Notes: a model not told the origin generated them from the sequence alone. Shown: positions 1-64,000, counted from the stretch's first letter. The stretch: DNA of 64,000 nt from an uncultured Flavobacteriaceae bacterium (GCA_963762065.1 CAVXJE010000001.1:92191-156190); one strand, 5' to 3'. Numbers and translations: made by a program.

Positions 1-86
1 CTACAACCGATAATTCCTATACATTTGAATACAACATTGTAGGCGACAGCAATAAATCTAAAGGAATAGCTATAAAAACCAACTAA
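1..86 (+). CDS. 3' end of a gene entering from the left edge (…TTDNSYTFEYNIVGDSNKSKGIAIKTN*), hypothetical protein
   Basis: Open frame from position 3 to TAA at 84-86, 2 nt before the terC ATG. Resembles the C-terminus of a conserved small flavobacterial protein (recollection only). Confidence 0.6.
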   Translation, partial: TTDNSYTFEYNIVGDSNKSKGIAIKTN

Positions 87-88
87 CC

Positions 89-901
89 ATGTTCGAAATT
101 TTAACTAGCCCAGATGCGTGGGTAGCACTACTCACATTAACATTTTTAGAAATAGTACTAGGCATAGATAATATTATCTTCATTTCGATTGCCGCAGGTA
201 AACTTGAGAAATCACAACGCAAAAAAGCGACCAATATTGGCTTGGTATTGGCTATGGCCATGCGTATTGTCCTTTTGTTCGGTATTTCGCTTTTAACCAA
301 TCTGAAAAAGCCATTCTGGGTGATTGATGGTGAATGGATTTCAGGAGGAATTAGCGGTCAAGCCCTAATTTTATTCGGTGGCGGATTGTTCCTGCTTTAT
401 AAAAGCACTAACGAAATACATGAGAAAATTGAAGATAAGGGTCATGATGAACGGGAGGTAAAAAGCCAACAATCCTCTTCACTCACGAATGCTATACTAC
501 AGATAACCGTCATCAATATTGTATTCTCTTTTGATTCCATATTAACCGCTATTGGAATGACCAACAACATATCGCCCAACCCAAATGATGCTTTGGTACT
601 TATGGTTATAGCCGTTGTTGTCTCCGTTATTATTATGATGTTATTTGCAAACCCTGTTGGCGAGTTTGTAAATAAACACCCTTCGATTCAAGTTTTAGGC
701 CTTTCCTTTTTAATATTGATTGGATTTATGCTTATAGCTGAAGCAGCTCATATAGGGCATTTGGTTGTTTTTGGGAATGAAGTAGGAACAATTCCCAAAG
801 GGTATCTATATTTTTCGATTGCATTCTCTCTGATGGTTGAATTCTTTAATATGAGAATGAAAGGCAGTAGGATTCCTGTCGATGAGGTCGTTGAGGAATA
901 A
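89..901 (+). CDS. TerC family integral membrane protein
   Basis: LTFLEIVLGIDNIIFI and IVFSFDSILTAIGM TerC signature motifs; multiple TM helices; PKGYLYF C-terminal motif. Confidence 0.92.
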   Translation: MFEILTSPDAWVALLTLTFLEIVLGIDNIIFISIAAGKLEKSQRKKATNIGLVLAMAMRIVLLFGISLLTNLKKPFWVIDGEWISGGISGQALILFGGGLFLLYKSTNEIHEKIEDKGHDEREVKSQQSSSLTNAILQITVINIVFSFDSILTAIGMTNNISPNPNDALVLMVIAVVVSVIIMMLFANPVGEFVNKHPSIQVLGLSFLILIGFMLIAEAAHIGHLVVFGNEVGTIPKGYLYFSIAFSLMVEFFNMRMKGSRIPVDEVVEE

Positions 902-923
902 GTTAAGTATAGCTTGTAATTAT

Positions 924-1880
924 CTAATTAGGCCTAGAATATTCTATTTTGGGATTCTTTAGCTGCTGCTCCTTGAATAAACGCTGTTGCTGCTTTACAG
1001 TTAAAGTGCTACCATCGTGACTCCAGCCAGGAGGTCCGAATGTATACATAAGCTTATGTGAGAATTTCTTGCTCTTTTTAATATCGTGCCAAATATCCTT
1101 GAATTCGTGGGTAAGAATAACAATGGGGTTGTAAGATTCAGGTGCATGGATTACTCCATACTTCACATCGATCTTGTCATCCAATTCTTTCCAAGTACCA
1201 AAAATCTTATCAAAAATATTTAGGAAACCACCATGGTTTTTATCCAAATATTCCACATTTTGGGCATGGTGCACCTGATGCATAGTATGGGTATTGAAAA
1301 TTTTCTCGATGATTCCCATCTTTGGAACATAAACAGAATGTAACTGAAACTGCCACAATGCCTCTATTCCCAAACATACAACGACCATCTCTGGCGGAAA
1401 GCCAAGAGCAGGCATCCACATATAAAACAGTGGTTTGTAAAGTATGGTAAACCAACCATTTCTGACCGCTGTGCCCAAATTAAAATTATCAGAGGAATGA
1501 TGCACTATATGGGCGGCCCAAAAAAGACGAACCTCGTGATTGGCGCGATGAAACCAATAATACGTAAAATCATCCGCTAGTTGGCACAAAAGCCAAATGT
1601 ACCATACATACCCAAAAGATTGGTAACCCATAATGTTAGTACGGACCCCTTCTACTAAAGGATTGAACAATTCATATGTAAATTCGAATATTACAATGGC
1701 CGATACTACCTTGATAAGAGGCGCAATTATTGCTGACCCAACACCCATAAATCCACTGGCGAACAAGTCTTTCCACTCATATAAGTCATCATCGCCATGG
1801 GTTTTACTATAGGTAAGTTCTAGAAGGATAAATGCAATAAAACAGGGTACTCCGTATACCAGGGGGTTGGTAAAATCCAT
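924..1880 (-). CDS. Sterol desaturase / fatty acid hydroxylase family protein (alkylglycerol monooxygenase-like)
   Basis: His boxes YYWFHRANH, HIVHHS, HQVHH, and KNHGGFLNIFDKIFGT. Confidence 0.88.
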   Translation of the reverse strand: MDFTNPLVYGVPCFIAFILLELTYSKTHGDDDLYEWKDLFASGFMGVGSAIIAPLIKVVSAIVIFEFTYELFNPLVEGVRTNIMGYQSFGYVWYIWLLCQLADDFTYYWFHRANHEVRLFWAAHIVHHSSDNFNLGTAVRNGWFTILYKPLFYMWMPALGFPPEMVVVCLGIEALWQFQLHSVYVPKMGIIEKIFNTHTMHQVHHAQNVEYLDKNHGGFLNIFDKIFGTWKELDDKIDVKYGVIHAPESYNPIVILTHEFKDIWHDIKKSKKFSHKLMYTFGPPGWSHDGSTLTVKQQQRLFKEQQLKNPKIEYSRPN

Positions 1881-1897
1881 AAAATTTTAAATTAATG

Positions 1898-1905
1898 CAA
1901 AGATA
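1898..1905 (-). promoter_or_regulatory. Bacteroidota primary sigma -7 element (TATCTTTG) for the sterol desaturase gene
   Basis: Exact TAnnTTTG on the minus strand, 18 nt upstream of the start codon. Confidence 0.6.
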
Positions 1906-1945
1906 ATACTAATTGATACAAAAAATACCTAACAAAATCATAAGG

Positions 1946-2377
1946 TTATTTTTGATTGTTTCGAAGAATTTCATTCTGCTCCTTCATTAGCCTTTCCAAA
2001 TTGGCTAATAGCTCAATATTCTTCGGGGTAACCTCTGCGGAATCATCAGGGTCTTCAGCCCTAATTCTAAATCTGTTTATAAATTTTATTACCACAAAAA
2101 TGGTAAATGCGATAATCGCAAAATCCAAAAGAACCTCAATAAGTTCGCCATACCCTATGGCTACTTCCGCAGATTCTGCCTGGGCCTCACGTAAAACATA
2201 TTTTCTATCCGAAAAATTAACATCGTTCGTTAAAAGCGATAATGGGGGCATCACAACTTTTTTTACCAATGTACTAACTACCTTATTAAAAGCAGTTCCA
2301 ATAATAATACCAATGGCCATGTCCAACATATTGCCCTTGATTGCAAAATTTTTGAATTCCTGTAAAAAGTTTTTCAT
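1946..2377 (-). CDS. mscL: Large-conductance mechanosensitive channel
   Basis: EFKNFAIKGNMLDMAIGIIIGTAFNKVVSTLV N-terminus; two TM segments. Confidence 0.96.
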   Translation of the reverse strand: MKNFLQEFKNFAIKGNMLDMAIGIIIGTAFNKVVSTLVKKVVMPPLSLLTNDVNFSDRKYVLREAQAESAEVAIGYGELIEVLLDFAIIAFTIFVVIKFINRFRIRAEDPDDSAEVTPKNIELLANLERLMKEQNEILRNNQK

Positions 2378-2386
2378 CGAAGTATA

Positions 2387-5041
2387 CTAAAATAAAGTGA
2401 TCTGACGCTCATCGTCAATGTCATCACCATCGTCCTTTTTTGGCTCATTCTTGGGTACATCGGAATTCTTCGAACTTATATCTTCCTCATCTACAACTTC
2501 AATTTCGTTCGGTTCCTGTTCTTCCGGTTCCACATAAGGCAAAGATTCCAATAAATTAATATTTTTAACCTTCTCGGACGTTAATTGATTACCTAAAGCT
2601 TTAATTCCTTTAACTGATATAAAGTCTTCAATATCAACCATTAAATTATCTTTTGCGTCCTTTCCTCTTGGTTTGGAAAACTCTATTTCGACCACAGGTC
2701 TCCAATCGGTGGAAACCAATTCCAAATACGACTTTTGATGGTCTGAAATAAATTGATCTTCCCTGTTTCCTTGTTCAATTAAAAATCGTTTTACATAAAA
2801 ACGTTCTTTTTCCCCATCCCAGTAAATGGCGGATAATGGTTTTTTTGGATTCCATTTTTCCAAAATTATCATATCGTCATCAAAGCGCGATGTTAGAGTT
2901 GGTAATATAGTTTTGGCGATTCCTTTTTGATTAACTACCAATAAAAGGTCATCTCCCCTGAAGTCCCCTAATAAATCGCCTCTACCATCAACATTTAAAC
3001 GACGTACAACATCATCGAACCAGATTTTTCTAGGCTTTAATGTCGAGACGCCTTTTTCTTTAAGCTCAATGCGCTTCACGGTATACTTAGTTACTATGTT
3101 CCCTTTTGATGCCCTTCCCTTGATTAGGACATCAGCAAAGTCTATATCCCATTTCAATTTTTTAATACTACCAGCTTGCCGCAAGTTTATGGTAACCACC
3201 TCTGCTTCACCATTAGGATTGGCCGAAAAATAGTAAACCAAAGATCCCGGTTTACCAGGGGTCAAATCATATGGTTTGTCTCTTGTTACACCAGTAACAT
3301 TAAATCGCTTTATATATGTTGGGCCGCCTTTACCATCTTTATATATTAGATTATAGGTGGTTCGTTTGTCTTTTTTCTTGAATACGGCTACATGAATGAT
3401 GTTTTTCCCAACAAAAGTTTTGGAATCCACTTTTGTAATCATCATTTTACCATCATTGGTAAAGACAATGATGTCGTCAATGTCGCTGCAGTCAGTAACA
3501 TACTCATCACGCCGTAATGAAGTGCCTATAAAGCCTTCCTCCCTATTCACATACAATTTTGTGTTTCGGATAACAACTTTCGTAGCCTCGATATCATCAA
3601 AGATCCGGATTTCGGATTTACGTTCCCTTCCTTTTCCGTATTTTGTCTTTAAGTTCTTGAAGTAATCAATTGCGAATTCTATTAAATTAGCCAAATGATG
3701 TTTCACCTCTGCGATTTTCTCCTCCAGGCTATCTAGATGTTGTTGCGCTTTATCCAAATCGAACTTTGAAATACGTTTTATCCGTATTTCGGTCAATCTA
3801 ATAATATCTTCTTCGGTTACTGCACGTTTCAAATTCTTTGTATAAGGCATTAAGCCTTTATCGATAGCGTTGATTACCCCTTCCCAAGTTTCTTCTTCCT
3901 CTATATCGCGATAAATCCTGTTCTCAATAAAAATACGTTCCAAAGAAGCAAAATGCCATTGCTCTTCAAGTTCGGATAACTGTATCTCGAGCTCTGCTTT
4001 TAGCAAATCGACCGTAAGATCGGTAGATTGTCGTAGCATTTCCGATACTCCGATAAATAAAGGCTTATTGTCCTCAATAATACAACCCAAGGGAGATATT
4101 GATGATTCGCAAGCGGTAAAGGCATATAAGGCATCTATGGTCTTATCAGGTGATATGCCACTCGGTAAATGCACCAATATTTCGACCTCAGCTGCAGTAT
4201 TATCCTCTATTTTTTTGATTTTAATTTTTCCTTTTTCATTTGCTTTTAAGATGGAATCTATCAGCGAGGAAGTATTGGTACCATAAGGAATTTCATTAAT
4301 AACCAGGGTATTCCTGTCTTGTTGGGAAATTCTTGCACGAACACGGATCTTACCTCCCCGCAAACCATCGTTATAGTTACTTATATCAATGATACCTGAA
4401 GTCGGAAAATCGGGATAAATAGTAAAACGCTGCCCCTTTAAATGCTTTATGGACGCATCAATTAGCTCTATGAAATTGTGTGGCAATACTTTTGTGGAAA
4501 GGCCCACCGCGATACCCTCTGCACCTTGGGCCAACAACAAAGGGAATTTGACCGGAAGATTAACGGGTTCTTTTTTGCGCCCGTCATATGAAAGTTGCCA
4601 TTCAGTGATTTTGGGGCTAAAAACAACTTCCAATGCAAATTTTGAAAGACGAGCTTCGATATATCTTGAAGCTGCAGCCCTATCGCCAGTCAAGATATTT
4701 CCCCAGTTTCCTTGTGTATCGATCAAAAGATCTTTTTGACCTATTTGCACCATGGCATCAGCAATACTCGCATCGCCGTGAGGGTGGTATTGCATGGTAT
4801 GCCCAACAACATTTGCTACCTTATTGTATCTACCATCATCAAGGTCTTTCAAAGAATGCATTATTCTACGCTGTACGGGCTTAAACCCGTCCTCAATAGC
4901 AGGTACGGCACGTTCCAAAATAACATATGAAGCATAGTCCAGGAACCAATCTTTATACATTCCTGTAACCTTCGTAAGGGCATCCTGTGAATCCTCTATA
5001 TTTTCGTTTTGTGCTTCGCTCAGTTCTTCATTTTCTTCCAT
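2387..5041 (-). CDS. parC: DNA topoisomerase IV subunit A (Bacteroidota type)
   Basis: DGFKPVQRR, YHPHGDASI, AASRYIEAR (catalytic Tyr); directly follows subunit B. Confidence 0.92.
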   Translation of the reverse strand: MEENEELSEAQNENIEDSQDALTKVTGMYKDWFLDYASYVILERAVPAIEDGFKPVQRRIMHSLKDLDDGRYNKVANVVGHTMQYHPHGDASIADAMVQIGQKDLLIDTQGNWGNILTGDRAAASRYIEARLSKFALEVVFSPKITEWQLSYDGRKKEPVNLPVKFPLLLAQGAEGIAVGLSTKVLPHNFIELIDASIKHLKGQRFTIYPDFPTSGIIDISNYNDGLRGGKIRVRARISQQDRNTLVINEIPYGTNTSSLIDSILKANEKGKIKIKKIEDNTAAEVEILVHLPSGISPDKTIDALYAFTACESSISPLGCIIEDNKPLFIGVSEMLRQSTDLTVDLLKAELEIQLSELEEQWHFASLERIFIENRIYRDIEEEETWEGVINAIDKGLMPYTKNLKRAVTEEDIIRLTEIRIKRISKFDLDKAQQHLDSLEEKIAEVKHHLANLIEFAIDYFKNLKTKYGKGRERKSEIRIFDDIEATKVVIRNTKLYVNREEGFIGTSLRRDEYVTDCSDIDDIIVFTNDGKMMITKVDSKTFVGKNIIHVAVFKKKDKRTTYNLIYKDGKGGPTYIKRFNVTGVTRDKPYDLTPGKPGSLVYYFSANPNGEAEVVTINLRQAGSIKKLKWDIDFADVLIKGRASKGNIVTKYTVKRIELKEKGVSTLKPRKIWFDDVVRRLNVDGRGDLLGDFRGDDLLLVVNQKGIAKTILPTLTSRFDDDMIILEKWNPKKPLSAIYWDGEKERFYVKRFLIEQGNREDQFISDHQKSYLELVSTDWRPVVEIEFSKPRGKDAKDNLMVDIEDFISVKGIKALGNQLTSEKVKNINLLESLPYVEPEEQEPNEIEVVDEEDISSKNSDVPKNEPKKDDGDDIDDERQITLF

Positions 5042-5066
5042 AAAGAAAGAATCGTATTTCTTTGGT

Positions 5067-6926
5067 TTATAATTGGTTTTCCTCTACTAAGTCAATCTCA
5101 ACTTTAAGGTTATTAATGATGAATTCTTGACGATCAGGTGTGTTCTTACCCATATAGAATTTCAACAGATTTTCTATTGACATCGCCTTATCGAGCATAA
5201 CGGGTTCCAAGCGAATATCCTCCCCTATGAAGTGTACAAACTCGTCAGGAGATATTTCCCCAAGACCTTTGAATCTTGTGATTTCAGGTTTGCCAGTCAA
5301 TTTTGAAATTGCATTTCTCCTTTCCTCTTCACTATAACAATAAATGGTTTCTTTTTTATTTCGTACCCTGAATAATGGGGTTTGCAAAATATACAGATGG
5401 TTTTCCTTTATCAATTCAGGGAAAAATTGAAGGAAGAACGTTATTAATAGCAATCTAATATGCATACCATCAACATCGGCATCCGTAGCAATTACAATAT
5501 TATTATATCGTAATTCCTCCATAGATTCCTCAATATTCAAGGCAGCCTGTAATAAATTGAATTCCTCATTCTCATAAACGATCTTCTTCGACATTCCATA
5601 GGAATTCAAGGGTTTTCCCCTTAAACTGAATACCGCTTGAGTATTCACATCACGTGATTTGGTAATAGAACCGGATGCAGAATCACCCTCGGTAATGAAT
5701 AATGTGCTCTCCAAGCGTCTTTCATTTTTCATATCCCCTAAATGCACCCTACAATCACGTAATTTTTTATTATGTAGACTTGCCTTTTTAGCACGATCAC
5801 GGGCTAATTTACGTATTCCTGAGAGTTCTTTACGCTCTTTTTCGGCCATCATGATCTTACGTTGTAATTTCTCTGCTGTTTCGGGGTTTTTGTGCAAATA
5901 GTTATCTAAATACTTCCCAACAAAATCGTTGATATAGGTACGAACTGTTGGAAATTCCCCTCCCATATCAGTAGATCCTAATTTGGTCTTGGTCTGGCTC
6001 TCAAAAACCGGTTCCATAACTTTTATTGAAATAGCCGATATTATTGATTTACGAATATCACTGGCCTCATAATTCTTGCCGTAAAAATCCCGTATGGTTT
6101 TTACCAAGGCTTCGCGAAATGCTGATTGGTGTGTTCCTCCTTGAGTAGTATGCTGGCCATTTACAAATGAATGGTATTCCTCGCTATATTGGGTTTTGCT
6201 ATGTGTAATAGCCACTTCGATATCTTCACCCTTTAAATGGATTATGGGATACAACATATCCTCAGCATTGTTGTTGTCTTCCAATAAATCTTTCAAACCG
6301 TTTTCTGAAAAAAACTTCTCTCCATTAAATACAATGGTCAATCCCGGGTTCAGGTACACATAGTTCCTGAGCATTCGCTCAACATACTCATTACGATATT
6401 TATATTTTTTAAAAATTGCTTCATCGGGAGTAAAAGAAACCCTTGTGCCCTTTCGCTTGGAAGACTCAACTGGGCCTTCTTCCGAAACTAAATTACCCTG
6501 ATTAAACTCCGCTGTTTTTATTTGGTTGTCCCTTGAGGATTGTACCTCGAAAAAACTTGATAATGCATTTACCGCTTTAGTACCTACCCCATTCAGTCCA
6601 ACTGATTTTTTAAACGCCCGACTATCATATTTACCGCCAGTGTTCATTTTAGATACTACATCGACAACCTTCCCTAGAGGTATACCACGGCCGTAGTCCC
6701 TTACCCTTACGATATTATCCTTAATACCTATTTCTATAGTTTTCCCAGCACCCATTACGAATTCATCGATGCTATTATCTATGGTTTCCTTTAAAAGAAT
6801 GTAAATACCATCATCGGCAGATGAGCCATCACCAAGTTTACCAATATACATTCCAGGACGTAAGCGTATATGCTCCTTCCAGTCCAGCGAGCGGATATTA
6901 TCTTCGGTATATTGCGATTCTGCCAT
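5067..6926 (-). CDS. parE: DNA topoisomerase IV subunit B
   Basis: GHKL motifs ([24 protein letters not shown]), TOPRIM EGDSA and [14 protein letters not shown]; short 619-aa form paired with parC. Confidence 0.93.
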
Positions 6927-7148
6927 AAGTGGATCAGGGTTTAACCCTGCTAATATAAAATTTCAAAGCAAAAATCAAAGCGTGAGGCTTGGAAAGTAAT
7001 TAACAACGAAATTACCAATTTTGTTGATATTATTGGAAGCTTAGCGGAATAAGTTTAAGAAAGGACAAACTAAATTCGATAAATTCCTTGTTTTTGGATT
7101 TCGCTTTGAGAAATCAAAATGCCATAGTGCTCACTATAAATATTTCCA

Positions 7149-8243
7149 TTAAACGTTAAACCTAAAATGCATTACATCGCCATCTTGAACTATGTAATCC
7201 TTGCCCTCAACGCGCATTTTACCTGCCTCCTTTACTTTTGCCTCACTACCATAATGAACATAATCATCATAGGAAATGACCTCTGCGCGAATAAAGCCTT
7301 TTTCAAAATCGGTATGGATAACCCCAGCGGCTTGTGGCGCAGTCGCACCCACAGGAATCGTCCAGGCACGGACTTCCTTTTCACCCGCGGTAAAGTAAGT
7401 TTCCAAATTGAGTAATTTATAAGCACCCCGGATCAATTTTGCCGAGCCGGGTTCAGTGAGTCCTAAATCTTCCAAGAACATTTGTCGTTCATCATAAGTT
7501 TCCAACTCTGTAATGTCTGCTTCCGTACCCACCGCCAGAACCACTACTTCCGAATTTTCATTGGCTACTGCCGCTTTTACCTTTTCAACATATTCATTCC
7601 CTGATACGGCAGCTTCTTCATCTACATTACAGACATACATTACCGGTTTATCGGTTATGAACTGTAAAGGGGTAACATAATCGCGCCTATCATCTTTGTT
7701 GATTTCAATAGCTCTTACAGATATACCGGCTTCCAAACCTTCTTTCAATTTCAAAAGGGCCGCTTCTTCTTTTTGAGCCTCCTTGTTTCCTGTCTTTGCA
7801 GCACGTTTAACCTTATCGAGCTTTTTATCGACTGTTTCCAAGTCTTTCAACTGCAGTTCCATATCAATGGTTTCTTTATCCCGAATAGGGTCAATTGAGC
7901 CATCTACATGCACTATATTATCATTGTCAAAACATCGAAGTACATGCAAAATAGCATCGGTCTCACGAATATTCCCTAAAAACTGATTACCAAGTCCCTC
8001 TCCTTTACTGGCTCCTTTTACAAGTCCTGCAATATCCACAATATCCACCGTAGCTGGTAATACCCTTTCAGGATGTACAAGTGCCTCCAATTTTTCAAGT
8101 CTTACATCCGGAACATTTACAACCCCAATATTTGGTTCAATGGTACAAAAGGGAAAATTGGCACTTTGCGCTTTGGCATTGGATAAACAATTGAAAAGAG
8201 TGGATTTTCCAACATTGGGTAGTCCTACGATTCCGGCTTTCAT
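7149..8243 (-). CDS. ychF: Redox-regulated ATPase YchF
   Basis: MKAGIVGLPNVGKST, NFPFCTIEPN, DIAGLVKGAS, GVIHTDFEKGFIRAEV. Start moved to 8243 because the longer ORF runs through the -7 promoter box. Confidence 0.97.
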   Translation of the reverse strand: MKAGIVGLPNVGKSTLFNCLSNAKAQSANFPFCTIEPNIGVVNVPDVRLEKLEALVHPERVLPATVDIVDIAGLVKGASKGEGLGNQFLGNIRETDAILHVLRCFDNDNIVHVDGSIDPIRDKETIDMELQLKDLETVDKKLDKVKRAAKTGNKEAQKEEAALLKLKEGLEAGISVRAIEINKDDRRDYVTPLQFITDKPVMYVCNVDEEAAVSGNEYVEKVKAAVANENSEVVVLAVGTEADITELETYDERQMFLEDLGLTEPGSAKLIRGAYKLLNLETYFTAGEKEVRAWTIPVGATAPQAAGVIHTDFEKGFIRAEVISYDDYVHYGSEAKVKEAGKMRVEGKDYIVQDGDVMHFRFNV

Positions 8244-8303
8244 ATAAAATAATTTAAATATAATATAGAAGAAGCAAAGCTTCCCCCAATTTTTAAAATT
8301 GCG

Positions 8304-8311
8304 CAAATATA
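8304..8311 (-). promoter_or_regulatory. -7 promoter element (TATATTTG) for ychF
   Basis: Exact TAnnTTTG on the minus strand, 60 nt upstream of the ATG at 8243. Confidence 0.6.
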
Positions 8312-8409
8312 ATACAAAATAGGCCTATTGAAACCTTTATAAATTATGAAATAATGGCTTAAATATTTTTATTTACTTTTAACTTGATCAACTTTAAATC
8401 AAGAATCTT

Positions 8410-11103
8410 ATGAAACTTTTTAAATTAACATTTCTAGCTTTATTTTTGAGCACTTCATATCTTTTTTCACAACTGACGGTTACTGGTCTCGTACAGGATG
8501 AATCTGGACAGCCTTTGGCCGGGGCAAATGTCATTGAAAAGGGCACTTCCAATGGCACAACAACTGATTTTGATGGTAATTACACCATTACTGTGGCCGA
8601 CGGAGCAACGCTAGTATTTAGTTATATTGGTTTTGGTAATGTTGAAGAAAAAGTTTCAGGCCGTTCAGTGGTGAACGTTCAACTTGCCGAAGGGGTACAA
8701 TTGGATGAATTCATTATTGTAGGTTCTAGAAGTACTAGAAGAACATTAACTGATACAGCTGTGCCGGTTGACGTGGTAGATGTAGCAGAAATAGCCTCAA
8801 ATACAGGCAAGGTTGAGGTAAATGAAATACTGCAGTACGCGGCGCCATCATTTAATGCAAGTAAGCAGTCTGGTTCCGATGGTGCCGATCATATTGTCCC
8901 CGCCTCTTTAAGGGGGTTGGGTCCCGATCAAACCTTGGTACTTATTAATGGGAAAAGACGTCATCAATCATCTTTGGTCAATGTTTTTGGCACAAGAGGT
9001 AGAGGAAATTCAGGAACAGACCTAAACGCTATCCCTGCTTCCGCAATCAAAAGAATTGAGGTTTTGCGTGATGGTGCTTCTGCACAGTATGGGTCTGATG
9101 CCATAGCCGGTGTTATTAATATTGTCCTTAAAAACAATACGGAAGGATTTACTGGCGGCATAACCTATGGTGCATATAGCACTGCCATAGGAGATGGTTG
9201 GGCAGAAAAATCAGGTGAAACCCTGTTCAATGTAGAAGGTGAAAACAGGTTGGATGGTAAAAGTAAAAGTTTCGATGGGGAAACCGTTAAGATCGATGCT
9301 AATTACGGATTACCAATTGGTGAAAATGGAGGGTTTATTAATTTTACAACGGAATTTCTTAACAAGAATAAAACCTTGAGACCTGGTTTTTCATGGAGAA
9401 AAGGCTATGGTGGTGCAGGAGTCGACGGTTTTAATTTTATGATTAATTCTTCGGTACCTATTGATGATAATACCGAAATTTATGCCTTTGGAGGAAGAAA
9501 TTTTAGAGATACCGATGCATATGCCTTCTCAAGGGATAGTTTTGATGATGGTGATAATAGAAGTGTCCCAAGTATTTATCCAAATGGTTTTACACCAAGA
9601 ATTACATCCCTTATTACAGATGTCTCCGTTTCAGCCGGTGTTCGTCATAAAATGCCCAATGGTTGGAATCTTGATTTTAACAACACTTATGGCAAAAACA
9701 ACTTTCATTACTATATTAAAGGATCCAATAATGCTTCTTTAGGGGATGCTTCCCCAACTGACTTTGACGCAGGTGGACATTTCCTCTCCATGAATACAAC
9801 CGGTTTGGATTTTAGCAAGTATTTTGAAGATATCCTAGCAGGGATGAACATAGCCTATGGATTTGAATATAGAACAGAAAACTTTGGAATATTTTCAGGC
9901 GAGGAAGCCTCTTACGCCTTGTTTGATACCAATGGTATAGCAATTTCCAATCCCGCTCTCCAAACCGTCGCCCAAGACAGCAATGGGGATGACTTACCTG
10001 GCGGCTCGCAAGGTTTCCCTGGTTATAGTCCAGATAATGCGGTTGATAGAAGTAGAACTAATTATGGCATTTATTTTGACACCGAGTTAAACCTTAGTGA
10101 TGAGTTTATGCTTGGCGGTGCACTGCGCTTTGAAAATTATAGTGATTTTGGCAATACCTTTAATTTTAAACTGGCAAGTAGATATAAATTAAGTGATGCA
10201 TTCTCATTAAGAGGTTCCGTATCAACCGGATTTAGAGCTCCTTCTTTGGCACAACTCTACTACAATCTAATATTTAACAATATTGTCGCTGGTGCTTCCG
10301 TTCCATCTTTATTGTCGGCTAATAACAGTACAGTTACCAAAGCCTTTGGAATTGGTCAGTTAAACGAAGAAAAAGCTGTAAATGCCAGTATAGGCTTCAC
10401 TTATAGCCAAGGGCGGTTTACAGCAACTATAGATGCGTATTCAATTTCTGTGGACGATAGGATTATCTTAACTGATAATTTTACAGATCAAGCAATTTTA
10501 GGGCCCTTAAATGTTGATGCAGCTCAATTTTTTGCAAATGGTGTCGATACCAGGACTACTGGCGTGGATATAGTTTTGGGATATTCAACACAAGTGGGTG
10601 AAAACGGAAAAGTAAAAATTGATCTTATTGGTAATATAAACGAGTTGGATATTAAAAAAATTCATAATGGAGCTTTGAATGAGTTTACATTCTTCGGACC
10701 TTTTTCCCAAGCTTATTTGGAAGCAGCCGCACCAGATTACAAGTTTGGATTGAACCTAGGTTATACCGCTTCAAAATTCAATGCACAGTTATCCATGACA
10801 CAATTTAGCGAAGTACTGCTTCAGGATTTTCAATGGGTAGATTCACCGGCTACAACCCAGGCAGAAGCTGATGCACTATTTCCTGTAGCAACTGATACCT
10901 ACGAAGCAGCTTTGGTTGTGGATGCTAGTATTGGTTATGAATTATATAAAAACCTTAAATTGACAGTCGGTGCAAATAATTTATTCAATCAATATCCAAC
11001 ACCACAATTTGATGGATGGACTGACCAAGGCGGTCTTGCTGATTCTGTTCAAATGGGATCGGACGGAACTTATGTCTTTAGTAGATTAAATTTTAGTTTT
11101 TAA
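8410..11103 (+). CDS. TonB-dependent receptor with N-terminal carboxypeptidase-regulatory-like domain
   Basis: Signal peptide; GTTTDFDGNY N-domain; plug motifs LRGLGPDQTLVLINGKRR and IEVLRDGASAQYGSDAIAGVINI; C-terminal Phe. Confidence 0.95.
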   Translation: MKLFKLTFLALFLSTSYLFSQLTVTGLVQDESGQPLAGANVIEKGTSNGTTTDFDGNYTITVADGATLVFSYIGFGNVEEKVSGRSVVNVQLAEGVQLDEFIIVGSRSTRRTLTDTAVPVDVVDVAEIASNTGKVEVNEILQYAAPSFNASKQSGSDGADHIVPASLRGLGPDQTLVLINGKRRHQSSLVNVFGTRGRGNSGTDLNAIPASAIKRIEVLRDGASAQYGSDAIAGVINIVLKNNTEGFTGGITYGAYSTAIGDGWAEKSGETLFNVEGENRLDGKSKSFDGETVKIDANYGLPIGENGGFINFTTEFLNKNKTLRPGFSWRKGYGGAGVDGFNFMINSSVPIDDNTEIYAFGGRNFRDTDAYAFSRDSFDDGDNRSVPSIYPNGFTPRITSLITDVSVSAGVRHKMPNGWNLDFNNTYGKNNFHYYIKGSNNASLGDASPTDFDAGGHFLSMNTTGLDFSKYFEDILAGMNIAYGFEYRTENFGIFSGEEASYALFDTNGIAISNPALQTVAQDSNGDDLPGGSQGFPGYSPDNAVDRSRTNYGIYFDTELNLSDEFMLGGALRFENYSDFGNTFNFKLASRYKLSDAFSLRGSVSTGFRAPSLAQLYYNLIFNNIVAGASVPSLLSANNSTVTKAFGIGQLNEEKAVNASIGFTYSQGRFTATIDAYSISVDDRIILTDNFTDQAILGPLNVDAAQFFANGVDTRTTGVDIVLGYSTQVGENGKVKIDLIGNINELDIKKIHNGALNEFTFFGPFSQAYLEAAAPDYKFGLNLGYTASKFNAQLSMTQFSEVLLQDFQWVDSPATTQAEADALFPVATDTYEAALVVDASIGYELYKNLKLTVGANNLFNQYPTPQFDGWTDQGGLADSVQMGSDGTYVFSRLNFSF

Positions 11104-11120
11104 TACTAAAATGACGTTCA

Positions 11121-11158
11121 ATAGAGAAAGCTACCTATCTTTAGGTAGCTTTCTCTAT
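11121..11158. terminator. Perfect 17-bp inverted repeat; intrinsic terminator after the TonB receptor
   Basis: ATAGAGAAAGCTACCTA-tctt-TAGGTAGCTTTCTCTAT, 18 nt after the stop codon. Confidence 0.85.
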
Positions 11159-11160
11159 TT

Positions 11161-11338
11161 ATGATCAATGATAAAATAACACTCGTGGGCATTCTTTTTG
11201 AGGATAAATCCTCCCATTTTCGGGAATCCGAATTGGCACCACCATTAATTTGTAAAGCCTACAATAGCAATTAGACCGATTATTTTTCAGTGTCCGGATT
11301 AGAAATACGTCCAGAAATTTGGGATGAAAAGGGAACTA
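11161..11338 (+). pseudogene. Truncated 5' remnant of a probable agmatinase/arginase (ureohydrolase) family gene
   Basis: Translates MINDKITLVGILFEDKSSHFRESELAPPLICKAYNSN*TDYFSVSGLEIRPEIWDEKG with an in-frame TAG at 11272-11274. Resembles the ureohydrolase N-terminus G(I/V)P(F/W)DxxSS…G…AP..IR (recognition, not searched). Confidence 0.55.
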
Positions 11339-11689
11339 ATCCTCAGGATGCATGAACTTTTGCTTTCCTAAAAGTTCTTCTTCTGTTTCAACATGATCTT
11401 CATCAGGCACACAGCAATCTACTGGGCATACTGCTGCACATTGTGGTTCGTCATGAAACCCCTTACATTCTGTACATTTATCCGCTACGATGTAGTAAAG
11501 TTCATCACTAACGGGTTCTTGTACTTCATCAGCATTAATAGCTTTCCCGTTTGGCAATACCACTCCCCCTTTTAAAGATGTACCGTCGCTATAACGCCAT
11601 TCATCCGCGCCTTCATAAATTGCAGTATTTGGGCATTCAGGTTCGCAAGCACCACAATTTATACATTCATCAGTTATTATAATTGCCAT
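11336..11689 (-). CDS. 2x[4Fe-4S] ferredoxin (YfhL-like)
   Basis: [12 protein letters not shown] and [22 protein letters not shown]. Confidence 0.93.
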
Positions 11690-11732
11690 AATTTTCTTTT
11701 TCTTTTTAGCCGTGAACTTGTTACAGTATCCT

Positions 11733-11750
11733 TATTTTTGCCCAAAGTTA
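11733..11750. promoter_or_regulatory. Two opposed -7 elements: TATTTTTG (+, 11733-11740) and TAACTTTG (-, 11743-11750)
   Basis: Exact TAnnTTTG on both strands, 2 nt apart, in the 89-nt divergent intergenic region. Confidence 0.6.
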
Positions 11751-11778
11751 AACCCTTATATATTTCTGAACAAATATA

Positions 11779-12840
11779 ATGACAGACCAAAAGCAAAGAT
11801 TACTGGCTTTTATAGAACTCGGAAGTTTTTTCAGGGAGTATTGTGAAATATGCAAAAACGATCCATCCAGATCATCACAATCACATTGGCATAAGAATTT
11901 TGAAGACATCATAGAGTTGGCTGGTCATAAGAACGGCTGGTTCACCAAGGAAAACATACTTTTCGCAATTGAATGCTGGGGAGTACTGCTTACCAAGGAA
12001 AATCTGGAAAATTGGTTATCAGAATATCAATTGGAAGCTAACAAATATAAAACCGTGGCCCTAATCATGGCGGGAAACATACCGTTGGTTGGTTTTCATG
12101 ATTTCTTATCCGTAATGCTAAGTGGAAATAGGGCCTTAATTAAATTATCGTCCAACGATTCGGTATTATTTCCTTTTATTGTAAAGTATTTAATCAATGT
12201 TGAACCATCAATTAAAGATGGGATTTTAGTAACCGAGGGTAAACTTGAAAAATTCGATGCGGTTATTGCAACCGGGAGTAACAATACTTCGCGCTATTTT
12301 GAACATTATTTTGGACACAAGCCCAACATTATTCGCAAAAATAGAAATTCAATTGCCATTCTCACCGGAAATGAATCCAAAGAACAATTGAAAGCTTTAG
12401 GGGAAGATGTTTTTAGATATTATGGTCTTGGTTGCAGAAGTGTCTCTAAATTATTTGTTTCCAAAGATTATGATTTCGATTCTTTCTTTAAAGCCATTTA
12501 TGATTTTAATCCCATCATTCACCAGGCAAAATATGCAAATAACTATGACTACAATAAAGCCGTCTATTTAATGAGCGAATTCAAGCTATTGGATAACGGA
12601 TTTCTAATGCTCAAAAAAGATAAAAGCTATTCGTCCCCCATTGCTACGCTTTTCTATGAGGAATATGACTCATTGCACGAACTTAAGCGACGATTAAAAA
12701 CGGACGATGAAAAAATTCAATGTGTGGTGGCAGATGGGGTTTTTGAAAATGAAGTTAAATTTGGCCAAACACAAACGCCAAATCTAACCGATTATGCCGA
12801 TGGTTTGGATACTGTTGAATTCATGTTAAAAACAACATGA
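11779..12840 (+). CDS. Acyl-CoA reductase (LuxC-like, ALDH superfamily)
   Basis: IMAGNIPLVGFHD, VIATGSNN, GLGCRSV (catalytic Cys), FGQTQTP. Confidence 0.88.
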   Translation: MTDQKQRLLAFIELGSFFREYCEICKNDPSRSSQSHWHKNFEDIIELAGHKNGWFTKENILFAIECWGVLLTKENLENWLSEYQLEANKYKTVALIMAGNIPLVGFHDFLSVMLSGNRALIKLSSNDSVLFPFIVKYLINVEPSIKDGILVTEGKLEKFDAVIATGSNNTSRYFEHYFGHKPNIIRKNRNSIAILTGNESKEQLKALGEDVFRYYGLGCRSVSKLFVSKDYDFDSFFKAIYDFNPIIHQAKYANNYDYNKAVYLMSEFKLLDNGFLMLKKDKSYSSPIATLFYEEYDSLHELKRRLKTDDEKIQCVVADGVFENEVKFGQTQTPNLTDYADGLDTVEFMLKTT

Positions 12841-12910
12841 ATTAATACCACTTTCATTACAATTGTTACCTTAATTTTTATGACCTTTGCCATCTAAATT
12901 TCAATAAAAA

Positions 12911-13975
12911 ATGAAGAAGCATAATTTTAGTGCCGGTCCTTGTATCTTGCCCCAGGAAGTATTGTTAAAAGCCTCAGAGGCTGTGATGGATTTTAATGGA
13001 TCAGGACTCTCACTTATTGAAATTTCCCATAGAAGTAAGGATTTTGTGGATGTCATGGAAAAAGCCAGGACTTTGGCACTTGAACTTTTGGGCTTGGAAG
13101 GAAAAGGATACCAAGCCTTGTTTTTACAAGGAGGAGCAAGTCTAGAGTTTGTTATGGTAGCCTACAACCTTTTGGAGACTAAAGCGGGCTATCTGAATAC
13201 TGGAGCATGGAGTGATAAAGCCATCAAGGAAGCTAAGCTATTTGGGGAGGTGGTTGAAGTAGGTTCCTCTAAAGATGAAAATTATAATTATATACCTAAA
13301 GGTTATACAATTCCTAAAGGTCTTGACTATCTACATCTTACTTCAAATAATACGATTTTTGGTACCCAGATCAAAAAGTTCCCAAAGGTGGATACGACTT
13401 TGGTCTGTGATATGAGCTCCGATATATTTTCAAGACAAATGGACTTTTCCCAATTTGATTTGATTTATGCAGGTGCACAAAAGAATATGGGACCAGCGGG
13501 TACCACCCTTGTAGTGGTCAAAGAGGACGTATTGGGAAAAGTATCCCGTAAAATCCCATCAATGTTAGACTATAAGGTACATATTAGTAAGGATAGTATG
13601 TTCAATACCCCATCGGTATTTGCGGTTTACACCTCGATGCTGACGATGGAATGGCTGAAAAATTTGGGTGGTATCCCTGCAATTGAGGAAATAAACGATA
13701 AAAAAGCTCAATTGTTATATTCTGAAATAGATTTGAATCCTGTGTTTGATGGCTTTGCAAACATAGATGATCGATCTAACATGAATGCAACTTTTAACCT
13801 AACTGATTCTAAATTAAAAGACTCCTTCGATGCAATGTGGAAGGAAGCCGGCATCAATGGAATTAACGGACACCGCTCTGTGGGTGGTTATAGAGCCTCT
13901 ATGTACAACGCCCTTTCGTTGGAAAGTGTAGGCGTTTTGGTAGATGTTATGAGTGAAATGGAACGCAAGGGTTAA
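12911..13975 (+). CDS. serC: 3-phosphoserine aminotransferase
   Basis: HNFSAGP, CDMSSD, YAGAQKN (PLP Lys), GHRSVGGYRASMYNA. Confidence 0.97.
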   Translation: MKKHNFSAGPCILPQEVLLKASEAVMDFNGSGLSLIEISHRSKDFVDVMEKARTLALELLGLEGKGYQALFLQGGASLEFVMVAYNLLETKAGYLNTGAWSDKAIKEAKLFGEVVEVGSSKDENYNYIPKGYTIPKGLDYLHLTSNNTIFGTQIKKFPKVDTTLVCDMSSDIFSRQMDFSQFDLIYAGAQKNMGPAGTTLVVVKEDVLGKVSRKIPSMLDYKVHISKDSMFNTPSVFAVYTSMLTMEWLKNLGGIPAIEEINDKKAQLLYSEIDLNPVFDGFANIDDRSNMNATFNLTDSKLKDSFDAMWKEAGINGINGHRSVGGYRASMYNALSLESVGVLVDVMSEMERKG

Positions 13976-14059
13976 TGCTAATTGTTAAGACAAGCCAAAC
14001 GAACCTAAACAATTAAGCTATTTTACTTAGCATTTATAATTTAACATATAGCATTTATA

Positions 14060-15010
14060 ATGAAAATACTCGCAAACGACGGAATATCACAAACAGGAAT
14101 CAACGATCTTGAAGCTGCTGGTTTTGAGGTGAATACCACAACCGTTGCCCAAGAGCAATTAATCAACTATATAAATGAAAATAAAATCGACGGCCTTTTG
14201 GTTCGTAGTGCAACACAGGTTAGAAAAGATATAATTGACAATTGCCCATCTTTAAAACTTATTGGTCGTGGCGGTGTAGGTATGGATAATATTGATGTGT
14301 CCTACGCCAGGGAAAAAGGACTTCATGTTATCAATACACCTGCTGCATCTTCAGAATCAGTGGCAGAATTGGTTTTTGCCCATCTCTTCGGCGGTGTTCG
14401 CTTTTTATATGATGCCAATAGGAATATGCCTTTGGATGGTGATAGCAAATTCAAACAACTTAAAAAGTCGTATGCCAAGGGTTCAGAACTACGGGGTAAA
14501 ACTTTAGGGGTCATTGGTTTCGGAAGAATTGGCCAAGCTACTGCTAAAATAGCCTTGGGGATTGGTATGAAGGTGATTTATTTTGATCCCTTCATAGAAA
14601 GTGCGACAATTGAAGTTCCGTTCTTTGATGGACAATCAGTTAAAATAGACTTTAGTAGCATATCTAAAGAGGAAGTATTAAAAAATGCCGACTTTATAAC
14701 CTTACATGTTCCTGCCCAAAAGGGTTATGTAATTGGTAAAAAGGAATTTGAATCAATGAAAGATAGTGTCGGTTTAGTTAATGCTGCACGGGGTGGAGTT
14801 ATCGATGAAGTTGCATTGGTCGATGCATTGGAATCAGGCAAAGTATCTTTTGCAGGCCTTGATGTTTTCGAATCTGAGCCGCAGCCTGAAATTAAGATCC
14901 TTATGCATCCTAAAATTTCCTTGACTCCTCATATTGGAGCTGCGACCAGTGAAGCACAGGATAGAATAGGTAGTGAATTGGCATCCCAGATTATATCACT
15001 TTTGAAATAA
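14060..15010 (+). CDS. serA: D-3-phosphoglycerate dehydrogenase (short form)
   Basis: GRGGVGMDNID, GVIGFGRIG, NAARGG, TPHIGAAT; follows serC. Confidence 0.9.
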   Translation: MKILANDGISQTGINDLEAAGFEVNTTTVAQEQLINYINENKIDGLLVRSATQVRKDIIDNCPSLKLIGRGGVGMDNIDVSYAREKGLHVINTPAASSESVAELVFAHLFGGVRFLYDANRNMPLDGDSKFKQLKKSYAKGSELRGKTLGVIGFGRIGQATAKIALGIGMKVIYFDPFIESATIEVPFFDGQSVKIDFSSISKEEVLKNADFITLHVPAQKGYVIGKKEFESMKDSVGLVNAARGGVIDEVALVDALESGKVSFAGLDVFESEPQPEIKILMHPKISLTPHIGAATSEAQDRIGSELASQIISLLK

Positions 15011-15085
15011 TATTGCATTAACCTTGCTCAAAATTTTGGAACCAATTTTGTACATTACAAGACTTAACATTAAATTAACTATAAA

Positions 15086-15721
15086 ATGTCTGGATTATTA
15101 GATTTACTAAACAGCCCAATGGGCAAACAACTTATTAGCGGTGTCGCAGGCCAAACAGGGCAACCTGAAAACAAAACTGCCGATGTACTTAGTATGGCTA
15201 TGCCTTTATTATTAGGTGCGATGAAAAAAAATGTGTCTTCTTCCCCTCAAGGGGCACAGGGACTAATGAATGCCCTGTCTTCCAAACATAACGGAAGCAT
15301 TTTAGATGATTTAGGAGGATTGTTCGGCGGCGGTGTAAATGAATCTGTCATGAGTGACGGCGCAGGAATTTTAGGCCATGTTTTTGGTGGTAAACAACCT
15401 CAAGTTGAAAATGCATTGAGTCAAAAATCAGGAATGGATGCAGCTTCAATAGCAAGCATCCTTAAAATTGCGGCCCCAATCGTAATGGGCTTTATTGGTA
15501 AACAAACAGCTCAAAACAAGGTAAGTGATGCCAACGGTCTTAATAGTATGCTTGGAGGTTTATTAGGAGGACAACCACAACAAAACCAAAGCTTGATTAC
15601 TACACTTTTAGATGCCGATGGCGATGGAAGTATTTTGGATGACGTAGCTGGTATGGTTATGGGAGGTGGCAAAAAGAAAGGCGGTCTAGGAGGATTACTT
15701 GGAGGTCTTTTTGGAAAATAA
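15086..15721 (+). CDS. DUF937 family protein
   Basis: Gly/Leu-rich helical repeats; LLDADGDGSILDD EF-hand-like motif; GGLGGLLGGLFGK tail. Confidence 0.8.
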   Translation: MSGLLDLLNSPMGKQLISGVAGQTGQPENKTADVLSMAMPLLLGAMKKNVSSSPQGAQGLMNALSSKHNGSILDDLGGLFGGGVNESVMSDGAGILGHVFGGKQPQVENALSQKSGMDAASIASILKIAAPIVMGFIGKQTAQNKVSDANGLNSMLGGLLGGQPQQNQSLITTLLDADGDGSILDDVAGMVMGGGKKKGGLGGLLGGLFGK

Positions 15722-15744
15722 CCCAATTTTATAGCATTATTAAC

Positions 15745-15776
15745 AAAGGCCATTTGAAAATTCAAATGGCTTTTTT
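15745..15776 (+). terminator. Intrinsic terminator
   Basis: GCCATTTGAA-aa-TTCAAATGGC stem followed by TTTTTT. Confidence 0.85.
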
Positions 15777-15861
15777 GTACCTTTCTTTAGGAATATGTTA
15801 TAATTTCAAATTAAATCAACTGATTAAAGGATATCATACATCCTTTAAAAAATTAATGTAA

Positions 15862-16320
15862 ATGAAAAGGTTTGTTTTAAAAACAAGTGGGTTATTGTTG
15901 GTGCTTGCCCTCATAGTTGGTAGCTGTGGAAGCTCCAAAGAAGCAGTCAACATTTCCGATGAAGAAAAAATGGCCTTCAACCAAAAGGAAAAGGATACAA
16001 TATCAATCGCTAACGAAGAAGTTGAATATGAAATAATAATAATCGAACCTGGTTTTAATTTTTGGTTGCAAAGCATTGCAAAACCAAAAGGATTTTATTC
16101 ACAATCTTTTTTAGAGAATAGAAATCAGCTATACGTTATTCAATGGAATCAGCGTGTAATGCAACCGCTAAGGTACAACCCCAATTTATACGAATTACAG
16201 ATAGATTATTCACCAAACATAGATTATGGTTATGAAGTAAATTACAAACTTTACAACTATTTCATTTACTTTCAACGCAAATACAATCAAAGATTAGGAC
16301 CTTTTGTCCCTCGAATTTAA
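15862..16320 (+). CDS. Conserved flavobacterial lipoprotein (DUF6146-like)
   Basis: Lipobox IVGSC; EYEIIIIEPGF and YGYEVNYKLYNYFIYFQ motifs. Confidence 0.75.
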   Translation: MKRFVLKTSGLLLVLALIVGSCGSSKEAVNISDEEKMAFNQKEKDTISIANEEVEYEIIIIEPGFNFWLQSIAKPKGFYSQSFLENRNQLYVIQWNQRVMQPLRYNPNLYELQIDYSPNIDYGYEVNYKLYNYFIYFQRKYNQRLGPFVPRI

Positions 16321-16324
16321 AAAG

Positions 16325-16332
16325 TATATTTG
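16325..16332 (+). promoter_or_regulatory. -7 promoter element (TATATTTG)
   Basis: Exact TAnnTTTG 20 nt upstream of the ATG at 16352. Confidence 0.55.
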
Positions 16333-16351
16333 TCCCAGATTAAATTGTGAT

Positions 16352-16654
16352 ATGGAGAAATTAAAGCAAAGATGGGGCATTGATTCGAATTTTCAAATTA
16401 TTGTCATTTGTATTGTTTTTGCCGTGACAGGATCAGCTGCCACAAAATTGGCACAGCCATTAACAGAATTTATCGGTTTAGGAAAGGAAACTACAAATGC
16501 TTGGATTTATTGGACTGTCAGAATCTTACTTATTTTCCCTATTTATCAGGTTTTACTGGTTGCTTTCGGTTGGCTTTTTGGTCAGTTTAAATTCTTTTGG
16601 AACTTTGAAAAGAAAATGTTGAACAGAATAGGCTTGGGGTTCCTTATTAAATAG
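16352..16654 (+). CDS. Small membrane protein (DUF6787-like)
   Basis: MEKLKQRWGI…IFPIYQVLLVAFGWLFGQFKFFWNFEKKM; start chosen downstream of the promoter box. Confidence 0.75.
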   Translation: MEKLKQRWGIDSNFQIIVICIVFAVTGSAATKLAQPLTEFIGLGKETTNAWIYWTVRILLIFPIYQVLLVAFGWLFGQFKFFWNFEKKMLNRIGLGFLIK

Positions 16655-16707
16655 AATTAATCTTTTTTCAACTTCCCCTTTACTCCTTTATTGCCTAACT
16701 TTATGGT

Positions 16708-17040
16708 ATGGGACATTTTGAGCTTCAAATTCGGAATTCCATGGTTTCACTACTTCTGGTGGTCTTTATTCTAGCCCCATCAATAGTTAAATTTTCGCAT
16801 GCCATAAATGAACATGAGCTGTTGGAATGTAAGGAAATTGGAAAATTGCATTTTCATAAAATAGAGATGGATTGTGATTTTCAAAAATTCAATCTTTCGC
16901 CTGTAATATATCCGCCCTTAGTAGTATTTCCAGAATATTTTTCAGTTAGCATATTAAAAAACCATTTCTCCCATTATTCTTTTTTAAGCAATTACCAAAA
17001 TCTACATTTTGCATTAAGAGGCCCTCCCTTTATTTCATAG
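16708..17040 (+). CDS. Small membrane-anchored His/Cys protein ending in LRGPP; candidate arrest/leader peptide of the TonB receptor
   Basis: N-terminal hydrophobic helix; H/C cluster (HAINEHELLEC…HFH…CDF); RGPP at 17017-17028; stop 44 nt before the receptor ATG. Confidence 0.7.
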   Translation: MGHFELQIRNSMVSLLLVVFILAPSIVKFSHAINEHELLECKEIGKLHFHKIEMDCDFQKFNLSPVIYPPLVVFPEYFSVSILKNHFSHYSFLSNYQNLHFALRGPPFIS

Positions 17041-17084
17041 ATTATTCGATTAAAAAGAATCGGTAACTTTTAATTCAAAATGTA

Positions 17085-19304
17085 ATGAAATATTTATTTC
17101 TATTTATAATTTTTGCAATGTCCTATAATTGGGGCTTTGCACAAAATATAGTTTCAGGGACAATCACCAATAAAGAAGACAACCTTCCCATTGAGCAGGC
17201 TACCGTTTATTTTCCAGACTTGGAAATGGGCACAACTACTGATTACAATGGCTATTATGAATTAAATGATGTGCCTATTGGAAGTTTTGAAATGATAATA
17301 TCCAATATAGGATTTGAAACCTATTCAAAAAACTTAAATGTTTTATCGGGCAACAATACTTTTAATATAAGCCTTTCATCCACTGCTATAGAAATGGAGG
17401 AAGTTATTGTTTCCACCCCCTTTCACAAACTACAAAGTGAAAACGTCATGAAAGTAGAGCGTGAAAGCATGCAAGAACTTAGTGCCAATGGGGCGATAAC
17501 CCTTTCAGACGGTATTACAAAAATTGCAGGTGTTGAGAGTGTTTCTACCGGTGTTGGAATTGGCAAACCGGTAATCCGAGGGCTAAGTGCTAATAGGGTC
17601 TTGGTGTATACCCAAGGAGTACGTTTGGAAAATCAACAATTTGGGGATGAACATGGCCTCGGAATCAATGATGCAGGTTTGGAAAGTGTAGAGGTTATAA
17701 AAGGTCCCGCTTCCCTACTCTACGGCTCGGATGCTATGGGTGGTGTTCTTTATTTCAATCCTGAGAAATTCGCAATTCCGAATGAAACTGAAGGGGATGT
17801 AAACCTTAATTATTTTACCAATACCAATGGTCTTGGGTTCAATATAGGTGTAAAAACATCCAGTGAAAAACTAAAATTCCTGTTGCGTGGAAGCCATGCT
17901 TCACATATAGACTATAAAACAGGTGATGACGTACGTTTAACCAATTCCCGATTTAATGTATCTGATCTAAAAACGGGTTTGGGCTATCAATCAACATCAT
18001 TCAAAACTGAGTTACGATACAATTATAATCTATCAGAAATAGGTATTCCTGAAGAAATTGGTGAGCAGTCCAAAAGTCGTTCCCCACAACTGCCAAGTCA
18101 ACAAATAGGTAATCATATCCTTAGCAGCAAGACCAAAATTTTCTTTGATAAAACAAGTTTAGAGGCAACATTGGGCTATACTTTCAACAATCGGAAAGAA
18201 TTTGAGGATGACGAGGATATTGCCGCCCTGGAAATGCATTTGTCAACCTTAAATTACAATCTAAACTTTGAAATGCCCAAATGGGGAAATTTAGAGACCA
18301 TTATAGGGATTCAAGGAATGCATCAGACCAATAGAAACTACGGTGAAGAACAATTAATTCCTAACGCTAACACCAACGATATCGGGGTTTTAGCTACATC
18401 CCATATGCATTTTGAAAACAAAAGCGATCTTCAAATGGGGCTTCGATTTGACCATAGAAATATAAATGGTGAATTCAATAATAGACCTCCGGAGGATAGT
18501 TTCTATGAAAATTTTGACCGGGACTTTAATAGCTTCAATGCTGCACTAGGTTATAAATTTGAATTATTTAATAATACTGTAGCCAGAATTAATATGGCCA
18601 CTGGGTTTCGTGCACCCAACTTGGCTGAATTGACCTCACTTGGAGTCCATGAAGGCACCAATCGATATGAAATTGGGAAAATTGATTTAGATAATGAACA
18701 AAATTTTCAAACGGATATTTCATTGGAATATAAGGACGATCATCTTGAATTTTTCATAAACGGTTTTCACAACTCAATTACCGATTACATATTTATTGAA
18801 CCTACAGGTTTGAGTATAGGTGAGGATGAGGTATTTGAATATCGACAACAAAACGCTAAATTATTCGGTGGCGAAATTGGTTTTCACCTACACCCACATC
18901 CATTGGATTGGTTACATTTTGAGAGTAGTTTTGAAACGGTCATCGGAAAGCTGGAAAGTGATGAATACCTACCTCTTATTCCTGCCAACAACCTAACCAA
19001 TACCGTTCGGATTGAAGGAAAGGATACAACAAAATGGTTGAGGAACAAATACGCTTTTATTACCTTAAAATCGGTTTTCAATCAAAATAAGGTTGGTGGA
19101 TTCGAAGACCCTTCCGACGGATATAATTTGCTTAATCTTGGTATTGGTGCAAATATTTCTGCTTTTAACACACTTATAGAAGTTCGTGTGAGTGGTCAAA
19201 ATATAATGGATAAAGCTTATATTTCACATTTATCTCGTTTAAAAAATGATGGAATAGCAAATATTGGAAGAAATATTTCCCTTGCCGTAGGCATTCCATT
19301 ATGA
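17085..19304 (+). CDS. TonB-dependent receptor, probable metal/nutrient uptake
   Basis: Signal peptide; KPVIRGLS; ENQQFGDEHG plug; EVIKGPASLLYGSDAMGGV; GFRAPNLAEL. Confidence 0.93.
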   Translation: MKYLFLFIIFAMSYNWGFAQNIVSGTITNKEDNLPIEQATVYFPDLEMGTTTDYNGYYELNDVPIGSFEMIISNIGFETYSKNLNVLSGNNTFNISLSSTAIEMEEVIVSTPFHKLQSENVMKVERESMQELSANGAITLSDGITKIAGVESVSTGVGIGKPVIRGLSANRVLVYTQGVRLENQQFGDEHGLGINDAGLESVEVIKGPASLLYGSDAMGGVLYFNPEKFAIPNETEGDVNLNYFTNTNGLGFNIGVKTSSEKLKFLLRGSHASHIDYKTGDDVRLTNSRFNVSDLKTGLGYQSTSFKTELRYNYNLSEIGIPEEIGEQSKSRSPQLPSQQIGNHILSSKTKIFFDKTSLEATLGYTFNNRKEFEDDEDIAALEMHLSTLNYNLNFEMPKWGNLETIIGIQGMHQTNRNYGEEQLIPNANTNDIGVLATSHMHFENKSDLQMGLRFDHRNINGEFNNRPPEDSFYENFDRDFNSFNAALGYKFELFNNTVARINMATGFRAPNLAELTSLGVHEGTNRYEIGKIDLDNEQNFQTDISLEYKDDHLEFFINGFHNSITDYIFIEPTGLSIGEDEVFEYRQQNAKLFGGEIGFHLHPHPLDWLHFESSFETVIGKLESDEYLPLIPANNLTNTVRIEGKDTTKWLRNKYAFITLKSVFNQNKVGGFEDPSDGYNLLNLGIGANISAFNTLIEVRVSGQNIMDKAYISHLSRLKNDGIANIGRNISLAVGIPL

Positions 19305-19338
19305 AAATACCCTTGGGAATGGTAATTGGAATAATCAC

Positions 19339-19647
19339 CTAGTCTGCATCAATTTCAATTATTTTTCCTTTTTTTGAACTTTTGATAATGTAGGTGTAAA
19401 TCCACATAATAGTGAATGTCGGAACCACGTCCAAACCTGGGATTATTTCTTCAATAAAAGTAAAAACACCAGCAGCCTGACCTACTTTGCCCTTGTAGAG
19501 TCGAGTCATTAACCAGCCAGCCAAGGGAGCCCAAATAATGTCCGAAAAATCGCCAATAAAGGGTACAACGAATGAAAGCATACCAATACCATCGAATAAT
19601 AATCCCAATGCAAGGTTTTGGTACTTTTTATCTTTGTTTTTAGACAT
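19339..19647 (-). CDS. Conserved small membrane protein, hypothetical
   Basis: 102 aa with hydrophobic hairpins; DIIWAP and EEIIPGLDVVPTFT motifs. Confidence 0.75.
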   Translation of the reverse strand: MSKNKDKKYQNLALGLLFDGIGMLSFVVPFIGDFSDIIWAPLAGWLMTRLYKGKVGQAAGVFTFIEEIIPGLDVVPTFTIMWIYTYIIKSSKKGKIIEIDAD

Positions 19648-19720
19648 ATTTAAATATAAGGATTCACATTTTTAGCACAACAATAAGGGTGCCAAATTCA
19701 GAACCTTAAAACAGTTCATA

Positions 19721-20329
19721 TTATGAAAGATTTGAACTGATTAATTTTAAAAATTCGTTGCGGGTCTCTTCTTTCACAAAACTTCCCCTAAATCCTGAGG
19801 TTGTGGTGACCGAATTTTGTTTTTGTACCCCACGCATCATCATACACATGTGGGCCGCTTCTATAACAACTGCAACCCCTTGAGGTTTCAAGGTGTCATT
19901 GATACAATCTAGGATTTGTTCGGTCAATCGCTCTTGAACTTGCAATCTACGGGCAAAAACATCAACAATCCGAGGCAATTTACTTAAACCAACAATCTGA
20001 CCATTCGGAATATATGCAATATGCGCCTTTCCAAAAAAAGGTAACATATGATGCTCACAAAGGGAATAAAGTTCAATGTCCTTTACAATGACCATTTCAT
20101 TATAAGATTCCTTGAACATTGCGCTTTTCAAAATGCTTGCAGCATCTTGTTGATATCCCTGTGTTAAAAACATCATAGCTTTTGCAGCACGCTCAGGGGT
20201 CTTTGCAAGACCTTCGCGAGAAATATCCTCTCCAATTTCCTCTATGATTTTTGAATACCTTTCCTTTACATCATTTGTGATTTCCAGATTATATTCTTCA
20301 AGACTTCTGTATGCTTTATTTTTTTTCAT
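19721..20329 (-). CDS. folE: GTP cyclohydrolase I
   Basis: [35 protein letters not shown]. Confidence 0.97.
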
Positions 20330-20520
20330 GTTATTAGGTGTGATTTTCCTTTTTAAAGTAACTATTTAAATATAGTCTGTCTTTTTTAATGAAAATTACA
20401 GCACGACAATTTAACGTTTATATTGTTAAAATAAAACAGCTTTCAAGCATTGTTATAGGCAAGCTGGTTTTGGTATGTCTGCGCTATTGTTTAATTTTCA
20501 CATCGAAATAGAAAAAGGGA

Positions 20521-21228
20521 ATGATCCAAGCCACCAATATCCAAAAATTTTACGGGGAATTACAAGTTTTAAAAGGGGTTGACCTTCATATTAAAAAGGG
20601 CGAAATAGTCTCTATTGTTGGTCCATCCGGCGCTGGCAAAACCACCTTATTACAAATCCTAGGCACATTGGACGTACAGAGTAATAAGGTTGATAGTAGG
20701 CTTTTGATCAATAATGTTGAAGTAACGGATTTATCCGACACTGAATTAGCGAAATTCAGGAATGAACATATTGGTTTCATCTTCCAGTTTCATCAATTAC
20801 TGCCTGAATTTACGGCACTTGAGAATGTATGCATTCCTGGATATATTAAAAAAACACCAAGCGTGGATGTCGAGCAAAGGGCGAAGGAAATATTGGATTT
20901 CTTAGGACTTTCACATCGAATTAACCATAAACCAAATGAGCTTTCCGGCGGCGAACAGCAGCGAGTTGCCGTTGCACGGGCCTTGATAAATAATCCATCA
21001 ATCATTTTTGCTGATGAACCCAGTGGAAATCTTGATTCTGAAAGTGCGGACAATTTACATAAACTGTTTTTTGAATTGCGTGATAAATTTGGCCAAACCT
21101 TTGTAATAGTTACACATAACAGGGAGTTGGCAGATTTGGCAGACCGCAAACTAACCATGGTTGATGGACTTATTACAAACACTATAGATGCAGAATGGAC
21201 AGATTGGTCCAAACGCCCGCTACTATGA
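20521..21228 (+). CDS. lolD: ABC transporter ATP-binding protein, LolD-like
   Basis: GPSGAGKTT Walker [37 protein letters not shown]. Confidence 0.85.
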
Positions 21229-21989
21229 CCAAAACCGAACTCAAAGAGTTTTTGGATGCCAAAGTAGCCCAATACAATCTACCACAGTTTCTGGAAAGTG
21301 ATCCCATTCAAATTCCACATAAATTCAATAAAAAAGAGGATATAGAAATTAGTGCTTTCCTAACGGCCACTATTTCTTGGGGCAATCGTAAAAGCATCAT
21401 CAATAACGCTGAAAAAATGATGCAGTTCCTTGATCAGGCACCCCATGATTTTATTTTGAACCATACTGAAAAGGATTTAGAAAAATTACTAGGTTTTGTA
21501 CACCGTACGTTCAATGGGACAGACTTTTCTTTTTTTATACAAAGCCTAAAGAATATTTATATTAACCATAATGGTTTGGAGTACGTTTTCAAGCAAAATG
21601 CAGAAATCAACTCCTTACAAACTTCTATTTCCGAGTTCAAAAACACCTTTTTTGAAATAGCCCACCCAAAGCGAACAACAAAACATATTTCTGACCCACT
21701 AAAAGGTTCGGCCGCCAAACGAATTAATATGTTCTTACGATGGATGGTAAGGGATGCCAAAAGCGGTGTTGATTTTGGTTTGTGGAAAACTATCTCCCCT
21801 TCACAATTGTCATGTCCTTTGGATGTTCATTCAGGGAACGTTGCCCGAAAACTAAAACTGCTCAAACGTAAACAGAACGATGCCAAGGCACTCTTGGAAC
21901 TCGACTCTTCACTGAGAAAACTGGACCCATTGGATCCGGTTAAATATGATTTTGCACTTTTTGGTCTTGGGGTTTTTGAGAAGTTCTAA
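21225..21989 (+). CDS. TIGR02757 family protein (HhH-GPD-like)
   Basis: [41 protein letters not shown]; ATGA overlap with the lolD stop. Confidence 0.88.
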
Positions 21990-22060
21990 TTAAATAAACG
22001 GCTTAAATAAAAAGTGATAAAATATTACCCTACAATCCAATAAGGTCCAACTAGTAGTTT

Positions 22061-23197
22061 TTATTTTGCAACAATCCCCATATTCCCCAAATCCAACGGA
22101 ATTCGCTTGCCGCCTTCTACTATCGATTTATAAATGGCCTCAACTATGATCATATCACGTTTGCCCATTTCCCCTGGCGCCACATTAACAGTATCCATCA
22201 ATATATGTTTTGCAAAATCATCCATTTGTAATTTTTGCTGGCTTTCATGCGGAAACTGTATTTCTTCCCCTAAAGAAGTTATGCCATGAATAGGGCCATA
22301 ACTATGGGCTGGTTGCAGCTCAAACCAACCTTTATCACAAGAAGCGCGTAAACGATTTCCACTTGCATTATGGGAAGTGAACATATGCCCCACAGCACCT
22401 GTGGGAAACTCAAACTGAGCCGTGATTGTCTCATCGGTATCCTTAAAATATTCTGGCCGTGTACTAAACTCTTGGGCCGAAACCGAAACGGGATTGCTCC
22501 CAGTCCCATATATACTGGATTGAATGGAATAAACGCCCATATTCATTAAAGCGCCCCCACCAGAAAGTGCACGATTTAGTCGCCATTGGTTAGGATTACC
22601 CCCAGAAATATAGCCAGCATCAGAAGAAATAAAGCGCACATTGCCGAAAGTCTTTTCTCGTACAAATTTCTTTACTTGATTGGTATAGGGTTCAGATTGC
22701 ATACGGTAACCAACACTTAGCTTTACGCCTGCATCTTTACAGGCTTTAATTATGGCATCACACTCGGCGACACTTACGGCCATGGGCTTTTCGCAAATAA
22801 CATGCTTACCTGCCCTAGCCGAACGTATGCAGAAATCGGCATGCATACTATTTGGCAGAACAACATAAACAATATCAATATCCTTATTACTTGCAATGGA
22901 GTCGAAATTTTCATAGTTGTAGACATTTGTCTTGGGTATGCTGTATTTGTCCATCCAAATCTGCTCTTTTTCAGGAGTTCCGGTGACGACGCCAGCCAAA
23001 TGACAATATTTGGTATCCTGTAAGGCCGGTGCCAATTGGCGGGTACTATAGCTCCCGAGACCAACAAGGGCTATGCCCAGTTTTTTCTTTTCTTGACCGC
23101 TCCCCATGGCACAAGCCAATGGCATTCCACCTAACAATGCTATTCCAGCAATTCCTTGGGTAATTTTTGTATTGAAATCCCTTCGATTTATTTTCAT
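22061..23197 (-). CDS. Tat-exported Gfo/Idh/MocA oxidoreductase (glucose-fructose oxidoreductase-like)
   Basis: NRRDF twin-Arg signal; ALVGLG; CEKPMA; GGGALMNMGVY. Confidence 0.9.
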   Translation of the reverse strand: MKINRRDFNTKITQGIAGIALLGGMPLACAMGSGQEKKKLGIALVGLGSYSTRQLAPALQDTKYCHLAGVVTGTPEKEQIWMDKYSIPKTNVYNYENFDSIASNKDIDIVYVVLPNSMHADFCIRSARAGKHVICEKPMAVSVAECDAIIKACKDAGVKLSVGYRMQSEPYTNQVKKFVREKTFGNVRFISSDAGYISGGNPNQWRLNRALSGGGALMNMGVYSIQSSIYGTGSNPVSVSAQEFSTRPEYFKDTDETITAQFEFPTGAVGHMFTSHNASGNRLRASCDKGWFELQPAHSYGPIHGITSLGEEIQFPHESQQKLQMDDFAKHILMDTVNVAPGEMGKRDMIIVEAIYKSIVEGGKRIPLDLGNMGIVAK

Positions 23198-23658
23198 GAT
23201 ATTATCTTAATTTCTTTAATACTTGCTTGCATTCCTTTTAAAATTACAAATTTATCATTTATGAATCTAAGCGTTTGAAAGCATAGTTAACGTAATACCA
23301 CCAAAATCTTTATCTGCCTATTGGTTTATCTTAAAATATTGGTGAAGAGTCAACCTTTTTTTGGTTATTCCCATTAGTTAGGAACATTGATATTGGAATT
23401 TATTGAATTAAGGATAAACGAAGGTTCTACGATAAAAATATCCGTACAATTTGTCCAAGATTTCGAATTACAAGAAAAATACATATATAGCGCGGGGCTT
23501 GAATTTTCGAAGAATGGAAGGGTTTTAGGACAACCCATAAGGATATTTAAAAAGAATTAATTACATTTTATTTAAATTTAATTCTATCCTAAAAATTTAA
23601 ACTTAGAACTTATTCCTCCTTAGATTTACGTATTTTTAAAGCTATCTAAATATCCCTC

Positions 23659-24954
23659 ATGAAGAACTATTCGAAATTGATTTTCAGCCTACTATTATTA
23701 TTTTTATTTTCAAATGGCAATTTTGCCCAACAAAATGAATTTCTATACGGTGATGCGCTCCCTGATGCTCCTGAACTAGCTACCCGAGGAGATTATAAAG
23801 TTGGGGTTCGCACCTTAAATTTGGTAAACAAAAACCAGGTGGACATTCTCAACTCCAAAGATGGAGTAGATCCCTTGTATGATCGCCCATTGACGTTAGA
23901 AGTTTGGTACCCTGCATTTGTTGCCAACGAAATTGAACAAATCGTAACTTATGATGAAGTTATGGGAACTGCCAATGATTCCCTTCGACCTTTAGTGCCA
24001 TTTACATTTAACGGAAGGGCTATACGTGATGAGGCTCCTCTGACTTCAGACGGTGCGTTTCCATTGGTTATCGTTTCCCATGGCTACGTTGGATCGCGTT
24101 ATCTAATGACCTATTTAACTGAAAATTTGGCTTCTAAAGGCTATATAGTTGTTGCTATTGAACATACCGATTCTACCTTTAAAGATGCGGCGCCATTTCA
24201 AAGTACTTTGCTAAACAGGACGAAGGATATTCGATTTGTACTTGATCAAATAGCGGAGTTGGGCAAAAAAGGCAAAAACTTTTTATCAGGTATTGTCGAT
24301 GCGGACAATACCGCAATTATAGGATATTCTATGGGAGGATACGGTGTTTTGAATGTAGCCGGTGCAGGATATAGTGACCCAATGATAGCATTTTTTACGG
24401 GAATGACAGGGGGTAGTGTGTCTATTGCAGTACATGCGGCAAGTAATTCGGAATACCAAAATCTAGTGGATTCAAGAATACAAGCTGTAGTGGCTTTTGC
24501 CCCTTGGGGTATGGCACGCGGTGTATGGGATGGCGAAGGATTAAAAGGCTTAAAAATCCCAATTTTTTTTGTGGCCGGAAGCCAAGATGATATTTCTGGC
24601 TATGAGAACGGAATTAAGGCAATTTATACTAATACAGTGAATGCCGATAGGTATTTGCTTACCTATAAAAATGCTCGCCACAATGTAGCGCCAAACCCCC
24701 CACCCAATGAAGCATTACAATTAGGTCTGCATATTGACGAATATTATAGATATGCGGATTCTACTTGGGATCAGCGAAAGATCAATAATATCAACCAACA
24801 TTTCGTCACTGTCTTTTTAGGTATCCATTTAAAGCAAAAAGAATATTCAAAGTATCTGGAAGTGCAAGAGGATTCCAACGAAAAAGATTGGACGGGTTTT
24901 AAACCCAGATCCTCAACAGGTATGGAGCTATTACATTCCAAACCTTTGGAATAA
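23659..24954 (+). CDS. Secreted alpha/beta hydrolase (PAF-acetylhydrolase / dienelactone-hydrolase-like)
   Basis: Signal peptide; PLVIVSHGY; GYSMGG nucleophile elbow; QDD and ARHN candidate Asp/His. Confidence 0.85.
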   Translation: MKNYSKLIFSLLLLFLFSNGNFAQQNEFLYGDALPDAPELATRGDYKVGVRTLNLVNKNQVDILNSKDGVDPLYDRPLTLEVWYPAFVANEIEQIVTYDEVMGTANDSLRPLVPFTFNGRAIRDEAPLTSDGAFPLVIVSHGYVGSRYLMTYLTENLASKGYIVVAIEHTDSTFKDAAPFQSTLLNRTKDIRFVLDQIAELGKKGKNFLSGIVDADNTAIIGYSMGGYGVLNVAGAGYSDPMIAFFTGMTGGSVSIAVHAASNSEYQNLVDSRIQAVVAFAPWGMARGVWDGEGLKGLKIPIFFVAGSQDDISGYENGIKAIYTNTVNADRYLLTYKNARHNVAPNPPPNEALQLGLHIDEYYRYADSTWDQRKINNINQHFVTVFLGIHLKQKEYSKYLEVQEDSNEKDWTGFKPRSSTGMELLHSKPLE

Positions 24955-25346
24955 TTAATGAAAATAGTTATCGATTAGCACCAAACACTTGAATTTGTGC
25001 TGAATTTCTGTTGTCTGGATAAAATAGATAGAAAGTAGTCCTTTAGCATTGTAAGCTACTCCCTATGTCCAGTTTTTTTCGGCATAATGAAAACGTGCCA
25101 TTATTCAAATAAATAAGATTCAACTTGTTTTGTGGACTATCCTCACGCCTAAATGTTGTTGCCATTAAATGGTAATCCTCAAACACATCAAAAGGTAAAT
25201 AAAATAAAGGCCAAAAATAAAGTCTTTGAGTAAAAAAAATTAATTGTTCGGATTTTCCATAAAAAATACTTCCGCCCTACAATTAAGTACTGCTTTTTTC
25301 GTTTAAATAGCTGAATTCAATAAAATAAAAATAATCCCACATCATT

Positions 25347-26198
25347 ATGAAAAACAGTATTAAAATTTTGTATGCAATGCTTGCATTCGTTATGGTTTTT
25401 TCAGTTTCCTGTGAAAAATCAGATGACAATAAAATAGAAACAAATGCCTTACAATTACCTCCGTATGAGTCAATGGCAGTTGATTTCAGTGATTTTTTGG
25501 ATGATTCCAATTCTGGCAAAACAGCTTCAACCGCCAAAGTAGGTGGTAATTGGCTCTATCCTAGATTAGTGGTCGGTTTTTGGAATACTGCCCTTTTTAC
25601 AAATTTAGCAGTTCCTGTAGCTTCATTTAGAAGTGCCTTTGCCCATGAAGCAGAGTTTTTAGGTGAAAATACTTGGCAATGGTCATATACAGTCGACGGT
25701 TTTACCAGCGAATATACGGCAAGACTTACAGGGGAATTAACCAGTGATGGCGTTCTGTGGAAAATGTACGTGACCAAGGACGGTGTTGGTGCCTTTGATG
25801 AGTTCCTATGGTTTTCAGGAGTTTCCAATATTGATGGTAATAGCGGTGAATGGGTGCTTAATCAAAGTGCTGAGCGTCCTAACCGAATGATCCATATTGC
25901 TTGGGAACGTGAAAACGATGAAATAGGTAATATCAAATATACCTGGGTAAGGGAAATGAATGATGAGCAAAGCGATGATCTTTTCAAAGACAGTTATCTG
26001 GAATACGGATTGCAAGAAGGCGATTACAATGTTTACTACAATATTCATGTATATGACCTTCAATTGCAAAATTTTGTAGACGTTAATATTGAATGGAATA
26101 GAACCGCCTTTAATGGTCGTGTTATGGCTTCTTCGCATTTTGAGGATGATATGTGGCATTGCTGGGACAGTACAGGGGAAGATGTTGCCTGTGAGTAA
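25347..26198 (+). CDS. Hypothetical lipoprotein
   Basis: Lipobox FSVSC; Trp-rich beta-type body; no recognised family. Confidence 0.8.
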   Translation: MKNSIKILYAMLAFVMVFSVSCEKSDDNKIETNALQLPPYESMAVDFSDFLDDSNSGKTASTAKVGGNWLYPRLVVGFWNTALFTNLAVPVASFRSAFAHEAEFLGENTWQWSYTVDGFTSEYTARLTGELTSDGVLWKMYVTKDGVGAFDEFLWFSGVSNIDGNSGEWVLNQSAERPNRMIHIAWERENDEIGNIKYTWVREMNDEQSDDLFKDSYLEYGLQEGDYNVYYNIHVYDLQLQNFVDVNIEWNRTAFNGRVMASSHFEDDMWHCWDSTGEDVACE

Positions 26199-26232
26199 GT
26201 AATTCGATTATTTAAGGGAAAAAAACAATAAT

Positions 26233-26315
26233 ACCCTACACTTTCGATGTATGCTTTTAGTTTGTTTTTAAGTGGCAAACTATAGCGTAAAACCATCAAA
26301 AGTGTAGGGTTTTTT
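26233..26315. repeat. About 78-nt long imperfect inverted repeat followed by a T-tract
   Basis: ACCCTACACTTTCGATG (26233) pairs with CATCAAAAGTGTAGGGT (to 26310); inner arms TATGCTTTTAGTTTG / CAAACTATAGCGTA. Confidence 0.8.
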
Positions 26316-26471
26316 ATGGCCCTACTTCCCATTCCCCTTTCGCGTGGCTCTATTGAACACCTTTGTATTTTTATTATTAAGTTCGAGGCACTATAAATAA
26401 TGCAATGCAATGTTTCCTAATAATTGTTATATTTAAATCTTCATTCAGAATCAATAATCAGACAAGGCAAT

Positions 26472-27155
26472 ATGAGCACATATAAATCGATATTATTTCT
26501 GACTCTACTTTTCATAATGGGTACATCCAACGCCCAAGACTGGGCCAATTTGGAAGAGTTTAAGGCCGACAATGCCAAAATAGGCATACCTTCAGAAGGC
26601 GAAAATCGTGTAGTTTTTATGGGAAACTCCATCACCATTGGTTGGTTGCATACGGTTCCGGAATTCTTTGAAGGAAAACCTTATATAAATCGTGGCATTA
26701 GTGGTCAGACTACCCCGCAGATGCTATTGCGCTTTAGACAGGATGTGATTGCCCTTAAACCCAAAGTAGTGGTAATTTTAGCGGGTACCAATGATATTGC
26801 AGGAAATACGGGTCCGTCAACTTTAGAGATGATAGCAGACAATATAAAATCTATGGCAGAACTGGCAAAATCAAACGGAATCAAAGTAGTGCTCTCCTCT
26901 ACTCTTCCTGCCTATGATTATCCTTGGAAACCTGGTTTGGAACCAGCTGGCAAAATCGTTACATTGAATAAAATGATAAAAGAGTATGCCAAGGAAAATG
27001 GCCATATTTATCTAGACTACTTTTCCACAATGGCCGATGAGCGTAATGGCCTTCCAAAAGATTACGCCAATGATGAAGTGCACCCCACAAAAGCAGGATA
27101 CATGGTCATGGCACCAATGGCCGAAGCAGCTATTGCAAAAGCCTTAAAGCAATAA
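26472..27155 (+). CDS. SGNH/GDSL hydrolase family protein
   Basis: Blocks FMGNSIT, NRGISGQ, LAGTND, DEVHP; signal peptide from the Met at 26472. Confidence 0.92.
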   Translation: MSTYKSILFLTLLFIMGTSNAQDWANLEEFKADNAKIGIPSEGENRVVFMGNSITIGWLHTVPEFFEGKPYINRGISGQTTPQMLLRFRQDVIALKPKVVVILAGTNDIAGNTGPSTLEMIADNIKSMAELAKSNGIKVVLSSTLPAYDYPWKPGLEPAGKIVTLNKMIKEYAKENGHIYLDYFSTMADERNGLPKDYANDEVHPTKAGYMVMAPMAEAAIAKALKQ

Positions 27156-27191
27156 CCAATTGAATCGGTTTGAAAATAACTCCAAAATGGA

Positions 27192-28526
27192 TTAATAATA
27201 TCTGTTATCCCTGCCCCTAAGTGAATTAGCCTCTGCATCACCTTTAAATTGTTCTTTCTGTGGGTCCCATTCAAGGGTACGCCCCAATTGATAAGAAATA
27301 TTGGCGATATTGCAAATACTTGCCGATCTATGGCCCGTCTCTACATCGCAGATGGGTTGAGTCCTATTTTTAATGGAATCCAACCAATCTTGGTAGTGAT
27401 TGTCTTTTGAGTTGTACAAATGTATATCCGAGTCTTTCAACTCTGCGGATAAAATTGTTGCCGGGTTGGTCTCCAAGTAACTTCTACTAACATCCATGGT
27501 GCCTTCAGAACCAATAAAGCGCACACCCCAACCACGGCCAAAATCTTCGTGTACCATTTCAATACCGTTTTCATAGAACATGCGCAATCCTCTTACTGCT
27601 GAATTATCGGTAGGTGGAATATACCTAACAGGTCCTGTTTTGTCCATTCCCAATGCCCATTGGGCAATATCGAACATATGAGCTCCCCAATCGCACAAGA
27701 TTCCGCCACCTACTTCCCTGAACAGCCTAAAATCGGGCCAAAAATCAACATCATTTCGGGATGGGGCCAATCTGTGGTTATAAGCCAATAAAGGTGCTGG
27801 GCCACACCATTTATTCCAATCCAATTCTTTTGGAATTGCCTCTTCCTTAAGATTATATGGAATGGCAGGATCACCTACATTCACGAGTACTTTGGTAATT
27901 TCCCCTAGATAACCATTTCTAACCAACTCACAGGCTTTTCTAAAATTATCCCAAGAACGTTGCATGCTACCCGTTTGTAATATCTTTTCGGTTTCCCTCG
28001 TAGTTTCTACGAGCTTAACCCCTTCATTTATTCTATGCGTTAGAGGTTTCTCACAATAAACATCCTTTCCGGCATGCATTGCATCCATAGCCTGTATTGC
28101 ATGCCAGTGGTCTGGAGTGGCAATAACTACTGCATCTATATCTTTCCTCGCCAATAATTCCTTATACTCGTCATAACTATCAATTCCACTGAATTTTTCT
28201 TGATTCCTGTTTTTTGTATATTGTTCTTCCACATGTTTTTTGAACCAAGCGGTTTTGGTTGTCCAAACATCACAACCAGCAACAATTTGGGCATTGGTAT
28301 TGCTCACGAATTGTTGTGCAAGTCCATTTGTTTGCTTCCCTAGACCTATAAAACCAAGGTTTATTTTATCGCTAGGGGCCATAAATCCTTGACCCAGAAC
28401 ATGTCTTGGTACAATAGTAATCGCTCCGACGGTTAGCGCAGTTTGCGTAATAAATTTTCTTCTTGATTGTCCAGAAATTTGAGCTTTAGTTATTTTTTGA
28501 TTTGATTTTGGTTTAGATTTTTCCAT
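27192..28526 (-). CDS. Tat-exported Gfo/Idh/MocA oxidoreductase
   Basis: SRRKF twin-Arg; IGLGKQ; ATPDHWH; YCEKPL; DWGAHMFD. Confidence 0.9.
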   Translation of the reverse strand: MEKSKPKSNQKITKAQISGQSRRKFITQTALTVGAITIVPRHVLGQGFMAPSDKINLGFIGLGKQTNGLAQQFVSNTNAQIVAGCDVWTTKTAWFKKHVEEQYTKNRNQEKFSGIDSYDEYKELLARKDIDAVVIATPDHWHAIQAMDAMHAGKDVYCEKPLTHRINEGVKLVETTRETEKILQTGSMQRSWDNFRKACELVRNGYLGEITKVLVNVGDPAIPYNLKEEAIPKELDWNKWCGPAPLLAYNHRLAPSRNDVDFWPDFRLFREVGGGILCDWGAHMFDIAQWALGMDKTGPVRYIPPTDNSAVRGLRMFYENGIEMVHEDFGRGWGVRFIGSEGTMDVSRSYLETNPATILSAELKDSDIHLYNSKDNHYQDWLDSIKNRTQPICDVETGHRSASICNIANISYQLGRTLEWDPQKEQFKGDAEANSLRGRDNRYY

Positions 28527-28570
28527 GTTTTAATGTTCTAGTCAATATTCAGTATTTATTATAAATTGTT

Positions 28571-29401
28571 TCATCCAACAAAATTCGTGAGAGTTCCAAT
28601 CCCATCAATGGTTATCCTGATTTCATCTTTTAACATTAGGGTAAAATCATCTGGTGGGATAATTCCGGTACCTGTCATCAAAAAACAACCATTCGTAAAA
28701 TTGCATTCCCTAAATAAGTATTCTACCAACTCGGTATGCTTCCGCTTCATATTACCAATTGGAATTTCACCTGAAAATACACCCATCCCTTCCCGTTCAA
28801 TTTCCATACGTATCATGGTTGTGGGCGCCATCGGTTCCTTGGGTACATAAATACATGGTCCTAATGCCGCACAACCTTCATAGGTCTTTGCTTGAGGAAG
28901 GTATAGAGGATTTTTCCCCTCGATACTTCTTGAACTCATATCATTACCAATCGTATAACCTTCAATGGTCGCTTCGGAACTAATAAGTAAAGTGAGTTCC
29001 GGCTCTGGCACATTCCAGCTAGAATCCCTTCTGATTCGAACGGTTCCCATATTCCCAACTGTTCGGCTGGGGGTGGCTTTAAAAAAAAGTTCTGGGCGAT
29101 CAGCATCGTAAACACGGTCATAAAAAGTATCCCCACCCGCTTTTTTGGACTCTTCTATCCGGGCCTCCTTGCTACGCATATAGGTAACACCGGAAGCCCA
29201 AATTTCTTGACTACCCATTGGTGGCAAAAAAACATCACCAAGTATTTTACTATCGGAAGGATGTAATATTTCAATATCTTTTTTTAGTGCATTGAATAAT
29301 CCTTTTCTGTTAAGAAAATTATCCCAATCGGATACCTTCTTTGTATAAAAATGGATTCCTTTTTGTATTATGGCTCCGTCTTTGGTCCTAAAAATCCTCA
29401 T
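28571..29401 (-). CDS. Fumarylacetoacetate-hydrolase family protein (2-keto-3-deoxy-sugar-acid dehydratase-like)
   Basis: RPELFFK, VPEPEL, GNDMSSRSIEG.NPLYLPQAK, LMTGTG. Confidence 0.85.
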   Translation of the reverse strand: MRIFRTKDGAIIQKGIHFYTKKVSDWDNFLNRKGLFNALKKDIEILHPSDSKILGDVFLPPMGSQEIWASGVTYMRSKEARIEESKKAGGDTFYDRVYDADRPELFFKATPSRTVGNMGTVRIRRDSSWNVPEPELTLLISSEATIEGYTIGNDMSSRSIEGKNPLYLPQAKTYEGCAALGPCIYVPKEPMAPTTMIRMEIEREGMGVFSGEIPIGNMKRKHTELVEYLFRECNFTNGCFLMTGTGIIPPDDFTLMLKDEIRITIDGIGTLTNFVG

Positions 29402-29553
29402 ATATAAGATTGATTTCCAATGTATTTAAATGAAATTTTATTGATTCTTATAAAAGTACCGATTTTACCTATTAAATGTTGACCAATTCACCACAAAAGT
29501 TCTAGTTTATTTAAAAATTATTGTTATATATTTCACATCTAAAGTTTTCAACG

Positions 29554-30369
29554 ATGTATGATATTTTTGATATTAAAGGCAAGGTTGCAGTTATAACAGG
29601 TGCAGGTGGTACCTTGGCTGGCAGTATTGCTAAAAGTTTAGGGGAACGAGGTGTTAAGTTGGCACTTTTAACACGTAATATTGGTACCTCCAAAGAACTT
29701 GTGGAAACTATAGTATCAAAAGGTGGGGAAGCTAAAGCTTTTAAGGCTGATATATTATCGGAAAAATCACTTGAGGAAACAAAGAAAGCTATCCTAAAAG
29801 AATTTGGAAGAATTGACATTCTCTTGAATATAGCGGGTGGTAATTTACCTGGAGCCACCATAGGTGAGAACCAGACCATTTTCGACCTGTCTATCGAAGA
29901 TTTTAAGAAAGTCACAGATCTAAACCTAAATGGCACAGTTATCCCTTCACTTGTTTTTGGAAAAGTGATGTCTGAACAAAAGGAAGGGGTGATTATTAAT
30001 TACTCCTCAATGGCCGTTGATAGAGCCATTACAAGGGTCGCAGGGTATTCCGCCTCAAAAGCGGCCATGGAGAATTTTACTCGATGGATGGCCGTTGAGA
30101 TGGCTAAAAAATTTGGCGATGGTATTCGAGTCAATGCAATTGCACCTGGTTTCTTTATCGGTAGGCAAAATAAAGCATTGCTCACAAATAAAGATGGCTC
30201 TTTTACACAAAGGGGGGAAACCATAATAAAAAATACTCCTATGGGTAGATTTGGGAAATCCGAGGAATTGAATGGCGCTATCCATTTTTTGTGTAGTGAT
30301 GCCGCCTCATTCATTACAGGGGTTGTCTTGCCGATTGATGGAGGGTTTAGTGCCTTTAGTGGGGTTTAA
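29554..30369 (+). CDS. uxuB: SDR oxidoreductase, probable D-mannonate oxidoreductase
   Basis: [33 protein letters not shown]; immediately upstream of uxuA. Confidence 0.82.
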
Positions 30370-30403
30370 TGCCTTTAGTGGGGTTTAATGCCTTTAGTGG
30401 GGT
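30343..30403 (+). repeat. 19-bp tandem repeat TGCCTTTAGTGGGGTTTAA (2 full copies + 15-bp partial + 8-bp degenerate lead-in)
   Basis: Units at 30351-30369, 30370-30388 and 30389-30403; the first unit contains the uxuB stop codon. Confidence 0.95.
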
Positions 30404-30422
30404 ATTATCAAATTATATTCAA

Positions 30423-31634
30423 ATGAAAATGCTTCAAACTTGGAGATGGTACGGTCCTACAGACCCAGTCTCACTTAGTAATATTAAACAAGCAGGCGCA
30501 AAAGGAATAGTTACTGCGTTGCACCACATTCCCAATGGTGAGGTTTGGCCTGTTTCTGAAATCAATAAAAGAAAAGAAGTGATTGAGAAAAACGGACTTT
30601 TTTGGTCTGTGGTTGAATCGTTACCCATTCACGAGAACATTAAGACCCGATCAGGGGATTATCTTCTACATATTAAAAACTATAAACAGAGCCTTATTAA
30701 TTTAAGTGAATGTGGTATTCATGTGGTCTGTTATAATTTTATGCCTGTTTTGGATTGGACACGTACCAGTCTCGATTTTACCGTTGCGGACGGTTCAAAA
30801 GCTTTGGCATTTGATTTTAAAGCCTTGTTGGCATTTGATTTATTTATATTAAAACGCCCCAACGCAAGGTCAAGTTATTCCGAATCACAGATAAAGGAAG
30901 CTGCTGGGTATTACCGGCAAATGTCAGAAAACAGTATTTGGAATTTGGTAAAAACCATAATCGCTGGTTTACCTGGTTCTTCGGAAGGTTACCCAGTTCC
31001 GGAAAAGGGATTTGACTTGGGCAAGTTCCAAAAAATATTGGACACTTACAATAACATTGGGGAAACTGAAATGCGGGACAATCTTGTTTATTTTTTGGAA
31101 CGGATTATCCCAACTGCTGAGGCCCACGGGATGTTAATGTGTATACATCCTGATGATCCACCGTTCACTATTTTAGGGTTACCGCGAATAATGGGTACAG
31201 AAGCGGATTATGCTTATATTTTTGATAAAGTGAAGTCCATTCACAACGGAGTTACATTTTGTACTGGTTCTTTAGGGGTAAGGGCTGATAACGACCTGAT
31301 CCAAATGTTCAACCGATTTGCAGATAGAGTACATTTTCTGCATTTACGCAGCACAAAACGTGATGGTAAAGGCAATTTCTATGAGGCTGATCATTTAGAT
31401 GGTGATGTAGACATGTACGAAATTGTCAAACAAGTACTTATCGAACAACAAAGAAGACATAAGAAAGGAAGAAAAGACTTTTCAATACCTATGCGACCAG
31501 ATCATGGACACCAAATGTTGGATGATCTTGGTAAGAGAACTAATCCTGGGTATTCCGCAATAGGGAGACTACGTGGTCTTGCCGAATTAAGGGGATTGGA
31601 AATGGGAATTCAAAAATCTTTATTCAGTGACTGA
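30423..31634 (+). CDS. uxuA: Mannonate dehydratase
   Basis: [41 protein letters not shown]. The upstream extension from 30369 arises from the tandem repeat. Confidence 0.96.
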
Positions 31635-33042
31635 TATGCTCCGGAAAACCAAAATAATCCTTGGCATTGTAATAACAAATATCACTGACTATTTTTCCCA
31701 ACCATTTTTCATCTGCCGGAAGCTCTCCGTTTTGCACATCGTTACCAATTAAATTACACAAAATACGCCTAAAGTATTCATGCCGTGGGAAAGAAAGGAA
31801 ACTTCGCGAATCAGTCAACATACCCACAAAACAACTTAATAATCCCATATTTGAAAGCGTGTTCAATTGTTTTTCCATCCCGTTTTTTTGATCTAAAAAC
31901 CACCAGGCAGCACCATACTGTATTTTTCCTTTTATACTGCCATCGTTGAAATTCCCGGTCATGGTTGCAATTACTTCGTTATCGGCAGGATTTAGATTGT
32001 AGATAATGGTTTTTGCCAACTGATCATTGCTATCCAACTCATTTAAAAAATCACTCAATGCCCTGGCTTGTGAAAAATCCCCGATTGAATCAAAACCAGT
32101 ATCAGGCCCTAAATCAGCAAGTAACCGCTTATTGTTATTTCTAATTGCCCCTAAATGGAATTGCTGGGTCCAGCCCTTTTTGTGATAACATTTACTCAAA
32201 AACAAAAGTGTATTGGCTTTAAAAAAAGAAACCTCGGATGATGAAAGCGCTTTGCCATCCTTCAGTTTCTTGAAAATAGTATTACAATGCAATTCCCCAT
32301 TGCCAAAGTAATACAATTGTTCAAGGCCATGATCTGCTATTCGCGAACCATTGTCATGAAAATAATCGATCCTATTTTCCAAGGCAGACAACAAATCATC
32401 ATAGCTATTAATCGATGATCCAATTACCTCTTCCAAACGTTCTAAATACTTTAAATAAGAAGAGGTATGTTCCACAGCAAATGCTTTATCGGGCCGAAAT
32501 GCAGGATATACACGAATTGTTTTTTTCTTGCCATTAATAACTTTGTGATAACCTAAAGAGTCTATCGGATCATCAGTGGTACATAAGATTTCAACTTTTT
32601 GTTGTTCCAATAATCCAATGGTATGGTGGGCAGGGCTTTGCAACATTGCCGAGGTCTTATCATATATTGCTTCAGCATTGTCGGATGTGAGAAGTTCATC
32701 AATACCAAAATAACTTTGCAATTCCAAATGTGTCCAATGAAAAAGAGGATTACGAATCGTATAAGGAACAGTTTCTGCCCATTTTAAAAACTTTTCCTTA
32801 TCCGTAGCATCACCTGTAATATATTTCTCTTCTATACCTAGAGCACGCATTGCCCGCCATTTATAATGATCCCCGGCCAACCAAACTTGACTAATGCTTT
32901 CAAAAACCCTGTTAGCGGCTATATCTTCTGGCGGTAAGTGATTATGGTAATCAATGATCGGGAGTTTTTTCGCATGATCATGGAACAACTTTTTGGCAAA
33001 ATCATTTTGTAATAGGAAATCATCGGTAATAAAAGTCTTCAT
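31624..33042 (-). CDS. uxaC: Uronate (glucuronate) isomerase
   Basis: [45 protein letters not shown]. Confidence 0.97.
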
Positions 33043-33075
33043 TCAATTGGTTTTACAGGAGCTGATACTATTATT

Positions 33076-33112
33076 AACGGATAACAATTGCTTCAATTCA
33101 ATTGTTACCGTT
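33076..33112. promoter_or_regulatory. Imperfect inverted repeat upstream of uxaC; candidate operator
   Basis: AACGGATAACAATTG-cttcaatt-CAATTGTTACCGTT (14 bp with one bulge). Confidence 0.5.
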
Positions 33113-33195
33113 GATTTATTTAATAAACAATATAATAAAGAAAAATGGCAAAATAGCATTCTAAATTAGGTATCTAAAGAATTTGAAATTATCGC

Positions 33196-33203
33196 TATCT
33201 TTG
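33196..33203 (+). promoter_or_regulatory. -7 promoter element (TATCTTTG) for the His-rich ORF / czcA operon
   Basis: Exact TAnnTTTG 7 nt before the ATG at 33211. Confidence 0.6.
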
Positions 33204-33210
33204 TCTTATA

Positions 33211-33603
33211 ATGGGTAAACTTCTTTCCATAGCCTTGTCTTTTTTAATTCTATTCCAGAGTTTAAATCTGGAATTGGGTGACTTGGCCCATATTGACGAG
33301 CTATTGGAACATGCCGAGTATCATTCTCAAAAGTATGGAGACAATTTCCTGGTTTTTATTTCAAAACATTACGGTGAATTGCAAAAAGAACATAGCCAAG
33401 ACCATCAAGAGGAAAAAAAAGAACATGAAGAACTTCCTTTTAACCATCATTGTTGTTCCCATATTTATACCGATTTTGTATTGAACCATGCTGGGATTCC
33501 ATTGTTAAAGATTGGACCTGTCGCAGACTTGACAGCCAATTTCTATTATTTGGATAATTATTCCTCTTTTGAAAAATTTGATATTTTTCAACCTCCAAAG
33601 TAA
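33211..33603 (+). CDS. His-rich small membrane-anchored protein ending in IFQPPK; candidate leader of the RND operon
   Basis: N-terminal hydrophobic helix; HAEYH, HYG…EHSQDHQEEKKEHEELPFNHHCCSH; C-terminal QPP; 76 nt before czcA. Confidence 0.8.
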   Translation: MGKLLSIALSFLILFQSLNLELGDLAHIDELLEHAEYHSQKYGDNFLVFISKHYGELQKEHSQDHQEEKKEHEELPFNHHCCSHIYTDFVLNHAGIPLLKIGPVADLTANFYYLDNYSSFEKFDIFQPPK

Positions 33604-33679
33604 TTGCATTTCTTTCTTGATTTATTAGATCTGCATCTATTTCGTGCGGATAATTTGTATCACTTACTATTGCAGGATT

Positions 33680-36600
33680 ATGTTATCAAACATCATACGA
33701 TTTAGTATAAAGAATAAGCTATTTGTTCTTTTGCTAACCCTTTTCATCGTTTTCTTTGGGATTTATTCCATGACCCAAATTCCTATTGGCGCAGTACCCG
33801 ATGTTACCAATAATCAGGTACAGGTCATTACCACATCCCAAAATCTATCTACACAGGATATTGAACAGTTTATTACCTATCCAGTAGAATTGGAAATGGC
33901 AAATTTACCTGGGGTAGTTGAAATTAGATCCATCTCCAAATTTGGTCTATCTGTGGTTACAATTGTCTTTGAGGATGATATGGGCACTTACCTACCCCGA
34001 CAGTTGATTGCTGAAAAAATAAAATCGGCAGCGGAAAAAATCCCTGAAGGATTTGGCACTCCAGAGATGGGTCCCATAACCACTGGTTTAGGTGAAATTT
34101 ATCAATACATACTGGATACAAAACCAGGATACCAAGATAAGTATTCGGCTATGGAACTACGGACCATACAGGATTGGATCGTAAAACGTCAATTGTCCGG
34201 TATTCCCGGAGTGGTAGAGGTAAATACTTGGGGTGGACTTTTAAAGCAATATGAAGTTGCTATAAATACCGGGAAACTAAACGCAATGAATATTACCATT
34301 GCCCAAGTTTTCGATGCCTTGGAAAACAACAATGGAGTTGCCGGTGGCGGATATATTGAAAAAACCAACCAAGCCTTCTTTATTCGCGCCGAGGGCTTAA
34401 TTACTTCCTTGGAGGACATTGAAAATATCGTAGTCAAAAATGAAGACGGCATTCCCATTTTCATAAAAAATATAGCCACAGTTGGTTTTGGCAGTGCTAC
34501 TCGCTTTGGCGCAATTACCGGAAATGGAGAAGGTGAAAAAGTACTCGGACAAGTAATGATGCTTAAGGATGCGAATTCGAAAAAGGTAATCGAGGCCGTA
34601 AAGGAGCGTGTGGAATCCATTGCTAAAACATTGCCCGAAGGAGTTTACATCAACCCCTTTTTAGAACGTAGCGAACTGATTGCGAAAACTACTTTTACCG
34701 TTGCAGAAAATCTAATTCTAGGATGTTTGATCGTTATTTTTGTGGTTGTTCTATTATTGGGGAATTTTCGTTCAGGGCTAGTAGTTGCTTCGGTAATACC
34801 CTTATCCCTCTTGTTCACGCTTTCGTTCATGTACCTGTTTGGGGTAGATGCGAATTTAATGAGTTTGGGAGCCATTGACTTTGGGATCATTATCGATGGT
34901 GCTGTGATTATCGTTGAATACATTGCTTTCCAAATTACCTCGAAAAGGCTTGAATTGGGAAAAATGTCCCATACGGATAAAAATTTGGCGAAAGATGAAA
35001 TTACATTCAAAAGTGCTTCAAAAATGATGAACTCTGCCATTTTCGGGCAGCTAATTATTCTCATTGTATTCATCCCAATATTATCATTGAGTGGTGTTGA
35101 AGGAAAAATGTTCAAGCCTATGGCAATGACATTCAGCTTTGCTTTGATTGGTGCGATGCTTTTATGCTTTACGTATGTACCGGTGATCTCATCACTGATA
35201 TTAAAACCAGCCCGAGAATCAGAAAAAAATATATCCGTACGTTTAATGCGATTTCTGAACTTAATGTATGAACCTTCCATTCATTGGGCTTTGGCGAGCA
35301 AGAAATTGGTTCTTGGGATTGCATTATTGCTATTGACAATGTCTATTTTTCTTTTTACCACGATGGGAGGGGAATTTGTACCGACCTTGGATGAGGGCGA
35401 TTTTGTAATTCAGCCTATCTTAAAAACGGGTACTTCTTTAAGTAAAACCATTGAAACAACTACAAGAATTGAAAAGATCTTGTTGAATGAATTTCCTGAA
35501 GTAGAACAAGTAGTTACACGAATCGGTGCAGCTGAAGTGCCTACAGATCCTATGTCTATGGAAGAAACAGATGTAATCATCACCCTTAAACCGAAGAAAG
35601 ATTGGGTAACCGCATCCACTAAAGATGCACTGGCAGATAAATTCAAAGAAGCATTGGCTGTTATTCCAGGTATGGAAGTTGAATTTACACAACCCATTGA
35701 AATGCGTTTTAATGAACTTATTACAGGTGTCAGGGCAGATATCGCCATTAAGATATTTGGTGAAGACCTAGAGGTATTGAACAAAAAAGGAAACGAGATA
35801 AAAAGATTGATTGAAGATATAGAAGGTGCCTCGGATATCAGTGTTGAAAAAATTGCCGGTTTGCCTCAAATGAACATTAAATACAACCGAGCAAAAATTG
35901 CTCGTTATGGTATGAATATCAGCGATTTGAATAAACTTGTTTCAATGGGTTTTGCAGGTGCTAATCTAGGTAGTGTTTTTGAAGGTGAAAAACGTTTTGA
36001 CCTGACCCTAAGACTTGATGAAAATAGCAGAAAGGATATTGATAACATTAAAAACCTTTATGTAGACCTACCTTCAAGTGGTAAAATCCCAATGAGCGAA
36101 TTGGCACAAATATCATACACCAAAGGAGCTGCCAAAATTTCAAGGGATGATACCAAGAGAAGAATAGTTGTAGGTATCAATGTTCGTAACAGGGATTTAC
36201 AATCGGTTGTTAATGATGTTCAAAATAGAATTGAATCCAATATTACACTTCCAGTAGGTTATTCAATTACCTACGGAGGGCAGTTCGAAAATTTACAGAG
36301 CGCCAAAAATCGTTTAAAAATAGCTGTTCCCATTGCTTTGGTCCTAATTTTCTTTTTGCTCTTTTTCGCATTCAAATCGGTGAAAGAGGCTTTAATGATT
36401 TACTCAGCTATACCTTTGGCAGCAGTAGGAGGTGTATTTTTACTTTGGATTCGGGATATGCCTTTTAGCATATCGGCCGGAGTCGGATTCATAGCTCTTT
36501 TTGGTATTGCTGTATTAAACGGAATTGTTTTGATCGAGCATTTTAAGGAATTAAAACATCAGGGTATGCACGATATCGAGGCGCGAATAATTAAAGGTTC

Positions 36601-38011
36601 AAAAGATCGATTGAGAGCGGTATTATTAACCGCTGCTGCTGCTGCCCTGGGTTTTTTACCTATGGCAATATCAACAAATGTCGGTGCTGAAGTACAACGC
36701 CCCTTGGCTACAGTGGTAATAGGAGGGCTTGTAACTGCTACCCTACTTACAATGATAGTACTTCCAGTTTTATACTCGATTTTTGATAGTAAAGTTGAAC
36801 TAAAAAAGGATATGAAAAAGAAAAGTGTGCAAGGTTTATCAATAATACTATTATTTTTTGCAAGCAATATCAATGCACAGGATAATGGATTGAATTTTGA
36901 AGAGGTTCGGGCACTGGCTTTCGAAAATAACGCAGGATTAAAAGCGGCTTCATTGAAAGTGGAAGAGTCCAAAGCCCTTGTAGGTAGTGCCTTCAACTTT
37001 GATAAGGCAGAAGTTTATTATCATTATGACCAAAATAACCTAGCCTTCAATAATGAACCTTTAAAGGTTTTTGGTGTGCAACAAAATATTTTATTTCCAA
37101 CAGTTTATTTCGCCGGAAAACGTGTAAATAAAGCAAGTTTGAATATGGAAAATAGCCGCTTTGAGATGCAAAAACAAATTCTTGAAAGAGAAATTGCCTC
37201 GGCTTATCACGAATTACAATTTGTAAGGGAAAAGGAAAGGGTTTATAGATATTTAGATAGTATTTATTTAAAATTTGCACACGCTTCACAGCGTAGATTC
37301 GAATTGGGCGAAACAAATTATTTAGAAAAAATAACAGCAAATGCCAAGCAGAAAGAATTTCATATCCTTTTTAAACAAGCACAGGAAGAGGTGTTGGTAG
37401 CTTATTCAAAATTGCAAAAGATCGTCCAGACTGAAGAGGACCTTATAATTGCCATTGCCCCCATTCAAAAAATGGAATTAAAAGAAACTGATATCTCCCT
37501 TAATGCGGGGCTTAACCTGTATAACCAAAGAAATGAATGGTTTAAAGCAAAAAGTGGATTAGAAAAACAACAGCTCTTACCAGATATAAGTCTTGACTAT
37601 TTCCAAGGAAGTAACTCTGGGTTGGGCGATAATTTATATGGTTATCAAGTAGGCTTGAAAATTCCTCTTCTCTTTAGTGGAAATGCATCAAAAATCAAAG
37701 CGTCAACTATCGCCAAGGAAATCGCAGTCGAGGAATCGGTTGAATATGCCAATCAATTACAATTAAAAAAGGCACAGCTACTAGGGCTGCTCCATAAATA
37801 CAAAGAGGCCCTTGCCTACTATGAGGTAGACGGACAAAATCTTTCAGAGGAAATACTCAAAACAGCAATCATTAGCTATCAAAATGGGGAATTGGATTTT
37901 TTCCAATACATACAGAGTTTGGAAAATGCCCATAACATTACTCTTTCCTATTTGGAAAACCTCAATAATTATAATCAGACGGTTCTAGCCCTAAATCATC
38001 TTACATTATGA
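33680..38011 (+). CDS. czcA: CusA/CzcA heavy-metal RND transporter fused to a C-terminal TolC-like outer-membrane factor
   Basis: AVPDVTNNQVQV, GAIDFGIIIDGAVIIVE (HME-family TM4), FVPTLDEGD, VQRPLATVVIGG; about 400-aa C-terminal OEP-like domain (LLPDISLDYF, YQVGLKIPL, YQNGELDF). Confidence 0.93.
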   Translation: MLSNIIRFSIKNKLFVLLLTLFIVFFGIYSMTQIPIGAVPDVTNNQVQVITTSQNLSTQDIEQFITYPVELEMANLPGVVEIRSISKFGLSVVTIVFEDDMGTYLPRQLIAEKIKSAAEKIPEGFGTPEMGPITTGLGEIYQYILDTKPGYQDKYSAMELRTIQDWIVKRQLSGIPGVVEVNTWGGLLKQYEVAINTGKLNAMNITIAQVFDALENNNGVAGGGYIEKTNQAFFIRAEGLITSLEDIENIVVKNEDGIPIFIKNIATVGFGSATRFGAITGNGEGEKVLGQVMMLKDANSKKVIEAVKERVESIAKTLPEGVYINPFLERSELIAKTTFTVAENLILGCLIVIFVVVLLLGNFRSGLVVASVIPLSLLFTLSFMYLFGVDANLMSLGAIDFGIIIDGAVIIVEYIAFQITSKRLELGKMSHTDKNLAKDEITFKSASKMMNSAIFGQLIILIVFIPILSLSGVEGKMFKPMAMTFSFALIGAMLLCFTYVPVISSLILKPARESEKNISVRLMRFLNLMYEPSIHWALASKKLVLGIALLLLTMSIFLFTTMGGEFVPTLDEGDFVIQPILKTGTSLSKTIETTTRIEKILLNEFPEVEQVVTRIGAAEVPTDPMSMEETDVIITLKPKKDWVTASTKDALADKFKEALAVIPGMEVEFTQPIEMRFNELITGVRADIAIKIFGEDLEVLNKKGNEIKRLIEDIEGASDISVEKIAGLPQMNIKYNRAKIARYGMNISDLNKLVSMGFAGANLGSVFEGEKRFDLTLRLDENSRKDIDNIKNLYVDLPSSGKIPMSELAQISYTKGAAKISRDDTKRRIVVGINVRNRDLQSVVNDVQNRIESNITLPVGYSITYGGQFENLQSAKNRLKIAVPIALVLIFFLLFFAFKSVKEALMIYSAIPLAAVGGVFLLWIRDMPFSISAGVGFIALFGIAVLNGIVLIEHFKELKHQGMHDIEARIIKGSKDRLRAVLLTAAAAALGFLPMAISTNVGAEVQRPLATVVIGGLVTATLLTMIVLPVLYSIFDSKVELKKDMKKKSVQGLSIILLFFASNINAQDNGLNFEEVRALAFENNAGLKAASLKVEESKALVGSAFNFDKAEVYYHYDQNNLAFNNEPLKVFGVQQNILFPTVYFAGKRVNKASLNMENSRFEMQKQILEREIASAYHELQFVREKERVYRYLDSIYLKFAHASQRRFELGETNYLEKITANAKQKEFHILFKQAQEEVLVAYSKLQKIVQTEEDLIIAIAPIQKMELKETDISLNAGLNLYNQRNEWFKAKSGLEKQQLLPDISLDYFQGSNSGLGDNLYGYQVGLKIPLLFSGNASKIKASTIAKEIAVEESVEYANQLQLKKAQLLGLLHKYKEALAYYEVDGQNLSEEILKTAIISYQNGELDFFQYIQSLENAHNITLSYLENLNNYNQTVLALNHLTL

Positions 38012-39225
38012 AATATTCCAGGATATTATCGGTAAATAGTAATTCAATCCTAAAAAGAAATAAAGCAACATTTATGAAATCATTTCAAAAACTGCCATTC
38101 ATCCTTATAGTTATAGTAGTTATGGCTTGCGGGGATTCTACCAATACTTATGAGACAAAAAATAAAGATGAAGCTCCATCTGATGTAATGTCAATTCAAA
38201 TCACAAAAACCCAATTTGATAACAGTGCTATGCAACTTGGGAAAATAACTGAACAGCCCTTTCCAAAAGTGGTGCAGACAACGGGCATGATAGATGTTCC
38301 TCCCCAAAACAGGGCCGTCATCAGCACTTTCGCTGGAGGTTATGTTCAAAAAACACCTTTGTTAGTTGGGAATAAAGTACGTAAAGGACAGGTCTTGGTA
38401 ACATTGGAAAATCCAGAGTTTGTTGAAATGCAGCAAAACTATCTTGAAAATGCCGAGCAACTGACCTTTTTAAAATCGGAATATGACCGACAAAAAACAT
38501 TAATGGAAGAAAAGATAACCTCACAAAAAAACTTTCTAAAAGCAGAAAGTGATTATAATAGGGCCTTGGCGATGTATAACGGATTAAAAAAGAAATTGCA
38601 AATGCTCAATATTAATACAAAGTCTGTGGAAGAAGGCTTAATTACATCGGTCGTTACACTTTACGCCCCCATTGATGGCAGTGTAACAAAGATGAATGTG
38701 ACCAATGGAGCATATGTTTCGCCAGCAGATGAAATTATGGAAATAATTAATACAGACCATATTCATCTTGAGCTTGCCGTGTTCGAAAAAGATATTCTAA
38801 AGGTAAAGGAAGGTCAAAAAATCCTATTTAAAATCCCAGAAGCTGTTGAAAATTCCTTTGAGGCCGAAGTGCACCTGGTTGGTACCTCTATTGATACAAA
38901 AAACCGGACAGTAAAAGTACATGGGCATTTAGATGATGATAGAAACCATAGCTTTGCCGTAGGAATGTTCGTTGATGCCCAAATAATTACAGAATCTAAA
39001 AAAGAATTGGCATTGCCAAATGACGCTATTGTATCAAGGGATACCAAAAATTTTGTATTAGTAAATGTTGCTGATAATGCTAACAGTTACTCTTTAAATC
39101 AAAAGGAAATAATTGTCGGAGACAGCTTCAATGGATTCACAATGATTAAAAATAAAGATGATTTCAATGAAAATGATTCATTTTTGGTCAAGGGAGCCTT
39201 CAATTTGATACAAGAGGAAAATTAG
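38008..39225 (+). CDS. RND efflux periplasmic adaptor (CzcB/CusB-like)
   Basis: GMIDVPPQ, LYAPIDG, HIHLELAVFEKD, GMFVDAQI. The lipoprotein-like signal (VMAC) suggests a start at 38074; the 38008 start overlaps the czcA stop (ATGA). Confidence 0.92.
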   Translation: MKYSRILSVNSNSILKRNKATFMKSFQKLPFILIVIVVMACGDSTNTYETKNKDEAPSDVMSIQITKTQFDNSAMQLGKITEQPFPKVVQTTGMIDVPPQNRAVISTFAGGYVQKTPLLVGNKVRKGQVLVTLENPEFVEMQQNYLENAEQLTFLKSEYDRQKTLMEEKITSQKNFLKAESDYNRALAMYNGLKKKLQMLNINTKSVEEGLITSVVTLYAPIDGSVTKMNVTNGAYVSPADEIMEIINTDHIHLELAVFEKDILKVKEGQKILFKIPEAVENSFEAEVHLVGTSIDTKNRTVKVHGHLDDDRNHSFAVGMFVDAQIITESKKELALPNDAIVSRDTKNFVLVNVADNANSYSLNQKEIIVGDSFNGFTMIKNKDDFNENDSFLVKGAFNLIQEEN

Positions 39226-39277
39226 AATAAGTTGCTCTATACTTTTATCCCATATTTTAATAACATAACTTGGAAAT

Positions 39278-39709
39278 ATGAAAATATTACAAATTTCAGT
39301 ATTGATCCTTTGCCTTACAGCCTGCAATCCCGGGATTTCTAAAACTGATGACATTGCAGCTATAAAAAATGTACTTAAAGCCCAAGAAAAAGCATGGTCG
39401 AACAATGACATGGTAGGCTTTATGCAGGGGTATCAACAATCCGATTCCATTGCCTATTTTGGTAGTAATGGTGTTACATACGGCTGGGATAATATGTTGG
39501 AACGCTATAAAAAGGCATATCCAACAAAAGAAGATACAGGCGAGCTGAAATTCAAAATAGCGAATATTTCAAAAATTAGTGAAGATGCTTATTGGGTCAT
39601 GGGCGAATACATTTTAACTAGGCAAGTGGGTGATGCCAACGGCACATTTATGATTGTTTTTAAACGCATTAATGGGGAATGGAAAATCGTTGGTGACCAT
39701 TCATGCTGA
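39278..39709 (+). CDS. NTF2-like / DUF4440 lipoprotein
   Basis: Lipobox LTAC; QEKAWS..D..GFM.GY; NGEWKIVGDHS. Confidence 0.85.
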   Translation: MKILQISVLILCLTACNPGISKTDDIAAIKNVLKAQEKAWSNNDMVGFMQGYQQSDSIAYFGSNGVTYGWDNMLERYKKAYPTKEDTGELKFKIANISKISEDAYWVMGEYILTRQVGDANGTFMIVFKRINGEWKIVGDHSC

Positions 39710-39710
39710 T

Positions 39711-40961
39711 TTAAAACTTCCTATCAGGTCTAAAAGCAGATATATCCATTGAGGTTTTTTTACCATCGATAAGTTCGGTAACCAATTTTCCTGTTGCGGG
39801 GCCCAAACTCCAACCCATCATTGCATGGCCCGTGGCAAAAGTTAAATTGACTATTGCACTACTTCTGCCAATATAAGGTAATCCATCAGGTGAAACAGGT
39901 CGCATTCCACTTTGGGCATTGGCTATTTCCTCCAAATTCACCTCAATTTCCGGATAATAGTTTTTGGCGGCGCTAGCAATTGCATGAACACGCTTTTTTT
40001 GAATTATAGTGTTGATACCCGAGAATTCCATTGTTCCCGCAAAACGAGTGAAACCTTTCATTGGAGTAACTGCTACCTTGGCTTCCATAAGAATAGCCGG
40101 GAATGTAATTCCTGTTGGTCTAGGTACATTTATCCGATACCCTTTACCCGCTTGGATTGGTAATTTAACCCCCAATTTTTTGGAAAGTATACCGCTCCAG
40201 GAACCTGCTGCCAAGACCACTTCATCCGCTTTGTACGACCCTTTGGAAGTGATAATTTCATTTATTTTATTGTTGGAAACTGAAATATCAATAACCTCTT
40301 CATTCGTTTTTATCGAGACCCCAACCGTAGTTAGATATTTAACCATTCTTGGCATAAACTCGTTAGGAGTCATATGTGCATCACATTCATAGTGAATGGC
40401 ACCCTTGGCATTGATCTTCACATTTGGTTCAATGGCATCCAGCTGTTGTCTGTTTAGTAATTCAACTTCCAATCCTAAATGCTTGGCTTTTTCAGCGACT
40501 AGCATTTCGTCTTCCCCAGCTTCATCGGTCTTGTAAAGCATCAACAACCCTTTTCTATCCAACTGGAAATCACCCAAATCCCCAGAAGATTTAATATCCT
40601 CGAACAAATCGCGGCTTAGGAGATTTATTTCTTTGATTACAGGGATGGCCATTTCAACATTCTCTTTGGTAGATGCCCTATGAAAATACCAGGACCATTT
40701 AAAGAAGTCCATATCAAAGCGGGGTTTCATATAAAAGGGACTTGCCGAATTGAACATCCATTTGATCCCTTTGGCAATCATTCCTGGCGATGCCAAGGGA
40801 ATAATATGACTAGGCGTTAAATAACCTGCATTGACGAACGAAGCACCAGAAGATAGATCCGATTTATCAATAACCGTTACTTGATGGCCTTCTTTTTGTA
40901 AGAAATAGGCAGAACTCAATCCTATAATCCCGCCTCCAATTATGATGATATCCTTATTCAT
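39711..40961 (-). CDS. FAD-dependent D-amino acid dehydrogenase, probable cis-4-hydroxy-D-proline dehydrogenase
   Basis: IIGGGIIG, ASFVNAG, GMRPVSPDGLP, ATGHAMMGWSLG; last gene of the Hyp operon. Confidence 0.85.
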   Translation of the reverse strand: MNKDIIIIGGGIIGLSSAYFLQKEGHQVTVIDKSDLSSGASFVNAGYLTPSHIIPLASPGMIAKGIKWMFNSASPFYMKPRFDMDFFKWSWYFHRASTKENVEMAIPVIKEINLLSRDLFEDIKSSGDLGDFQLDRKGLLMLYKTDEAGEDEMLVAEKAKHLGLEVELLNRQQLDAIEPNVKINAKGAIHYECDAHMTPNEFMPRMVKYLTTVGVSIKTNEEVIDISVSNNKINEIITSKGSYKADEVVLAAGSWSGILSKKLGVKLPIQAGKGYRINVPRPTGITFPAILMEAKVAVTPMKGFTRFAGTMEFSGINTIIQKKRVHAIASAAKNYYPEIEVNLEEIANAQSGMRPVSPDGLPYIGRSSAIVNLTFATGHAMMGWSLGPATGKLVTELIDGKKTSMDISAFRPDRKF

Positions 40962-41022
40962 AAATTGCCTTAAATTGAAACAGATACTGAAGCAAGTACA
41001 GTATCATTTATTTTCATTGTCA

Positions 41023-42030
41023 TTAAATGACCTGAAACCCATGTGCATATGGGTCATCATCGTCAATACTAATTGTATTGTGGCCATAGATTTTGGCCCA
41101 ACCTTGAATACTTGGAACTATAGCCTGTATACCAGCCAAAGAGGTCTCCTCCTCTATTCTGCCAATGAATTGGGAGCCAATATAACTTTCATGTATGAAT
41201 GCTTCACCGGCCTTCAATTTTCCTTTGGCATACCATTGGGCCATTCTTGCCGAAGTCCCTGTGCCACACGGTGAACGATCTATCGCTTTGTCACCATAAA
41301 AAACAGCGTTACGGGCAGTTGCTTCGGGTGAAATGGTTTTTCCTGTCCATAATATATGGCTTACATTACGAATAGTACTGTCTTCTGGATGAATGAATTT
41401 ATCTGGGTATTTTTGATTTATTTTATCCCGTATTTCCTGACTGAACTGTATCAACTTACTCGCTGTAAAATCTTGAATTCCGGAAAAATTCTTTTGGGAA
41501 TCCAAAATGGCATAGAAATTTCCTCCGTAGGAAACATCAAAAACCAGTTCACCCAATTCCGAGCATTCAATGGTCAAATCCGTTGCTGCCAAATATGATT
41601 TTACATTAGTCAGTTTTACCCAATCCACTTTATTACCGGTCTGTTGGTATTCTACCTGAACAAGCCCTGCAGGCGTTTCCATTCTAATTTTTCCAGGGGT
41701 TTTAGGTTCCAATAGGCCCTCCTCTATTCCGATGGTTATTGCTCCAATAGTTCCATGTCCACACATGGGTAAGCAACCACTGGTTTCAATAAAAAGAATT
41801 CCAAAATCATTTTCGGGATTTGCAGGTGGGTAGAAAATACTACCGCTCATCATATCATGTCCACGTGGCTCGAACATTAGTCCTTTTCGAATCCAGTCGA
41901 ATTCACTAAGGAAATGTTGTCTTTTTTCACTCATGTTGTTGCCTTTTAGGTCCGGACCCCCTTTGGCTACAACTCTTACAGGATTTCCACAGGTATGTGC
42001 ATCAATACAGGTAAATGTATTACGACCCAT
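41023..42030 (-). CDS. 4-hydroxyproline 2-epimerase (proline racemase family)
   Basis: EPRGHDMMSG, MCGHG and DRSPCGTGTSA (both catalytic Cys present). Confidence 0.92.
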   Translation of the reverse strand: MGRNTFTCIDAHTCGNPVRVVAKGGPDLKGNNMSEKRQHFLSEFDWIRKGLMFEPRGHDMMSGSIFYPPANPENDFGILFIETSGCLPMCGHGTIGAITIGIEEGLLEPKTPGKIRMETPAGLVQVEYQQTGNKVDWVKLTNVKSYLAATDLTIECSELGELVFDVSYGGNFYAILDSQKNFSGIQDFTASKLIQFSQEIRDKINQKYPDKFIHPEDSTIRNVSHILWTGKTISPEATARNAVFYGDKAIDRSPCGTGTSARMAQWYAKGKLKAGEAFIHESYIGSQFIGRIEEETSLAGIQAIVPSIQGWAKIYGHNTISIDDDDPYAHGFQVI

Positions 42031-42053
42031 TTTTTATTATTGATTTGGCGAAT

Positions 42054-43637
42054 CTAAATTTTTCTTTTGGTTTGCGCATTATTTACCAATCTAGAAATGT
42101 CCAATGGATTTGAATTTTTCAATTCATCTGGCAGCAAACTGTCTGGCCAATCTTGATAACTAACAGGTCGTACCCATCGTTTTATAGAATGAATACCAAC
42201 TGCTGTGAATCTGCTATCGGTCGAAGAAGGATATGGGCCTCCATGTTGCATTGAAGGGCAAACTTCCACTCCGGTAGGCACTCCGTTGTAAATTAATCTC
42301 CCTACCCTATTCTGCAATGCGTCTATGATTGGCGTATACTTTGATAATTCACGGTCCTCAGCGATAATAGTGCCAGTAAGTTGTCCTTCTAACTTGGAAA
42401 TAATCAATTCTAACTGCTTTGCGTCCTCACATTGCACTACAATCGAATAAGGGCCAAAAACCTCTTGGTGTAATGTGGTATTTTCCAAAAATGTATTGCC
42501 TTCGACCGTTGTTATGGTCTGCCTGGCATAATTTTCTTTTACATCAGAATCAAAACTTGCAATCACCTTAAGTCCACCTTGGGAAACTGCTCTTTGTTTA
42601 TTGCCTTCAAAGGCCCCTATGATATTAGGGTGAAGCATACAGGACGGTTCAATCTTGATTATCTCATTTGAAAGTTGCTCAATAAAAGCAGTTAATCCTT
42701 CACCTTTTATTCCTAGCAACAAACCCGGGTTGGTACAAAACTGTCCACTACCCAAGGTAATGGAACCTGCGTAGGTCTTAGCTAATTGCATTCCTCTATG
42801 TTTTGTTGCTTCCGGAAGAATAACGACTGGGTTTACGCTCCCCATTTCGGCAAAAACAGGAATTGGTTCCTCACGTTTGGATGCCAAATCGAATAAAGCC
42901 CTACCACCACGAATACTACCTGTAAAACCAACGGCCTTTACTTGTGGGTGCTGAACCAACTCAACACCTACCTCAATACCACTGCTGTTCAAATTCGAAA
43001 AAATACCATTGGGCATATTTGTTTTCCCAGCAGCCCTTATTATGGCCGAGGCTACCAATTCGCCCGTACCAGCATGCATTGGATGGGATTTCACAATTAC
43101 TGGACAACCTGCTGCGAAAGCAGCCGCGGTGTCCCCTCCGGCCGTTGAATAGGCCAATGGAAAATTACTCGCCCCAAAAACCACGACTGGCCCTAAAGGA
43201 ATCAACATTTTACGCAAATCGGGCTTTGGTATAGGGACTCTATCCGGGATAGCAGTATCTATAGTCGCCTCAACCCAAGAACCTTCTCTGACCAGTTCGG
43301 CGAATGCCCTAAGCTGACCAACCGTCCTGCCGCGCTCACCCATAGCTCTTCCAGCAGGTAAACCAGTTTCCGAGCAATAGGTTTGAATTAATTCGTCATC
43401 CAAGGCCAGAATTTCATCCGCTATGGTATTCAGGAAATCCGCTTTTTTCGACCCAGATATTTTACTGAACTCCCGATAGGCATTTTTCGCCAATGTAACC
43501 GCTTCATTGATTTCTTCTGAAGTTGCCTCCAAAAAAGAGGTTTCATTCTCTAGGTTCAATTGTGGATTAAATGTCTTAAAGGATTTTCCGCCTTTGGCAG
43601 ATTGTTTATTTCCTATATAATTTTTACCTGATATCAT
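42054..43637 (-). CDS. NADP-dependent aldehyde dehydrogenase, alpha-ketoglutaric semialdehyde dehydrogenase type
   Basis: VFGASNFPLAYS, AEMGSVNP, GQFCTNPG, EVFGP, PTGVEV…HGGPYP. Confidence 0.9.
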   Translation of the reverse strand: MISGKNYIGNKQSAKGGKSFKTFNPQLNLENETSFLEATSEEINEAVTLAKNAYREFSKISGSKKADFLNTIADEILALDDELIQTYCSETGLPAGRAMGERGRTVGQLRAFAELVREGSWVEATIDTAIPDRVPIPKPDLRKMLIPLGPVVVFGASNFPLAYSTAGGDTAAAFAAGCPVIVKSHPMHAGTGELVASAIIRAAGKTNMPNGIFSNLNSSGIEVGVELVQHPQVKAVGFTGSIRGGRALFDLASKREEPIPVFAEMGSVNPVVILPEATKHRGMQLAKTYAGSITLGSGQFCTNPGLLLGIKGEGLTAFIEQLSNEIIKIEPSCMLHPNIIGAFEGNKQRAVSQGGLKVIASFDSDVKENYARQTITTVEGNTFLENTTLHQEVFGPYSIVVQCEDAKQLELIISKLEGQLTGTIIAEDRELSKYTPIIDALQNRVGRLIYNGVPTGVEVCPSMQHGGPYPSSTDSRFTAVGIHSIKRWVRPVSYQDWPDSLLPDELKNSNPLDISRLVNNAQTKRKI

Positions 43638-43735
43638 ATATTAATAGTGCTTGTGCTTTGAATCATTTTCATTACCAAAGTATAGAATTTATCGTTGAAA
43701 CAAGAAGTTGTTCCAAAATTTAATTTAGTCCTCAA

Positions 43736-44662
43736 TTAAAGGCTGTGAGTTACTGATTTATAATCTGGTAAAATAGGTCTGGTGCGAATACCTTCTTCAA
43801 TAATATTCAAAACCCGATTTCGCTCAACCCCTTGTAAAGGCAATCTAGGGGCTCTTACGTTTTCTGTCCCAATTCCGGTGCCTACTTCCGCTAATTTAAT
43901 ATTTTGAACCAATTGTGGGCTTATGTCCAATTCCAATAAAGGTAAGAACCATCGATAAATTGCTATAGCCTCTTTAACTCTCCCTGCTTTAACCAATTCA
44001 TGAATTGCAACCGTTTCTTCGGGGAAGGCACAAACAAGACCGGCTACCCAACCATCCGCACCCATGAGAATACTTTCCAAAGCCAAAGTATCAACACCGC
44101 ATAGTACCTTCAATCTATTGCCAAATCTATTCCTGATTCTCGTAATATTAGAAATATCGCGCGTTGACTCCTTTACAGCCTCAATATTATCATGCACCAA
44201 GAGCTCTTCGAACATGTCCAAAGTCACTTCAATCTTGTAATCAACAGGGTTGTTATAAATCATTATAGGTAACTCCGTACTCTGGGCAACTGCTTTAAAA
44301 TAGGCTACAGTTTCATAGTCCGTGGCATTGTATCTCATTGGTGGCAACATCATTAATCCGCTGGCACCATATTCTTTGGCTCTTTTGGCAGCCAAAATAG
44401 CACCTTTGGTACTTTGTTCGGCAATATTGATAATTACAGGAATTTTTCCATCAACGATTTCAACTGTTTCTTGTATCAAAATTCGCTTTTCATCATCATT
44501 TAGGGTACTCGCCTCGCCTAATGTTCCTCCAAGGATTATTCCACTAACCCCTGCATTAAGTTGTGCTTCGATGTTGGTGCGGAACATTTTTAAGTCTAAA
44601 GTATCGTCTTCATTGAATTTTGTGGTAACAGCTGGCATTACACCTTTCCATTGTACTTTCAT
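43736..44662 (-). CDS. DHDPS-family protein, probable 1-pyrroline-4-hydroxy-2-carboxylate deaminase
   Basis: WKGVMPAVTT, GGTLGE, YNNPVDY, AVKES; first gene of the Hyp operon. Confidence 0.88.
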   Translation of the reverse strand: MKVQWKGVMPAVTTKFNEDDTLDLKMFRTNIEAQLNAGVSGIILGGTLGEASTLNDDEKRILIQETVEIVDGKIPVIINIAEQSTKGAILAAKRAKEYGASGLMMLPPMRYNATDYETVAYFKAVAQSTELPIMIYNNPVDYKIEVTLDMFEELLVHDNIEAVKESTRDISNITRIRNRFGNRLKVLCGVDTLALESILMGADGWVAGLVCAFPEETVAIHELVKAGRVKEAIAIYRWFLPLLELDISPQLVQNIKLAEVGTGIGTENVRAPRLPLQGVERNRVLNIIEEGIRTRPILPDYKSVTHSL

Positions 44663-44691
44663 AATAGAATTTTTTATTTGAATAACTAGAA

Positions 44692-44699
44692 CAAAAATA
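44692..44699 (-). promoter_or_regulatory. -7 promoter element (TATTTTTG) for the hydroxyproline operon
   Basis: Exact TAnnTTTG on the minus strand, 30 nt upstream of the ATG at 44662. Confidence 0.6.
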
Positions 44700-44810
44700 C
44701 CATTGATATCTGATTTACATTGAATCAATTTTAACCATAATTATGATTATATTACCTATATTATGTGTTATTTTAATAATATATGCTTAATATTTGCGTA
44801 ATTTTATTCT

Positions 44811-45665
44811 ATGAGAGTCCTTCCTTTTAAAATTCCAAAACCCCTAAACCAGAATTTGATTGTACAGGTAGATCAATCACAAATGTTTTACAATCAACTA
44901 CATCAGCATGAAGAATTACAACTTAGTTTAATATTAAAAGGTCAAGGAAAGCTTGTTGTTGGAGATAGTATACATCAGTTTACCAAGGGTGATTTTTTTG
45001 TTATCGGCGCCAATTGTCCACATTTATTTCAAAGCGAACAGATGGATGGGGATGTGAAAATGATTTCTTTGTTCTTCACAAGGGAATCTTTCGGAAGTGA
45101 CTTTTTTGATTTGGCCGATATTGAAGAAATCCATTCATTTTTTAATATAGCCAAAGACGGATTTCAACTACTGTCCAATACCAAAATGGTCATGGATATA
45201 ATGCTTAAATTTCCTGATTCTGATAAGCTTACACGTTTTATTAATCTATTGAATCTATTGAAGATACTATGCGAGGTTGATAAAAAAGTATTGACCAACT
45301 TTGTATATTCAAAGAAAATAAGTTCTAGTGAAGGCCAGCGTATGCAAGTTATTTTTGATTTTGTCATTAACAATTTTCAGAACAAGATTGCCTTGGAAAC
45401 TGTTGCAGAACTGGCCTTTATGACCCCAAATGCATTCTGCAGATTTTTTAAAAATCGTACCAACAAAACTTTTTTCCAATTTCTAATCGAGCTTAGAATC
45501 GAACATGCATGCCAACTGCTTGTAGATACTAATCTTTCTATTGCAGGAATATCCGAACAATCAGGTTTTAATTCAATTTCCAATTTCAATCGTAAATTCA
45601 AATCATTGAAAGGTATATCCCCTTCCCAATATATGAACCAAAAGATACCAAGGTTGGCTTTTTAA
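44811..45665 (+). CDS. AraC family transcriptional regulator (cupin + HTH), divergent from the Hyp operon
   Basis: LHQHEELQL cupin; MTPNAFCRFFK and SGFNSISNFNRKFK HTH motifs. Confidence 0.93.
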   Translation: MRVLPFKIPKPLNQNLIVQVDQSQMFYNQLHQHEELQLSLILKGQGKLVVGDSIHQFTKGDFFVIGANCPHLFQSEQMDGDVKMISLFFTRESFGSDFFDLADIEEIHSFFNIAKDGFQLLSNTKMVMDIMLKFPDSDKLTRFINLLNLLKILCEVDKKVLTNFVYSKKISSSEGQRMQVIFDFVINNFQNKIALETVAELAFMTPNAFCRFFKNRTNKTFFQFLIELRIEHACQLLVDTNLSIAGISEQSGFNSISNFNRKFKSLKGISPSQYMNQKIPRLAF

Positions 45666-45718
45666 CGTTAGTAAAGTCCATTTTCTGTTCTTTATAAGTC
45701 AATTCATCAAGTTTTGAG

Positions 45719-45726
45719 TATTTTTG
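45719..45726 (+). promoter_or_regulatory. -7 promoter element (TATTTTTG) for the M28 peptidase
   Basis: Exact TAnnTTTG 21 nt upstream of the ATG at 45748. Confidence 0.55.
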
Positions 45727-45747
45727 AAACCGATAAATAGTTGCAGT

Positions 45748-47307
45748 ATGAAAAAAATAATTCTAGTTGTTTTTGGATTGGTTTTGGCGTGTAATTCTTC
45801 CCAAAAAATCGTCCCAGATAAAACAACAACCATAATATCAGGTGCTGACCCGAAAATTTATGCCGAAACAATTACCGAATCTGAATTAAAAGAACATCTG
45901 TTTGTTTATGCATCGGATGAATTTGAAGGTCGAGAGACCGGACAGCCTGGGCAGAAAAAAGCTATAGAATACATAAAGAACGCATATGTTGAATTGGGGA
46001 TACCTGCTGCAAAAGGTGATAATGATTATTACCAAAACGTACCCTTGGAAATGAGTAAGTTACCATCTGGAACTATTCGTTTCAATGGGACTGAATTGGA
46101 AATCGGAGAGCATTTCCTGACTTTTACTACAGCGGAAGGCTCGTATAAAAATATCGTTTATGCGGGTTATGGCATTGAAGAAGGAACTTATTCGGATTTT
46201 GAAGGGTTGGATGTTGAAGGTAAATTGGTTCTGGTAAAATTCGGAGAACCAAAAAATGATGACGGAACCTACAAAATATCGGGTACAAACAAAAAATCAG
46301 TTTGGAGCAACATGTCAGAATCACCGGATAAACGTGCTAACTTAATTTCCGAAAAAGGGGGCAATGGTATGTTATATGTTGATGATGCGAATTATGCAAG
46401 ATTTAAAGGTTATTTTGACAGAATGAAAAGGAATAATTCAGGAAGTTTAATGTTAAAGCCAAAAAATCCGGAATTTATAACTGTATTATTGGACAAAACC
46501 GCCGCAACCGGATTATTATCAACTATTTATGAATCTGACACCCCACAGACTATAAATGTGGAAATAAACCTTAATGTTACTTCTGAGGATAATGAGGTCA
46601 ATTCTGAAAATGTAATTGCTTTCATTGAAGGTTCGACCAAGCCGAATGAATATATTGTTATCTCATCCCATTTAGATCATATTGGCGTAACTGCGGATGG
46701 TGAGATTAATAACGGTGCAGATGACGATGGTTCAGGGACTGTTGCTTTATTGGAAATCGCCGAAGCTTTTAAAATAGCTGCGGATGCAGGTATTGGTCCA
46801 AAGCGGTCTATTGTTTTCTTGCATTTAACAGGAGAGGAAAAAGGATTATTGGGTTCACAATATTACACAGATGTTGAACCTATTTTCCCATTGGAACAAA
46901 CCGTTGCAAATTTGAATATTGATATGATCGGTAGGATTGACCCTAAACGCAATGGGGATCGCAATTACATTTATGTCATTGGTTCCGACAAACTCAGTAA
47001 GGATTTGCACAACCTTTCGGAAGAAATTAATAAAAAATATGCGAAATTGGAATTGGATTATAAATATAATGATGAAAATGACCCTAATCGCTTTTATTAT
47101 AGAAGTGATCATTACAATTTTGCAAAAAACAACATACCTATCATATTCTATTTTAATGGAACACATGAAGATTATCACCGACCAAGTGATACCCCGGATA
47201 AAATAAATTACGATCTTTTAGAGAATAGGGCACGATTGATTTTTTATACAGCATGGGAAATCTCAAACCGTGATAAAAGAGTGATACTGGATAAGTCATC
47301 AAAATAA
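45748..47307 (+). CDS. M28 family metallopeptidase lipoprotein with PA domain
   Basis: Lipobox VLAC; EGRETG; SSHLDH; GADDDGSG; GEEKGLLGS; NIDMIGR; RSDHYNF; HEDYH. Confidence 0.93.
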   Translation: MKKIILVVFGLVLACNSSQKIVPDKTTTIISGADPKIYAETITESELKEHLFVYASDEFEGRETGQPGQKKAIEYIKNAYVELGIPAAKGDNDYYQNVPLEMSKLPSGTIRFNGTELEIGEHFLTFTTAEGSYKNIVYAGYGIEEGTYSDFEGLDVEGKLVLVKFGEPKNDDGTYKISGTNKKSVWSNMSESPDKRANLISEKGGNGMLYVDDANYARFKGYFDRMKRNNSGSLMLKPKNPEFITVLLDKTAATGLLSTIYESDTPQTINVEINLNVTSEDNEVNSENVIAFIEGSTKPNEYIVISSHLDHIGVTADGEINNGADDDGSGTVALLEIAEAFKIAADAGIGPKRSIVFLHLTGEEKGLLGSQYYTDVEPIFPLEQTVANLNIDMIGRIDPKRNGDRNYIYVIGSDKLSKDLHNLSEEINKKYAKLELDYKYNDENDPNRFYYRSDHYNFAKNNIPIIFYFNGTHEDYHRPSDTPDKINYDLLENRARLIFYTAWEISNRDKRVILDKSSK

Positions 47308-47326
47308 GCCAAAAATCAAAACATAC

Positions 47327-47362
47327 AAAAAAAGCCCTAACAATACTGTCAGGGCTTTTTGT
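47327..47362. terminator. Bidirectional intrinsic terminator between the M28 gene and tRNA-His
   Basis: AAAAGCCCTAACA-atac-TGTCAGGGCTTTT with flanking A and T tracts. Confidence 0.8.
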
Positions 47363-47366
47363 TTTG

Positions 47367-47441
47367 GGTGGAAGACGGGATTCGAACCCGCGACCCTCGG
47401 TACCACAAACCGATGCTCTAACCAACTGAGCTACAACCACC
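47367..47441 (-). tRNA. tRNA-His (GUG), including encoded G-1; CCA not encoded
   Basis: GGTGGTTGTAGCTCAGTTGGTTAGAGCATCGGTTTGTGGTACCGAGGGTCGCGGGTTCGAATCCCGTCTTCCACC; anticodon stem TCGGT/ACCGA, loop TT-GTG-GT; TTCGAAT T-loop. Confidence 0.96.
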
Positions 47442-47454
47442 ATTTAAGCGGTGG

Positions 47455-47462
47455 CAAAGTTA
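47455..47462 (-). promoter_or_regulatory. -7 promoter element (TAACTTTG) for tRNA-His
   Basis: Exact TAnnTTTG 14 nt upstream of the tRNA. Confidence 0.65.
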
Positions 47463-47703
47463 ATTTTTTTTAAGTGATCTTGCCAATTAAATGATATTAT
47501 ATTTTCGGAGGTATTCCTAAAAATTTACTTAATATTAAACCTAACTTGTTTCCCCGACAATAAACAAAAGGGCAAAACATCGACAAAATGCACGATTTAT
47601 AAGACAAAACACACAAAAATCGCCGTTTCACAACATAAATTAGAATACCCTTCTATTGGATATTAATTTTATCTATTGCAAATTCAAAGCACTTAGATCT
47701 GAA

Positions 47704-49800
47704 ATGTCCTTACTAAAAACCAATTATTCAATCCCATACAATCCTTTGAAAAAGTTTGCCATGCTTTTGGTTTTACTATTTTATGGTATAAATACGTCCT
47801 ATTCGCAATTAAGCACAAAGGATAGTTTGGAGTTGAACATAAAAATAGCAAGGTCTAAGGATAATTTTAGTCCAAATGATACCCTATTTATTGACATGGT
47901 AAATAAATTAGGCCGTGAACTCCGTTATTTTAAAGCAGATAGTTTATTACTCCTTTCAGAACAAGCGCTAAAACTTAGTCAATCCACTGGTTTTGTCAAA
48001 GGTGAATGCAATTCACTTTTGGGAATTGGTGATTATTATTCAGACAAAGGAAATCATGAAAAGGGGATTTCATATTATCAAAAAGCGCTGAGCTTGGCAA
48101 CTGGTATTAATGATTCCGAACTTATTGTTAGAACTCAAAACAACTTGTCTGGGGAATATGGGTACAAAGGGGATTATGCTAAGGCTTTGAGCGGTTATCT
48201 TGAGGGTGTTGAATTGGCCAAAGTGATAGACGACAAGCTTATGCAGTCTATTATAAACGAAAACATTGCCAACCTTTACGCTTCACAAAAGGATTATGAA
48301 CAGGCTCTGGATTTTTACAAATTAGTTAAAAGGATAAACGAGAAAATAGGAAATGATATCTATTCTGCAGAAACAATGAGCAATATGGCCTCACTATATG
48401 CAGATATGGGCAATTTGGAATATGCCATGTTCAATGTAAACAGTAGTATCACAGTTTTTGAAAAAAATGAAATCTTGGATTGGCTTGCTTATGCTTATGA
48501 AATTAAGGGAAAAACTTACCTAAAGGAAAACAAGTTCAAATGGGCACTTTATTGGTATAAGCAAAGTGAAATGCTACACGAAAACTTAGAAGATGACAGA
48601 GGTAAAATTGATTTGCTCAACGGTTTTGCAGAAGCATATTTAGGGCTGCAAAATGATAGCCTCTCACAACAATACGCTTTAAATGCATTCGAAATCTCAA
48701 ATAAGTTGAAATTCAAGGAGGGTACCCAAAAATGTGCTAAAACCTTATTTAAAATTCATAAAAACAGGAAAGATTTTGATAAGGCACTTGAGTATCATGA
48801 GCTTTACCAACAGCTATCTGACACTTTATCACGAAATGAAAACAAGAAAAGTCTTACCATGTTGAAAACAAAAATTGAACATGATAAACAAAAAGAAGAT
48901 TTGATCAATCAAAATGAAAAAGCACTTGCCAAGCAAAAAAATTACGTTTATGCCGCATTGAGTATACTATTGGTCTTTCTAGTGGTTACATTTTTAATGA
49001 AGCGCAGTGAAAGAATCCAAAAGAAACTTAACAAAGAACTTTTTGCAAAAACAGCGGAATTGGTTAAACACGAAAAAGAACTAAGGGATAGTAATGAAAC
49101 AAAAGATAAGCTATTTTCTATTATCGGACATGATCTTAGAGGTCCCATTGGGGCATTTCAGGGCTTGTTAAAACTTTATAGGGATAAGGAAATAAGTCAA
49201 GAAGAATTTTTGGATTTTATCCCAAAATTAGGTGCCGACATAGATAATATTTCCTTTACGCTAAACAATCTACTTTCATGGGGCCAGACGCAAATGAATG
49301 GATCTGTTACCAAACCTTCAGTAATTGCAATCGATAACATTGTAAATGATAATATTAATCTACTTTCTGAAATTGCCACCAGCAAGTCGATCAAGCTGAT
49401 CAACCAACTACCTTCAAATACGATGGTATGGTCAGATGGTAATCAAATAGACATTGTCTTACGTAATCTAATAAGTAATGCCTTGAAGTTTACCCCGGAA
49501 AAGGGAATGATTACCATTGGTGCAATCGAAAGAACCAATAATTGGGAAATTTCCGTACGGGATACAGGAGTTGGTATGGATAAAGGTACGTTAGAGAAAC
49601 TTTTTATGAAAAACTCAAACCATACTACCTACGGCACCAATAATGAAAAAGGCACCGGTTTGGGTCTTTCACTTTGTAAAGAAATGGTTGAAAAAAACAA
49701 TGGCACTATCTGGGTCGAAAGCATAATCAATAGAGGCTCGTCTTTCAATTTTACAGTACCCAAAGCAAAACCACCTAAAAACTATCAAAAAGCCGGTTAA
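47704..49800 (+). CDS. TPR-repeat sensor histidine kinase (orphan); start uncertain (47656/47704/47761)
   Basis: N-terminal hydrophobic segment; TPR-like repeats; TM; IIGHDLRGP H-box; NLISNALKFT; DTGVG; EKGTGLGL. Confidence 0.9.
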   Translation: MSLLKTNYSIPYNPLKKFAMLLVLLFYGINTSYSQLSTKDSLELNIKIARSKDNFSPNDTLFIDMVNKLGRELRYFKADSLLLLSEQALKLSQSTGFVKGECNSLLGIGDYYSDKGNHEKGISYYQKALSLATGINDSELIVRTQNNLSGEYGYKGDYAKALSGYLEGVELAKVIDDKLMQSIINENIANLYASQKDYEQALDFYKLVKRINEKIGNDIYSAETMSNMASLYADMGNLEYAMFNVNSSITVFEKNEILDWLAYAYEIKGKTYLKENKFKWALYWYKQSEMLHENLEDDRGKIDLLNGFAEAYLGLQNDSLSQQYALNAFEISNKLKFKEGTQKCAKTLFKIHKNRKDFDKALEYHELYQQLSDTLSRNENKKSLTMLKTKIEHDKQKEDLINQNEKALAKQKNYVYAALSILLVFLVVTFLMKRSERIQKKLNKELFAKTAELVKHEKELRDSNETKDKLFSIIGHDLRGPIGAFQGLLKLYRDKEISQEEFLDFIPKLGADIDNISFTLNNLLSWGQTQMNGSVTKPSVIAIDNIVNDNINLLSEIATSKSIKLINQLPSNTMVWSDGNQIDIVLRNLISNALKFTPEKGMITIGAIERTNNWEISVRDTGVGMDKGTLEKLFMKNSNHTTYGTNNEKGTGLGLSLCKEMVEKNNGTIWVESIINRGSSFNFTVPKAKPPKNYQKAG

Positions 49801-50519
49801 ACGAGCTTATCCAAACTTTCAATTGCAATACAACGTTCTGTAGTAAACCCTTCAGCGTGTCTTACCCCAATTAGTCGACCTAAATCCCTTGCCCTATAAT
49901 TAATACTTTCCAAGAAGTTCTTACTGCTTATTGGCGTTTCAGGCTCATTACTTTTCGGATTATGCATTTGGGATGAATATGCCAAAATGGCTTCCATCTT
50001 TTTATCAATGAATCCAGAGACATCAACAACAAAATCGGGTTCAAGATTCTTCCATTGAATATAGTGATACACTTGTTTTGGTCGCCAAGGATCCTGCCAT
50101 TGGTCATCGCCTTCCATCATTGTATCTATTTTCAGCAAACCACTCAAGAAGCAAGCGTCACTAACCAATTTACTCCCTTTTGCATGGTCTATATGACGAT
50201 CATCAACAGCATTGCACAATACTATTTCGGGTTGATATTTACGTATCATTCGAATTACCGCCATTTGGTGCTTTCTATCATTTACGAAAAAACCATCCGC
50301 GAATTCAAGGTTTTCACGAACCACAATTCCCAATATTTTGGCAGCATGGGCAGCTTCTTTGTCCCTAATTTCGGCAGAGCCCCTTGTTCCAAGTTCCCCA
50401 CGGGTTAAATCGACTATTCCAACTTTTTTACCGTTGGCAATTTCCTTTGCAATGGTAGCTCCTGCCCCAAGTTCTGCATCATCAGGGTGTGCCCCGAAAA
50501 CCAATATATCTAGTTTCAT
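49797..50519 (-). CDS. bshB1: Bacillithiol biosynthesis deacetylase BshB1 (PIG-L/LmbE family)
   Basis: FGAHPDDAEL, DLTRGELGTRG, RHIDH, HAEGF. Confidence 0.88.
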   Translation of the reverse strand: MKLDILVFGAHPDDAELGAGATIAKEIANGKKVGIVDLTRGELGTRGSAEIRDKEAAHAAKILGIVVRENLEFADGFFVNDRKHQMAVIRMIRKYQPEIVLCNAVDDRHIDHAKGSKLVSDACFLSGLLKIDTMMEGDDQWQDPWRPKQVYHYIQWKNLEPDFVVDVSGFIDKKMEAILAYSSQMHNPKSNEPETPISSKNFLESINYRARDLGRLIGVRHAEGFTTERCIAIESLDKLV

Positions 50520-50533
50520 TTATTAAATTGAAA

Positions 50534-51709
50534 TTAATGTGTGGTAGTTACGCTTCTTGTCCTTATTAACGTCAAAGCTTGTTCTATATCGGCAATCAAA
50601 TCCTCTGGTTCTTCAATACCAACCGAAAAACGAATCAAGCCATCCGCTATTCCCTGTTTTTTACGTTCCTCGGCACCTAACAATGCATGTGATGTTTGGG
50701 TAGGTGATAATACCGTACTTTCAACCCCTGCCAAGCTCATTGATGATTTTATCAGTTTCAAGGCTTTCTGGAATTCCGAAGCATCATAATTTGCATTGAG
50801 TTCAAAAGACATCATTCCACCAAAGCCATTCATTTGTGATTTTGCCAATGCATGACCAGGATGGTTGGGTAAACCTGGATAATAAACATGCTCTATTTCT
50901 TTATGCCTAGCTAAGTATTCAGCTAAATGTTGGGCATTTTCATTTTGTGCTTTAACCCGAATACCCATGGTTTTAATACTTCGCTCCAATAACCAGACTG
51001 TATAATCGCTCAAATTACCACCTAAATTCTTGGCCAAGCTGAAAATACGTTCCATATTCTTAGTAGTTGTTGCAACAGCGCCTGCACATATATCAGAGTG
51101 ACCACCCATATATTTGGTTGCGCTATGGATAACAATGTCGATACCAAAATCAATTGGGTTCTGATTGACAGGGCTTGCAAAGGTATTGTCTATCATAGAA
51201 ACCAGATTATGCTTCTTGGCGATCTTGCCAATTGCTGTCAAATCGGTTATAGTCAACAAAGGGTTTGAAGGCGTTTCAATAAAAATCGCTTTGGTATTTT
51301 TTTGAATTTTAGCTCCAAAGTCCTGTGGTTCCAATCCGTCTGTAAAGGAATATTCAATTCCATATTTAGCGAATTCCTCATTCACGAAATTATAGGTACC
51401 ACCATATAATGTTCTTTGTAATACAATATGGTCTCCTGCATTTAGGAATGCCAAAAGAGACGTGCTAATAGCCGCCATACCACTACTAAAGATCATGGCA
51501 GCTTCAGCATGTTCCAAAGCAGCGATTTTCTGGGAAAGTGCCATTTGGTTTGGTGTGTTGAAATACCTAGGATAACGTTTTATATCAACATCCTCAAAGG
51601 CATAAGAGGTGCTCATATACAAAGGTGAAATTGCCCCTTTGAACTGTTCATCCTCTATTTCCCCAACATGGGTGCAAATGGTATTGATCCCTTTATTTCT
51701 TTTACTCAT
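50534..51709 (-). CDS. Cys/Met metabolism PLP-dependent enzyme (cystathionine gamma-lyase/synthase family)
   Basis: YPRYFNTP, FSSGMAAI, ETPSNP, DNTFASP, HSATKYMGGH, IRFSVGIE. Confidence 0.92.
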   Translation of the reverse strand: MSKRNKGINTICTHVGEIEDEQFKGAISPLYMSTSYAFEDVDIKRYPRYFNTPNQMALSQKIAALEHAEAAMIFSSGMAAISTSLLAFLNAGDHIVLQRTLYGGTYNFVNEEFAKYGIEYSFTDGLEPQDFGAKIQKNTKAIFIETPSNPLLTITDLTAIGKIAKKHNLVSMIDNTFASPVNQNPIDFGIDIVIHSATKYMGGHSDICAGAVATTTKNMERIFSLAKNLGGNLSDYTVWLLERSIKTMGIRVKAQNENAQHLAEYLARHKEIEHVYYPGLPNHPGHALAKSQMNGFGGMMSFELNANYDASEFQKALKLIKSSMSLAGVESTVLSPTQTSHALLGAEERKKQGIADGLIRFSVGIEEPEDLIADIEQALTLIRTRSVTTTH

Positions 51710-51932
51710 TATTTCCTTTTTTATCTAAAGTTAAAGTTATGAAATTCGATGAACAAATCAAGGAATTGCTTTTGGGCATATTTATCTAATTTACAAGGTT
51801 TGAGCCGCCCTTTTATTATCCATTCCTACTATTTTATAAATAAAACAGGATGGGATTCCTACTAGATTTGCTCACCTGCCTACCTTGGTCGCTGAGCCCT
51901 TAGAATTGCAGGTAGATTAGGAATTACAAACC

Positions 51933-53342
51933 TCAAACTTGGAACTTCTTCCATTTGCCTTTTTTAAACCAAACAATTGCGATAACCGCAAGTAGCACTT
52001 CTGCCATTGTAATCGCCAGAAAAACACCCATTGCCCCCATTTTAAAGGTAATGGCTGCCAAATATGCGAAAGGCAATTGAAACAACCAAAATACTACAAA
52101 ATTCATTTTGGTCGGTGTATTGGTATCCCCGGCCCCATTAAAGGCCTGTGTGACCACCATACCATAGGCATAGAAAATATATCCTGCAGCGATTATCTGA
52201 AGGCAAAGTCCACCGTTTTTTACTACTACCGTATTATCGTTGAACCACCCTATAATCTCATGGGCAAACAACAAATAGAATACTGAAACAACAGCCATAA
52301 AATAGGCATTGTAACGTCCTGTTTTCCATACGGATATTTCTGCCCTTTCAGGTTGATTGGCCCCAAGGTTCTGGCCTACAAGGGTAGCAGCTGCATTGCT
52401 CATTCCCCAGGCAGGCATCAACGTGAACATCATTACCCTAATGGCTATGGTATAACCTGCAAGTACTTCACTTCCAAATTCCGACATCAATCTCATCAGA
52501 AAAACCCAACTGGAAGTACCTATAAGAAACTGGGCTATGCCTCCTAGGGAAACTTTTACTAAATTCAGCATTACCGAAAGTCTCACTACTACATCCTTGA
52601 TTCCTAGTTTAATCCTACTCCATCCAAAAAAAAGAATGCCCAATTGAAAAAGAACGGCTGAACCACGGCCAATATTAGTCGCAATGGCAGCACCCATAAC
52701 CCCGTATTCGGGAACTGGCCCCCAACCAAAAATAAAAATGGGGTCAAGAATAATGTTCAATCCGTTGGAAAGCACTAAGGTCCACATGGCAATGGAAGCA
52801 TCCCCAGCACCTCGAAAAATGGCATTAATCAGAAACAACAAGAGAATTGTTATATTTCCACCTATCAATAGTTTTGTATACCCGTAGCCTTCATCTATAA
52901 GATCTTGTTCCGCACCCATAAGGGCTAGAATGTCTTTTGCATACAAAAAACCCAATACTCCAACTATAAGTGAAACAACAATGCCCAAAAGAATCGCTTG
53001 CACAGCCGATTCCCGCGCTCCTTTCACGTCCTTCTCCCCTATTCTACGGGCTACAACTGCAGTAGCTGCCATACTAAGACCAATAGCAACGGCATAAACC
53101 AAGGTAATGACCGATTCTGTTAGACCAATGGTGGCAACGGCATTTACACTGACTTGGGAAACATAGGCAATATCGACAATGGCGAAAATGGACTCCATCA
53201 TCATTTCCAAGATCATAGGAATGGATAGCATAAAAATGGCCTTGCGAATACTGCCAGTGGTAAATTCGCTTTCCTTGCCGGTTATGGCAATAATAAAGTA
53301 ATTAAAAAGGCTTTTAAGTGTGAGTTTCTTTTGGTGTGTCAT
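51933..53342 (-). CDS. MATE family efflux transporter
   Basis: LSIPMILEM, NGLNIILDPIFIFG, GAAIATNIGR, GQNLGA; 12-TM pattern. Confidence 0.93.
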   Translation of the reverse strand: MTHQKKLTLKSLFNYFIIAITGKESEFTTGSIRKAIFMLSIPMILEMMMESIFAIVDIAYVSQVSVNAVATIGLTESVITLVYAVAIGLSMAATAVVARRIGEKDVKGARESAVQAILLGIVVSLIVGVLGFLYAKDILALMGAEQDLIDEGYGYTKLLIGGNITILLLFLINAIFRGAGDASIAMWTLVLSNGLNIILDPIFIFGWGPVPEYGVMGAAIATNIGRGSAVLFQLGILFFGWSRIKLGIKDVVVRLSVMLNLVKVSLGGIAQFLIGTSSWVFLMRLMSEFGSEVLAGYTIAIRVMMFTLMPAWGMSNAAATLVGQNLGANQPERAEISVWKTGRYNAYFMAVVSVFYLLFAHEIIGWFNDNTVVVKNGGLCLQIIAAGYIFYAYGMVVTQAFNGAGDTNTPTKMNFVVFWLFQLPFAYLAAITFKMGAMGVFLAITMAEVLLAVIAIVWFKKGKWKKFQV

Positions 53343-53564
53343 GTTTTAGGAACTAAGTTAAAATGGAGAAAAAAGATGCACTACGAAATACGACAGAAAA
53401 GTCGATTACTTCTTAGGTACTTGCCCAATAACATCTATAATTAACATAATTCGCTTACTTAATGAGGATATAAAGATGCGAAAAAAAAATTGAACAACAA
53501 TAAGCGCTGTACATTGTCAAATTAGTAAATACTCCTTTTTTTGCCTTAAAATTTGTAGCTAGTA

Positions 53565-53961
53565 ATGAAAAATACTACCGTTGAAATTTATATTTGTAGT
53601 ATTATCCCTAACTTTCAATTTTGCTCTTTTTGCCCAATCGGAGACTTATGTGGGTAATTGCGAAGCCCATTTTAAAGCTTATAATCAAGGAGAAATGGAT
53701 TACATACTTTCTTTAAATGCAGATGGCACTTTTTCATTTCATTTTCACAGAAACGTAGGACCATCCAATCCTGAAGAAAACCAATATGGAAAAGGAACCT
53801 GGACATTTGATAAAAACCTGGTTTTTGATGGTTCCAAGGCGCGTATAATCTGTAAATCACCAACAAATATATCCTTAAATGAAATTAAAGAAGTTCTCCT
53901 GTTTTATGAGTCAAGGATTTTTTGGGTAGAGCGTATGAAGCTATTAAAAATAGATGTTTAA
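53565..53961 (+). pseudogene. Secreted hypothetical protein with an apparent +1 frameshift just after the ATG
   Basis: The ATG at 53565 is out of frame with the 53581 TTG ORF. Removing one A from the A5 run (53568-53572) gives MKILPLKFIFVVLSLTFNFALFA|Q, a full signal peptide. Confidence 0.5.
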
Positions 53962-54085
53962 AGAGATAAATATTTTACTTAATACACCTTATTATTAAAC
54001 AACCAACAACTCGCATGAAAATTTAGGATTACAAGAAACCATGAATACCTTAATACTAAGAAGGGTCCTTGTTCGTTTAATTACT

Positions 54086-54877
54086 ATGAAATCATATAAG
54101 TCATATCTATTACTATTGCTGATGGTTTTCTCATGTTCCAAAGAAGGTACATCTGAGAAAACAATCATTGATGAAAACGGAAACCAATTTACGGTTGAAA
54201 CCTCAGCCAATAAGAAATCTGTTGGTGATTCTGCAAATGACCTTCTTTCTGAACAAAATTTCAATAGTTTGGTTCTTGAAATCTTTTATGTTGAGGATTT
54301 TAAACCAACTACTTCAACCATTTGGAATTTTGAGTCTTTTATTTCAGAACGTTTGAATAAATCTGGCAACATAACGGTAAAATTGAATCAAATTGTATCT
54401 CCCGGTAAAACCATTTATTCCATCACCGATATAAAGGATATAGAGGATAACATTCGTACTGCTTATAATCTAGATGAGAAAATAGCGATTTTTGGATTAT
54501 TCTTGGATGGTGAATATTCTGAAAATACTGAAAATGGTAGTGTCCTAGGAGTTGCCTACAGAAATACCTCTTTCGTAATTTTTGAAGAAACCATAAAAGA
54601 ATTCAGTGGGCAGCCTTTGGCACCCAGTACTACGGTATTGGAAACCACCGTATTAAATCATGAATTTGGGCATTTATTGGGCCTCGTTAATGCAGGAACC
54701 ACACCCCAAAGTGACCATCAAGATGAAGTACACGGCCGGCATTGCGATGCTGGGAGTTGTTTAATGAATTGGACCGCTGAAACTGGTGAAGGTTTACTTA
54801 ACTCACTTAGTGGGGGTGCCGTTCCTGACTTGGATGAACAATGTATTTCTGATTTACAGGCTAACGGTGGCAAATAA
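54086..54877 (+). CDS. Lipoprotein zinc metalloprotease (metzincin-like)
   Basis: Lipobox VFSC; HEFGHLLGL zinc motif; downstream HC…CLM. Confidence 0.8.
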   Translation: MKSYKSYLLLLLMVFSCSKEGTSEKTIIDENGNQFTVETSANKKSVGDSANDLLSEQNFNSLVLEIFYVEDFKPTTSTIWNFESFISERLNKSGNITVKLNQIVSPGKTIYSITDIKDIEDNIRTAYNLDEKIAIFGLFLDGEYSENTENGSVLGVAYRNTSFVIFEETIKEFSGQPLAPSTTVLETTVLNHEFGHLLGLVNAGTTPQSDHQDEVHGRHCDAGSCLMNWTAETGEGLLNSLSGGAVPDLDEQCISDLQANGGK

Positions 54878-54891
54878 GACCTTAGGGTCGA

Positions 54892-57800
54892 TTATTTCCC
54901 ATAATTCACCTTATACCTCCAATAACTAATAACGCCCAAAACCAATACTCCAAAAACGGTATAATAGATAAATACCGGGGTAATTACTTGGGCACCACTG
55001 GCATAGCTATGAAGCCCCACCAAATAGAAGTTGACCCCAAAATAGGTCATCATAATACTGCCAAATGCCAACACGCTTATAAAATTGAAGGTCCACTTAC
55101 TTTTTAATCCGGGAACTAAGCGCATATGCAAAACAAATGCGTAGATCATTATAGAAATCAAAGCCCAAGTCTCCTTGGGATCCCAACCCCAATAACGGCC
55201 CCAACTCTCATTGGCCCATTGACCCCCTAAAAAGTTGCCAATGGTCAACATAATCAAGCCAACGGTCAATGCCAATTCATTGATAATGGTCAACTCTTTT
55301 AAATTGAGTTTCATGCGTTTTTTGTTCTTTTTATTGGTGAGGATAATAAGTATCAAGGAAACAAAACCCAAAATCATCCCTACGGTCAAAGGACCGTAAC
55401 TAGCCACAATTACGGCAACGTGTATCATTAACCAATAACTATCCAATACAGGAACCAAATTAGAGATAGAGGGGTCAACCCAACTCTGGTGGGCTATCCA
55501 TAATAACATGGAAGTCACAAAGGCAGTTGCAGCGATGGTCATATCACTTTTTCGCCCCAAAAGCAAGCCCATACCCATGGTAGCCCAAGAAACATACAAA
55601 ATGCTTTCATAAGCATCGCTCCAAGGTGCATGGCCAGAGATATACCAACGTAAAATTAAACCAGCGGTATGCCACAAAAACAAGATAAAAATTGTTCCCT
55701 TAAAGAAATAAGTACCAATGCGCCAAACCGAACGCTCCTTGAAAATCTGAAAAATCAATACAAAGAACATCAGGATACCTACAAGTGCATAGCATTTGTA
55801 CAAAATATTGAAGATGTTCAACTTGTTATAAATTACCTCGGTATTTATCCTGGTCTCTGTTGGCAACACTTCACTACCATGGTTTTGTTGATTTTTTTTG
55901 AATGCCGCCAATAATTTATCGGCCTCTGTATAATCGCCGCTTCCCTTAGCATTTTGAAGCGACATCAAATAGTACGGAATGGCATTTTTTATAAAATTCG
56001 CATAGAGTGAATCGGTTACTTGGTAGTTCCCACCACGAAACTCGATAGCGGATATCCATTTGTTATTCTCATCGTTCAACAGCGGGAAAATCTTTATGAT
56101 TTGCCCACTTAATGCTTGATCTAAAAGACTCAAACGAATATTTGCATCCTTGAAATCCTGTTGAAACTTATTGGGAATGTTGGTAGATGTCGCTTCCCTT
56201 AAATAAGGTTCCAATTTATATTGCCCTTTTTCATCAAAGAAATCAATAGCCTTTACAAACTTCTGTCCGGGTGGGATATTTAATATTTTTCGAATACTGT
56301 CATTCTGACCTTTTTTATCCAAAGCAATAAATTCAGTATTATACCATATCGCAGGGTTCATCATCATTGATAGGAAAACCTGATCGGAATTCATATCCTT
56401 ATATCTATCCTTAAGGCTTAACTTTCTTAACAATTCAGAGGAAAATGTATTGATGGGTTTCATACGACCTCCTGCATCCTGGACTACCAATTTTCCAAAT
56501 TTTTCAGCGTGTTCAGCAGATACCATATTGGCAATTAGCAAGGAATCTACCTGACTTTGGGTAGGCGTTTTACTATGGTCATGACCATCATTCACTGAAG
56601 GCTCTTGACCAATTGAATTCAGTAAAAAACCAAAAACAAACATTACAGTCAATGCTGCCTTTTTAGATTTTAATTTATCCAATGAAATGGTCAGATCCTT
56701 AAAACGGGTTTTACCAAAAAACATGATTCCCATTAACCCGATATATAGCAGAAAATAACCAATGTAGGTAATCCACGTACCCCATAAGTCATGGTTTACA
56801 GAAAGTGTAGTACCACGTTCATCGGGGTCAAATCCTGATTGAAAAAAGCGATAGCCCTTATGGTCCAAAATATGGTTCATGAAAATATCATAATCAAAGG
56901 GTCTTTCATCCTCAACGGTAACCTTGCTCATGAATGATGCGTAGCCTTTTTCAGTGCCCGGATATTTCTCGGCGATAAAGTCGTTCAATTTAATCCTAAA
57001 AGGAAGTTCATACACTTTGGAACCAAAAGCCATAGCGACATCTAACCCTCCTACTCTGATTTTATCGGAGAATCTTGAAGTACCTTTACCCCCCAAAATT
57101 TTCTGTTGAACAGTTTCCCCATTGCTTGTCACTTCAACAACCAAGGCATCTTGGGTTACAGGTGTTATTTCCGTTTCAGGTACTTTCACAACTCCGTAAG
57201 AGCCTTTTACAATAGGTTCTGGAATAACAAATTGCATTCCGGCTGCATTGTACAATGATCGTAATTGTAAGGTCTGTAAACTATCTTTTATCAATGAACC
57301 TCGAAACTGATCCGCCATACGCATAAAATTGCCTTCAAAGGCCGATTTTATGAAATAGGTGCTATCCGTAGTAAAGATATTTATGGCGCCTTGCGTCTCA
57401 TGGTTCAGTGAGACCAATACATTATGGATATTAGCCACCTGACCGTTTTCCAAAAAATGTTCATGGCGCTGACCATTGCCCGCTTCAACAATTTTTAAAT
57501 ATTCCTTACCATTTTCGTCTGGGATCAATCCTTTTTTAGCCCCTTGAATAAAATCAACATATGAAATGGTAATTGGTTGTCCATTAAAATCTTGATTCCA
57601 TGGTAAGTTCGACTTTAAAGCTTCCGGTGTTACAATTAGGTCGTCCTCTAAAATTTTCCTTCGAGGTTCTCCCTCTATATCCCCATCAATATAAACAGTA
57701 AGAAATGTCTTGTCCGAGTAAAAAACATTTTCCGTATTACCTTCACGAATAGGCATCATACCCTCAAAACTAATATAACGTGTCACAAAAGCTCCGGCGA

Positions 57801-58068
57801 TTATAAGTATCCAAGATAAATGCATTGTCAAAACAGGCCATTTTTCTTTTCGCAGTAACTTGTATTTAAAAATATTGCCGACAAAGTTGATGACAAAAAA
57901 CACCATGATCAATTCGAACCATGTGGAATTATAAATCCATATACGAGCTGTTTCAGTACTGTACCAACTCTCAATAAAAGTCCCAAAGGCCATCGCTGTA
58001 GCAAAAACGATGAAGAGTACTGCCATTAAACGGGTCGAGAAGAAAATTTTTTTGAACAAATCTTTCAT
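54892..58068 (-). CDS. ccsA: Cytochrome c biogenesis system II protein, fused CcsB/CcsA type
   Basis: GHAPWSDAYES, YWLMIHV, WANESWGRYWGWDPKETW (WWD domain), VGLHSYA; N-terminal ResB-like region. Confidence 0.93.
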   Translation of the reverse strand: MKDLFKKIFFSTRLMAVLFIVFATAMAFGTFIESWYSTETARIWIYNSTWFELIMVFFVINFVGNIFKYKLLRKEKWPVLTMHLSWILIIAGAFVTRYISFEGMMPIREGNTENVFYSDKTFLTVYIDGDIEGEPRRKILEDDLIVTPEALKSNLPWNQDFNGQPITISYVDFIQGAKKGLIPDENGKEYLKIVEAGNGQRHEHFLENGQVANIHNVLVSLNHETQGAINIFTTDSTYFIKSAFEGNFMRMADQFRGSLIKDSLQTLQLRSLYNAAGMQFVIPEPIVKGSYGVVKVPETEITPVTQDALVVEVTSNGETVQQKILGGKGTSRFSDKIRVGGLDVAMAFGSKVYELPFRIKLNDFIAEKYPGTEKGYASFMSKVTVEDERPFDYDIFMNHILDHKGYRFFQSGFDPDERGTTLSVNHDLWGTWITYIGYFLLYIGLMGIMFFGKTRFKDLTISLDKLKSKKAALTVMFVFGFLLNSIGQEPSVNDGHDHSKTPTQSQVDSLLIANMVSAEHAEKFGKLVVQDAGGRMKPINTFSSELLRKLSLKDRYKDMNSDQVFLSMMMNPAIWYNTEFIALDKKGQNDSIRKILNIPPGQKFVKAIDFFDEKGQYKLEPYLREATSTNIPNKFQQDFKDANIRLSLLDQALSGQIIKIFPLLNDENNKWISAIEFRGGNYQVTDSLYANFIKNAIPYYLMSLQNAKGSGDYTEADKLLAAFKKNQQNHGSEVLPTETRINTEVIYNKLNIFNILYKCYALVGILMFFVLIFQIFKERSVWRIGTYFFKGTIFILFLWHTAGLILRWYISGHAPWSDAYESILYVSWATMGMGLLLGRKSDMTIAATAFVTSMLLWIAHQSWVDPSISNLVPVLDSYWLMIHVAVIVASYGPLTVGMILGFVSLILIILTNKKNKKRMKLNLKELTIINELALTVGLIMLTIGNFLGGQWANESWGRYWGWDPKETWALISIMIYAFVLHMRLVPGLKSKWTFNFISVLAFGSIMMTYFGVNFYLVGLHSYASGAQVITPVFIYYTVFGVLVLGVISYWRYKVNYGK

Positions 58069-58098
58069 ATATGAAGTCTAATTATGAATTGCAGTCTG

Positions 58099-58106
58099 CA
58101 AAAATA
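58099..58106 (-). promoter_or_regulatory. -7 promoter element (TATTTTTG) for ccsA
   Basis: Exact TAnnTTTG on the minus strand, 31 nt upstream of the start. Confidence 0.6.
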
Positions 58107-58276
58107 CAGTATTTTAAGAGAATACAATTTGTAATTAAAATGATGTTTTCCTCTCCTGTTAAATTAACATAAACCATCAAACGAAAGTCAATTCCTGAAA
58201 GGTATTAGCACTTTATTCTACTAATTTTTAGTAACTTATATATTGAAAAAGAATTATAACCTTAAAAAATTGCAAA

Positions 58277-58654
58277 ATGGACAGAAAAACTTTTATCAAA
58301 AAAACAGCAGGAGCTATACTTGTGGTCATTCCTGCTTATTCTATTTTAGGATGTTCAAGTTCTGATGACGGAGGCGGTAATCCAAATCCTGATCCGAACA
58401 CAACAGCTAATTGTTTGGCAAATGGTACGGCCATCTCAATTGGAACCAATCACGGCCATTCTTTAACGGTTTCAAAAGCAGATGTAGAAGCAGGTACTGA
58501 AAAGACCTATTCGATTCAGGGTACTTCTAGCCATGCTCATAGCGTAACACTTTCAGCTGCCAATTTTACAGCACTTAAGAGCAATACTGCAATATCAGTT
58601 ACATCAACGAATGGTGATTCACATACACATTCCGTTTCGGTATCCTGTGCTTAA
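58277..58654 (+). CDS. Small exported lipoprotein with three HxH motifs; putative metal-binding
   Basis: MDRKTFIK Tat-like N-terminus; lipobox ILGC; NHGH, SHAH, SHTH. Confidence 0.8.
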   Translation: MDRKTFIKKTAGAILVVIPAYSILGCSSSDDGGGNPNPDPNTTANCLANGTAISIGTNHGHSLTVSKADVEAGTEKTYSIQGTSSHAHSVTLSAANFTALKSNTAISVTSTNGDSHTHSVSVSCA

Positions 58655-58788
58655 ACTTTTTTGAAAAGTATTGATTTGAAAGAACTACATTCCCCGTGGT
58701 TCTTTTTATTTTCGGTTGAAAATAATACTTGCCACCCTTACTTAATCAAATACTTCAACAAGATTAATTATATCACTATTTTCGCAAT

Positions 58789-59553
58789 ATGCAAAGCATC
58801 GTACTTTTGGGAACTGGGAATGTGGCCAAACATCTGTTTGATTCTTTTATCAATCAGAACGGAATTGAAATTACCCAAGTTTATGGGCGTAAAAAAGAAT
58901 CGTTACACTATTTTGGGGAGCATGTAGAAATCATTACTGATCTATCAAACATAGCAGATGCAGACATCTATGTAATAGCCGTAAGCGACGATGCCATTGC
59001 TGTTGTTTCGAAAAAGTTGGAACATAAAAAAGGACTCATCGTGCATACTTCAGGAAGTATAGGTATAAATGAGCTACCAAAAAATAATAAGCGCGGTGTT
59101 TTTTACCCCTTACAGACATTTAGCTTTGGGAAAAGTGTTGATTTTAAGGAAATCCCCATTTGTATTGAAGCTTTGAACGAAGATGATTACGCCCAACTAA
59201 ATAAATTGGCATTATTAATTTCCAATAGGGTTTTCAGGATAAATACAAAGCAACGAAAAGCACTTCATTTGGCCGCTGTTTTTGCCAATAATTTTACCAA
59301 TCATATATATCATTTATCGGAAGAAATCTGCACTCAAAATAATGTTTCTTTTGAACTGTTGCATCCATTAATCAAGGAAACAGCGAAAAAGGTGCAGGTA
59401 TTATCACCTTACGAAGCACAGACAGGACCTGCAAGGCGAAATGATGTTGGCACCCTAGAAAAGCAATTGAATCAACTTAAAGATAAAAACAAAAAAAATA
59501 TATATTCAATCTTAAGTAAATCGATCCAAAAAACCTATGGAGAAAAGCTATAA
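58789..59553 (+). CDS. Rossmann-like + DUF2520 domain protein
   Basis: LLGTGNVA, HTSGS, GVFYPLQTFS, LHLAAVFANNF, QTGPARR. Confidence 0.9.
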   Translation: MQSIVLLGTGNVAKHLFDSFINQNGIEITQVYGRKKESLHYFGEHVEIITDLSNIADADIYVIAVSDDAIAVVSKKLEHKKGLIVHTSGSIGINELPKNNKRGVFYPLQTFSFGKSVDFKEIPICIEALNEDDYAQLNKLALLISNRVFRINTKQRKALHLAAVFANNFTNHIYHLSEEICTQNNVSFELLHPLIKETAKKVQVLSPYEAQTGPARRNDVGTLEKQLNQLKDKNKKNIYSILSKSIQKTYGEKL

Positions 59554-60064
59554 GCAATTTTTGAAGGACATTACCACCTTTGTTTTTGATGTGGATGGTG
59601 TTTTCACAGATGGCACTGTTTTGGTCACAACCGATGGGGAGCTGTTGCGCAAAATGAGTGTAAAGGATGGTTACGCCTTGAAAACGGCTATACAAAAGGG
59701 CTACAACGTCTGCATTATAACGGGTGGCACCAATGAAGGAGTTAGAGCACGTTTAAAAGGGTTGGGTGTTACCACCTTTTATATGGGGGCCCATCATAAA
59801 GGGGACCCACTTAAAGATTATATGGATGTTTATGGTATTGCTCCAGAGAATATACTTTATATGGGTGATGACATGCCTGATATTCCACCTATGGGAATGG
59901 TTGCTTTGCCTACCTGCCCACAGAATGCGATACAGGAAGTTAAAGCAGTTTGTAAATATATCTCACATAAAAATGGTGGGGATGGTTGCGTGCGCGATGT
60001 AGTAGAACAAGTTTTAAAAGTACGTGGCGATTGGATGGATAACTTCAGTGCAGCCAACGATTAG
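59537..60064 (+). CDS. kdsC: KdsC family HAD-IIIA phosphatase (KDO-8-phosphate phosphatase)
   Basis: FDVDGVFTDG, KDGYA, YMGDDMPD, GGDGCVR. Confidence 0.88.
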   Translation: MEKSYKQFLKDITTFVFDVDGVFTDGTVLVTTDGELLRKMSVKDGYALKTAIQKGYNVCIITGGTNEGVRARLKGLGVTTFYMGAHHKGDPLKDYMDVYGIAPENILYMGDDMPDIPPMGMVALPTCPQNAIQEVKAVCKYISHKNGGDGCVRDVVEQVLKVRGDWMDNFSAAND

Positions 60065-60067
60065 TAT

Positions 60068-60655
60068 ATGTGGAAGGATAAACTAAAACATTACAAAGTA
60101 ATTCTCGCCTCGGGTTCCCCAAGAAGAAAGCAATTCTTTGAAGATATGGGTCTCGATTACGAAATTCGATTAAAACCTGTTGATGAGGTTTATCCCGAAG
60201 ATTTGAAAGGAAGTGAAATATCAGATTATCTAGCGAAATTGAAAGCCTCTGCTTTTAAGGAAACACTAATGGATAAAGAAATATTGATTACCTCTGATAC
60301 AGTGGTTTGGCATATGGGTAAATCTTTGGCCAAACCTGCCGATGAAAAGGAAGCTAGTGAAATGCTCCAGGAATTATCCAACAATTGGCACGATGTAATT
60401 ACCTCTGTTACTTTTACGACCAATAGAGGACAAAAGACTGTAAACCATATTACTAAAGTTAAGTTTGCAGAACTTACTAATTATGAAATCCAATATTATG
60501 TGCAAATTTTCAAACCTTTCGATAAAGCAGGTGGGTATGGAATACAAGACTGGATCGGATTGATAGGTATCGAGGAAATCAAAGGCTCCTATACCAACGT
60601 TGTTGGACTACCCACCCACTTGGTTTACAAAACGTTAATGCTTATGGTCGACTAA
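60068..60655 (+). CDS. maf: Maf family nucleotide pyrophosphatase
   Basis: LASGSPRR, ITSDTVV, KPFDKAGGYGIQ, NVVGLP. Confidence 0.93.
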   Translation: MWKDKLKHYKVILASGSPRRKQFFEDMGLDYEIRLKPVDEVYPEDLKGSEISDYLAKLKASAFKETLMDKEILITSDTVVWHMGKSLAKPADEKEASEMLQELSNNWHDVITSVTFTTNRGQKTVNHITKVKFAELTNYEIQYYVQIFKPFDKAGGYGIQDWIGLIGIEEIKGSYTNVVGLPTHLVYKTLMLMVD

Positions 60656-60690
60656 TTAAAATTAGGTAGTTTTATATAAAAACATATATC

Positions 60691-61638
60691 ATGAAAAAGT
60701 GGATTAGGTTCGGGATTTCAGGAATATTATTTGGTGGAGTAATTGGAACCATAGCATCATGCAATGAAAAAAGTATGGTGAATACGACGGACATTGCTAT
60801 GAAAAAGGAGGTAATGGTCATTGCCCCTAATAAACAGCTTTCAAAAGAGTTTAAGGACTATTGGTATAGTGGTAACGCCGAAATCACCTCCTATAAACTA
60901 GAACAAGCGAGATATGGGGAGATTAGGGAAGGTCATTCGGTATTAATCTATGTAACGGAAACCTTTGCTGCCGATAAACAGGTTAAAGCCAATGAAAACA
61001 ATCCTAGTAACATTCCTGTTTTAAAACTTAATAGTGTAAAAAAATATCTAACAGGAATATATCCTTATTCTATAATGACCAGCAGTTATTACCCCGTTCA
61101 AGATAACAGTCATGCCCTGAAAATAACTTTTAATGCCCAGGAGTGGTGTGGTCAGGTTTATACCCAATTGAACAACCGCGAAAAGTTCGAAATCAACTCC
61201 TTTTCCTATTTTGAAAATGAAGCCGATAAGTATATGGAAATGACCAAAAATATTCTGGAAAACGAGCTATGGAACAAAATAAGAATCAATCCCAGCGGTC
61301 TGCCGATTGGTAAAGTTAAAATGATACCTTCTTTTGAATATATACGTATGTCCCATAAGGAGTTAAAAGAGTACGATGCAATTATAAGTTTAAGTGAAAA
61401 TTCAAATTTAAAAACTTACAAAATATTCTATCCAGAACTGGAAAGGACTTTAGAAATCAATTTCAGCCCTACTTTTCCCTATACCATAGAAAGTTGGACA
61501 GATACCTTCAAAAGTGGTTTTGGGGATGATGCCAAAACCATAACATCAAAAGCCTCGAAAATGAAAACATTAAAAAGTCCTTATTGGAAACAAAGTGGAA
61601 ATAACAGTTTATATTTGCGCGACTCTTTAGGATTGTAA
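60691..61638 (+). CDS. Conserved flavobacterial hypothetical lipoprotein
   Basis: Lipobox IASC; YWYSGNAEITSY, QARYGE, QEWCGQ motifs; no Maf motifs. Confidence 0.8.
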   Translation: MKKWIRFGISGILFGGVIGTIASCNEKSMVNTTDIAMKKEVMVIAPNKQLSKEFKDYWYSGNAEITSYKLEQARYGEIREGHSVLIYVTETFAADKQVKANENNPSNIPVLKLNSVKKYLTGIYPYSIMTSSYYPVQDNSHALKITFNAQEWCGQVYTQLNNREKFEINSFSYFENEADKYMEMTKNILENELWNKIRINPSGLPIGKVKMIPSFEYIRMSHKELKEYDAIISLSENSNLKTYKIFYPELERTLEINFSPTFPYTIESWTDTFKSGFGDDAKTITSKASKMKTLKSPYWKQSGNNSLYLRDSLGL

Positions 61639-61641
61639 TTT

Positions 61642-62178
61642 ATGGAAGAATTCATTATTAACAACAGGCAAGAACTTATAGGATCGGCTATCTGTATTGC
61701 TGTTCTGCTTTTGTTGAAATATATAAGCACAAAGACAATCCGCAAAATTGCCAATATAAGTGATCTTAATTCCGCCCGTACTCGATTAATCATTAAATAT
61801 GTTTCCATTGGTCTTCTTACCTTGGGAATCGGTGCTATGATTTTTGTTTGGGGAGTCAATTTCAAGGATATTGGACTTTTATTTTCTTCGGTATTTGCGA
61901 TAATCGGGGTCGCCATGTTCGCTACATGGTCTATTTTGAGCAATATAACTGCGGGAATTATCCTGTTTTTCTCTTTTCCCTTTAAAATCGGGGACAGAAT
62001 CCGTATTATGGATGGCGATTTACCAGACGAAGCCGATATTTTGGATATAAAAGCATTTCATATTTATTTAAGAAAAGACAATGGGGAGTTAGTTACCTAT
62101 CCTAATAATCTTTTGCTCCAAAAAGGGGTGGCGCTTATCGAAAAAAACAGTATTTCAGATGGTACTGAGACCGATTAA
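61642..62178 (+). CDS. Small MscS-family mechanosensitive channel protein
   Basis: Three TM segments; WSILSNITAG; PFKIGDRI; YPNNLLL. Confidence 0.85.
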   Translation: MEEFIINNRQELIGSAICIAVLLLLKYISTKTIRKIANISDLNSARTRLIIKYVSIGLLTLGIGAMIFVWGVNFKDIGLLFSSVFAIIGVAMFATWSILSNITAGIILFFSFPFKIGDRIRIMDGDLPDEADILDIKAFHIYLRKDNGELVTYPNNLLLQKGVALIEKNSISDGTETD

Positions 62179-62229
62179 AAGTACCTGTTAAAGAAAACGT
62201 AAATATTGTACGTTGCTTGTGTTTCTTTA

Positions 62230-62237
62230 TATCTTTG
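62230..62237 (+). promoter_or_regulatory. -7 promoter element (TATCTTTG)
   Basis: Exact TAnnTTTG 21 nt upstream of the ATG at 62259. Confidence 0.6.
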
Positions 62238-62258
62238 GGAACCAACTAAAAGATAAAC

Positions 62259-64000
62259 ATGCGAAATTTTTTGGTATCCTTTATAGGTATCCTGTTCTTA
62301 TTTAGTGCATCATTCGCACAATCCCCGAAGAAAAGTTCATCATCGGATATTTATCATTCAATTCAAAAATTGAACTTTCTGGGATCTGCTTTATATATTG
62401 CAGCACATCCTGACGATGAGAATACCAGATTAATTTCATATCTATCAAATAAAGTAAAAGCCAGAACTGCCTATTTATCACTTACAAGGGGTGATGGAGG
62501 TCAAAACCTTATTGGGTCTGAACTTCAAGAACTTTTAGGGGTTTTACGAACACAAGAACTATTGGCGGCCAGAAGAATTGATGGTGGGGAACAGTTTTTC
62601 TCAAGGGCCAAGGACTTTGGGTATTCGAAACACCCAAATGAGACCTTGAAACTGTGGAATAAGGATTCCGTTTTAAGCGATGTTGTTCGTATTATACGTA
62701 AGTTCAAACCCGATGTAATCATAAACCGTTTTGATCATAGAACACCTGGCTCTACCCATGGGCAACATACTTCTTCCGCTGTACTTAGTGTTGAAGCCTT
62801 TGATTTGGCTGCAAACCCCGCTTCCTATCCTGACCAATTGGGCAGCTTGGATGTTTGGCAACCCAAACGATTGTTTTATAATACTTCCTGGTGGTTTTAC
62901 GGTAGCGAGGAAAAGTTTATGAAAGCGGATAAATCAAATATGCTAAATTTTGACATTGGTGCTTATTATCCCTTACTTGGAGTTTCGAATAATGAAATAG
63001 CATCTTTGGCCAGTAGCCAACATCTTTGTCAGGGTTTTGGAAGATTGTCCTCACGAGGTAGTGAAAATGAATATGTTGAATTACTTAAGGGAAATATACC
63101 GCAAGACAAAAATAACTTATTCGATGGTATTGATACCACATGGTCTCGGGTAGAAGGTGGTGTGGAAGTTGGGGCAATTCTTTATGAAATTGAAAAGAAT
63201 TTTAATTTTCAAAACCCTTCTACCCACCTATCAGACTTTTTGAAAGCACACAAACTAATTCAGAAAATAAAAGATAGGCATTGGAAAGAACAGAAAACCA
63301 AGGAATTGGAAAATATTATCGCTTCGATAACAGGATTGTATCTGGAGGCTTCTGCAGAAAATTCATATGCCAACCCCGGCAATACTATTCAAGTAAATAT
63401 TGAAGCCATAAACAGAAGCGATTTAAAAATTGTTCTTAAATCAGTTTCAGTGGCAAACGATATTTCGGATCAAAAAGAGATCCAATTAACAGAGAATGAA
63501 AAAGTCAATTTGAATATTGATTTACAAATTCCGGATAGTACTGATTACTCAAACCCTTATTGGTTGGTTAATAAAGGAACTCTTGGAATGTATAGAGTGG
63601 CAGATCTTGAGATAATAGGCAACCCAGAAACGCCACCATCGTTTTATGCCAAATTTGTATTGGATTTTAATGGCTATATAATAGAATTCAAAAGACCGGT
63701 GATACATCGTTATTCAAAACCGGACAAAGGCGAATTGTATCAACCTTTTGATGTCCTGCCAGAGGCTACAGCAAGTTTTGAGGATAAGGTAATTATATTT
63801 GCGGATGGGCAATCAAAAAAAATACCTATATCAATAAAGGCACATAAGGATAGTTTAAAAGGGGATGTTGTATTTTGTTATTCCACAGGATGGAAGGTTG
63901 ATCAAGAGAGTAGATCTTTTGAAATAGCAAAAAAAGGGGATGAACAAGTTGTGGTTTTTGAATTGACACCCCCAGCAAATGAAGATGAAAGCTATATATC
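62259..64000 (+). CDS. Large secreted PIG-L/LmbE family deacetylase, truncated by the window edge (absent from the ORF track)
   Basis: My translation: MRNFLVSFIGILFLFSASFA|QSPKK…LYIAAHPDDENTRLISY…SLTRGDGGQNLIG…THGQH; frame open to the end of the window. Confidence 0.92.
   Translation, partial: MRNFLVSFIGILFLFSASFAQSPKKSSSSDIYHSIQKLNFLGSALYIAAHPDDENTRLISYLSNKVKARTAYLSLTRGDGGQNLIGSELQELLGVLRTQELLAARRIDGGEQFFSRAKDFGYSKHPNETLKLWNKDSVLSDVVRIIRKFKPDVIINRFDHRTPGSTHGQHTSSAVLSVEAFDLAANPASYPDQLGSLDVWQPKRLFYNTSWWFYGSEEKFMKADKSNMLNFDIGAYYPLLGVSNNEIASLASSQHLCQGFGRLSSRGSENEYVELLKGNIPQDKNNLFDGIDTTWSRVEGGVEVGAILYEIEKNFNFQNPSTHLSDFLKAHKLIQKIKDRHWKEQKTKELENIIASITGLYLEASAENSYANPGNTIQVNIEAINRSDLKIVLKSVSVANDISDQKEIQLTENEKVNLNIDLQIPDSTDYSNPYWLVNKGTLGMYRVADLEIIGNPETPPSFYAKFVLDFNGYIIEFKRPVIHRYSKPDKGELYQPFDVLPEATASFEDKVIIFADGQSKKIPISIKAHKDSLKGDVVFCYSTGWKVDQESRSFEIAKKGDEQVVVFELTPPANEDESYI

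Follow-up and report, generated by a model that had tools for sequence, protein, structure and literature searches.

The closest described counterparts of the locus analyzed here are the copper-sensing leaders CruR and CutF, both members of DUF2946. In Bordetella pertussis, CruR (Bp2923, DUF2946/PF11162) is the leader of the cruR-bfrG(crtA)-bp2921 operon (Roy et al. 2022, PMC9426467). It is encoded by a small first gene and carries an export signal, a Cys-containing metal motif and an R-[AG]-P-P motif three residues from the stop; the next gene encodes a TonB-dependent metal transporter, expression of which requires stalling, and control runs through Rho-dependent termination. The CruR spacer between the Cys motif and the Arg measures 45 residues and is constant within 1–2 residues in DUF2946, and adding five residues impaired regulation (PMC9426467). 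An in vitro demonstration of the CruR stall is reported in PMC12992588. CutF is the leader of cutFOG in Rhodobacter capsulatus (PMC9973294; bioRxiv 10.1101/2025.02.05.636593) and is also an exported, metal-sensing nascent chain with a C-terminal, proline-rich stall. Copper induces its stall; the stalled ribosome then melts a stem-loop that shields the Shine-Dalgarno-type site of the gene downstream, and a detoxifying multicopper oxidase is switched on at the level of translation. In SecM-secA and MifM-yidC2, a near-C-terminal stall in an exported leader keeps the downstream initiation region unpaired until an event on the nascent chain outside the ribosome brings about release. These two leaders monitor the export machinery that they regulate.

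The tetrapeptides RAPP and RGPP stall the ribosomes of both E. coli and B. subtilis, resist EF-P and are avoided across bacteria, as described by Fujiwara et al. 2025 (EMBO J, PMC12992588). The same study places RAPP/RGPP uORFs ahead of TonB receptors “universally in Gram-negative bacteria”, a class collected by motif and downstream annotation; its available portion does not define the family described below, the invariant residues of that family or its fixed spacing. DUF2946 itself has been reported mostly from Proteobacteria, with few members in Planctomycetes, Firmicutes and Deinococcus.

The window, a stretch of 64,000 nucleotides from an uncultured marine member of the Flavobacteriaceae (GCA_963762065.1 CAVXJE010000001.1:92191-156190), contains a comparable arrangement, in which a 110-aa leader ORF with a TAG stop codon (17038-17040) precedes a TonB-dependent receptor gene (Table 1). 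A sequence-only reading of the window had already singled out this ORF for its N-terminal hydrophobic segment (located here at residues 12-27), its HAINEHELLEC, KLHFH and CDF motifs, an LRGPP placed three codons from the stop (F-I-S, then TAG) and a stop codon 44 nt ahead of the receptor start at 17085. All of these were recovered, with one correction: the position given for LRGPP, 17017-17028, fits RGPP only, and LRGPP occupies 17014-17028. By analogy with the systems above, we think it rather probable that the leader is a regulatory ribosome-arrest peptide controlling translation of the downstream receptor. It is most likely a metal-responsive translational switch, a Bacteroidota variant of CruR and CutF, and as such largely anticipated.

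Table 1. Positions of the leader, the receptor and their candidate regulatory elements, counted from the first letter of the window.
Feature	Position	Strand	Basis
Putative Bacteroidota-type promoter -7 box TAACTTTA; its end lies 4 nt ahead of the leader ATG	16696..16703	+	consensus TAnnTTTG
Leader ORF, candidate arrest-peptide uORF	16708..17040	+	sequence and translation; relatives found by comparison
N-terminal hydrophobic export/anchor segment, residues 12-27, invariant Pro24	16741..16788	+	alignment and AlphaFold2; topology putative
His/Cys cluster, presumed ligand sensor: H31, H36, C41, H48-x-H50, D55-C56-x-x-Q59	16798..16884	+	conservation
Spacer between presumed sensor and stall site, residues 60-103	16885..17016	+	length fixed, sequence largely variable
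RGPP arrest motif (AGA GGC CCT CCC), Arg104-Pro107	17017..17028	+	conservation, synonymous codons; stall site by analogy
Predicted helix, 5′ arm TATTTCAT: last 7 coding bases of the leader and T of the stop	17031..17038	+	complementary to 17085-17092
A+T-rich spacer, 44 nt, leader stop to receptor start	17041..17084	+	no terminator; sequence poorly conserved
Predicted helix, 3′ arm ATGAAATA: receptor start codon and next 5 nt	17085..17092	+	complementarity, covariation, folds
TonB-dependent receptor, 739 aa, putative regulated gene	17085..19304	+	Pfam CarboxypepD_reg, Plug, beta-barrel

Scans of the leader protein against Pfam and NCBIfam, curated Bacteroidota small-protein models included, returned no matching model. 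Comparison identified 14 close relatives and 260 distant ones (50%-identity cluster), which constitute a family of Bacteroidota proteins of about 110 aa without an existing family model; a profile search of a 5.8-billion-protein set matched unannotated Bacteroidota proteins only. Among 401 sampled Bacteroidota genomes, 33 contain the family, as do 25 of the 29 sampled genomes from the taxonomic family of the window, with up to 4 copies per genome. Flavobacterium johnsoniae, a genetically tractable laboratory strain, carries paralogues of its own. The genome containing the window has a single copy. A search of sequencing runs for this locus matched DNA metagenomes from sediments only, and no RNA or ribosome-profiling run.

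The R[AG]PP motif is found in 160 of 164 homologues, at 1-6 residues from the stop (mode 3), and its codons vary synonymously among relatives (Arg AGA/AGG/CGN, Gly GGN, Pro CCN). In the genome of the window, RGPP and RAPP together do not occur once in 2928 long ORFs (1.1 million residues), and the leader is the sole ORF of 60-250 aa with the motif near its C-terminus. Conservation and rarity of this degree are far beyond chance. As a small ORF that has R-[AG]-P-P shortly before its stop and a candidate regulated gene downstream, the leader has the makeup of the RAPP/RGPP arrest peptides. It also fits exactly the class surveyed by Fujiwara et al., small uORFs with an export signal and RGPP near the C-terminus ahead of a TonB receptor. 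By analogy with the CruR toeprint (PMC12992588), the P site of the stalled ribosome is expected to hold Pro106 (17023-17025) and its A site Pro107 (17026-17028). The sequence-only reading knew of no characterization of such leaders in Flavobacteria. The class has in fact been catalogued: the source data of Fujiwara et al. include a flavobacterial member of the present family, WP_083645465.1 (106 aa), with the pattern H..H..C..HxH..DCD..LRGPP. No family member was found among the peptides tested in the available portion of that work, and neither an anti-start helix nor a leaderless arrangement appears there.

Upstream of the motif, the protein can be divided into three parts. The N-terminal segment aligns as hydrophobic columns preceded by basic residues, with P24 present in 100% of 160 aligned sequences; in the AlphaFold2 model, residues 3-34 form a helix (the mean pLDDT for residues 1-30 is 92-98), and the export signal was judged by sequence alone. 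The His/Cys cluster is conserved at 97% (H31), 93% (H36), 98% (C41), 100% (H48), 99% (H50) and 99% (C56) in the same alignment, and the H-x-H lies 8 residues ahead of C56 in 183 of 191 family members. Finally, of 194 members, 162 have a spacer of exactly 44 residues from the Cys motif to the Arg, and in 190 its length is 43-45. Hardly any indels interrupt alignment columns 24-107, yet columns 62-89 show an identity of only 11-38%. We propose that residues 60-103 act as a ruler that sets the distance from sensor to stall site.

It is also conceivable that the ORF encodes a small, stable metal-binding protein of the inner membrane or periplasm, which partners the receptor, for example in metal hand-over, and that RGPP is structural or incidental. 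The strong conservation of the N-terminal anchor and the His/Cys residues is what one would see in a functional protein, and such a role is compatible with a regulatory one, since the two are not mutually exclusive. However, a 44-residue stretch that keeps its length and not its sequence fits this explanation poorly, as does a motif otherwise avoided in this proteome and across bacteria (PMC12992588). The AlphaFold2 model (pTM 0.38) shows a membrane helix followed by coil and no compact sensor domain; the missing sensor fold also weighs against the arrest-peptide reading that we prefer. Covariation and a synonymous-site signal at the 3′ end of the leader, described below, point to a role at the RNA level. 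We consider the probability of a purely protein-level function to be low.

The resemblance to DUF2946 lies in layout more than in sequence. The layout is that of CruR, as the sequence-only reading had it. The Cys-to-Arg spacer found here has 44 residues as compared to 45, the motif lies three residues from the C-terminus in both, and there are a predicted export signal and a TonB receptor gene next in line. The spacing also agrees with DUF2946 at large, where the RAPP-type motif lies about 45 residues past the Cys motif (44-47 in the 11 CxxC-bearing sequences that we found), and so do the predicted N-terminal anchor or export segment and the first position in what is probably a metal-related operon. 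In contrast, the leader lacks the CXXC of DUF2946. It reads C56-D-F-Q59, with Q59 in the position of the second Cys; four His are invariant in addition, and another Cys precedes C56 by 15 residues. That reading had also called the sensor His-rich rather than CxxC, which holds for the clade of the window (C-x-x-Q/Y); more distant Bacteroidota members retain CxxC, and in the family as a whole 54 members have Y at the fourth position, 45 have C and 42 have Q. The protein is shorter than CruR, has no match to PF11162 even at E ≤ 10 (gathering score 23.7 bits), and a PF11162 search of its genome found nothing. Of 15 divergent Bacteroidota relatives, 5 gave sub-threshold PF11162 matches in the right register over model positions 52-117, the best with an E-value of 0.0019, and one member reached 18.7 bits. 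When aligned with hhalign to 12 DUF2946-annotated sequences from the Fujiwara source data, the CxxC-bearing Bacteroidota subset matched from the membrane helix to the CxxC (probability 70%, E 4e-5), whereas the clade of the window showed no significant similarity (probability just 2%). The host phylum, Bacteroidota, is a further difference from CruR.

Leader and receptor are paired in at least 55 of 60 loci. Within the Flavobacteriaceae, a TonB receptor follows 36-55 nt after the leader in 29 of 32 loci (the other three were not resolved), including three in which the receptor is just 26% identical. In a phylum-wide sample, a receptor is next in 25 of 29 loci, while in the remaining four the leader is followed by a gene for an ABC ATPase; at the one of these that was looked into (L065), a receptor and two ABC-2 permease genes come after the ATPase. 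Additional operon genes past the receptor were considered in Zobellia and rejected: the inserted genes are unrelated and lie on the opposite strand, and the unit is therefore bicistronic. No PepSY_TM gene lies downstream, unlike in the CruR operon. Across 41 loci, the distance from leader stop to receptor start is 36-57 nt. The RGPP motif, the His/Cys positions and this distance, which the sequence-only reading had put forward for comparison among orthologues, are thus all kept.

The linkage also bears on a role in protein export. The stalled, anchored nascent-chain complex could serve mainly to keep the bicistronic mRNA near the Sec translocon, with the receptor synthesized beside its site of export, or could monitor Sec in the manner of SecM, with no metal sensing involved. 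Most known RAPP-type arrest peptides report on Sec/YidC activity, their release being brought about by the force of translocation, and the leader does carry a predicted export signal. This explanation nevertheless accounts neither for six invariant His/Cys residues at a fixed distance from the stall nor for the exclusive association with TonB receptors and metal-type operons, and we regard it as very improbable.

Upstream of the leader, 35 of the 60 family loci have a TAnnTTT[GA] sequence whose end lies 4-6 nt ahead of the start codon, compared with 3.7% of 2793 long ORFs in this genome. We take TAnnTTTG to be the Bacteroidetes promoter -7 consensus, and its distance to the transcription start is likewise assumed. 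Since the -7 box abuts the leader ATG, the mRNA is probably leaderless or nearly so. Between leader and receptor, the sequence-only reading saw no strong terminator, and no terminator-like site was found there in the window. A terminator or attenuator in the spacer was accordingly rejected; the small hairpins of some relatives are not conserved.

The new element of this analysis is a predicted helix between the tail of the leader and the start of the receptor. Comparative evidence indicates that this helix is conserved, although in the window itself it is weak. The two arms pair in a fixed register, with the T of the leader stop opposite the A of the receptor ATG, and this register is common to relatives, where it shows covariation. 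At least 7 contiguous pairs in this register are found in 41% of 41 loci but in only 1.1% of 262 same-strand gene pairs of this genome. The tail-to-start duplex has a mean energy of -7.9 kcal/mol; other leader windows average -3.9 and shuffles -4.3, and at 34 of 61 loci p is at most 0.05. When partners are swapped among loci, the mean run drops from 4.78 to 3.90 ± 0.14 (0 of 2000 permutations reach the observed value), and 18 of 24 loci use TCA for the last Ser versus 22% genome-wide (p = 5e-8), p-values that overstate independence, permutation and binomial alike, because the loci share phylogeny. The helix covariation score is 0.224 versus 0.160 ± 0.015 when shuffled (0 of 500 shuffles reach 0.224), one pair reads CG in 13 loci and UA in 13, and RNAalifold returns the tail-to-start helix as the sole consensus element. 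About one third of the short-spacer loci lack the fixed register. In the window, the helix is present in both the minimum-energy and the centroid fold, but it has only 8 base pairs, 7 of them A-U, and its duplex ranks only 0.07-0.08 against controls. The local fold (-7.5 kcal/mol, z = +0.19) is not more stable than shuffles and is therefore unusable as support for the helix.

This weakness is one reason to weigh a transcriptional output of the kind found in Bordetella, in which the stalled ribosome would block Rho or keep RNA polymerase coupled, allowing read-through into the receptor gene. Stall release would then expose RNA on which Rho terminates, and the tail-to-start complementarity would be secondary. 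It is also the only mechanism demonstrated for a leader paired with a TonB receptor (PMC9426467). DUF2946 operons, however, mostly have long intergenic distances, whereas the spacer here is short and A+T-rich rather than C-rich (its 44 nt include 5 C and 5 G), and a Rho model leaves the register-specific covariation and the TCA bias unexplained. Termination by Rho thus appears unlikely as the output at this locus, and a start-codon-sequestering helix would set it apart from CruR.

Translational control by the arrest peptide, the reading that we prefer, could proceed as follows. The leader would be transcribed from the promoter abutting its own ATG, and the N-terminal hydrophobic segment would bring the nascent chain to the inner membrane. 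CruR regulation is unaffected by removal of the export signal (PMC9426467), which counts against this last assignment. A ribosome stalled on R-G-P-P would cover the next ~12 nt, that is, three tail codons and the stop, which make up the 5′ arm of the helix; the receptor start codon would therefore be single-stranded and translation on. Initiation in Bacteroidota proceeds largely without Shine-Dalgarno pairing, a setting in which exposure of the start codon itself would count. During the stall, the 44-residue spacer would place the His/Cys cluster just beyond the exit tunnel, where the transported metal (our best guess is zinc, followed by copper) may bind and so release the stall. Following release and termination, the helix would reform and receptor synthesis fall, resulting in a CruR-like negative feedback on uptake. 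Melting of a structure over the next initiation region would be shared with CutF; there the structure shields a Shine-Dalgarno-type site, while here the predicted helix covers the start codon and has its 5′ arm inside the last codons of the leader. SecM and MifM likewise keep a downstream initiation region unpaired and are released by an event on the emerging chain, but the His/Cys cluster and the putative regulated gene suggest a metal or small-molecule signal here rather than the state of the export machinery.

The opposite logic, with a ligand that induces or stabilizes the stall, would let a substrate such as a metal chelate or haem switch the receptor on. CutF provides a DUF2946 precedent in its copper-induced stall, and the geometry of the helix makes stalling the “on” state here as well. 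The gene regulated at this locus, though, is an uptake receptor and not a detoxifying enzyme, and metal uptake systems are normally repressed by their own metal, as with CruR. Nothing in the sequence decides the direction, and for these reasons we hold a ligand-induced stall to be quite improbable.

The ligand may be approached through the receptor. Its DEHG plug motif, pointed out in the sequence-only reading, is part of a GDEHG at residues 187-191. The nearest solved structures are ZnuD 4rdr (zinc) and OprC (copper), and the best NCBIfam matches are ZnuD (161 bits), TonB-hemin (140) and TonB-copper (80), all far below their cut-offs; for the ZnuD model NF038289, the curated cut-off is 950 bits. 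By sequence, the receptor belongs to the ZnuD/OprC/haem-receptor group, and not to the CrtA family of the CruR operon. The high-affinity zinc ligands of ZnuD are Asp99, His100, Glu340 and His499 (PMC4557270). In the alignment with 4rdr_A, receptor residues E189-H190 and H522 fall opposite a D-H and an H of that chain, which correspond to D99-H100 and H499 if the chain has 14 extra N-terminal residues, as assumed here; Glu340 lies outside the alignment. These residues need not be zinc-specific, because haem receptors share conserved motifs with ZnuD. A haem-type receptor could equally be encoded, as the TonB-hemin model scores nearly as high as ZnuD.

How Bacteroidota regulate their metal uptake is little understood. 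If the proposed arrest mechanism is correct, CruR/CutF-type control would reach beyond Pfam DUF2946 and into this phylum, nascent-peptide metal sensing would work without CxxC, and the 8-bp helix between leader tail and receptor start codon would offer a concrete RNA mechanism that can be mutated. Being common, the leader family could be used in annotation to mark metal-uptake receptors of unknown substrate. A more speculative joint reading, which we put forward tentatively and consider somewhat unlikely as a whole, is that this is the first nascent-chain switch to sense zinc rather than copper, with the His4Cys2 cluster reading periplasmic zinc. A ZnuD-like receptor would then be controlled purely at translation initiation on a leaderless mRNA, by a stalled ribosome that physically uncovers the next start codon, an arrangement suited to a phylum that does not rely on Shine-Dalgarno pairing. 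In that case, the Flavobacterium-like paralogous leaders would be ligand-specific nascent-chain sensors for different uptake operons.

The sequence-only reading described the ORF considered here as a metal-sensing ribosome-arrest leader, ending in LRGPP, that controls a TonB-dependent receptor. The 110-aa ORF is real, with RGPP three codons ahead of its stop, and the receptor does begin 44 nt past that stop; a consensus scan of the gap for a terminator-like site found none. The leader has no match in Pfam or NCBIfam. A word-indexed search recovers 14 close relatives, and an exhaustive phmmer search (E ≤ 0.001) recovers 260 cluster representatives, nearly all of 90-125 aa. If the reading was right, orthologues could be expected to keep the motif, the His/Cys positions and the stop-to-start spacing. 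R[AG]PP is found 1-6 residues from the C-terminus in 160 of 164 family sequences (exactly three residues from it in 103), and in an alignment of 160 sequences the His/Cys positions are 93-100% conserved: H31 97%, H36 93%, C41 98%, H48 100%, H50 99% and C56 99%. P24 (100%), L103 (93%) and R104, P106 and P107 (99% each) are likewise near-invariant, and position 105 is Gly (79%) or Ala (19%). The H-x-H starts 8 residues upstream of C56 in 183 of 191 members. The C56-R104 stretch is variable in sequence and fixed in length: between C-x-x-X and the Arg, 162 of 194 members have 44 residues, and 190 have 43-45. The Arg, Gly and Pro codons of the motif vary freely among synonymous codons across relatives, indicating that selection acts on the peptide. 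An AlphaFold2 model gives a confident N-terminal helix at residues 3-34 and coil for the rest (pTM 0.38), which fits a leader peptide better than it fits a folded domain.

Features of the leader-receptor locus (window coordinates)
Feature	Position	Strand	Detail
152-aa gene	15862-16320		signal-peptide-like N-terminus; upstream of leader, next to DUF6787 gene
DUF6787 membrane protein gene	16304-16654		directly upstream of leader; stop only ~53 nt before leader ATG
-7 promoter box, Bacteroidota type	16696-16703	+	TAACTTTA; ends 4 nt ahead of leader ATG
Leader ORF	16708-17040	+	110 aa: MGHFELQIRNSMVSLLLVVFILAPSIVKFSHAINEHELLECKEIGKLHFHKIEMDCDFQKFNLSPVIYPPLVVFPEYFSVSILKNHFSHYSFLSNYQNLHFALRGPPFIS
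RGPP motif of leader	17017-17028	+	3 further codons, then TAG 17038-17040
Anti-start helix, 5′ arm	17031-17038	+	TATTTCAT; leader's last bases and T of stop
Anti-start helix, 3′ arm	17085-17092	+	ATGAAATA; receptor start, exact complement of 17031-17038
TonB-dependent receptor	17085-19304	+	739 aa; CarboxypepD_reg, Plug, beta-barrel (Pfam)
Conserved 102-aa membrane protein gene	19339-19647	-	no family match
GTP cyclohydrolase I gene, FolE-like	19721-20329	-	motif CEHH

The closest known design is that of CruR from Bordetella pertussis, which consists of an export signal, a CXXC, 45 residues and RAPP three residues from the C-terminus; copper acting via CXXC relieves the RAPP-dependent arrest, leading to Rho-dependent termination ahead of the transporter gene (PMC9426467). 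In vitro, Fujiwara et al. (PMC12992588) demonstrated that CruR stalls the ribosome while the Pro codons occupy the P and A sites. The same layout is seen in the window's family, with a ruler of almost equal length (44 versus 45 residues). The DUF2946 Pfam model, to which CruR belongs, matches neither the leader nor anything else in the window's genome. More distant Bacteroidota members retain CxxC at the C56..Q59 position, and 5 of 15 give sub-threshold DUF2946 matches in the correct register. Against a DUF2946 alignment built from 12 so-annotated sequences in the Fujiwara source data (PMC12992588), hhalign gives the CxxC-bearing Bacteroidota subset a probability of 70% (E 4e-5, membrane helix to CxxC) and the window's own clade 2%. 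We conclude that the family shares the DUF2946 design and may be distantly homologous to it, but that it cannot be classed as DUF2946. As a Bacteroidota counterpart of CruR, the leader qualifies by layout and ruler, not by family membership, its similarity to the Pfam family being weak. The proposed His-rich, non-CxxC sensor fits the window's clade, where the second Cys is lost and four His are conserved.

CruR and CutF are already characterised. Among small ORFs that precede genes with the annotation "TonB-dependent receptor", Fujiwara et al. 2025 (PMC12992588) count 4450 with RGPP and 5450 with RAPP; they call this class universal in Gram-negative bacteria and report proteome-wide RGPP/RAPP avoidance. 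In agreement with the avoidance described there, neither RGPP nor RAPP occurs in the window's genome among its 2928 ORFs of 150 aa or longer, which total 1.1 million residues and in which similar motifs such as KGPP, AGPP and SAPP each appear 1-6 times, and the leader is the only 60-250-aa ORF in that genome ending with either motif. The remark that no such leader was known to be characterised in Flavobacteria needs qualifying, as the source table of the same paper (PMC12992588) lists a flavobacterial protein with the family's pattern. In the searchable literature we found neither a definition of the Bacteroidota family nor a description of its ruler and invariant residues, of the CxxC loss in the window's clade, of the leaderless arrangement or of the anti-start helix. 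The helix is an RNA element that the sequence-only reading did not contain.

A scan of one genome per species yielded 32 Flavobacteriaceae loci, among them Maribacter, Zobellia, Pareuzebyella, Saonia, Euzebyella, Kriegella, Algibacter and Ichthyenterobacterium. Gene order is kept (serA-like gene, two small genes, DUF6787, leader, receptor), and the DUF6787 and 152-aa genes adjoin the leader in almost all of them. Spacing is conserved too: the receptor starts 36-55 nt past the leader stop in the 29 of the 32 loci that could be resolved, including three whose receptor is only 26% identical to the window's. Genes 3′ of the receptor lie on the opposite strand both in the window and in the Zobellia locus that was inspected closely, making the leader-receptor unit bicistronic. 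In most relatives the 102-aa and FolE-like genes converge on the 3′ end of the receptor gene; some genera carry unrelated genes in between, and those of the inspected Zobellia locus look, from their sequences alone, desaturase-, cytochrome- and molybdoenzyme-type.

The leader family is present in 33 of 401 sampled Bacteroidota genomes. These include 25 of the 29 genomes sampled from the window's taxonomic family, along with a few that belong to other families and classes, and some genomes carry up to four copies. A TonB receptor is the next gene in 25 of 29 loci from this sample, and an ABC ATPase gene in the other four; at L065, the one of these looked at further, the ATPase gene is followed by a TonB receptor gene and by two ABC-2 permease genes with DUF3526. 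Another paralogue's operon holds two DUF4625 lipoprotein genes, a receptor gene and a lipoprotein gene with an Asp/His-rich N-terminus (NDDDNHDDHDHDD). Paralogous RAPP/RGPP leaders within one genome head different operons (L065, L067 and L069, from two genomes, G047 and G239, of another genus of the window's family), with spacers of 59-352 nt, much longer than the window's.

The box directly ahead of the leader fits TAnnTTTG, which we take to be the Bacteroidota-type -7 consensus. Such a box lies 4-6 nt ahead of the start in 35 of 60 family loci, versus 3.7% of the genome's long ORFs, and its position in the window suggests that the leader mRNA is probably leaderless. About 20-30 nt upstream of the box, a conserved block (16660-16690 and the equivalent region of related loci L005-L022 and L035) reads cTTTTCTTAACAg in relatives and cttttttcaac in the window; no clear palindrome was seen in it, and it could be a -33 promoter element or a regulator site.

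The leader tail is complementary to the receptor start, and relatives keep the register, with the stop-codon T opposite the A of ATG and both sides changing together: GGCTTCAT with ATGAAGC, GTTGCAT with ATGCAAC, TTTTCAT with ATGAAAA. Of the 41 loci whose spacer does not exceed 57 nt, 41% have 7 or more contiguous pairs in this register; among the 262 same-strand gene pairs of the window's genome that are separated by 30-60 nt, the share is 1.1%. The mean run is 4.78, versus 3.90 ± 0.14 with partners permuted among loci (0 of 2000 reach it). RNAduplex energies between leader tail and initiation region average -7.9 kcal/mol, versus -3.9 for other windows of the same leaders and -4.3 for shuffled tails, with p ≤ 0.05 in 34 of 61 loci, although p-values for the helix overstate independence because the loci are related by descent. 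The helix has a covariation score of 0.224 in an anchored alignment of 33 loci, versus 0.160 ± 0.015 for shuffles (0 of 500 reach it), and every slid register scores lower; one pair is CG in 13, UA in 13 and UG in 3. RNAalifold on a MAFFT alignment of the whole region returns the 7-bp helix as its only consensus structure, with compensatory change at three pairs. TCA makes up 18 of 24 final Ser codons, versus 22% usage genome-wide (p = 5e-8), pointing to synonymous-site constraint. About a third of short-spacer loci pair differently, some joining the tail to an A-rich region upstream of the start, and the window's own helix is weak (local fold -7.5 kcal/mol, no better than shuffles, z = +0.19).

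The nearest solved relatives of the receptor are ZnuD (zinc) and OprC (copper); in NCBIfam, ZnuD ranks first, followed by haem and copper families, all far below cut-offs. In the alignment with ZnuD, E189-H190 (a Glu-His pair in the plug; GDEHG, residues 187-191) and H522 (a His after the FRAP motif; GVHEG, residues 520-524) fall on residues that would correspond to the zinc ligands D99-H100 and H499, provided that 14 extra N-terminal residues are present in the crystallised chain; since ZnuD shares conserved motifs with haem receptors, these need not be zinc-specific. The D/E-H pair also occurs in three other receptors following related leaders (L020, L063 and L067). A sensor that has four His, two Cys and several acidic residues but no CxxC would favour zinc or copper(II) over copper(I), and we would rank zinc first, copper second, and haem or iron third.

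A ribosome covers roughly 12-16 nt downstream of its P site, as seen in footprints and toeprints. If stalled with Pro106 (17023-17025) in the P site, it would cover up to the leader stop codon, which is exactly the 5′ arm of the anti-start helix; this would account for the near-constant placement of the motif three codons before the stop, and would hold the receptor start codon open. Upon stall release and termination the helix could form. Melting, by a stalled ribosome, of a structure that covers the initiation region of the following gene has a precedent in CutF (PMC9973294; bioRxiv 10.1101/2025.02.05.636593). During the stall the His/Cys cluster, 46-75 residues from the P-site residue, should lie outside the exit tunnel. 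The comparisons made here support the interpretation of the leader as an arrest peptide and make this mechanism of receptor control plausible; release of the stall by the transported metal would, by analogy with CruR, be a sensible logic for an uptake receptor.

Follow-up and report, generated by a model that had tools for sequence, protein, structure and literature searches.

The window, that is, the whole stretch of 64,000 nucleotides analysed here, stems from an uncultured marine Flavobacteriaceae bacterium (GCA_963762065.1, CAVXJE010000001.1:92191-156190) and contains a proposed operon of three genes (Table 1). The first of these, the upstream gene, encodes a protein of 130 amino acids, designated P0001. 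It is followed by czcA-tolC, whose product matches the Pfam families ACR_tran (942 bits) and OEP (70 bits) as well as TIGR00914 (1167 bits), and by the adaptor gene czcB, the start of which overlaps the czcA stop codon. The stop codon of the upstream gene and the ATG of czcA are separated by a gap of 76 nt. Among the genes located within about 5 kb on either side, which are uxaC, uxuA and genes for an SDR protein, an FAA hydrolase, a DAO oxidoreductase and a proline racemase, no regulator gene was found, as the original prediction had stated. The genome contains one gene for EF-P.

Table 1. Features of the upstream gene and the czc operon; positions are counted from the first nucleotide of the window.
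Feature	Position	Strand	Basis or remark
Bacteroidota sigma-A -7 promoter box, TATCTTTG (TAnnTTTG)	33196..33203	+	sequence; 7 nt 5' of ATG 33211
Upstream gene (protein P0001)	33211..33603	+	130 codons plus TAA
N-terminal hydrophobic helix, residues 1-17 (K3, then LLSIALSFLILF, then QS)	33211..33261	+	conserved K3, L14, Q16, S17
Acidic His/Glu-rich domain, residues 30-78, putative periplasmic metal sensor	33298..33444	+	conservation, AlphaFold2
Linker, residues 79-110, includes HHCCSH in the window's genome	33445..33540	+	variable sequence, fixed length
C-terminal arrest-like segment, F111-x-Y113 ... F126-Q127-P128-P129-K130	33541..33600	+	conservation; FQPPK codons 33586-33600
5' arm of the long-range helix: final base of sense codon 130, TAA, TTGCA	33600..33608	+	end-anchored helix tests, 87 loci
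Inner hairpin ATCTGCA...TGCGGAT followed by AATTTGTATC, terminator-like	33629..33651	+	terminator scan
3' arm of the long-range helix: TGCAGGATT plus czcA ATG	33671..33682	+	end-anchored helix tests, 87 loci
czcA-tolC (CzcA-TolC fusion: heavy-metal RND pump and outer-membrane factor domain)	33680..38011	+	profile matches
czcB, periplasmic adaptor gene (HlyD/CzcB)	38008..39225	+	HlyD_D23 125 bits; TIGR01730 133 bits

The promoter box in front of the 130-amino acid ORF lies where it had originally been described. In F. johnsoniae, the -7 element covers positions -12 to -5 and is found 4-5 nt before the start site (PMC6847099). For the upstream gene, transcription is predicted to start at about position 33208, which would leave a leader of about 3 nt and make the transcript near-leaderless. 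Of 87 orthologous loci, 71 have a TAnnTTT[GA] motif in the 40 nt ahead of the upstream gene, and in 51 of these 71 the box ends 4-9 nt ahead of the ATG. The gap between the upstream gene and czcA, in contrast, is depleted of canonical -7 boxes (0/87 gaps versus 7.4 +/- 2.6 expected), and an internal czcA promoter was rejected on these grounds. A weaker match to TAnnTTGY at 33651-33658 recurs at the same position in 6 of the 87 loci only, and the total count of such matches is not above chance.

A protein family next to CzcA-type pumps

P0001 has 244 homologues with 222 representatives at 50% identity, all of about 125-134 amino acids, and a survey of 301 Flavobacteriaceae genomes placed the family in 119 of them; judged by this conservation, the 130-codon ORF is a genuine, widely conserved gene. 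A gene for a CzcA-type pump follows in 88 of 90 fetched loci from different genera, at a distance of 58-160 nt and mostly of 63-97 nt, which agrees with the predicted position of the ORF at the head of a heavy-metal RND operon. In the databases, all family entries are named 'hypothetical protein' only, and this would suit a conserved hypothetical gene that lies beside the pump by chance, ends in PP by accident and has no functional link to its neighbour. The synteny, the invariant C-terminal motif with its fixed tail, the covarying helix in the gap and the depletion of promoter boxes argue against such a chance neighbour, which we regard as extremely improbable and as effectively refuted by the comparative data already.

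The members of the family are all built in four parts. A hydrophobic helix at the N-terminus leads into an acidic domain of ~60 residues, and a linker of ~50 residues connects this domain to an almost invariant [FL]QPP[KR] motif. P0001 itself begins with MGKLLSIALSFLILFQS, carries the tract EHSQDHQEEKKEHEELPFNHHCCSH at residues 60-84 and ends with ...DIFQPPK-stop. AlphaFold2 predicts a helix at residues 2-17 with a pLDDT of 80-90, which, together with the conserved residues at its ends, bears out the hydrophobic helix of the original prediction. This helix is presumably a Sec signal or signal anchor: K3 is followed by a hydrophobic core of 12 residues and then by the acidic region, an arrangement that fits an N-in/C-out topology. 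A canonical AxA signal-peptidase cleavage site is absent from P0001, so that its export is predicted by topology rules only.

Within the acidic domain, H34, H38, G43, D44, the stretch SKHYG at residues 51-55 (including H53), H61, E68 and P76 do not vary at all, and H72 varies rarely, if at all. AlphaFold2 predicts helices with a pLDDT of 84-93 for this domain, and invariant His and Glu residues are spaced i, i+4 on them. The mean net charge of the family is -8 over residues 18-78, and residues 18-90 contain 8.5 histidines on average. The dense His/Cys/acidic tract to which the original prediction had drawn attention is thus present and its His cluster is conserved, but its Cys-Cys pair is not, as 26 of 87 members have no Cys beyond residue 17. 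The linker that follows is hypervariable in sequence (entropy 3.2 bits, top-residue frequency 0.28), but of fixed length, with 51-55 residues between P76 and P128 in all 84 members measured. In the AlphaFold2 model, residues 1-75 reach a pLDDT of 80-93, and residues 80-130, including the linker, are without secondary structure at a pLDDT of 51-58; towards the C-terminus, residues 101-130 score about 51-57, with residues 128-130 falling below 50. The ORF had been called 'leader-like', a label that does not fit a 130-amino acid protein whose first ~75 residues are confidently predicted to be helical, rather than a short leader peptide. As far as the model goes, this strongly conserved helical part would be equally in keeping with a functional protein that is stable and with a sensor that is only transient.

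At the C-terminus, F111, Y113, F126, Q127, P128 and P129 are invariant or nearly so across the family. The alignment of xPP endings and His clusters, which the original prediction had proposed as a check together with a lack of QPP conservation as the outcome that would speak against it, revealed that [FL]QPP is retained in 87 of 88 genus-level orthologues and that H34, H38, H53 and H61 are invariant; the residue after PP is nearly always K or R. In orthologous loci, the first and second positions of the Q, P and P codons are fixed and the third positions vary freely, which points to selection on the peptide. The QPP one codon before the stop codon is a correct description of the window; however, PP is followed by exactly three residues in 82 of the 88 members, and the copy in the window is the sole one among the 88 with a single residue at this place.

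A conserved and confidently predicted N-terminal part with invariant His and Glu residues at i, i+4, as well as the strict co-occurrence of the upstream gene with CzcA, could also be expected of a stable accessory subunit, that is, of a membrane-anchored periplasmic His/Glu metal binder, which hands metal over to CzcA-CzcB or modulates the pump. Such a protein would resemble a chaperone or a CzcI- or AcrZ-like partner, with FQPP[KR] as docking motif. CzcI of Cupriavidus, which has been grouped as CutF-like although it has no proline motif, and which is regarded as a regulator protein that senses metal, might be taken as a precedent. However, the conserved C-terminal residues of the family are predicted to be unstructured and are set off by a hypervariable linker of fixed length, a pattern that would be expected of a spacer spanning the ribosomal tunnel and the translocon and that is unusual for a docking tail. 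Moreover, P0001 matched no Pfam family at E <= 1 and no PDB structure in a Foldseek search, and neither search retrieved CusF or a similar metallochaperone of the kind known to serve RND systems in the periplasm. An accessory subunit, which need not be at odds with a sensor, is a serious, though rather unlikely, explanation.

Pairing between the upstream stop codon and the czcA start

The czcA start codon is buried in a covarying helix, as determined by computation across the orthologous gaps. The last sense codon of the upstream gene, its stop codon and the next 6-8 nt pair with the AUG of czcA and the bases upstream of it. All three bases of the AUG are paired: the A pairs with the first base of the upstream stop codon in 100% of the loci, the U with position -1 of the upstream gene in 83% and the G with position -2 in 97%. 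Since a whole-gap MAFFT alignment misaligned the 5' ends, the helix was evaluated in ungapped, end-anchored constructs. Over 87 loci, 73.5% of the cells of the 12-pair anchored helix are paired, compared with 34-41% in slid registers, and the covariation score is 0.235 versus 0.157. In four of five measures, none of 500 shuffles scored as high; for the fifth, which counts pairs changed on both sides, 49 of 500 did. Cognate arms pair with a mean of -4.98 kcal/mol versus -2.94 for non-cognate ones, and 0 of 20,000 permutations were as low. The gaps as such are structured as well: the mean MFE z-score is -2.10 over the 87 loci (t = -13.3), and the minimum-energy fold joins both gap ends in 69 of them versus about 23 in shuffles. 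The helix of the window is weaker than that of the family, with 8 of the 12 pairs in the family register, and its gap folded alone gives z-scores of -0.97 and -1.3, which are not significant, the significance coming from the comparative set only. Bacteroidota do not have a Shine-Dalgarno sequence, and the helix here therefore buries the AUG together with the Kozak-like A at position -3.

This stop-start helix could mean plain stoichiometric translational coupling without regulation. For an accessory subunit, it would only couple translation and thereby fix the stoichiometry; however, the fixed three-residue tail and a helix that starts at the last codon would be left without a role.

Inside the gap, the hairpin originally noted between ATCTGCA (33629-33635) and TGCGGAT (33645-33651) was recovered with 8 pairs and was also flagged by the terminator scan. 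The alternative pairing of CTGCA (33631-35) with TGCAG (33671-75), which had been put forward as well, can be drawn, as both sequences are present, but only by virtue of the palindrome TGCA, and none of the other loci inspected offers an equivalent. A switch based on this pairing was rejected; what pairs in a conserved manner with the bases around the czcA start is the upstream stop codon with the bases just after it (33601-33608). A search of Rfam with the gap of the window and those of six related loci gave no family match, and the family and its intergenic RNA element are without a name in Pfam, NCBIfam and Rfam, which leaves an annotation gap.

A central hairpin with a T-rich tail was found in 31 of the 87 orthologous gaps versus 7.1 +/- 2.4 in shuffles. 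Together with the terminator-like hairpin of the window itself, this raises the question of whether an intrinsic terminator ends most transcripts behind the upstream gene, with read-through set by the ribosome, as in CruR-like logic, but in a Rho-independent manner. A near-leaderless upstream gene would favour a tight coupling of transcription and translation. However, most of the stems are rich in A-U and contain 2-3 G-C pairs, and in 56 of the 87 gaps no hairpin satisfies the terminator criteria. A ribosome that has arrived at the stop codon would also fall short of the hairpin, which lies 19-28 nt further in most of the matches listed, and inspection of the sequences revealed no conserved antiterminator pairing, the CTGCA/TGCAG pair being confined to the window among the loci inspected. 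Transcription attenuation is thus considered improbable.

A candidate co-translational metal sensor

As the upstream gene encodes a conserved, putatively exported His-rich protein with an FQPP end, and as its stop codon is paired to the start of the pump gene, the most likely reading is that the operon carries its own metal switch, similar to CutF and CruR. This reading draws on what the comparative analysis shows, namely the gene, its conservation pattern and synteny, the position of the promoter, the structured gap and the covarying stop-start helix. In its specific form, a cis-acting co-translational metal sensor of the CutF type at the head of a near-leaderless czc operon, it is on balance probable. 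The 'opposite logic' relative to the ORF at position 16708 of the window, as well as the ribosome stalling and metal binding of the original prediction, may hold by analogy with such systems.

We infer that P0001 is exported and binds metal, that the ribosome pauses on it and in which direction pump synthesis responds, and propose the following course of events. The nascent chain would reach the Sec translocon through its N-terminal helix, and the acidic His/Glu domain (residues ~20-78) would come out on the periplasmic side. The fixed-length linker of ~50 residues would then span the translocon and the ribosomal tunnel as Pro128-Pro129 reach the peptidyl-transferase centre, where peptide-bond formation would be slowed by FQPP[KR], aided by F111 and Y113 further up the tunnel. 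The front edge of a ribosome paused at Pro-Pro would be located ~15 nt 3' of the first base of the P-site codon and, given the usual three-residue tail, would fall exactly at the stop-start helix. When terminating at the upstream stop codon, a ribosome would sit within the helix. Occupancy of the 3' end of the upstream gene by a paused or terminating ribosome would open the helix and allow translation of czcA. It is proposed that Zn, Co, Cd or Ni on the exposed domain prolongs the pause, and a longer pause would therefore lead to more pump synthesis. A di-proline followed by K or R is not known to be a strong stall site; this and the misfit of FQPP to the RAPP-like consensus, with EF-P encoded in the genome, count against the sensor, as do the missing match to DUF2946 and the atypical copy in the window with its single-residue tail, weaker helix and modest fold score.

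A co-translational sensor would account for the absence of an adjacent regulator gene in these czc operons, and it predicts a three-codon tail, a linker of 52 +/- 2 residues, a helix that holds both the stop and the start codon, and a near-leaderless mRNA. It is tempting to speculate that Flavobacteriaceae, and probably Bacteroidota more widely, control heavy-metal RND pumps without a transcription factor, by a near-leaderless, His-based trans-membrane sensor of Zn, Co or Cd, in which a ribosome paused at Pro-Pro unzips the stop-start helix, with the fixed three-codon tail as a molecular ruler that places the front edge of the ribosome there; this generalization is tentative and held with somewhat less than even confidence.

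Comparison with known systems

The idea as such is not new. Ozturk et al. (2023) already defined a rule-based class of 'CutF-like' proteins, which includes Bacteroidota members next to ACR_tran (CzcA/CusA) genes (PMC9973294). CutF and CruR are the experimentally characterized metal-sensing uORF proteins (PMC9973294, bioRxiv 10.1101/2025.02.05.636593; PMC9426467) and the only tested examples known in which an exported peptide senses metal while still nascent; they stem from Proteobacteria, and each responds to copper. Like CutF, which is encoded by the cutFOG operon of Rhodobacter capsulatus, P0001 is a protein of less than 150 residues (here 130) that is encoded by the first gene of a metal-homeostasis operon and is predicted to have an N-terminal export helix with a metal-ligand motif in the exported part. 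As putative ligands in this Cys/His motif of the CutF-like rule, H34, H38, H53, H61, E68 and the near-invariant H72 are available. In both cases, Pro-Pro stands next to a basic residue and no more than 15 residues from the C-terminus, ~45-55 residues separate the ligand motif from the prolines, and a gap of less than 100 nt contains an RNA structure that hides the translation start of the next gene, as computed here; the induction logic would suit detoxification in both. Experimentally, the CutF mechanism is further defined by metal-dependent stalling at its proline motif, by control that operates in cis alone and requires both translation and the signal peptide, and by a product that is quickly degraded. 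However, no sequence similarity between CutF and the P0001 family is detectable. The putative ligands of the family are His and Glu instead of CxxxC, its motif is FQPP[KR] instead of PPP, its gene is near-leaderless, its target is an RND pump and its metal is probably Zn, Co or Cd. Furthermore, the upstream gene here contributes its own stop codon as the other strand of the helix.

CruR (Bp2923) of Bordetella pertussis belongs to DUF2946 (Roy et al. 2022, PMC9426467) and contains CXXC and RAPP motifs; its target, across a gap of 162 nt, is a TonB-dependent importer, and its action needs neither the signal peptide nor EF-P (PMC9426467). Copper relieves the arrest and triggers Rho-dependent termination, thereby leading to repression (PMC9426467). 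P0001 would share with CruR the sensing of metal by the nascent product of an upstream gene and a post-transcriptional action on downstream genes, and it likewise ends in a conserved, arrest-like xxPP motif and is encoded at the head of an operon for metal transport. The target is here an exporter, though, and the gap measures about 70-90 nt and contains the stop-start helix. DUF2946 (PF11162) was not matched by P0001 at E <= 1, nor by any protein of the whole genome at E <= 10.

CzcI of Cupriavidus metallidurans is likewise encoded by a small protein gene directly before a Czc RND efflux operon, czcCBA. It was proposed to be a metal-sensing regulator and was grouped with the CutF-like proteins by Ozturk et al. 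(PMC9973294); it differs from P0001 in the lack of a C-terminal proline motif, and the likeness drawn here is one of description, not of sequence. SecM, VemP, MifM, ApdA/ApdP and the RAPP-like family also begin with an export signal, which a spacer separates from a conserved arrest segment at the C-terminus (PMC10987492). In these Sec/YidC-monitoring peptides, the arrest segment comprises ~17-20 residues and ends in Pro, and the stall opens an RNA structure that masks a start (PMC10987492). However, they track export activity, are encoded ahead of sec or yidC genes and do not contain a folded domain that is conserved. The FQPP motif lies outside the RAPP-like consensus (R/Q/H)(A/G/D)(P/G/S)(P/G), and the downstream gene is czcA, not secA, secDF or yidC.

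The P0001 family might serve as an abundant test case, as it is found in about 40% of Flavobacteriaceae genera and comprises at least 222 clusters at 50% identity. It differs from CutF and CruR in its phylum, which is devoid of Shine-Dalgarno sequences, in its putative histidine ligands and in its RND efflux pump. If the sensor reading is true, this would be the first non-copper, the first efflux-pump and the first Shine-Dalgarno-independent case of CutF-type control.

Another family of Bacteroidota, the HYC_CC_PP family proteins of unknown function (NCBIfam NF047658), is of the same size, has an N-terminal helix and a Pro-Pro near the C-terminus, and is encoded upstream of CusA-type RND pumps; a literature search for 'HYC_CC_PP' found no papers. 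These proteins differ in having Cys ligands and about 15-17 residues after Pro-Pro. P0001 reached 14.1 bits (E = 0.05) against this family, below the cut-off of 28 bits, and weak matches were obtained for 12 of 101 P0001-family members (best E = 6e-4). An hhalign comparison of the two families gave a probability of 38.7% over the N-terminal 37 columns only. The genome of the window contains a true HYC_CC_PP member at G000:C9:657654-658058. In addition, a second, diverged subfamily was noticed, which speaks for the sensor reading, as it ends with FQPP[KR] plus two residues and heads another CzcA gene; its gap contains an 11-bp outer stem that starts at the stop codon.

The czc operon and its upstream gene family

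The heavy-metal RND operon of the window is headed by a small upstream gene, and a gene encoding a CzcB/HlyD adaptor directly follows czcA-tolC. The upstream gene product starts with MGKLLSIALSFLILFQS, contains the tract EHSQDHQEEKKEHEELPFNHHCCSH and ends with DIFQPPK followed by the stop codon. The predicted -7 box TATCTTTG is present ahead of this 130-aa ORF, and the pairing between ATCTGCA and TGCGGAT proposed for the 76-nt gap in front of czcA was found as a hairpin, which is terminator-like. The operon is flanked by uxaC, uxuA and genes encoding an SDR, an FAA hydrolase, a DAO oxidoreductase and a proline racemase; as originally noticed, no regulator gene is found nearby (within ~5 kb on either side). 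The czcA-tolC fusion is a single frame with a hydrophobic segment where CzcA and the TolC-like outer-membrane factor join, and the DUF4440/SnoaL-like gene downstream of czcB may belong to the czc operon.

Features of the czc locus, with positions counted from the start of the window
Feature	Position	Strand	Basis
-7 promoter box TATCTTTG (match to the Bacteroidota consensus TAnnTTTG)	33196-33203	+	sequence; 7 nt 5' of the upstream-gene ATG
Upstream gene, 130 codons	33211-33603	+	ORF translation
Stop-start helix	33600-33608 with 33671-33682	+	family register
Terminator-like hairpin ATCTGCA/TGCGGAT	33629-33651	+	terminator scan
czcA-tolC fusion, 1443 aa	33680-38011	+	ACR_tran 942 bits, OEP 70 bits, TIGR00914 1167 bits
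DUF4440/SnoaL-like lipoprotein-like gene, 143 aa	39278-39709	+	52 nt 3' of czcB

Homologues of the upstream gene product, 244 in a word-indexed search and 222 cluster representatives at 50% identity in an exhaustive HMMER search, are nearly all 125-134 aa long in the latter and align end to end. Where named, their sources are all Flavobacteriaceae (Maribacter, Arenibacter, Gillisia, Eudoraea and others), and they are always annotated as 'hypothetical protein'. Whole genomes of 119 out of 301 genus-level Flavobacteriaceae representatives carry the family, and 88 of 90 fetched loci have a CzcA orthologue (60-100% identity across the N-terminus) 58-160 nt, mostly 63-97 nt, downstream of the upstream gene.

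Residues 1-17 form a conserved hydrophobic helix, in which K3, L14, Q16 and S17 are kept. Conservation is also good across residues 30-78, where H34, H38, G43, D44, S51-K-H-Y-G55, H61, E68 and P76 are invariant, H72 nearly so; residues 18-78 are acidic (mean net charge -8) and residues 18-90 contain on average 8.5 histidines. The Cys-Cys pair of the original prediction is not conserved, as 26 of 87 members lack any cysteine after residue 17. Conservation is lowest at residues 79-110 (entropy of 3.2 bits) and returns with F111, Y113 and the expected C-terminal motif, F126-Q127-P128-P129-[K/R], which is almost invariant. P76 and P128 are nevertheless 51-55 residues apart in each of the 84 measured members, and the tail after the Pro-Pro pair is three residues long in 82 of 88. 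The window copy, with one residue after Pro-Pro (33598-33603), is the sole such case among the 88, and two codons appear to have been lost from it relative to a locus of the same genus (L005), which ends in PPKNS. In the QPP codons, every synonymous alternative is found at the third position, while first and second positions are constant; it is therefore the peptide rather than the RNA that is under selection here.

AlphaFold2 (101-sequence alignment) predicts helices up to residue 73 (pLDDT 80-93) and no structure for residues 80-130 (pLDDT 51-58). A folded, conserved N-terminal domain would suit equally well a stable accessory protein, with coupling serving only to link its production to that of the pump; this explanation is compatible with a sensor function and is considered rather unlikely. 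An arrest peptide that monitors something beyond the membrane would be expected to show this pattern, in which a hypervariable spacer of constant length separates a conserved putative sensor domain from ~20 conserved residues at the end. Foldseek found no structural relatives in the PDB, and by sequence the family does not belong to DUF2946. A relation to NCBIfam HYC_CC_PP is hypothetical: the upstream gene product scores 14 bits (cut-off 28), and hhalign gives a probability of 39%.

RNA pairing in the gap and transcription of czcA

Taken as a class, the gaps between the upstream gene and czcA are structured: compared with dinucleotide-preserving shuffles, the mean MFE z-score across 87 loci is -2.10 (46 loci below -2, 4 above 0; t = -13.3). 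In 69 of the 87, the minimum-energy fold joins the first 12 nt to the last 28 nt (shuffles: ~23, maximum 35), and cognate arms pair with -4.98 kcal/mol versus -2.94 kcal/mol with arms of other loci, a value as low as which was obtained in none of 20,000 permutations. An alignment-free register scan revealed a single sharp register, in which the first base of the stop codon lies opposite the A of the czcA AUG. Since the helix reaches into the last sense codon, with position -2 paired to the G of AUG in 97% and position -1 to the U in 83% of loci, GCA and TCA together account for this codon in 55 of the 87.

When all 87 loci were aligned without gaps and anchored at the ends, 73.5% of the cells of the 12-pair helix were paired versus 34-41% in slid controls, for which the partner strand was shifted by 1-3 columns. 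Changes on both sides occur in nine of the 12 pairs, for instance UAAUUCAUU/AAUGAAUUA, UAAUCCAUU/AAUGGAUUA, UAGUCC/GGACUA, UAACACAU/AUGUGUUA and UAAUGAU/AUCAUUA. Covariation scores 0.235 versus 0.157, and for four of five measures none of 500 shuffles reaches the observed value; this shuffle control, unlike the slid one, takes no account of phylogenetic relatedness. Some 20 loci use a variant register, whose 3' arm stops 8-12 nt short of the AUG. In the window, the helix is weaker than in most relatives: 8 of the 12 pairs form in the family register, and UUGCA/UGCAG plus UAA/UUA is an alternative.

In most loci, the outer helix encloses a central hairpin, and 31 of 87 gaps score as terminator-like compared with 7.1 +/- 2.4 in shuffles. 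Attenuation via this hairpin is less well supported and seems unlikely. No Rfam family matches the gap RNA of the window or of six related loci. An out-of-frame AUG, 7 or 8 nt 5' of the czcA AUG (...AAUGAAUUAUG), is part of the 3' arm in 48 of 87 orthologous gaps; the window carries AGGAUU instead. Position -3 of czcA, a Kozak-like determinant reported for F. johnsoniae, is A in 71 of 87 loci.

A TAnnTTT[GA] motif is located within 40 nt upstream of the upstream-gene ATG in 71 of 87 loci, and 51 of these motifs end 4-9 nt before the ATG. In F. johnsoniae, the -7 element occupies positions -12 to -5, with 4-5 nt between it and the transcription start (PMC6847099); with this spacing, the mRNA of the upstream gene probably begins 0-5 nt ahead of the ATG, in the window at ~33208. 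Leaderless mRNAs are rare in flavobacteria and make up 5.5% in F. psychrophilum (PMC9723704). None of the 87 gaps contains the canonical -7 box (expected: 7.4 +/- 2.6), and czcA should therefore rely on the upstream-gene promoter. TAATTTGT at 33651-33658, 21 nt before the czcA ATG, fits TAnnTTGY, an alternative -7-type motif described in F. psychrophilum. This motif is found at the matching position in 6 of 87 gaps and in 8 of 87 in total, versus 9.8 by chance; a weak internal promoter at 33651-33658 is conceivable.

Proposed relation to CutF-like regulators

Copper bound to the periplasmically exposed CxxxC of CutF leaves the ribosome stalled at a C-terminal PPP motif, and Ozturk et al. described CutF-like proteins by a set of rules: fewer than 150 aa, PP within the last 15 residues, a signal peptide and a short gap (PMC9973294). 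The class comprises 5,334 members, of which Bacteroidota contribute 19%, and OEP and ACR_tran (CzcA/CusA) are among the commonest neighbours (PMC9973294). CruR of Bordetella controls Rho-dependent termination before a TonB-dependent transporter gene by means of CXXC and RAPP motifs (PMC9426467). Each CutF-like rule open to testing here holds for the upstream-gene family, which in addition possesses the RNA element needed by the mechanism; FQPP, however, does not conform to RAPP-like arrest motifs. By analogy, the family is most likely a CutF-like regulator. The sequence observation of the original prediction was confirmed and its regulatory interpretation supported in part; export, metal binding, pausing, direction of the response and cis action of the upstream gene are steps that we infer.

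The ribosome footprint usually extends ~15 nt downstream, counted from the start of the P-site codon. Based on this value and the P-site position reported for RAPP-type arrest, with Pro128 in the P site and a three-residue tail, the stop codon would begin at +16, so that the front edge of the ribosome would coincide with the middle of the helix. The linker of 52 +/- 2 residues would approximate the length spanning exit tunnel and translocon, so that the His/Glu domain would have newly arrived in the periplasm while prolines 128-129 are polymerised. The genome carries one EF-P gene.

The CutF-like concept and its occurrence beside Bacteroidota RND pumps have been published, and the members tested so far are from Proteobacteria only and respond to copper only. 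The upstream-gene family is probably a new, unnamed member family of this recently described kind of regulator and adds the stop/start-codon helix, the three-codon tail, the constant linker length, the near-leaderless promoter and putative ligands that are histidines only.

Other Pro-Pro upstream genes

The same genome encodes a true HYC_CC_PP member (G000:C9:657654-658058; 7652-8074 of fetched locus L002, minus strand; 129.5 bits), a protein of 140 aa with MHYCG, DCC and WPPP motifs. Directly 3' of its gene, a second RND pump is encoded, which is CusA-like and 1264 aa long, together with an outer-membrane factor and a DUF3347 lipoprotein. HYC_CC_PP is present in 141 of 151 Flavobacteriaceae genomes; about half of 29 sampled loci have it in front of this pump type, at a distance of 92-195 nt.

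A second subfamily (L122-L141, from 20 other Flavobacteriaceae genomes) has diverged from the upstream-gene family and heads a different CzcA gene; it contains DFCGP and a conserved HSHHQCCHP and ends in FQPP[KR][VA]. In its gap of 95-123 nt, an 11-bp outer stem (UAAUUCAGUUU/AAACUGAAUUA) starts at the stop codon. Within this stem lie three hairpins, which vary in sequence among loci with pairing maintained. The proteins are nearly identical across genera, which suggests horizontal transfer of the cassette. In one genome (L127, 13-210), two tRNA genes are located immediately 5' of the gene of this second subfamily, perhaps at a site where a mobile czc cassette has integrated.

A small ORF at 16708-17040 of the window, which matches nothing in Pfam or NCBIfam, encodes an N-terminal helix, His/Cys residues and the end LRGPPFIS, in which Pro-Pro is followed by three residues; it lies directly 5' of a TonB-dependent receptor gene (17085-19304).
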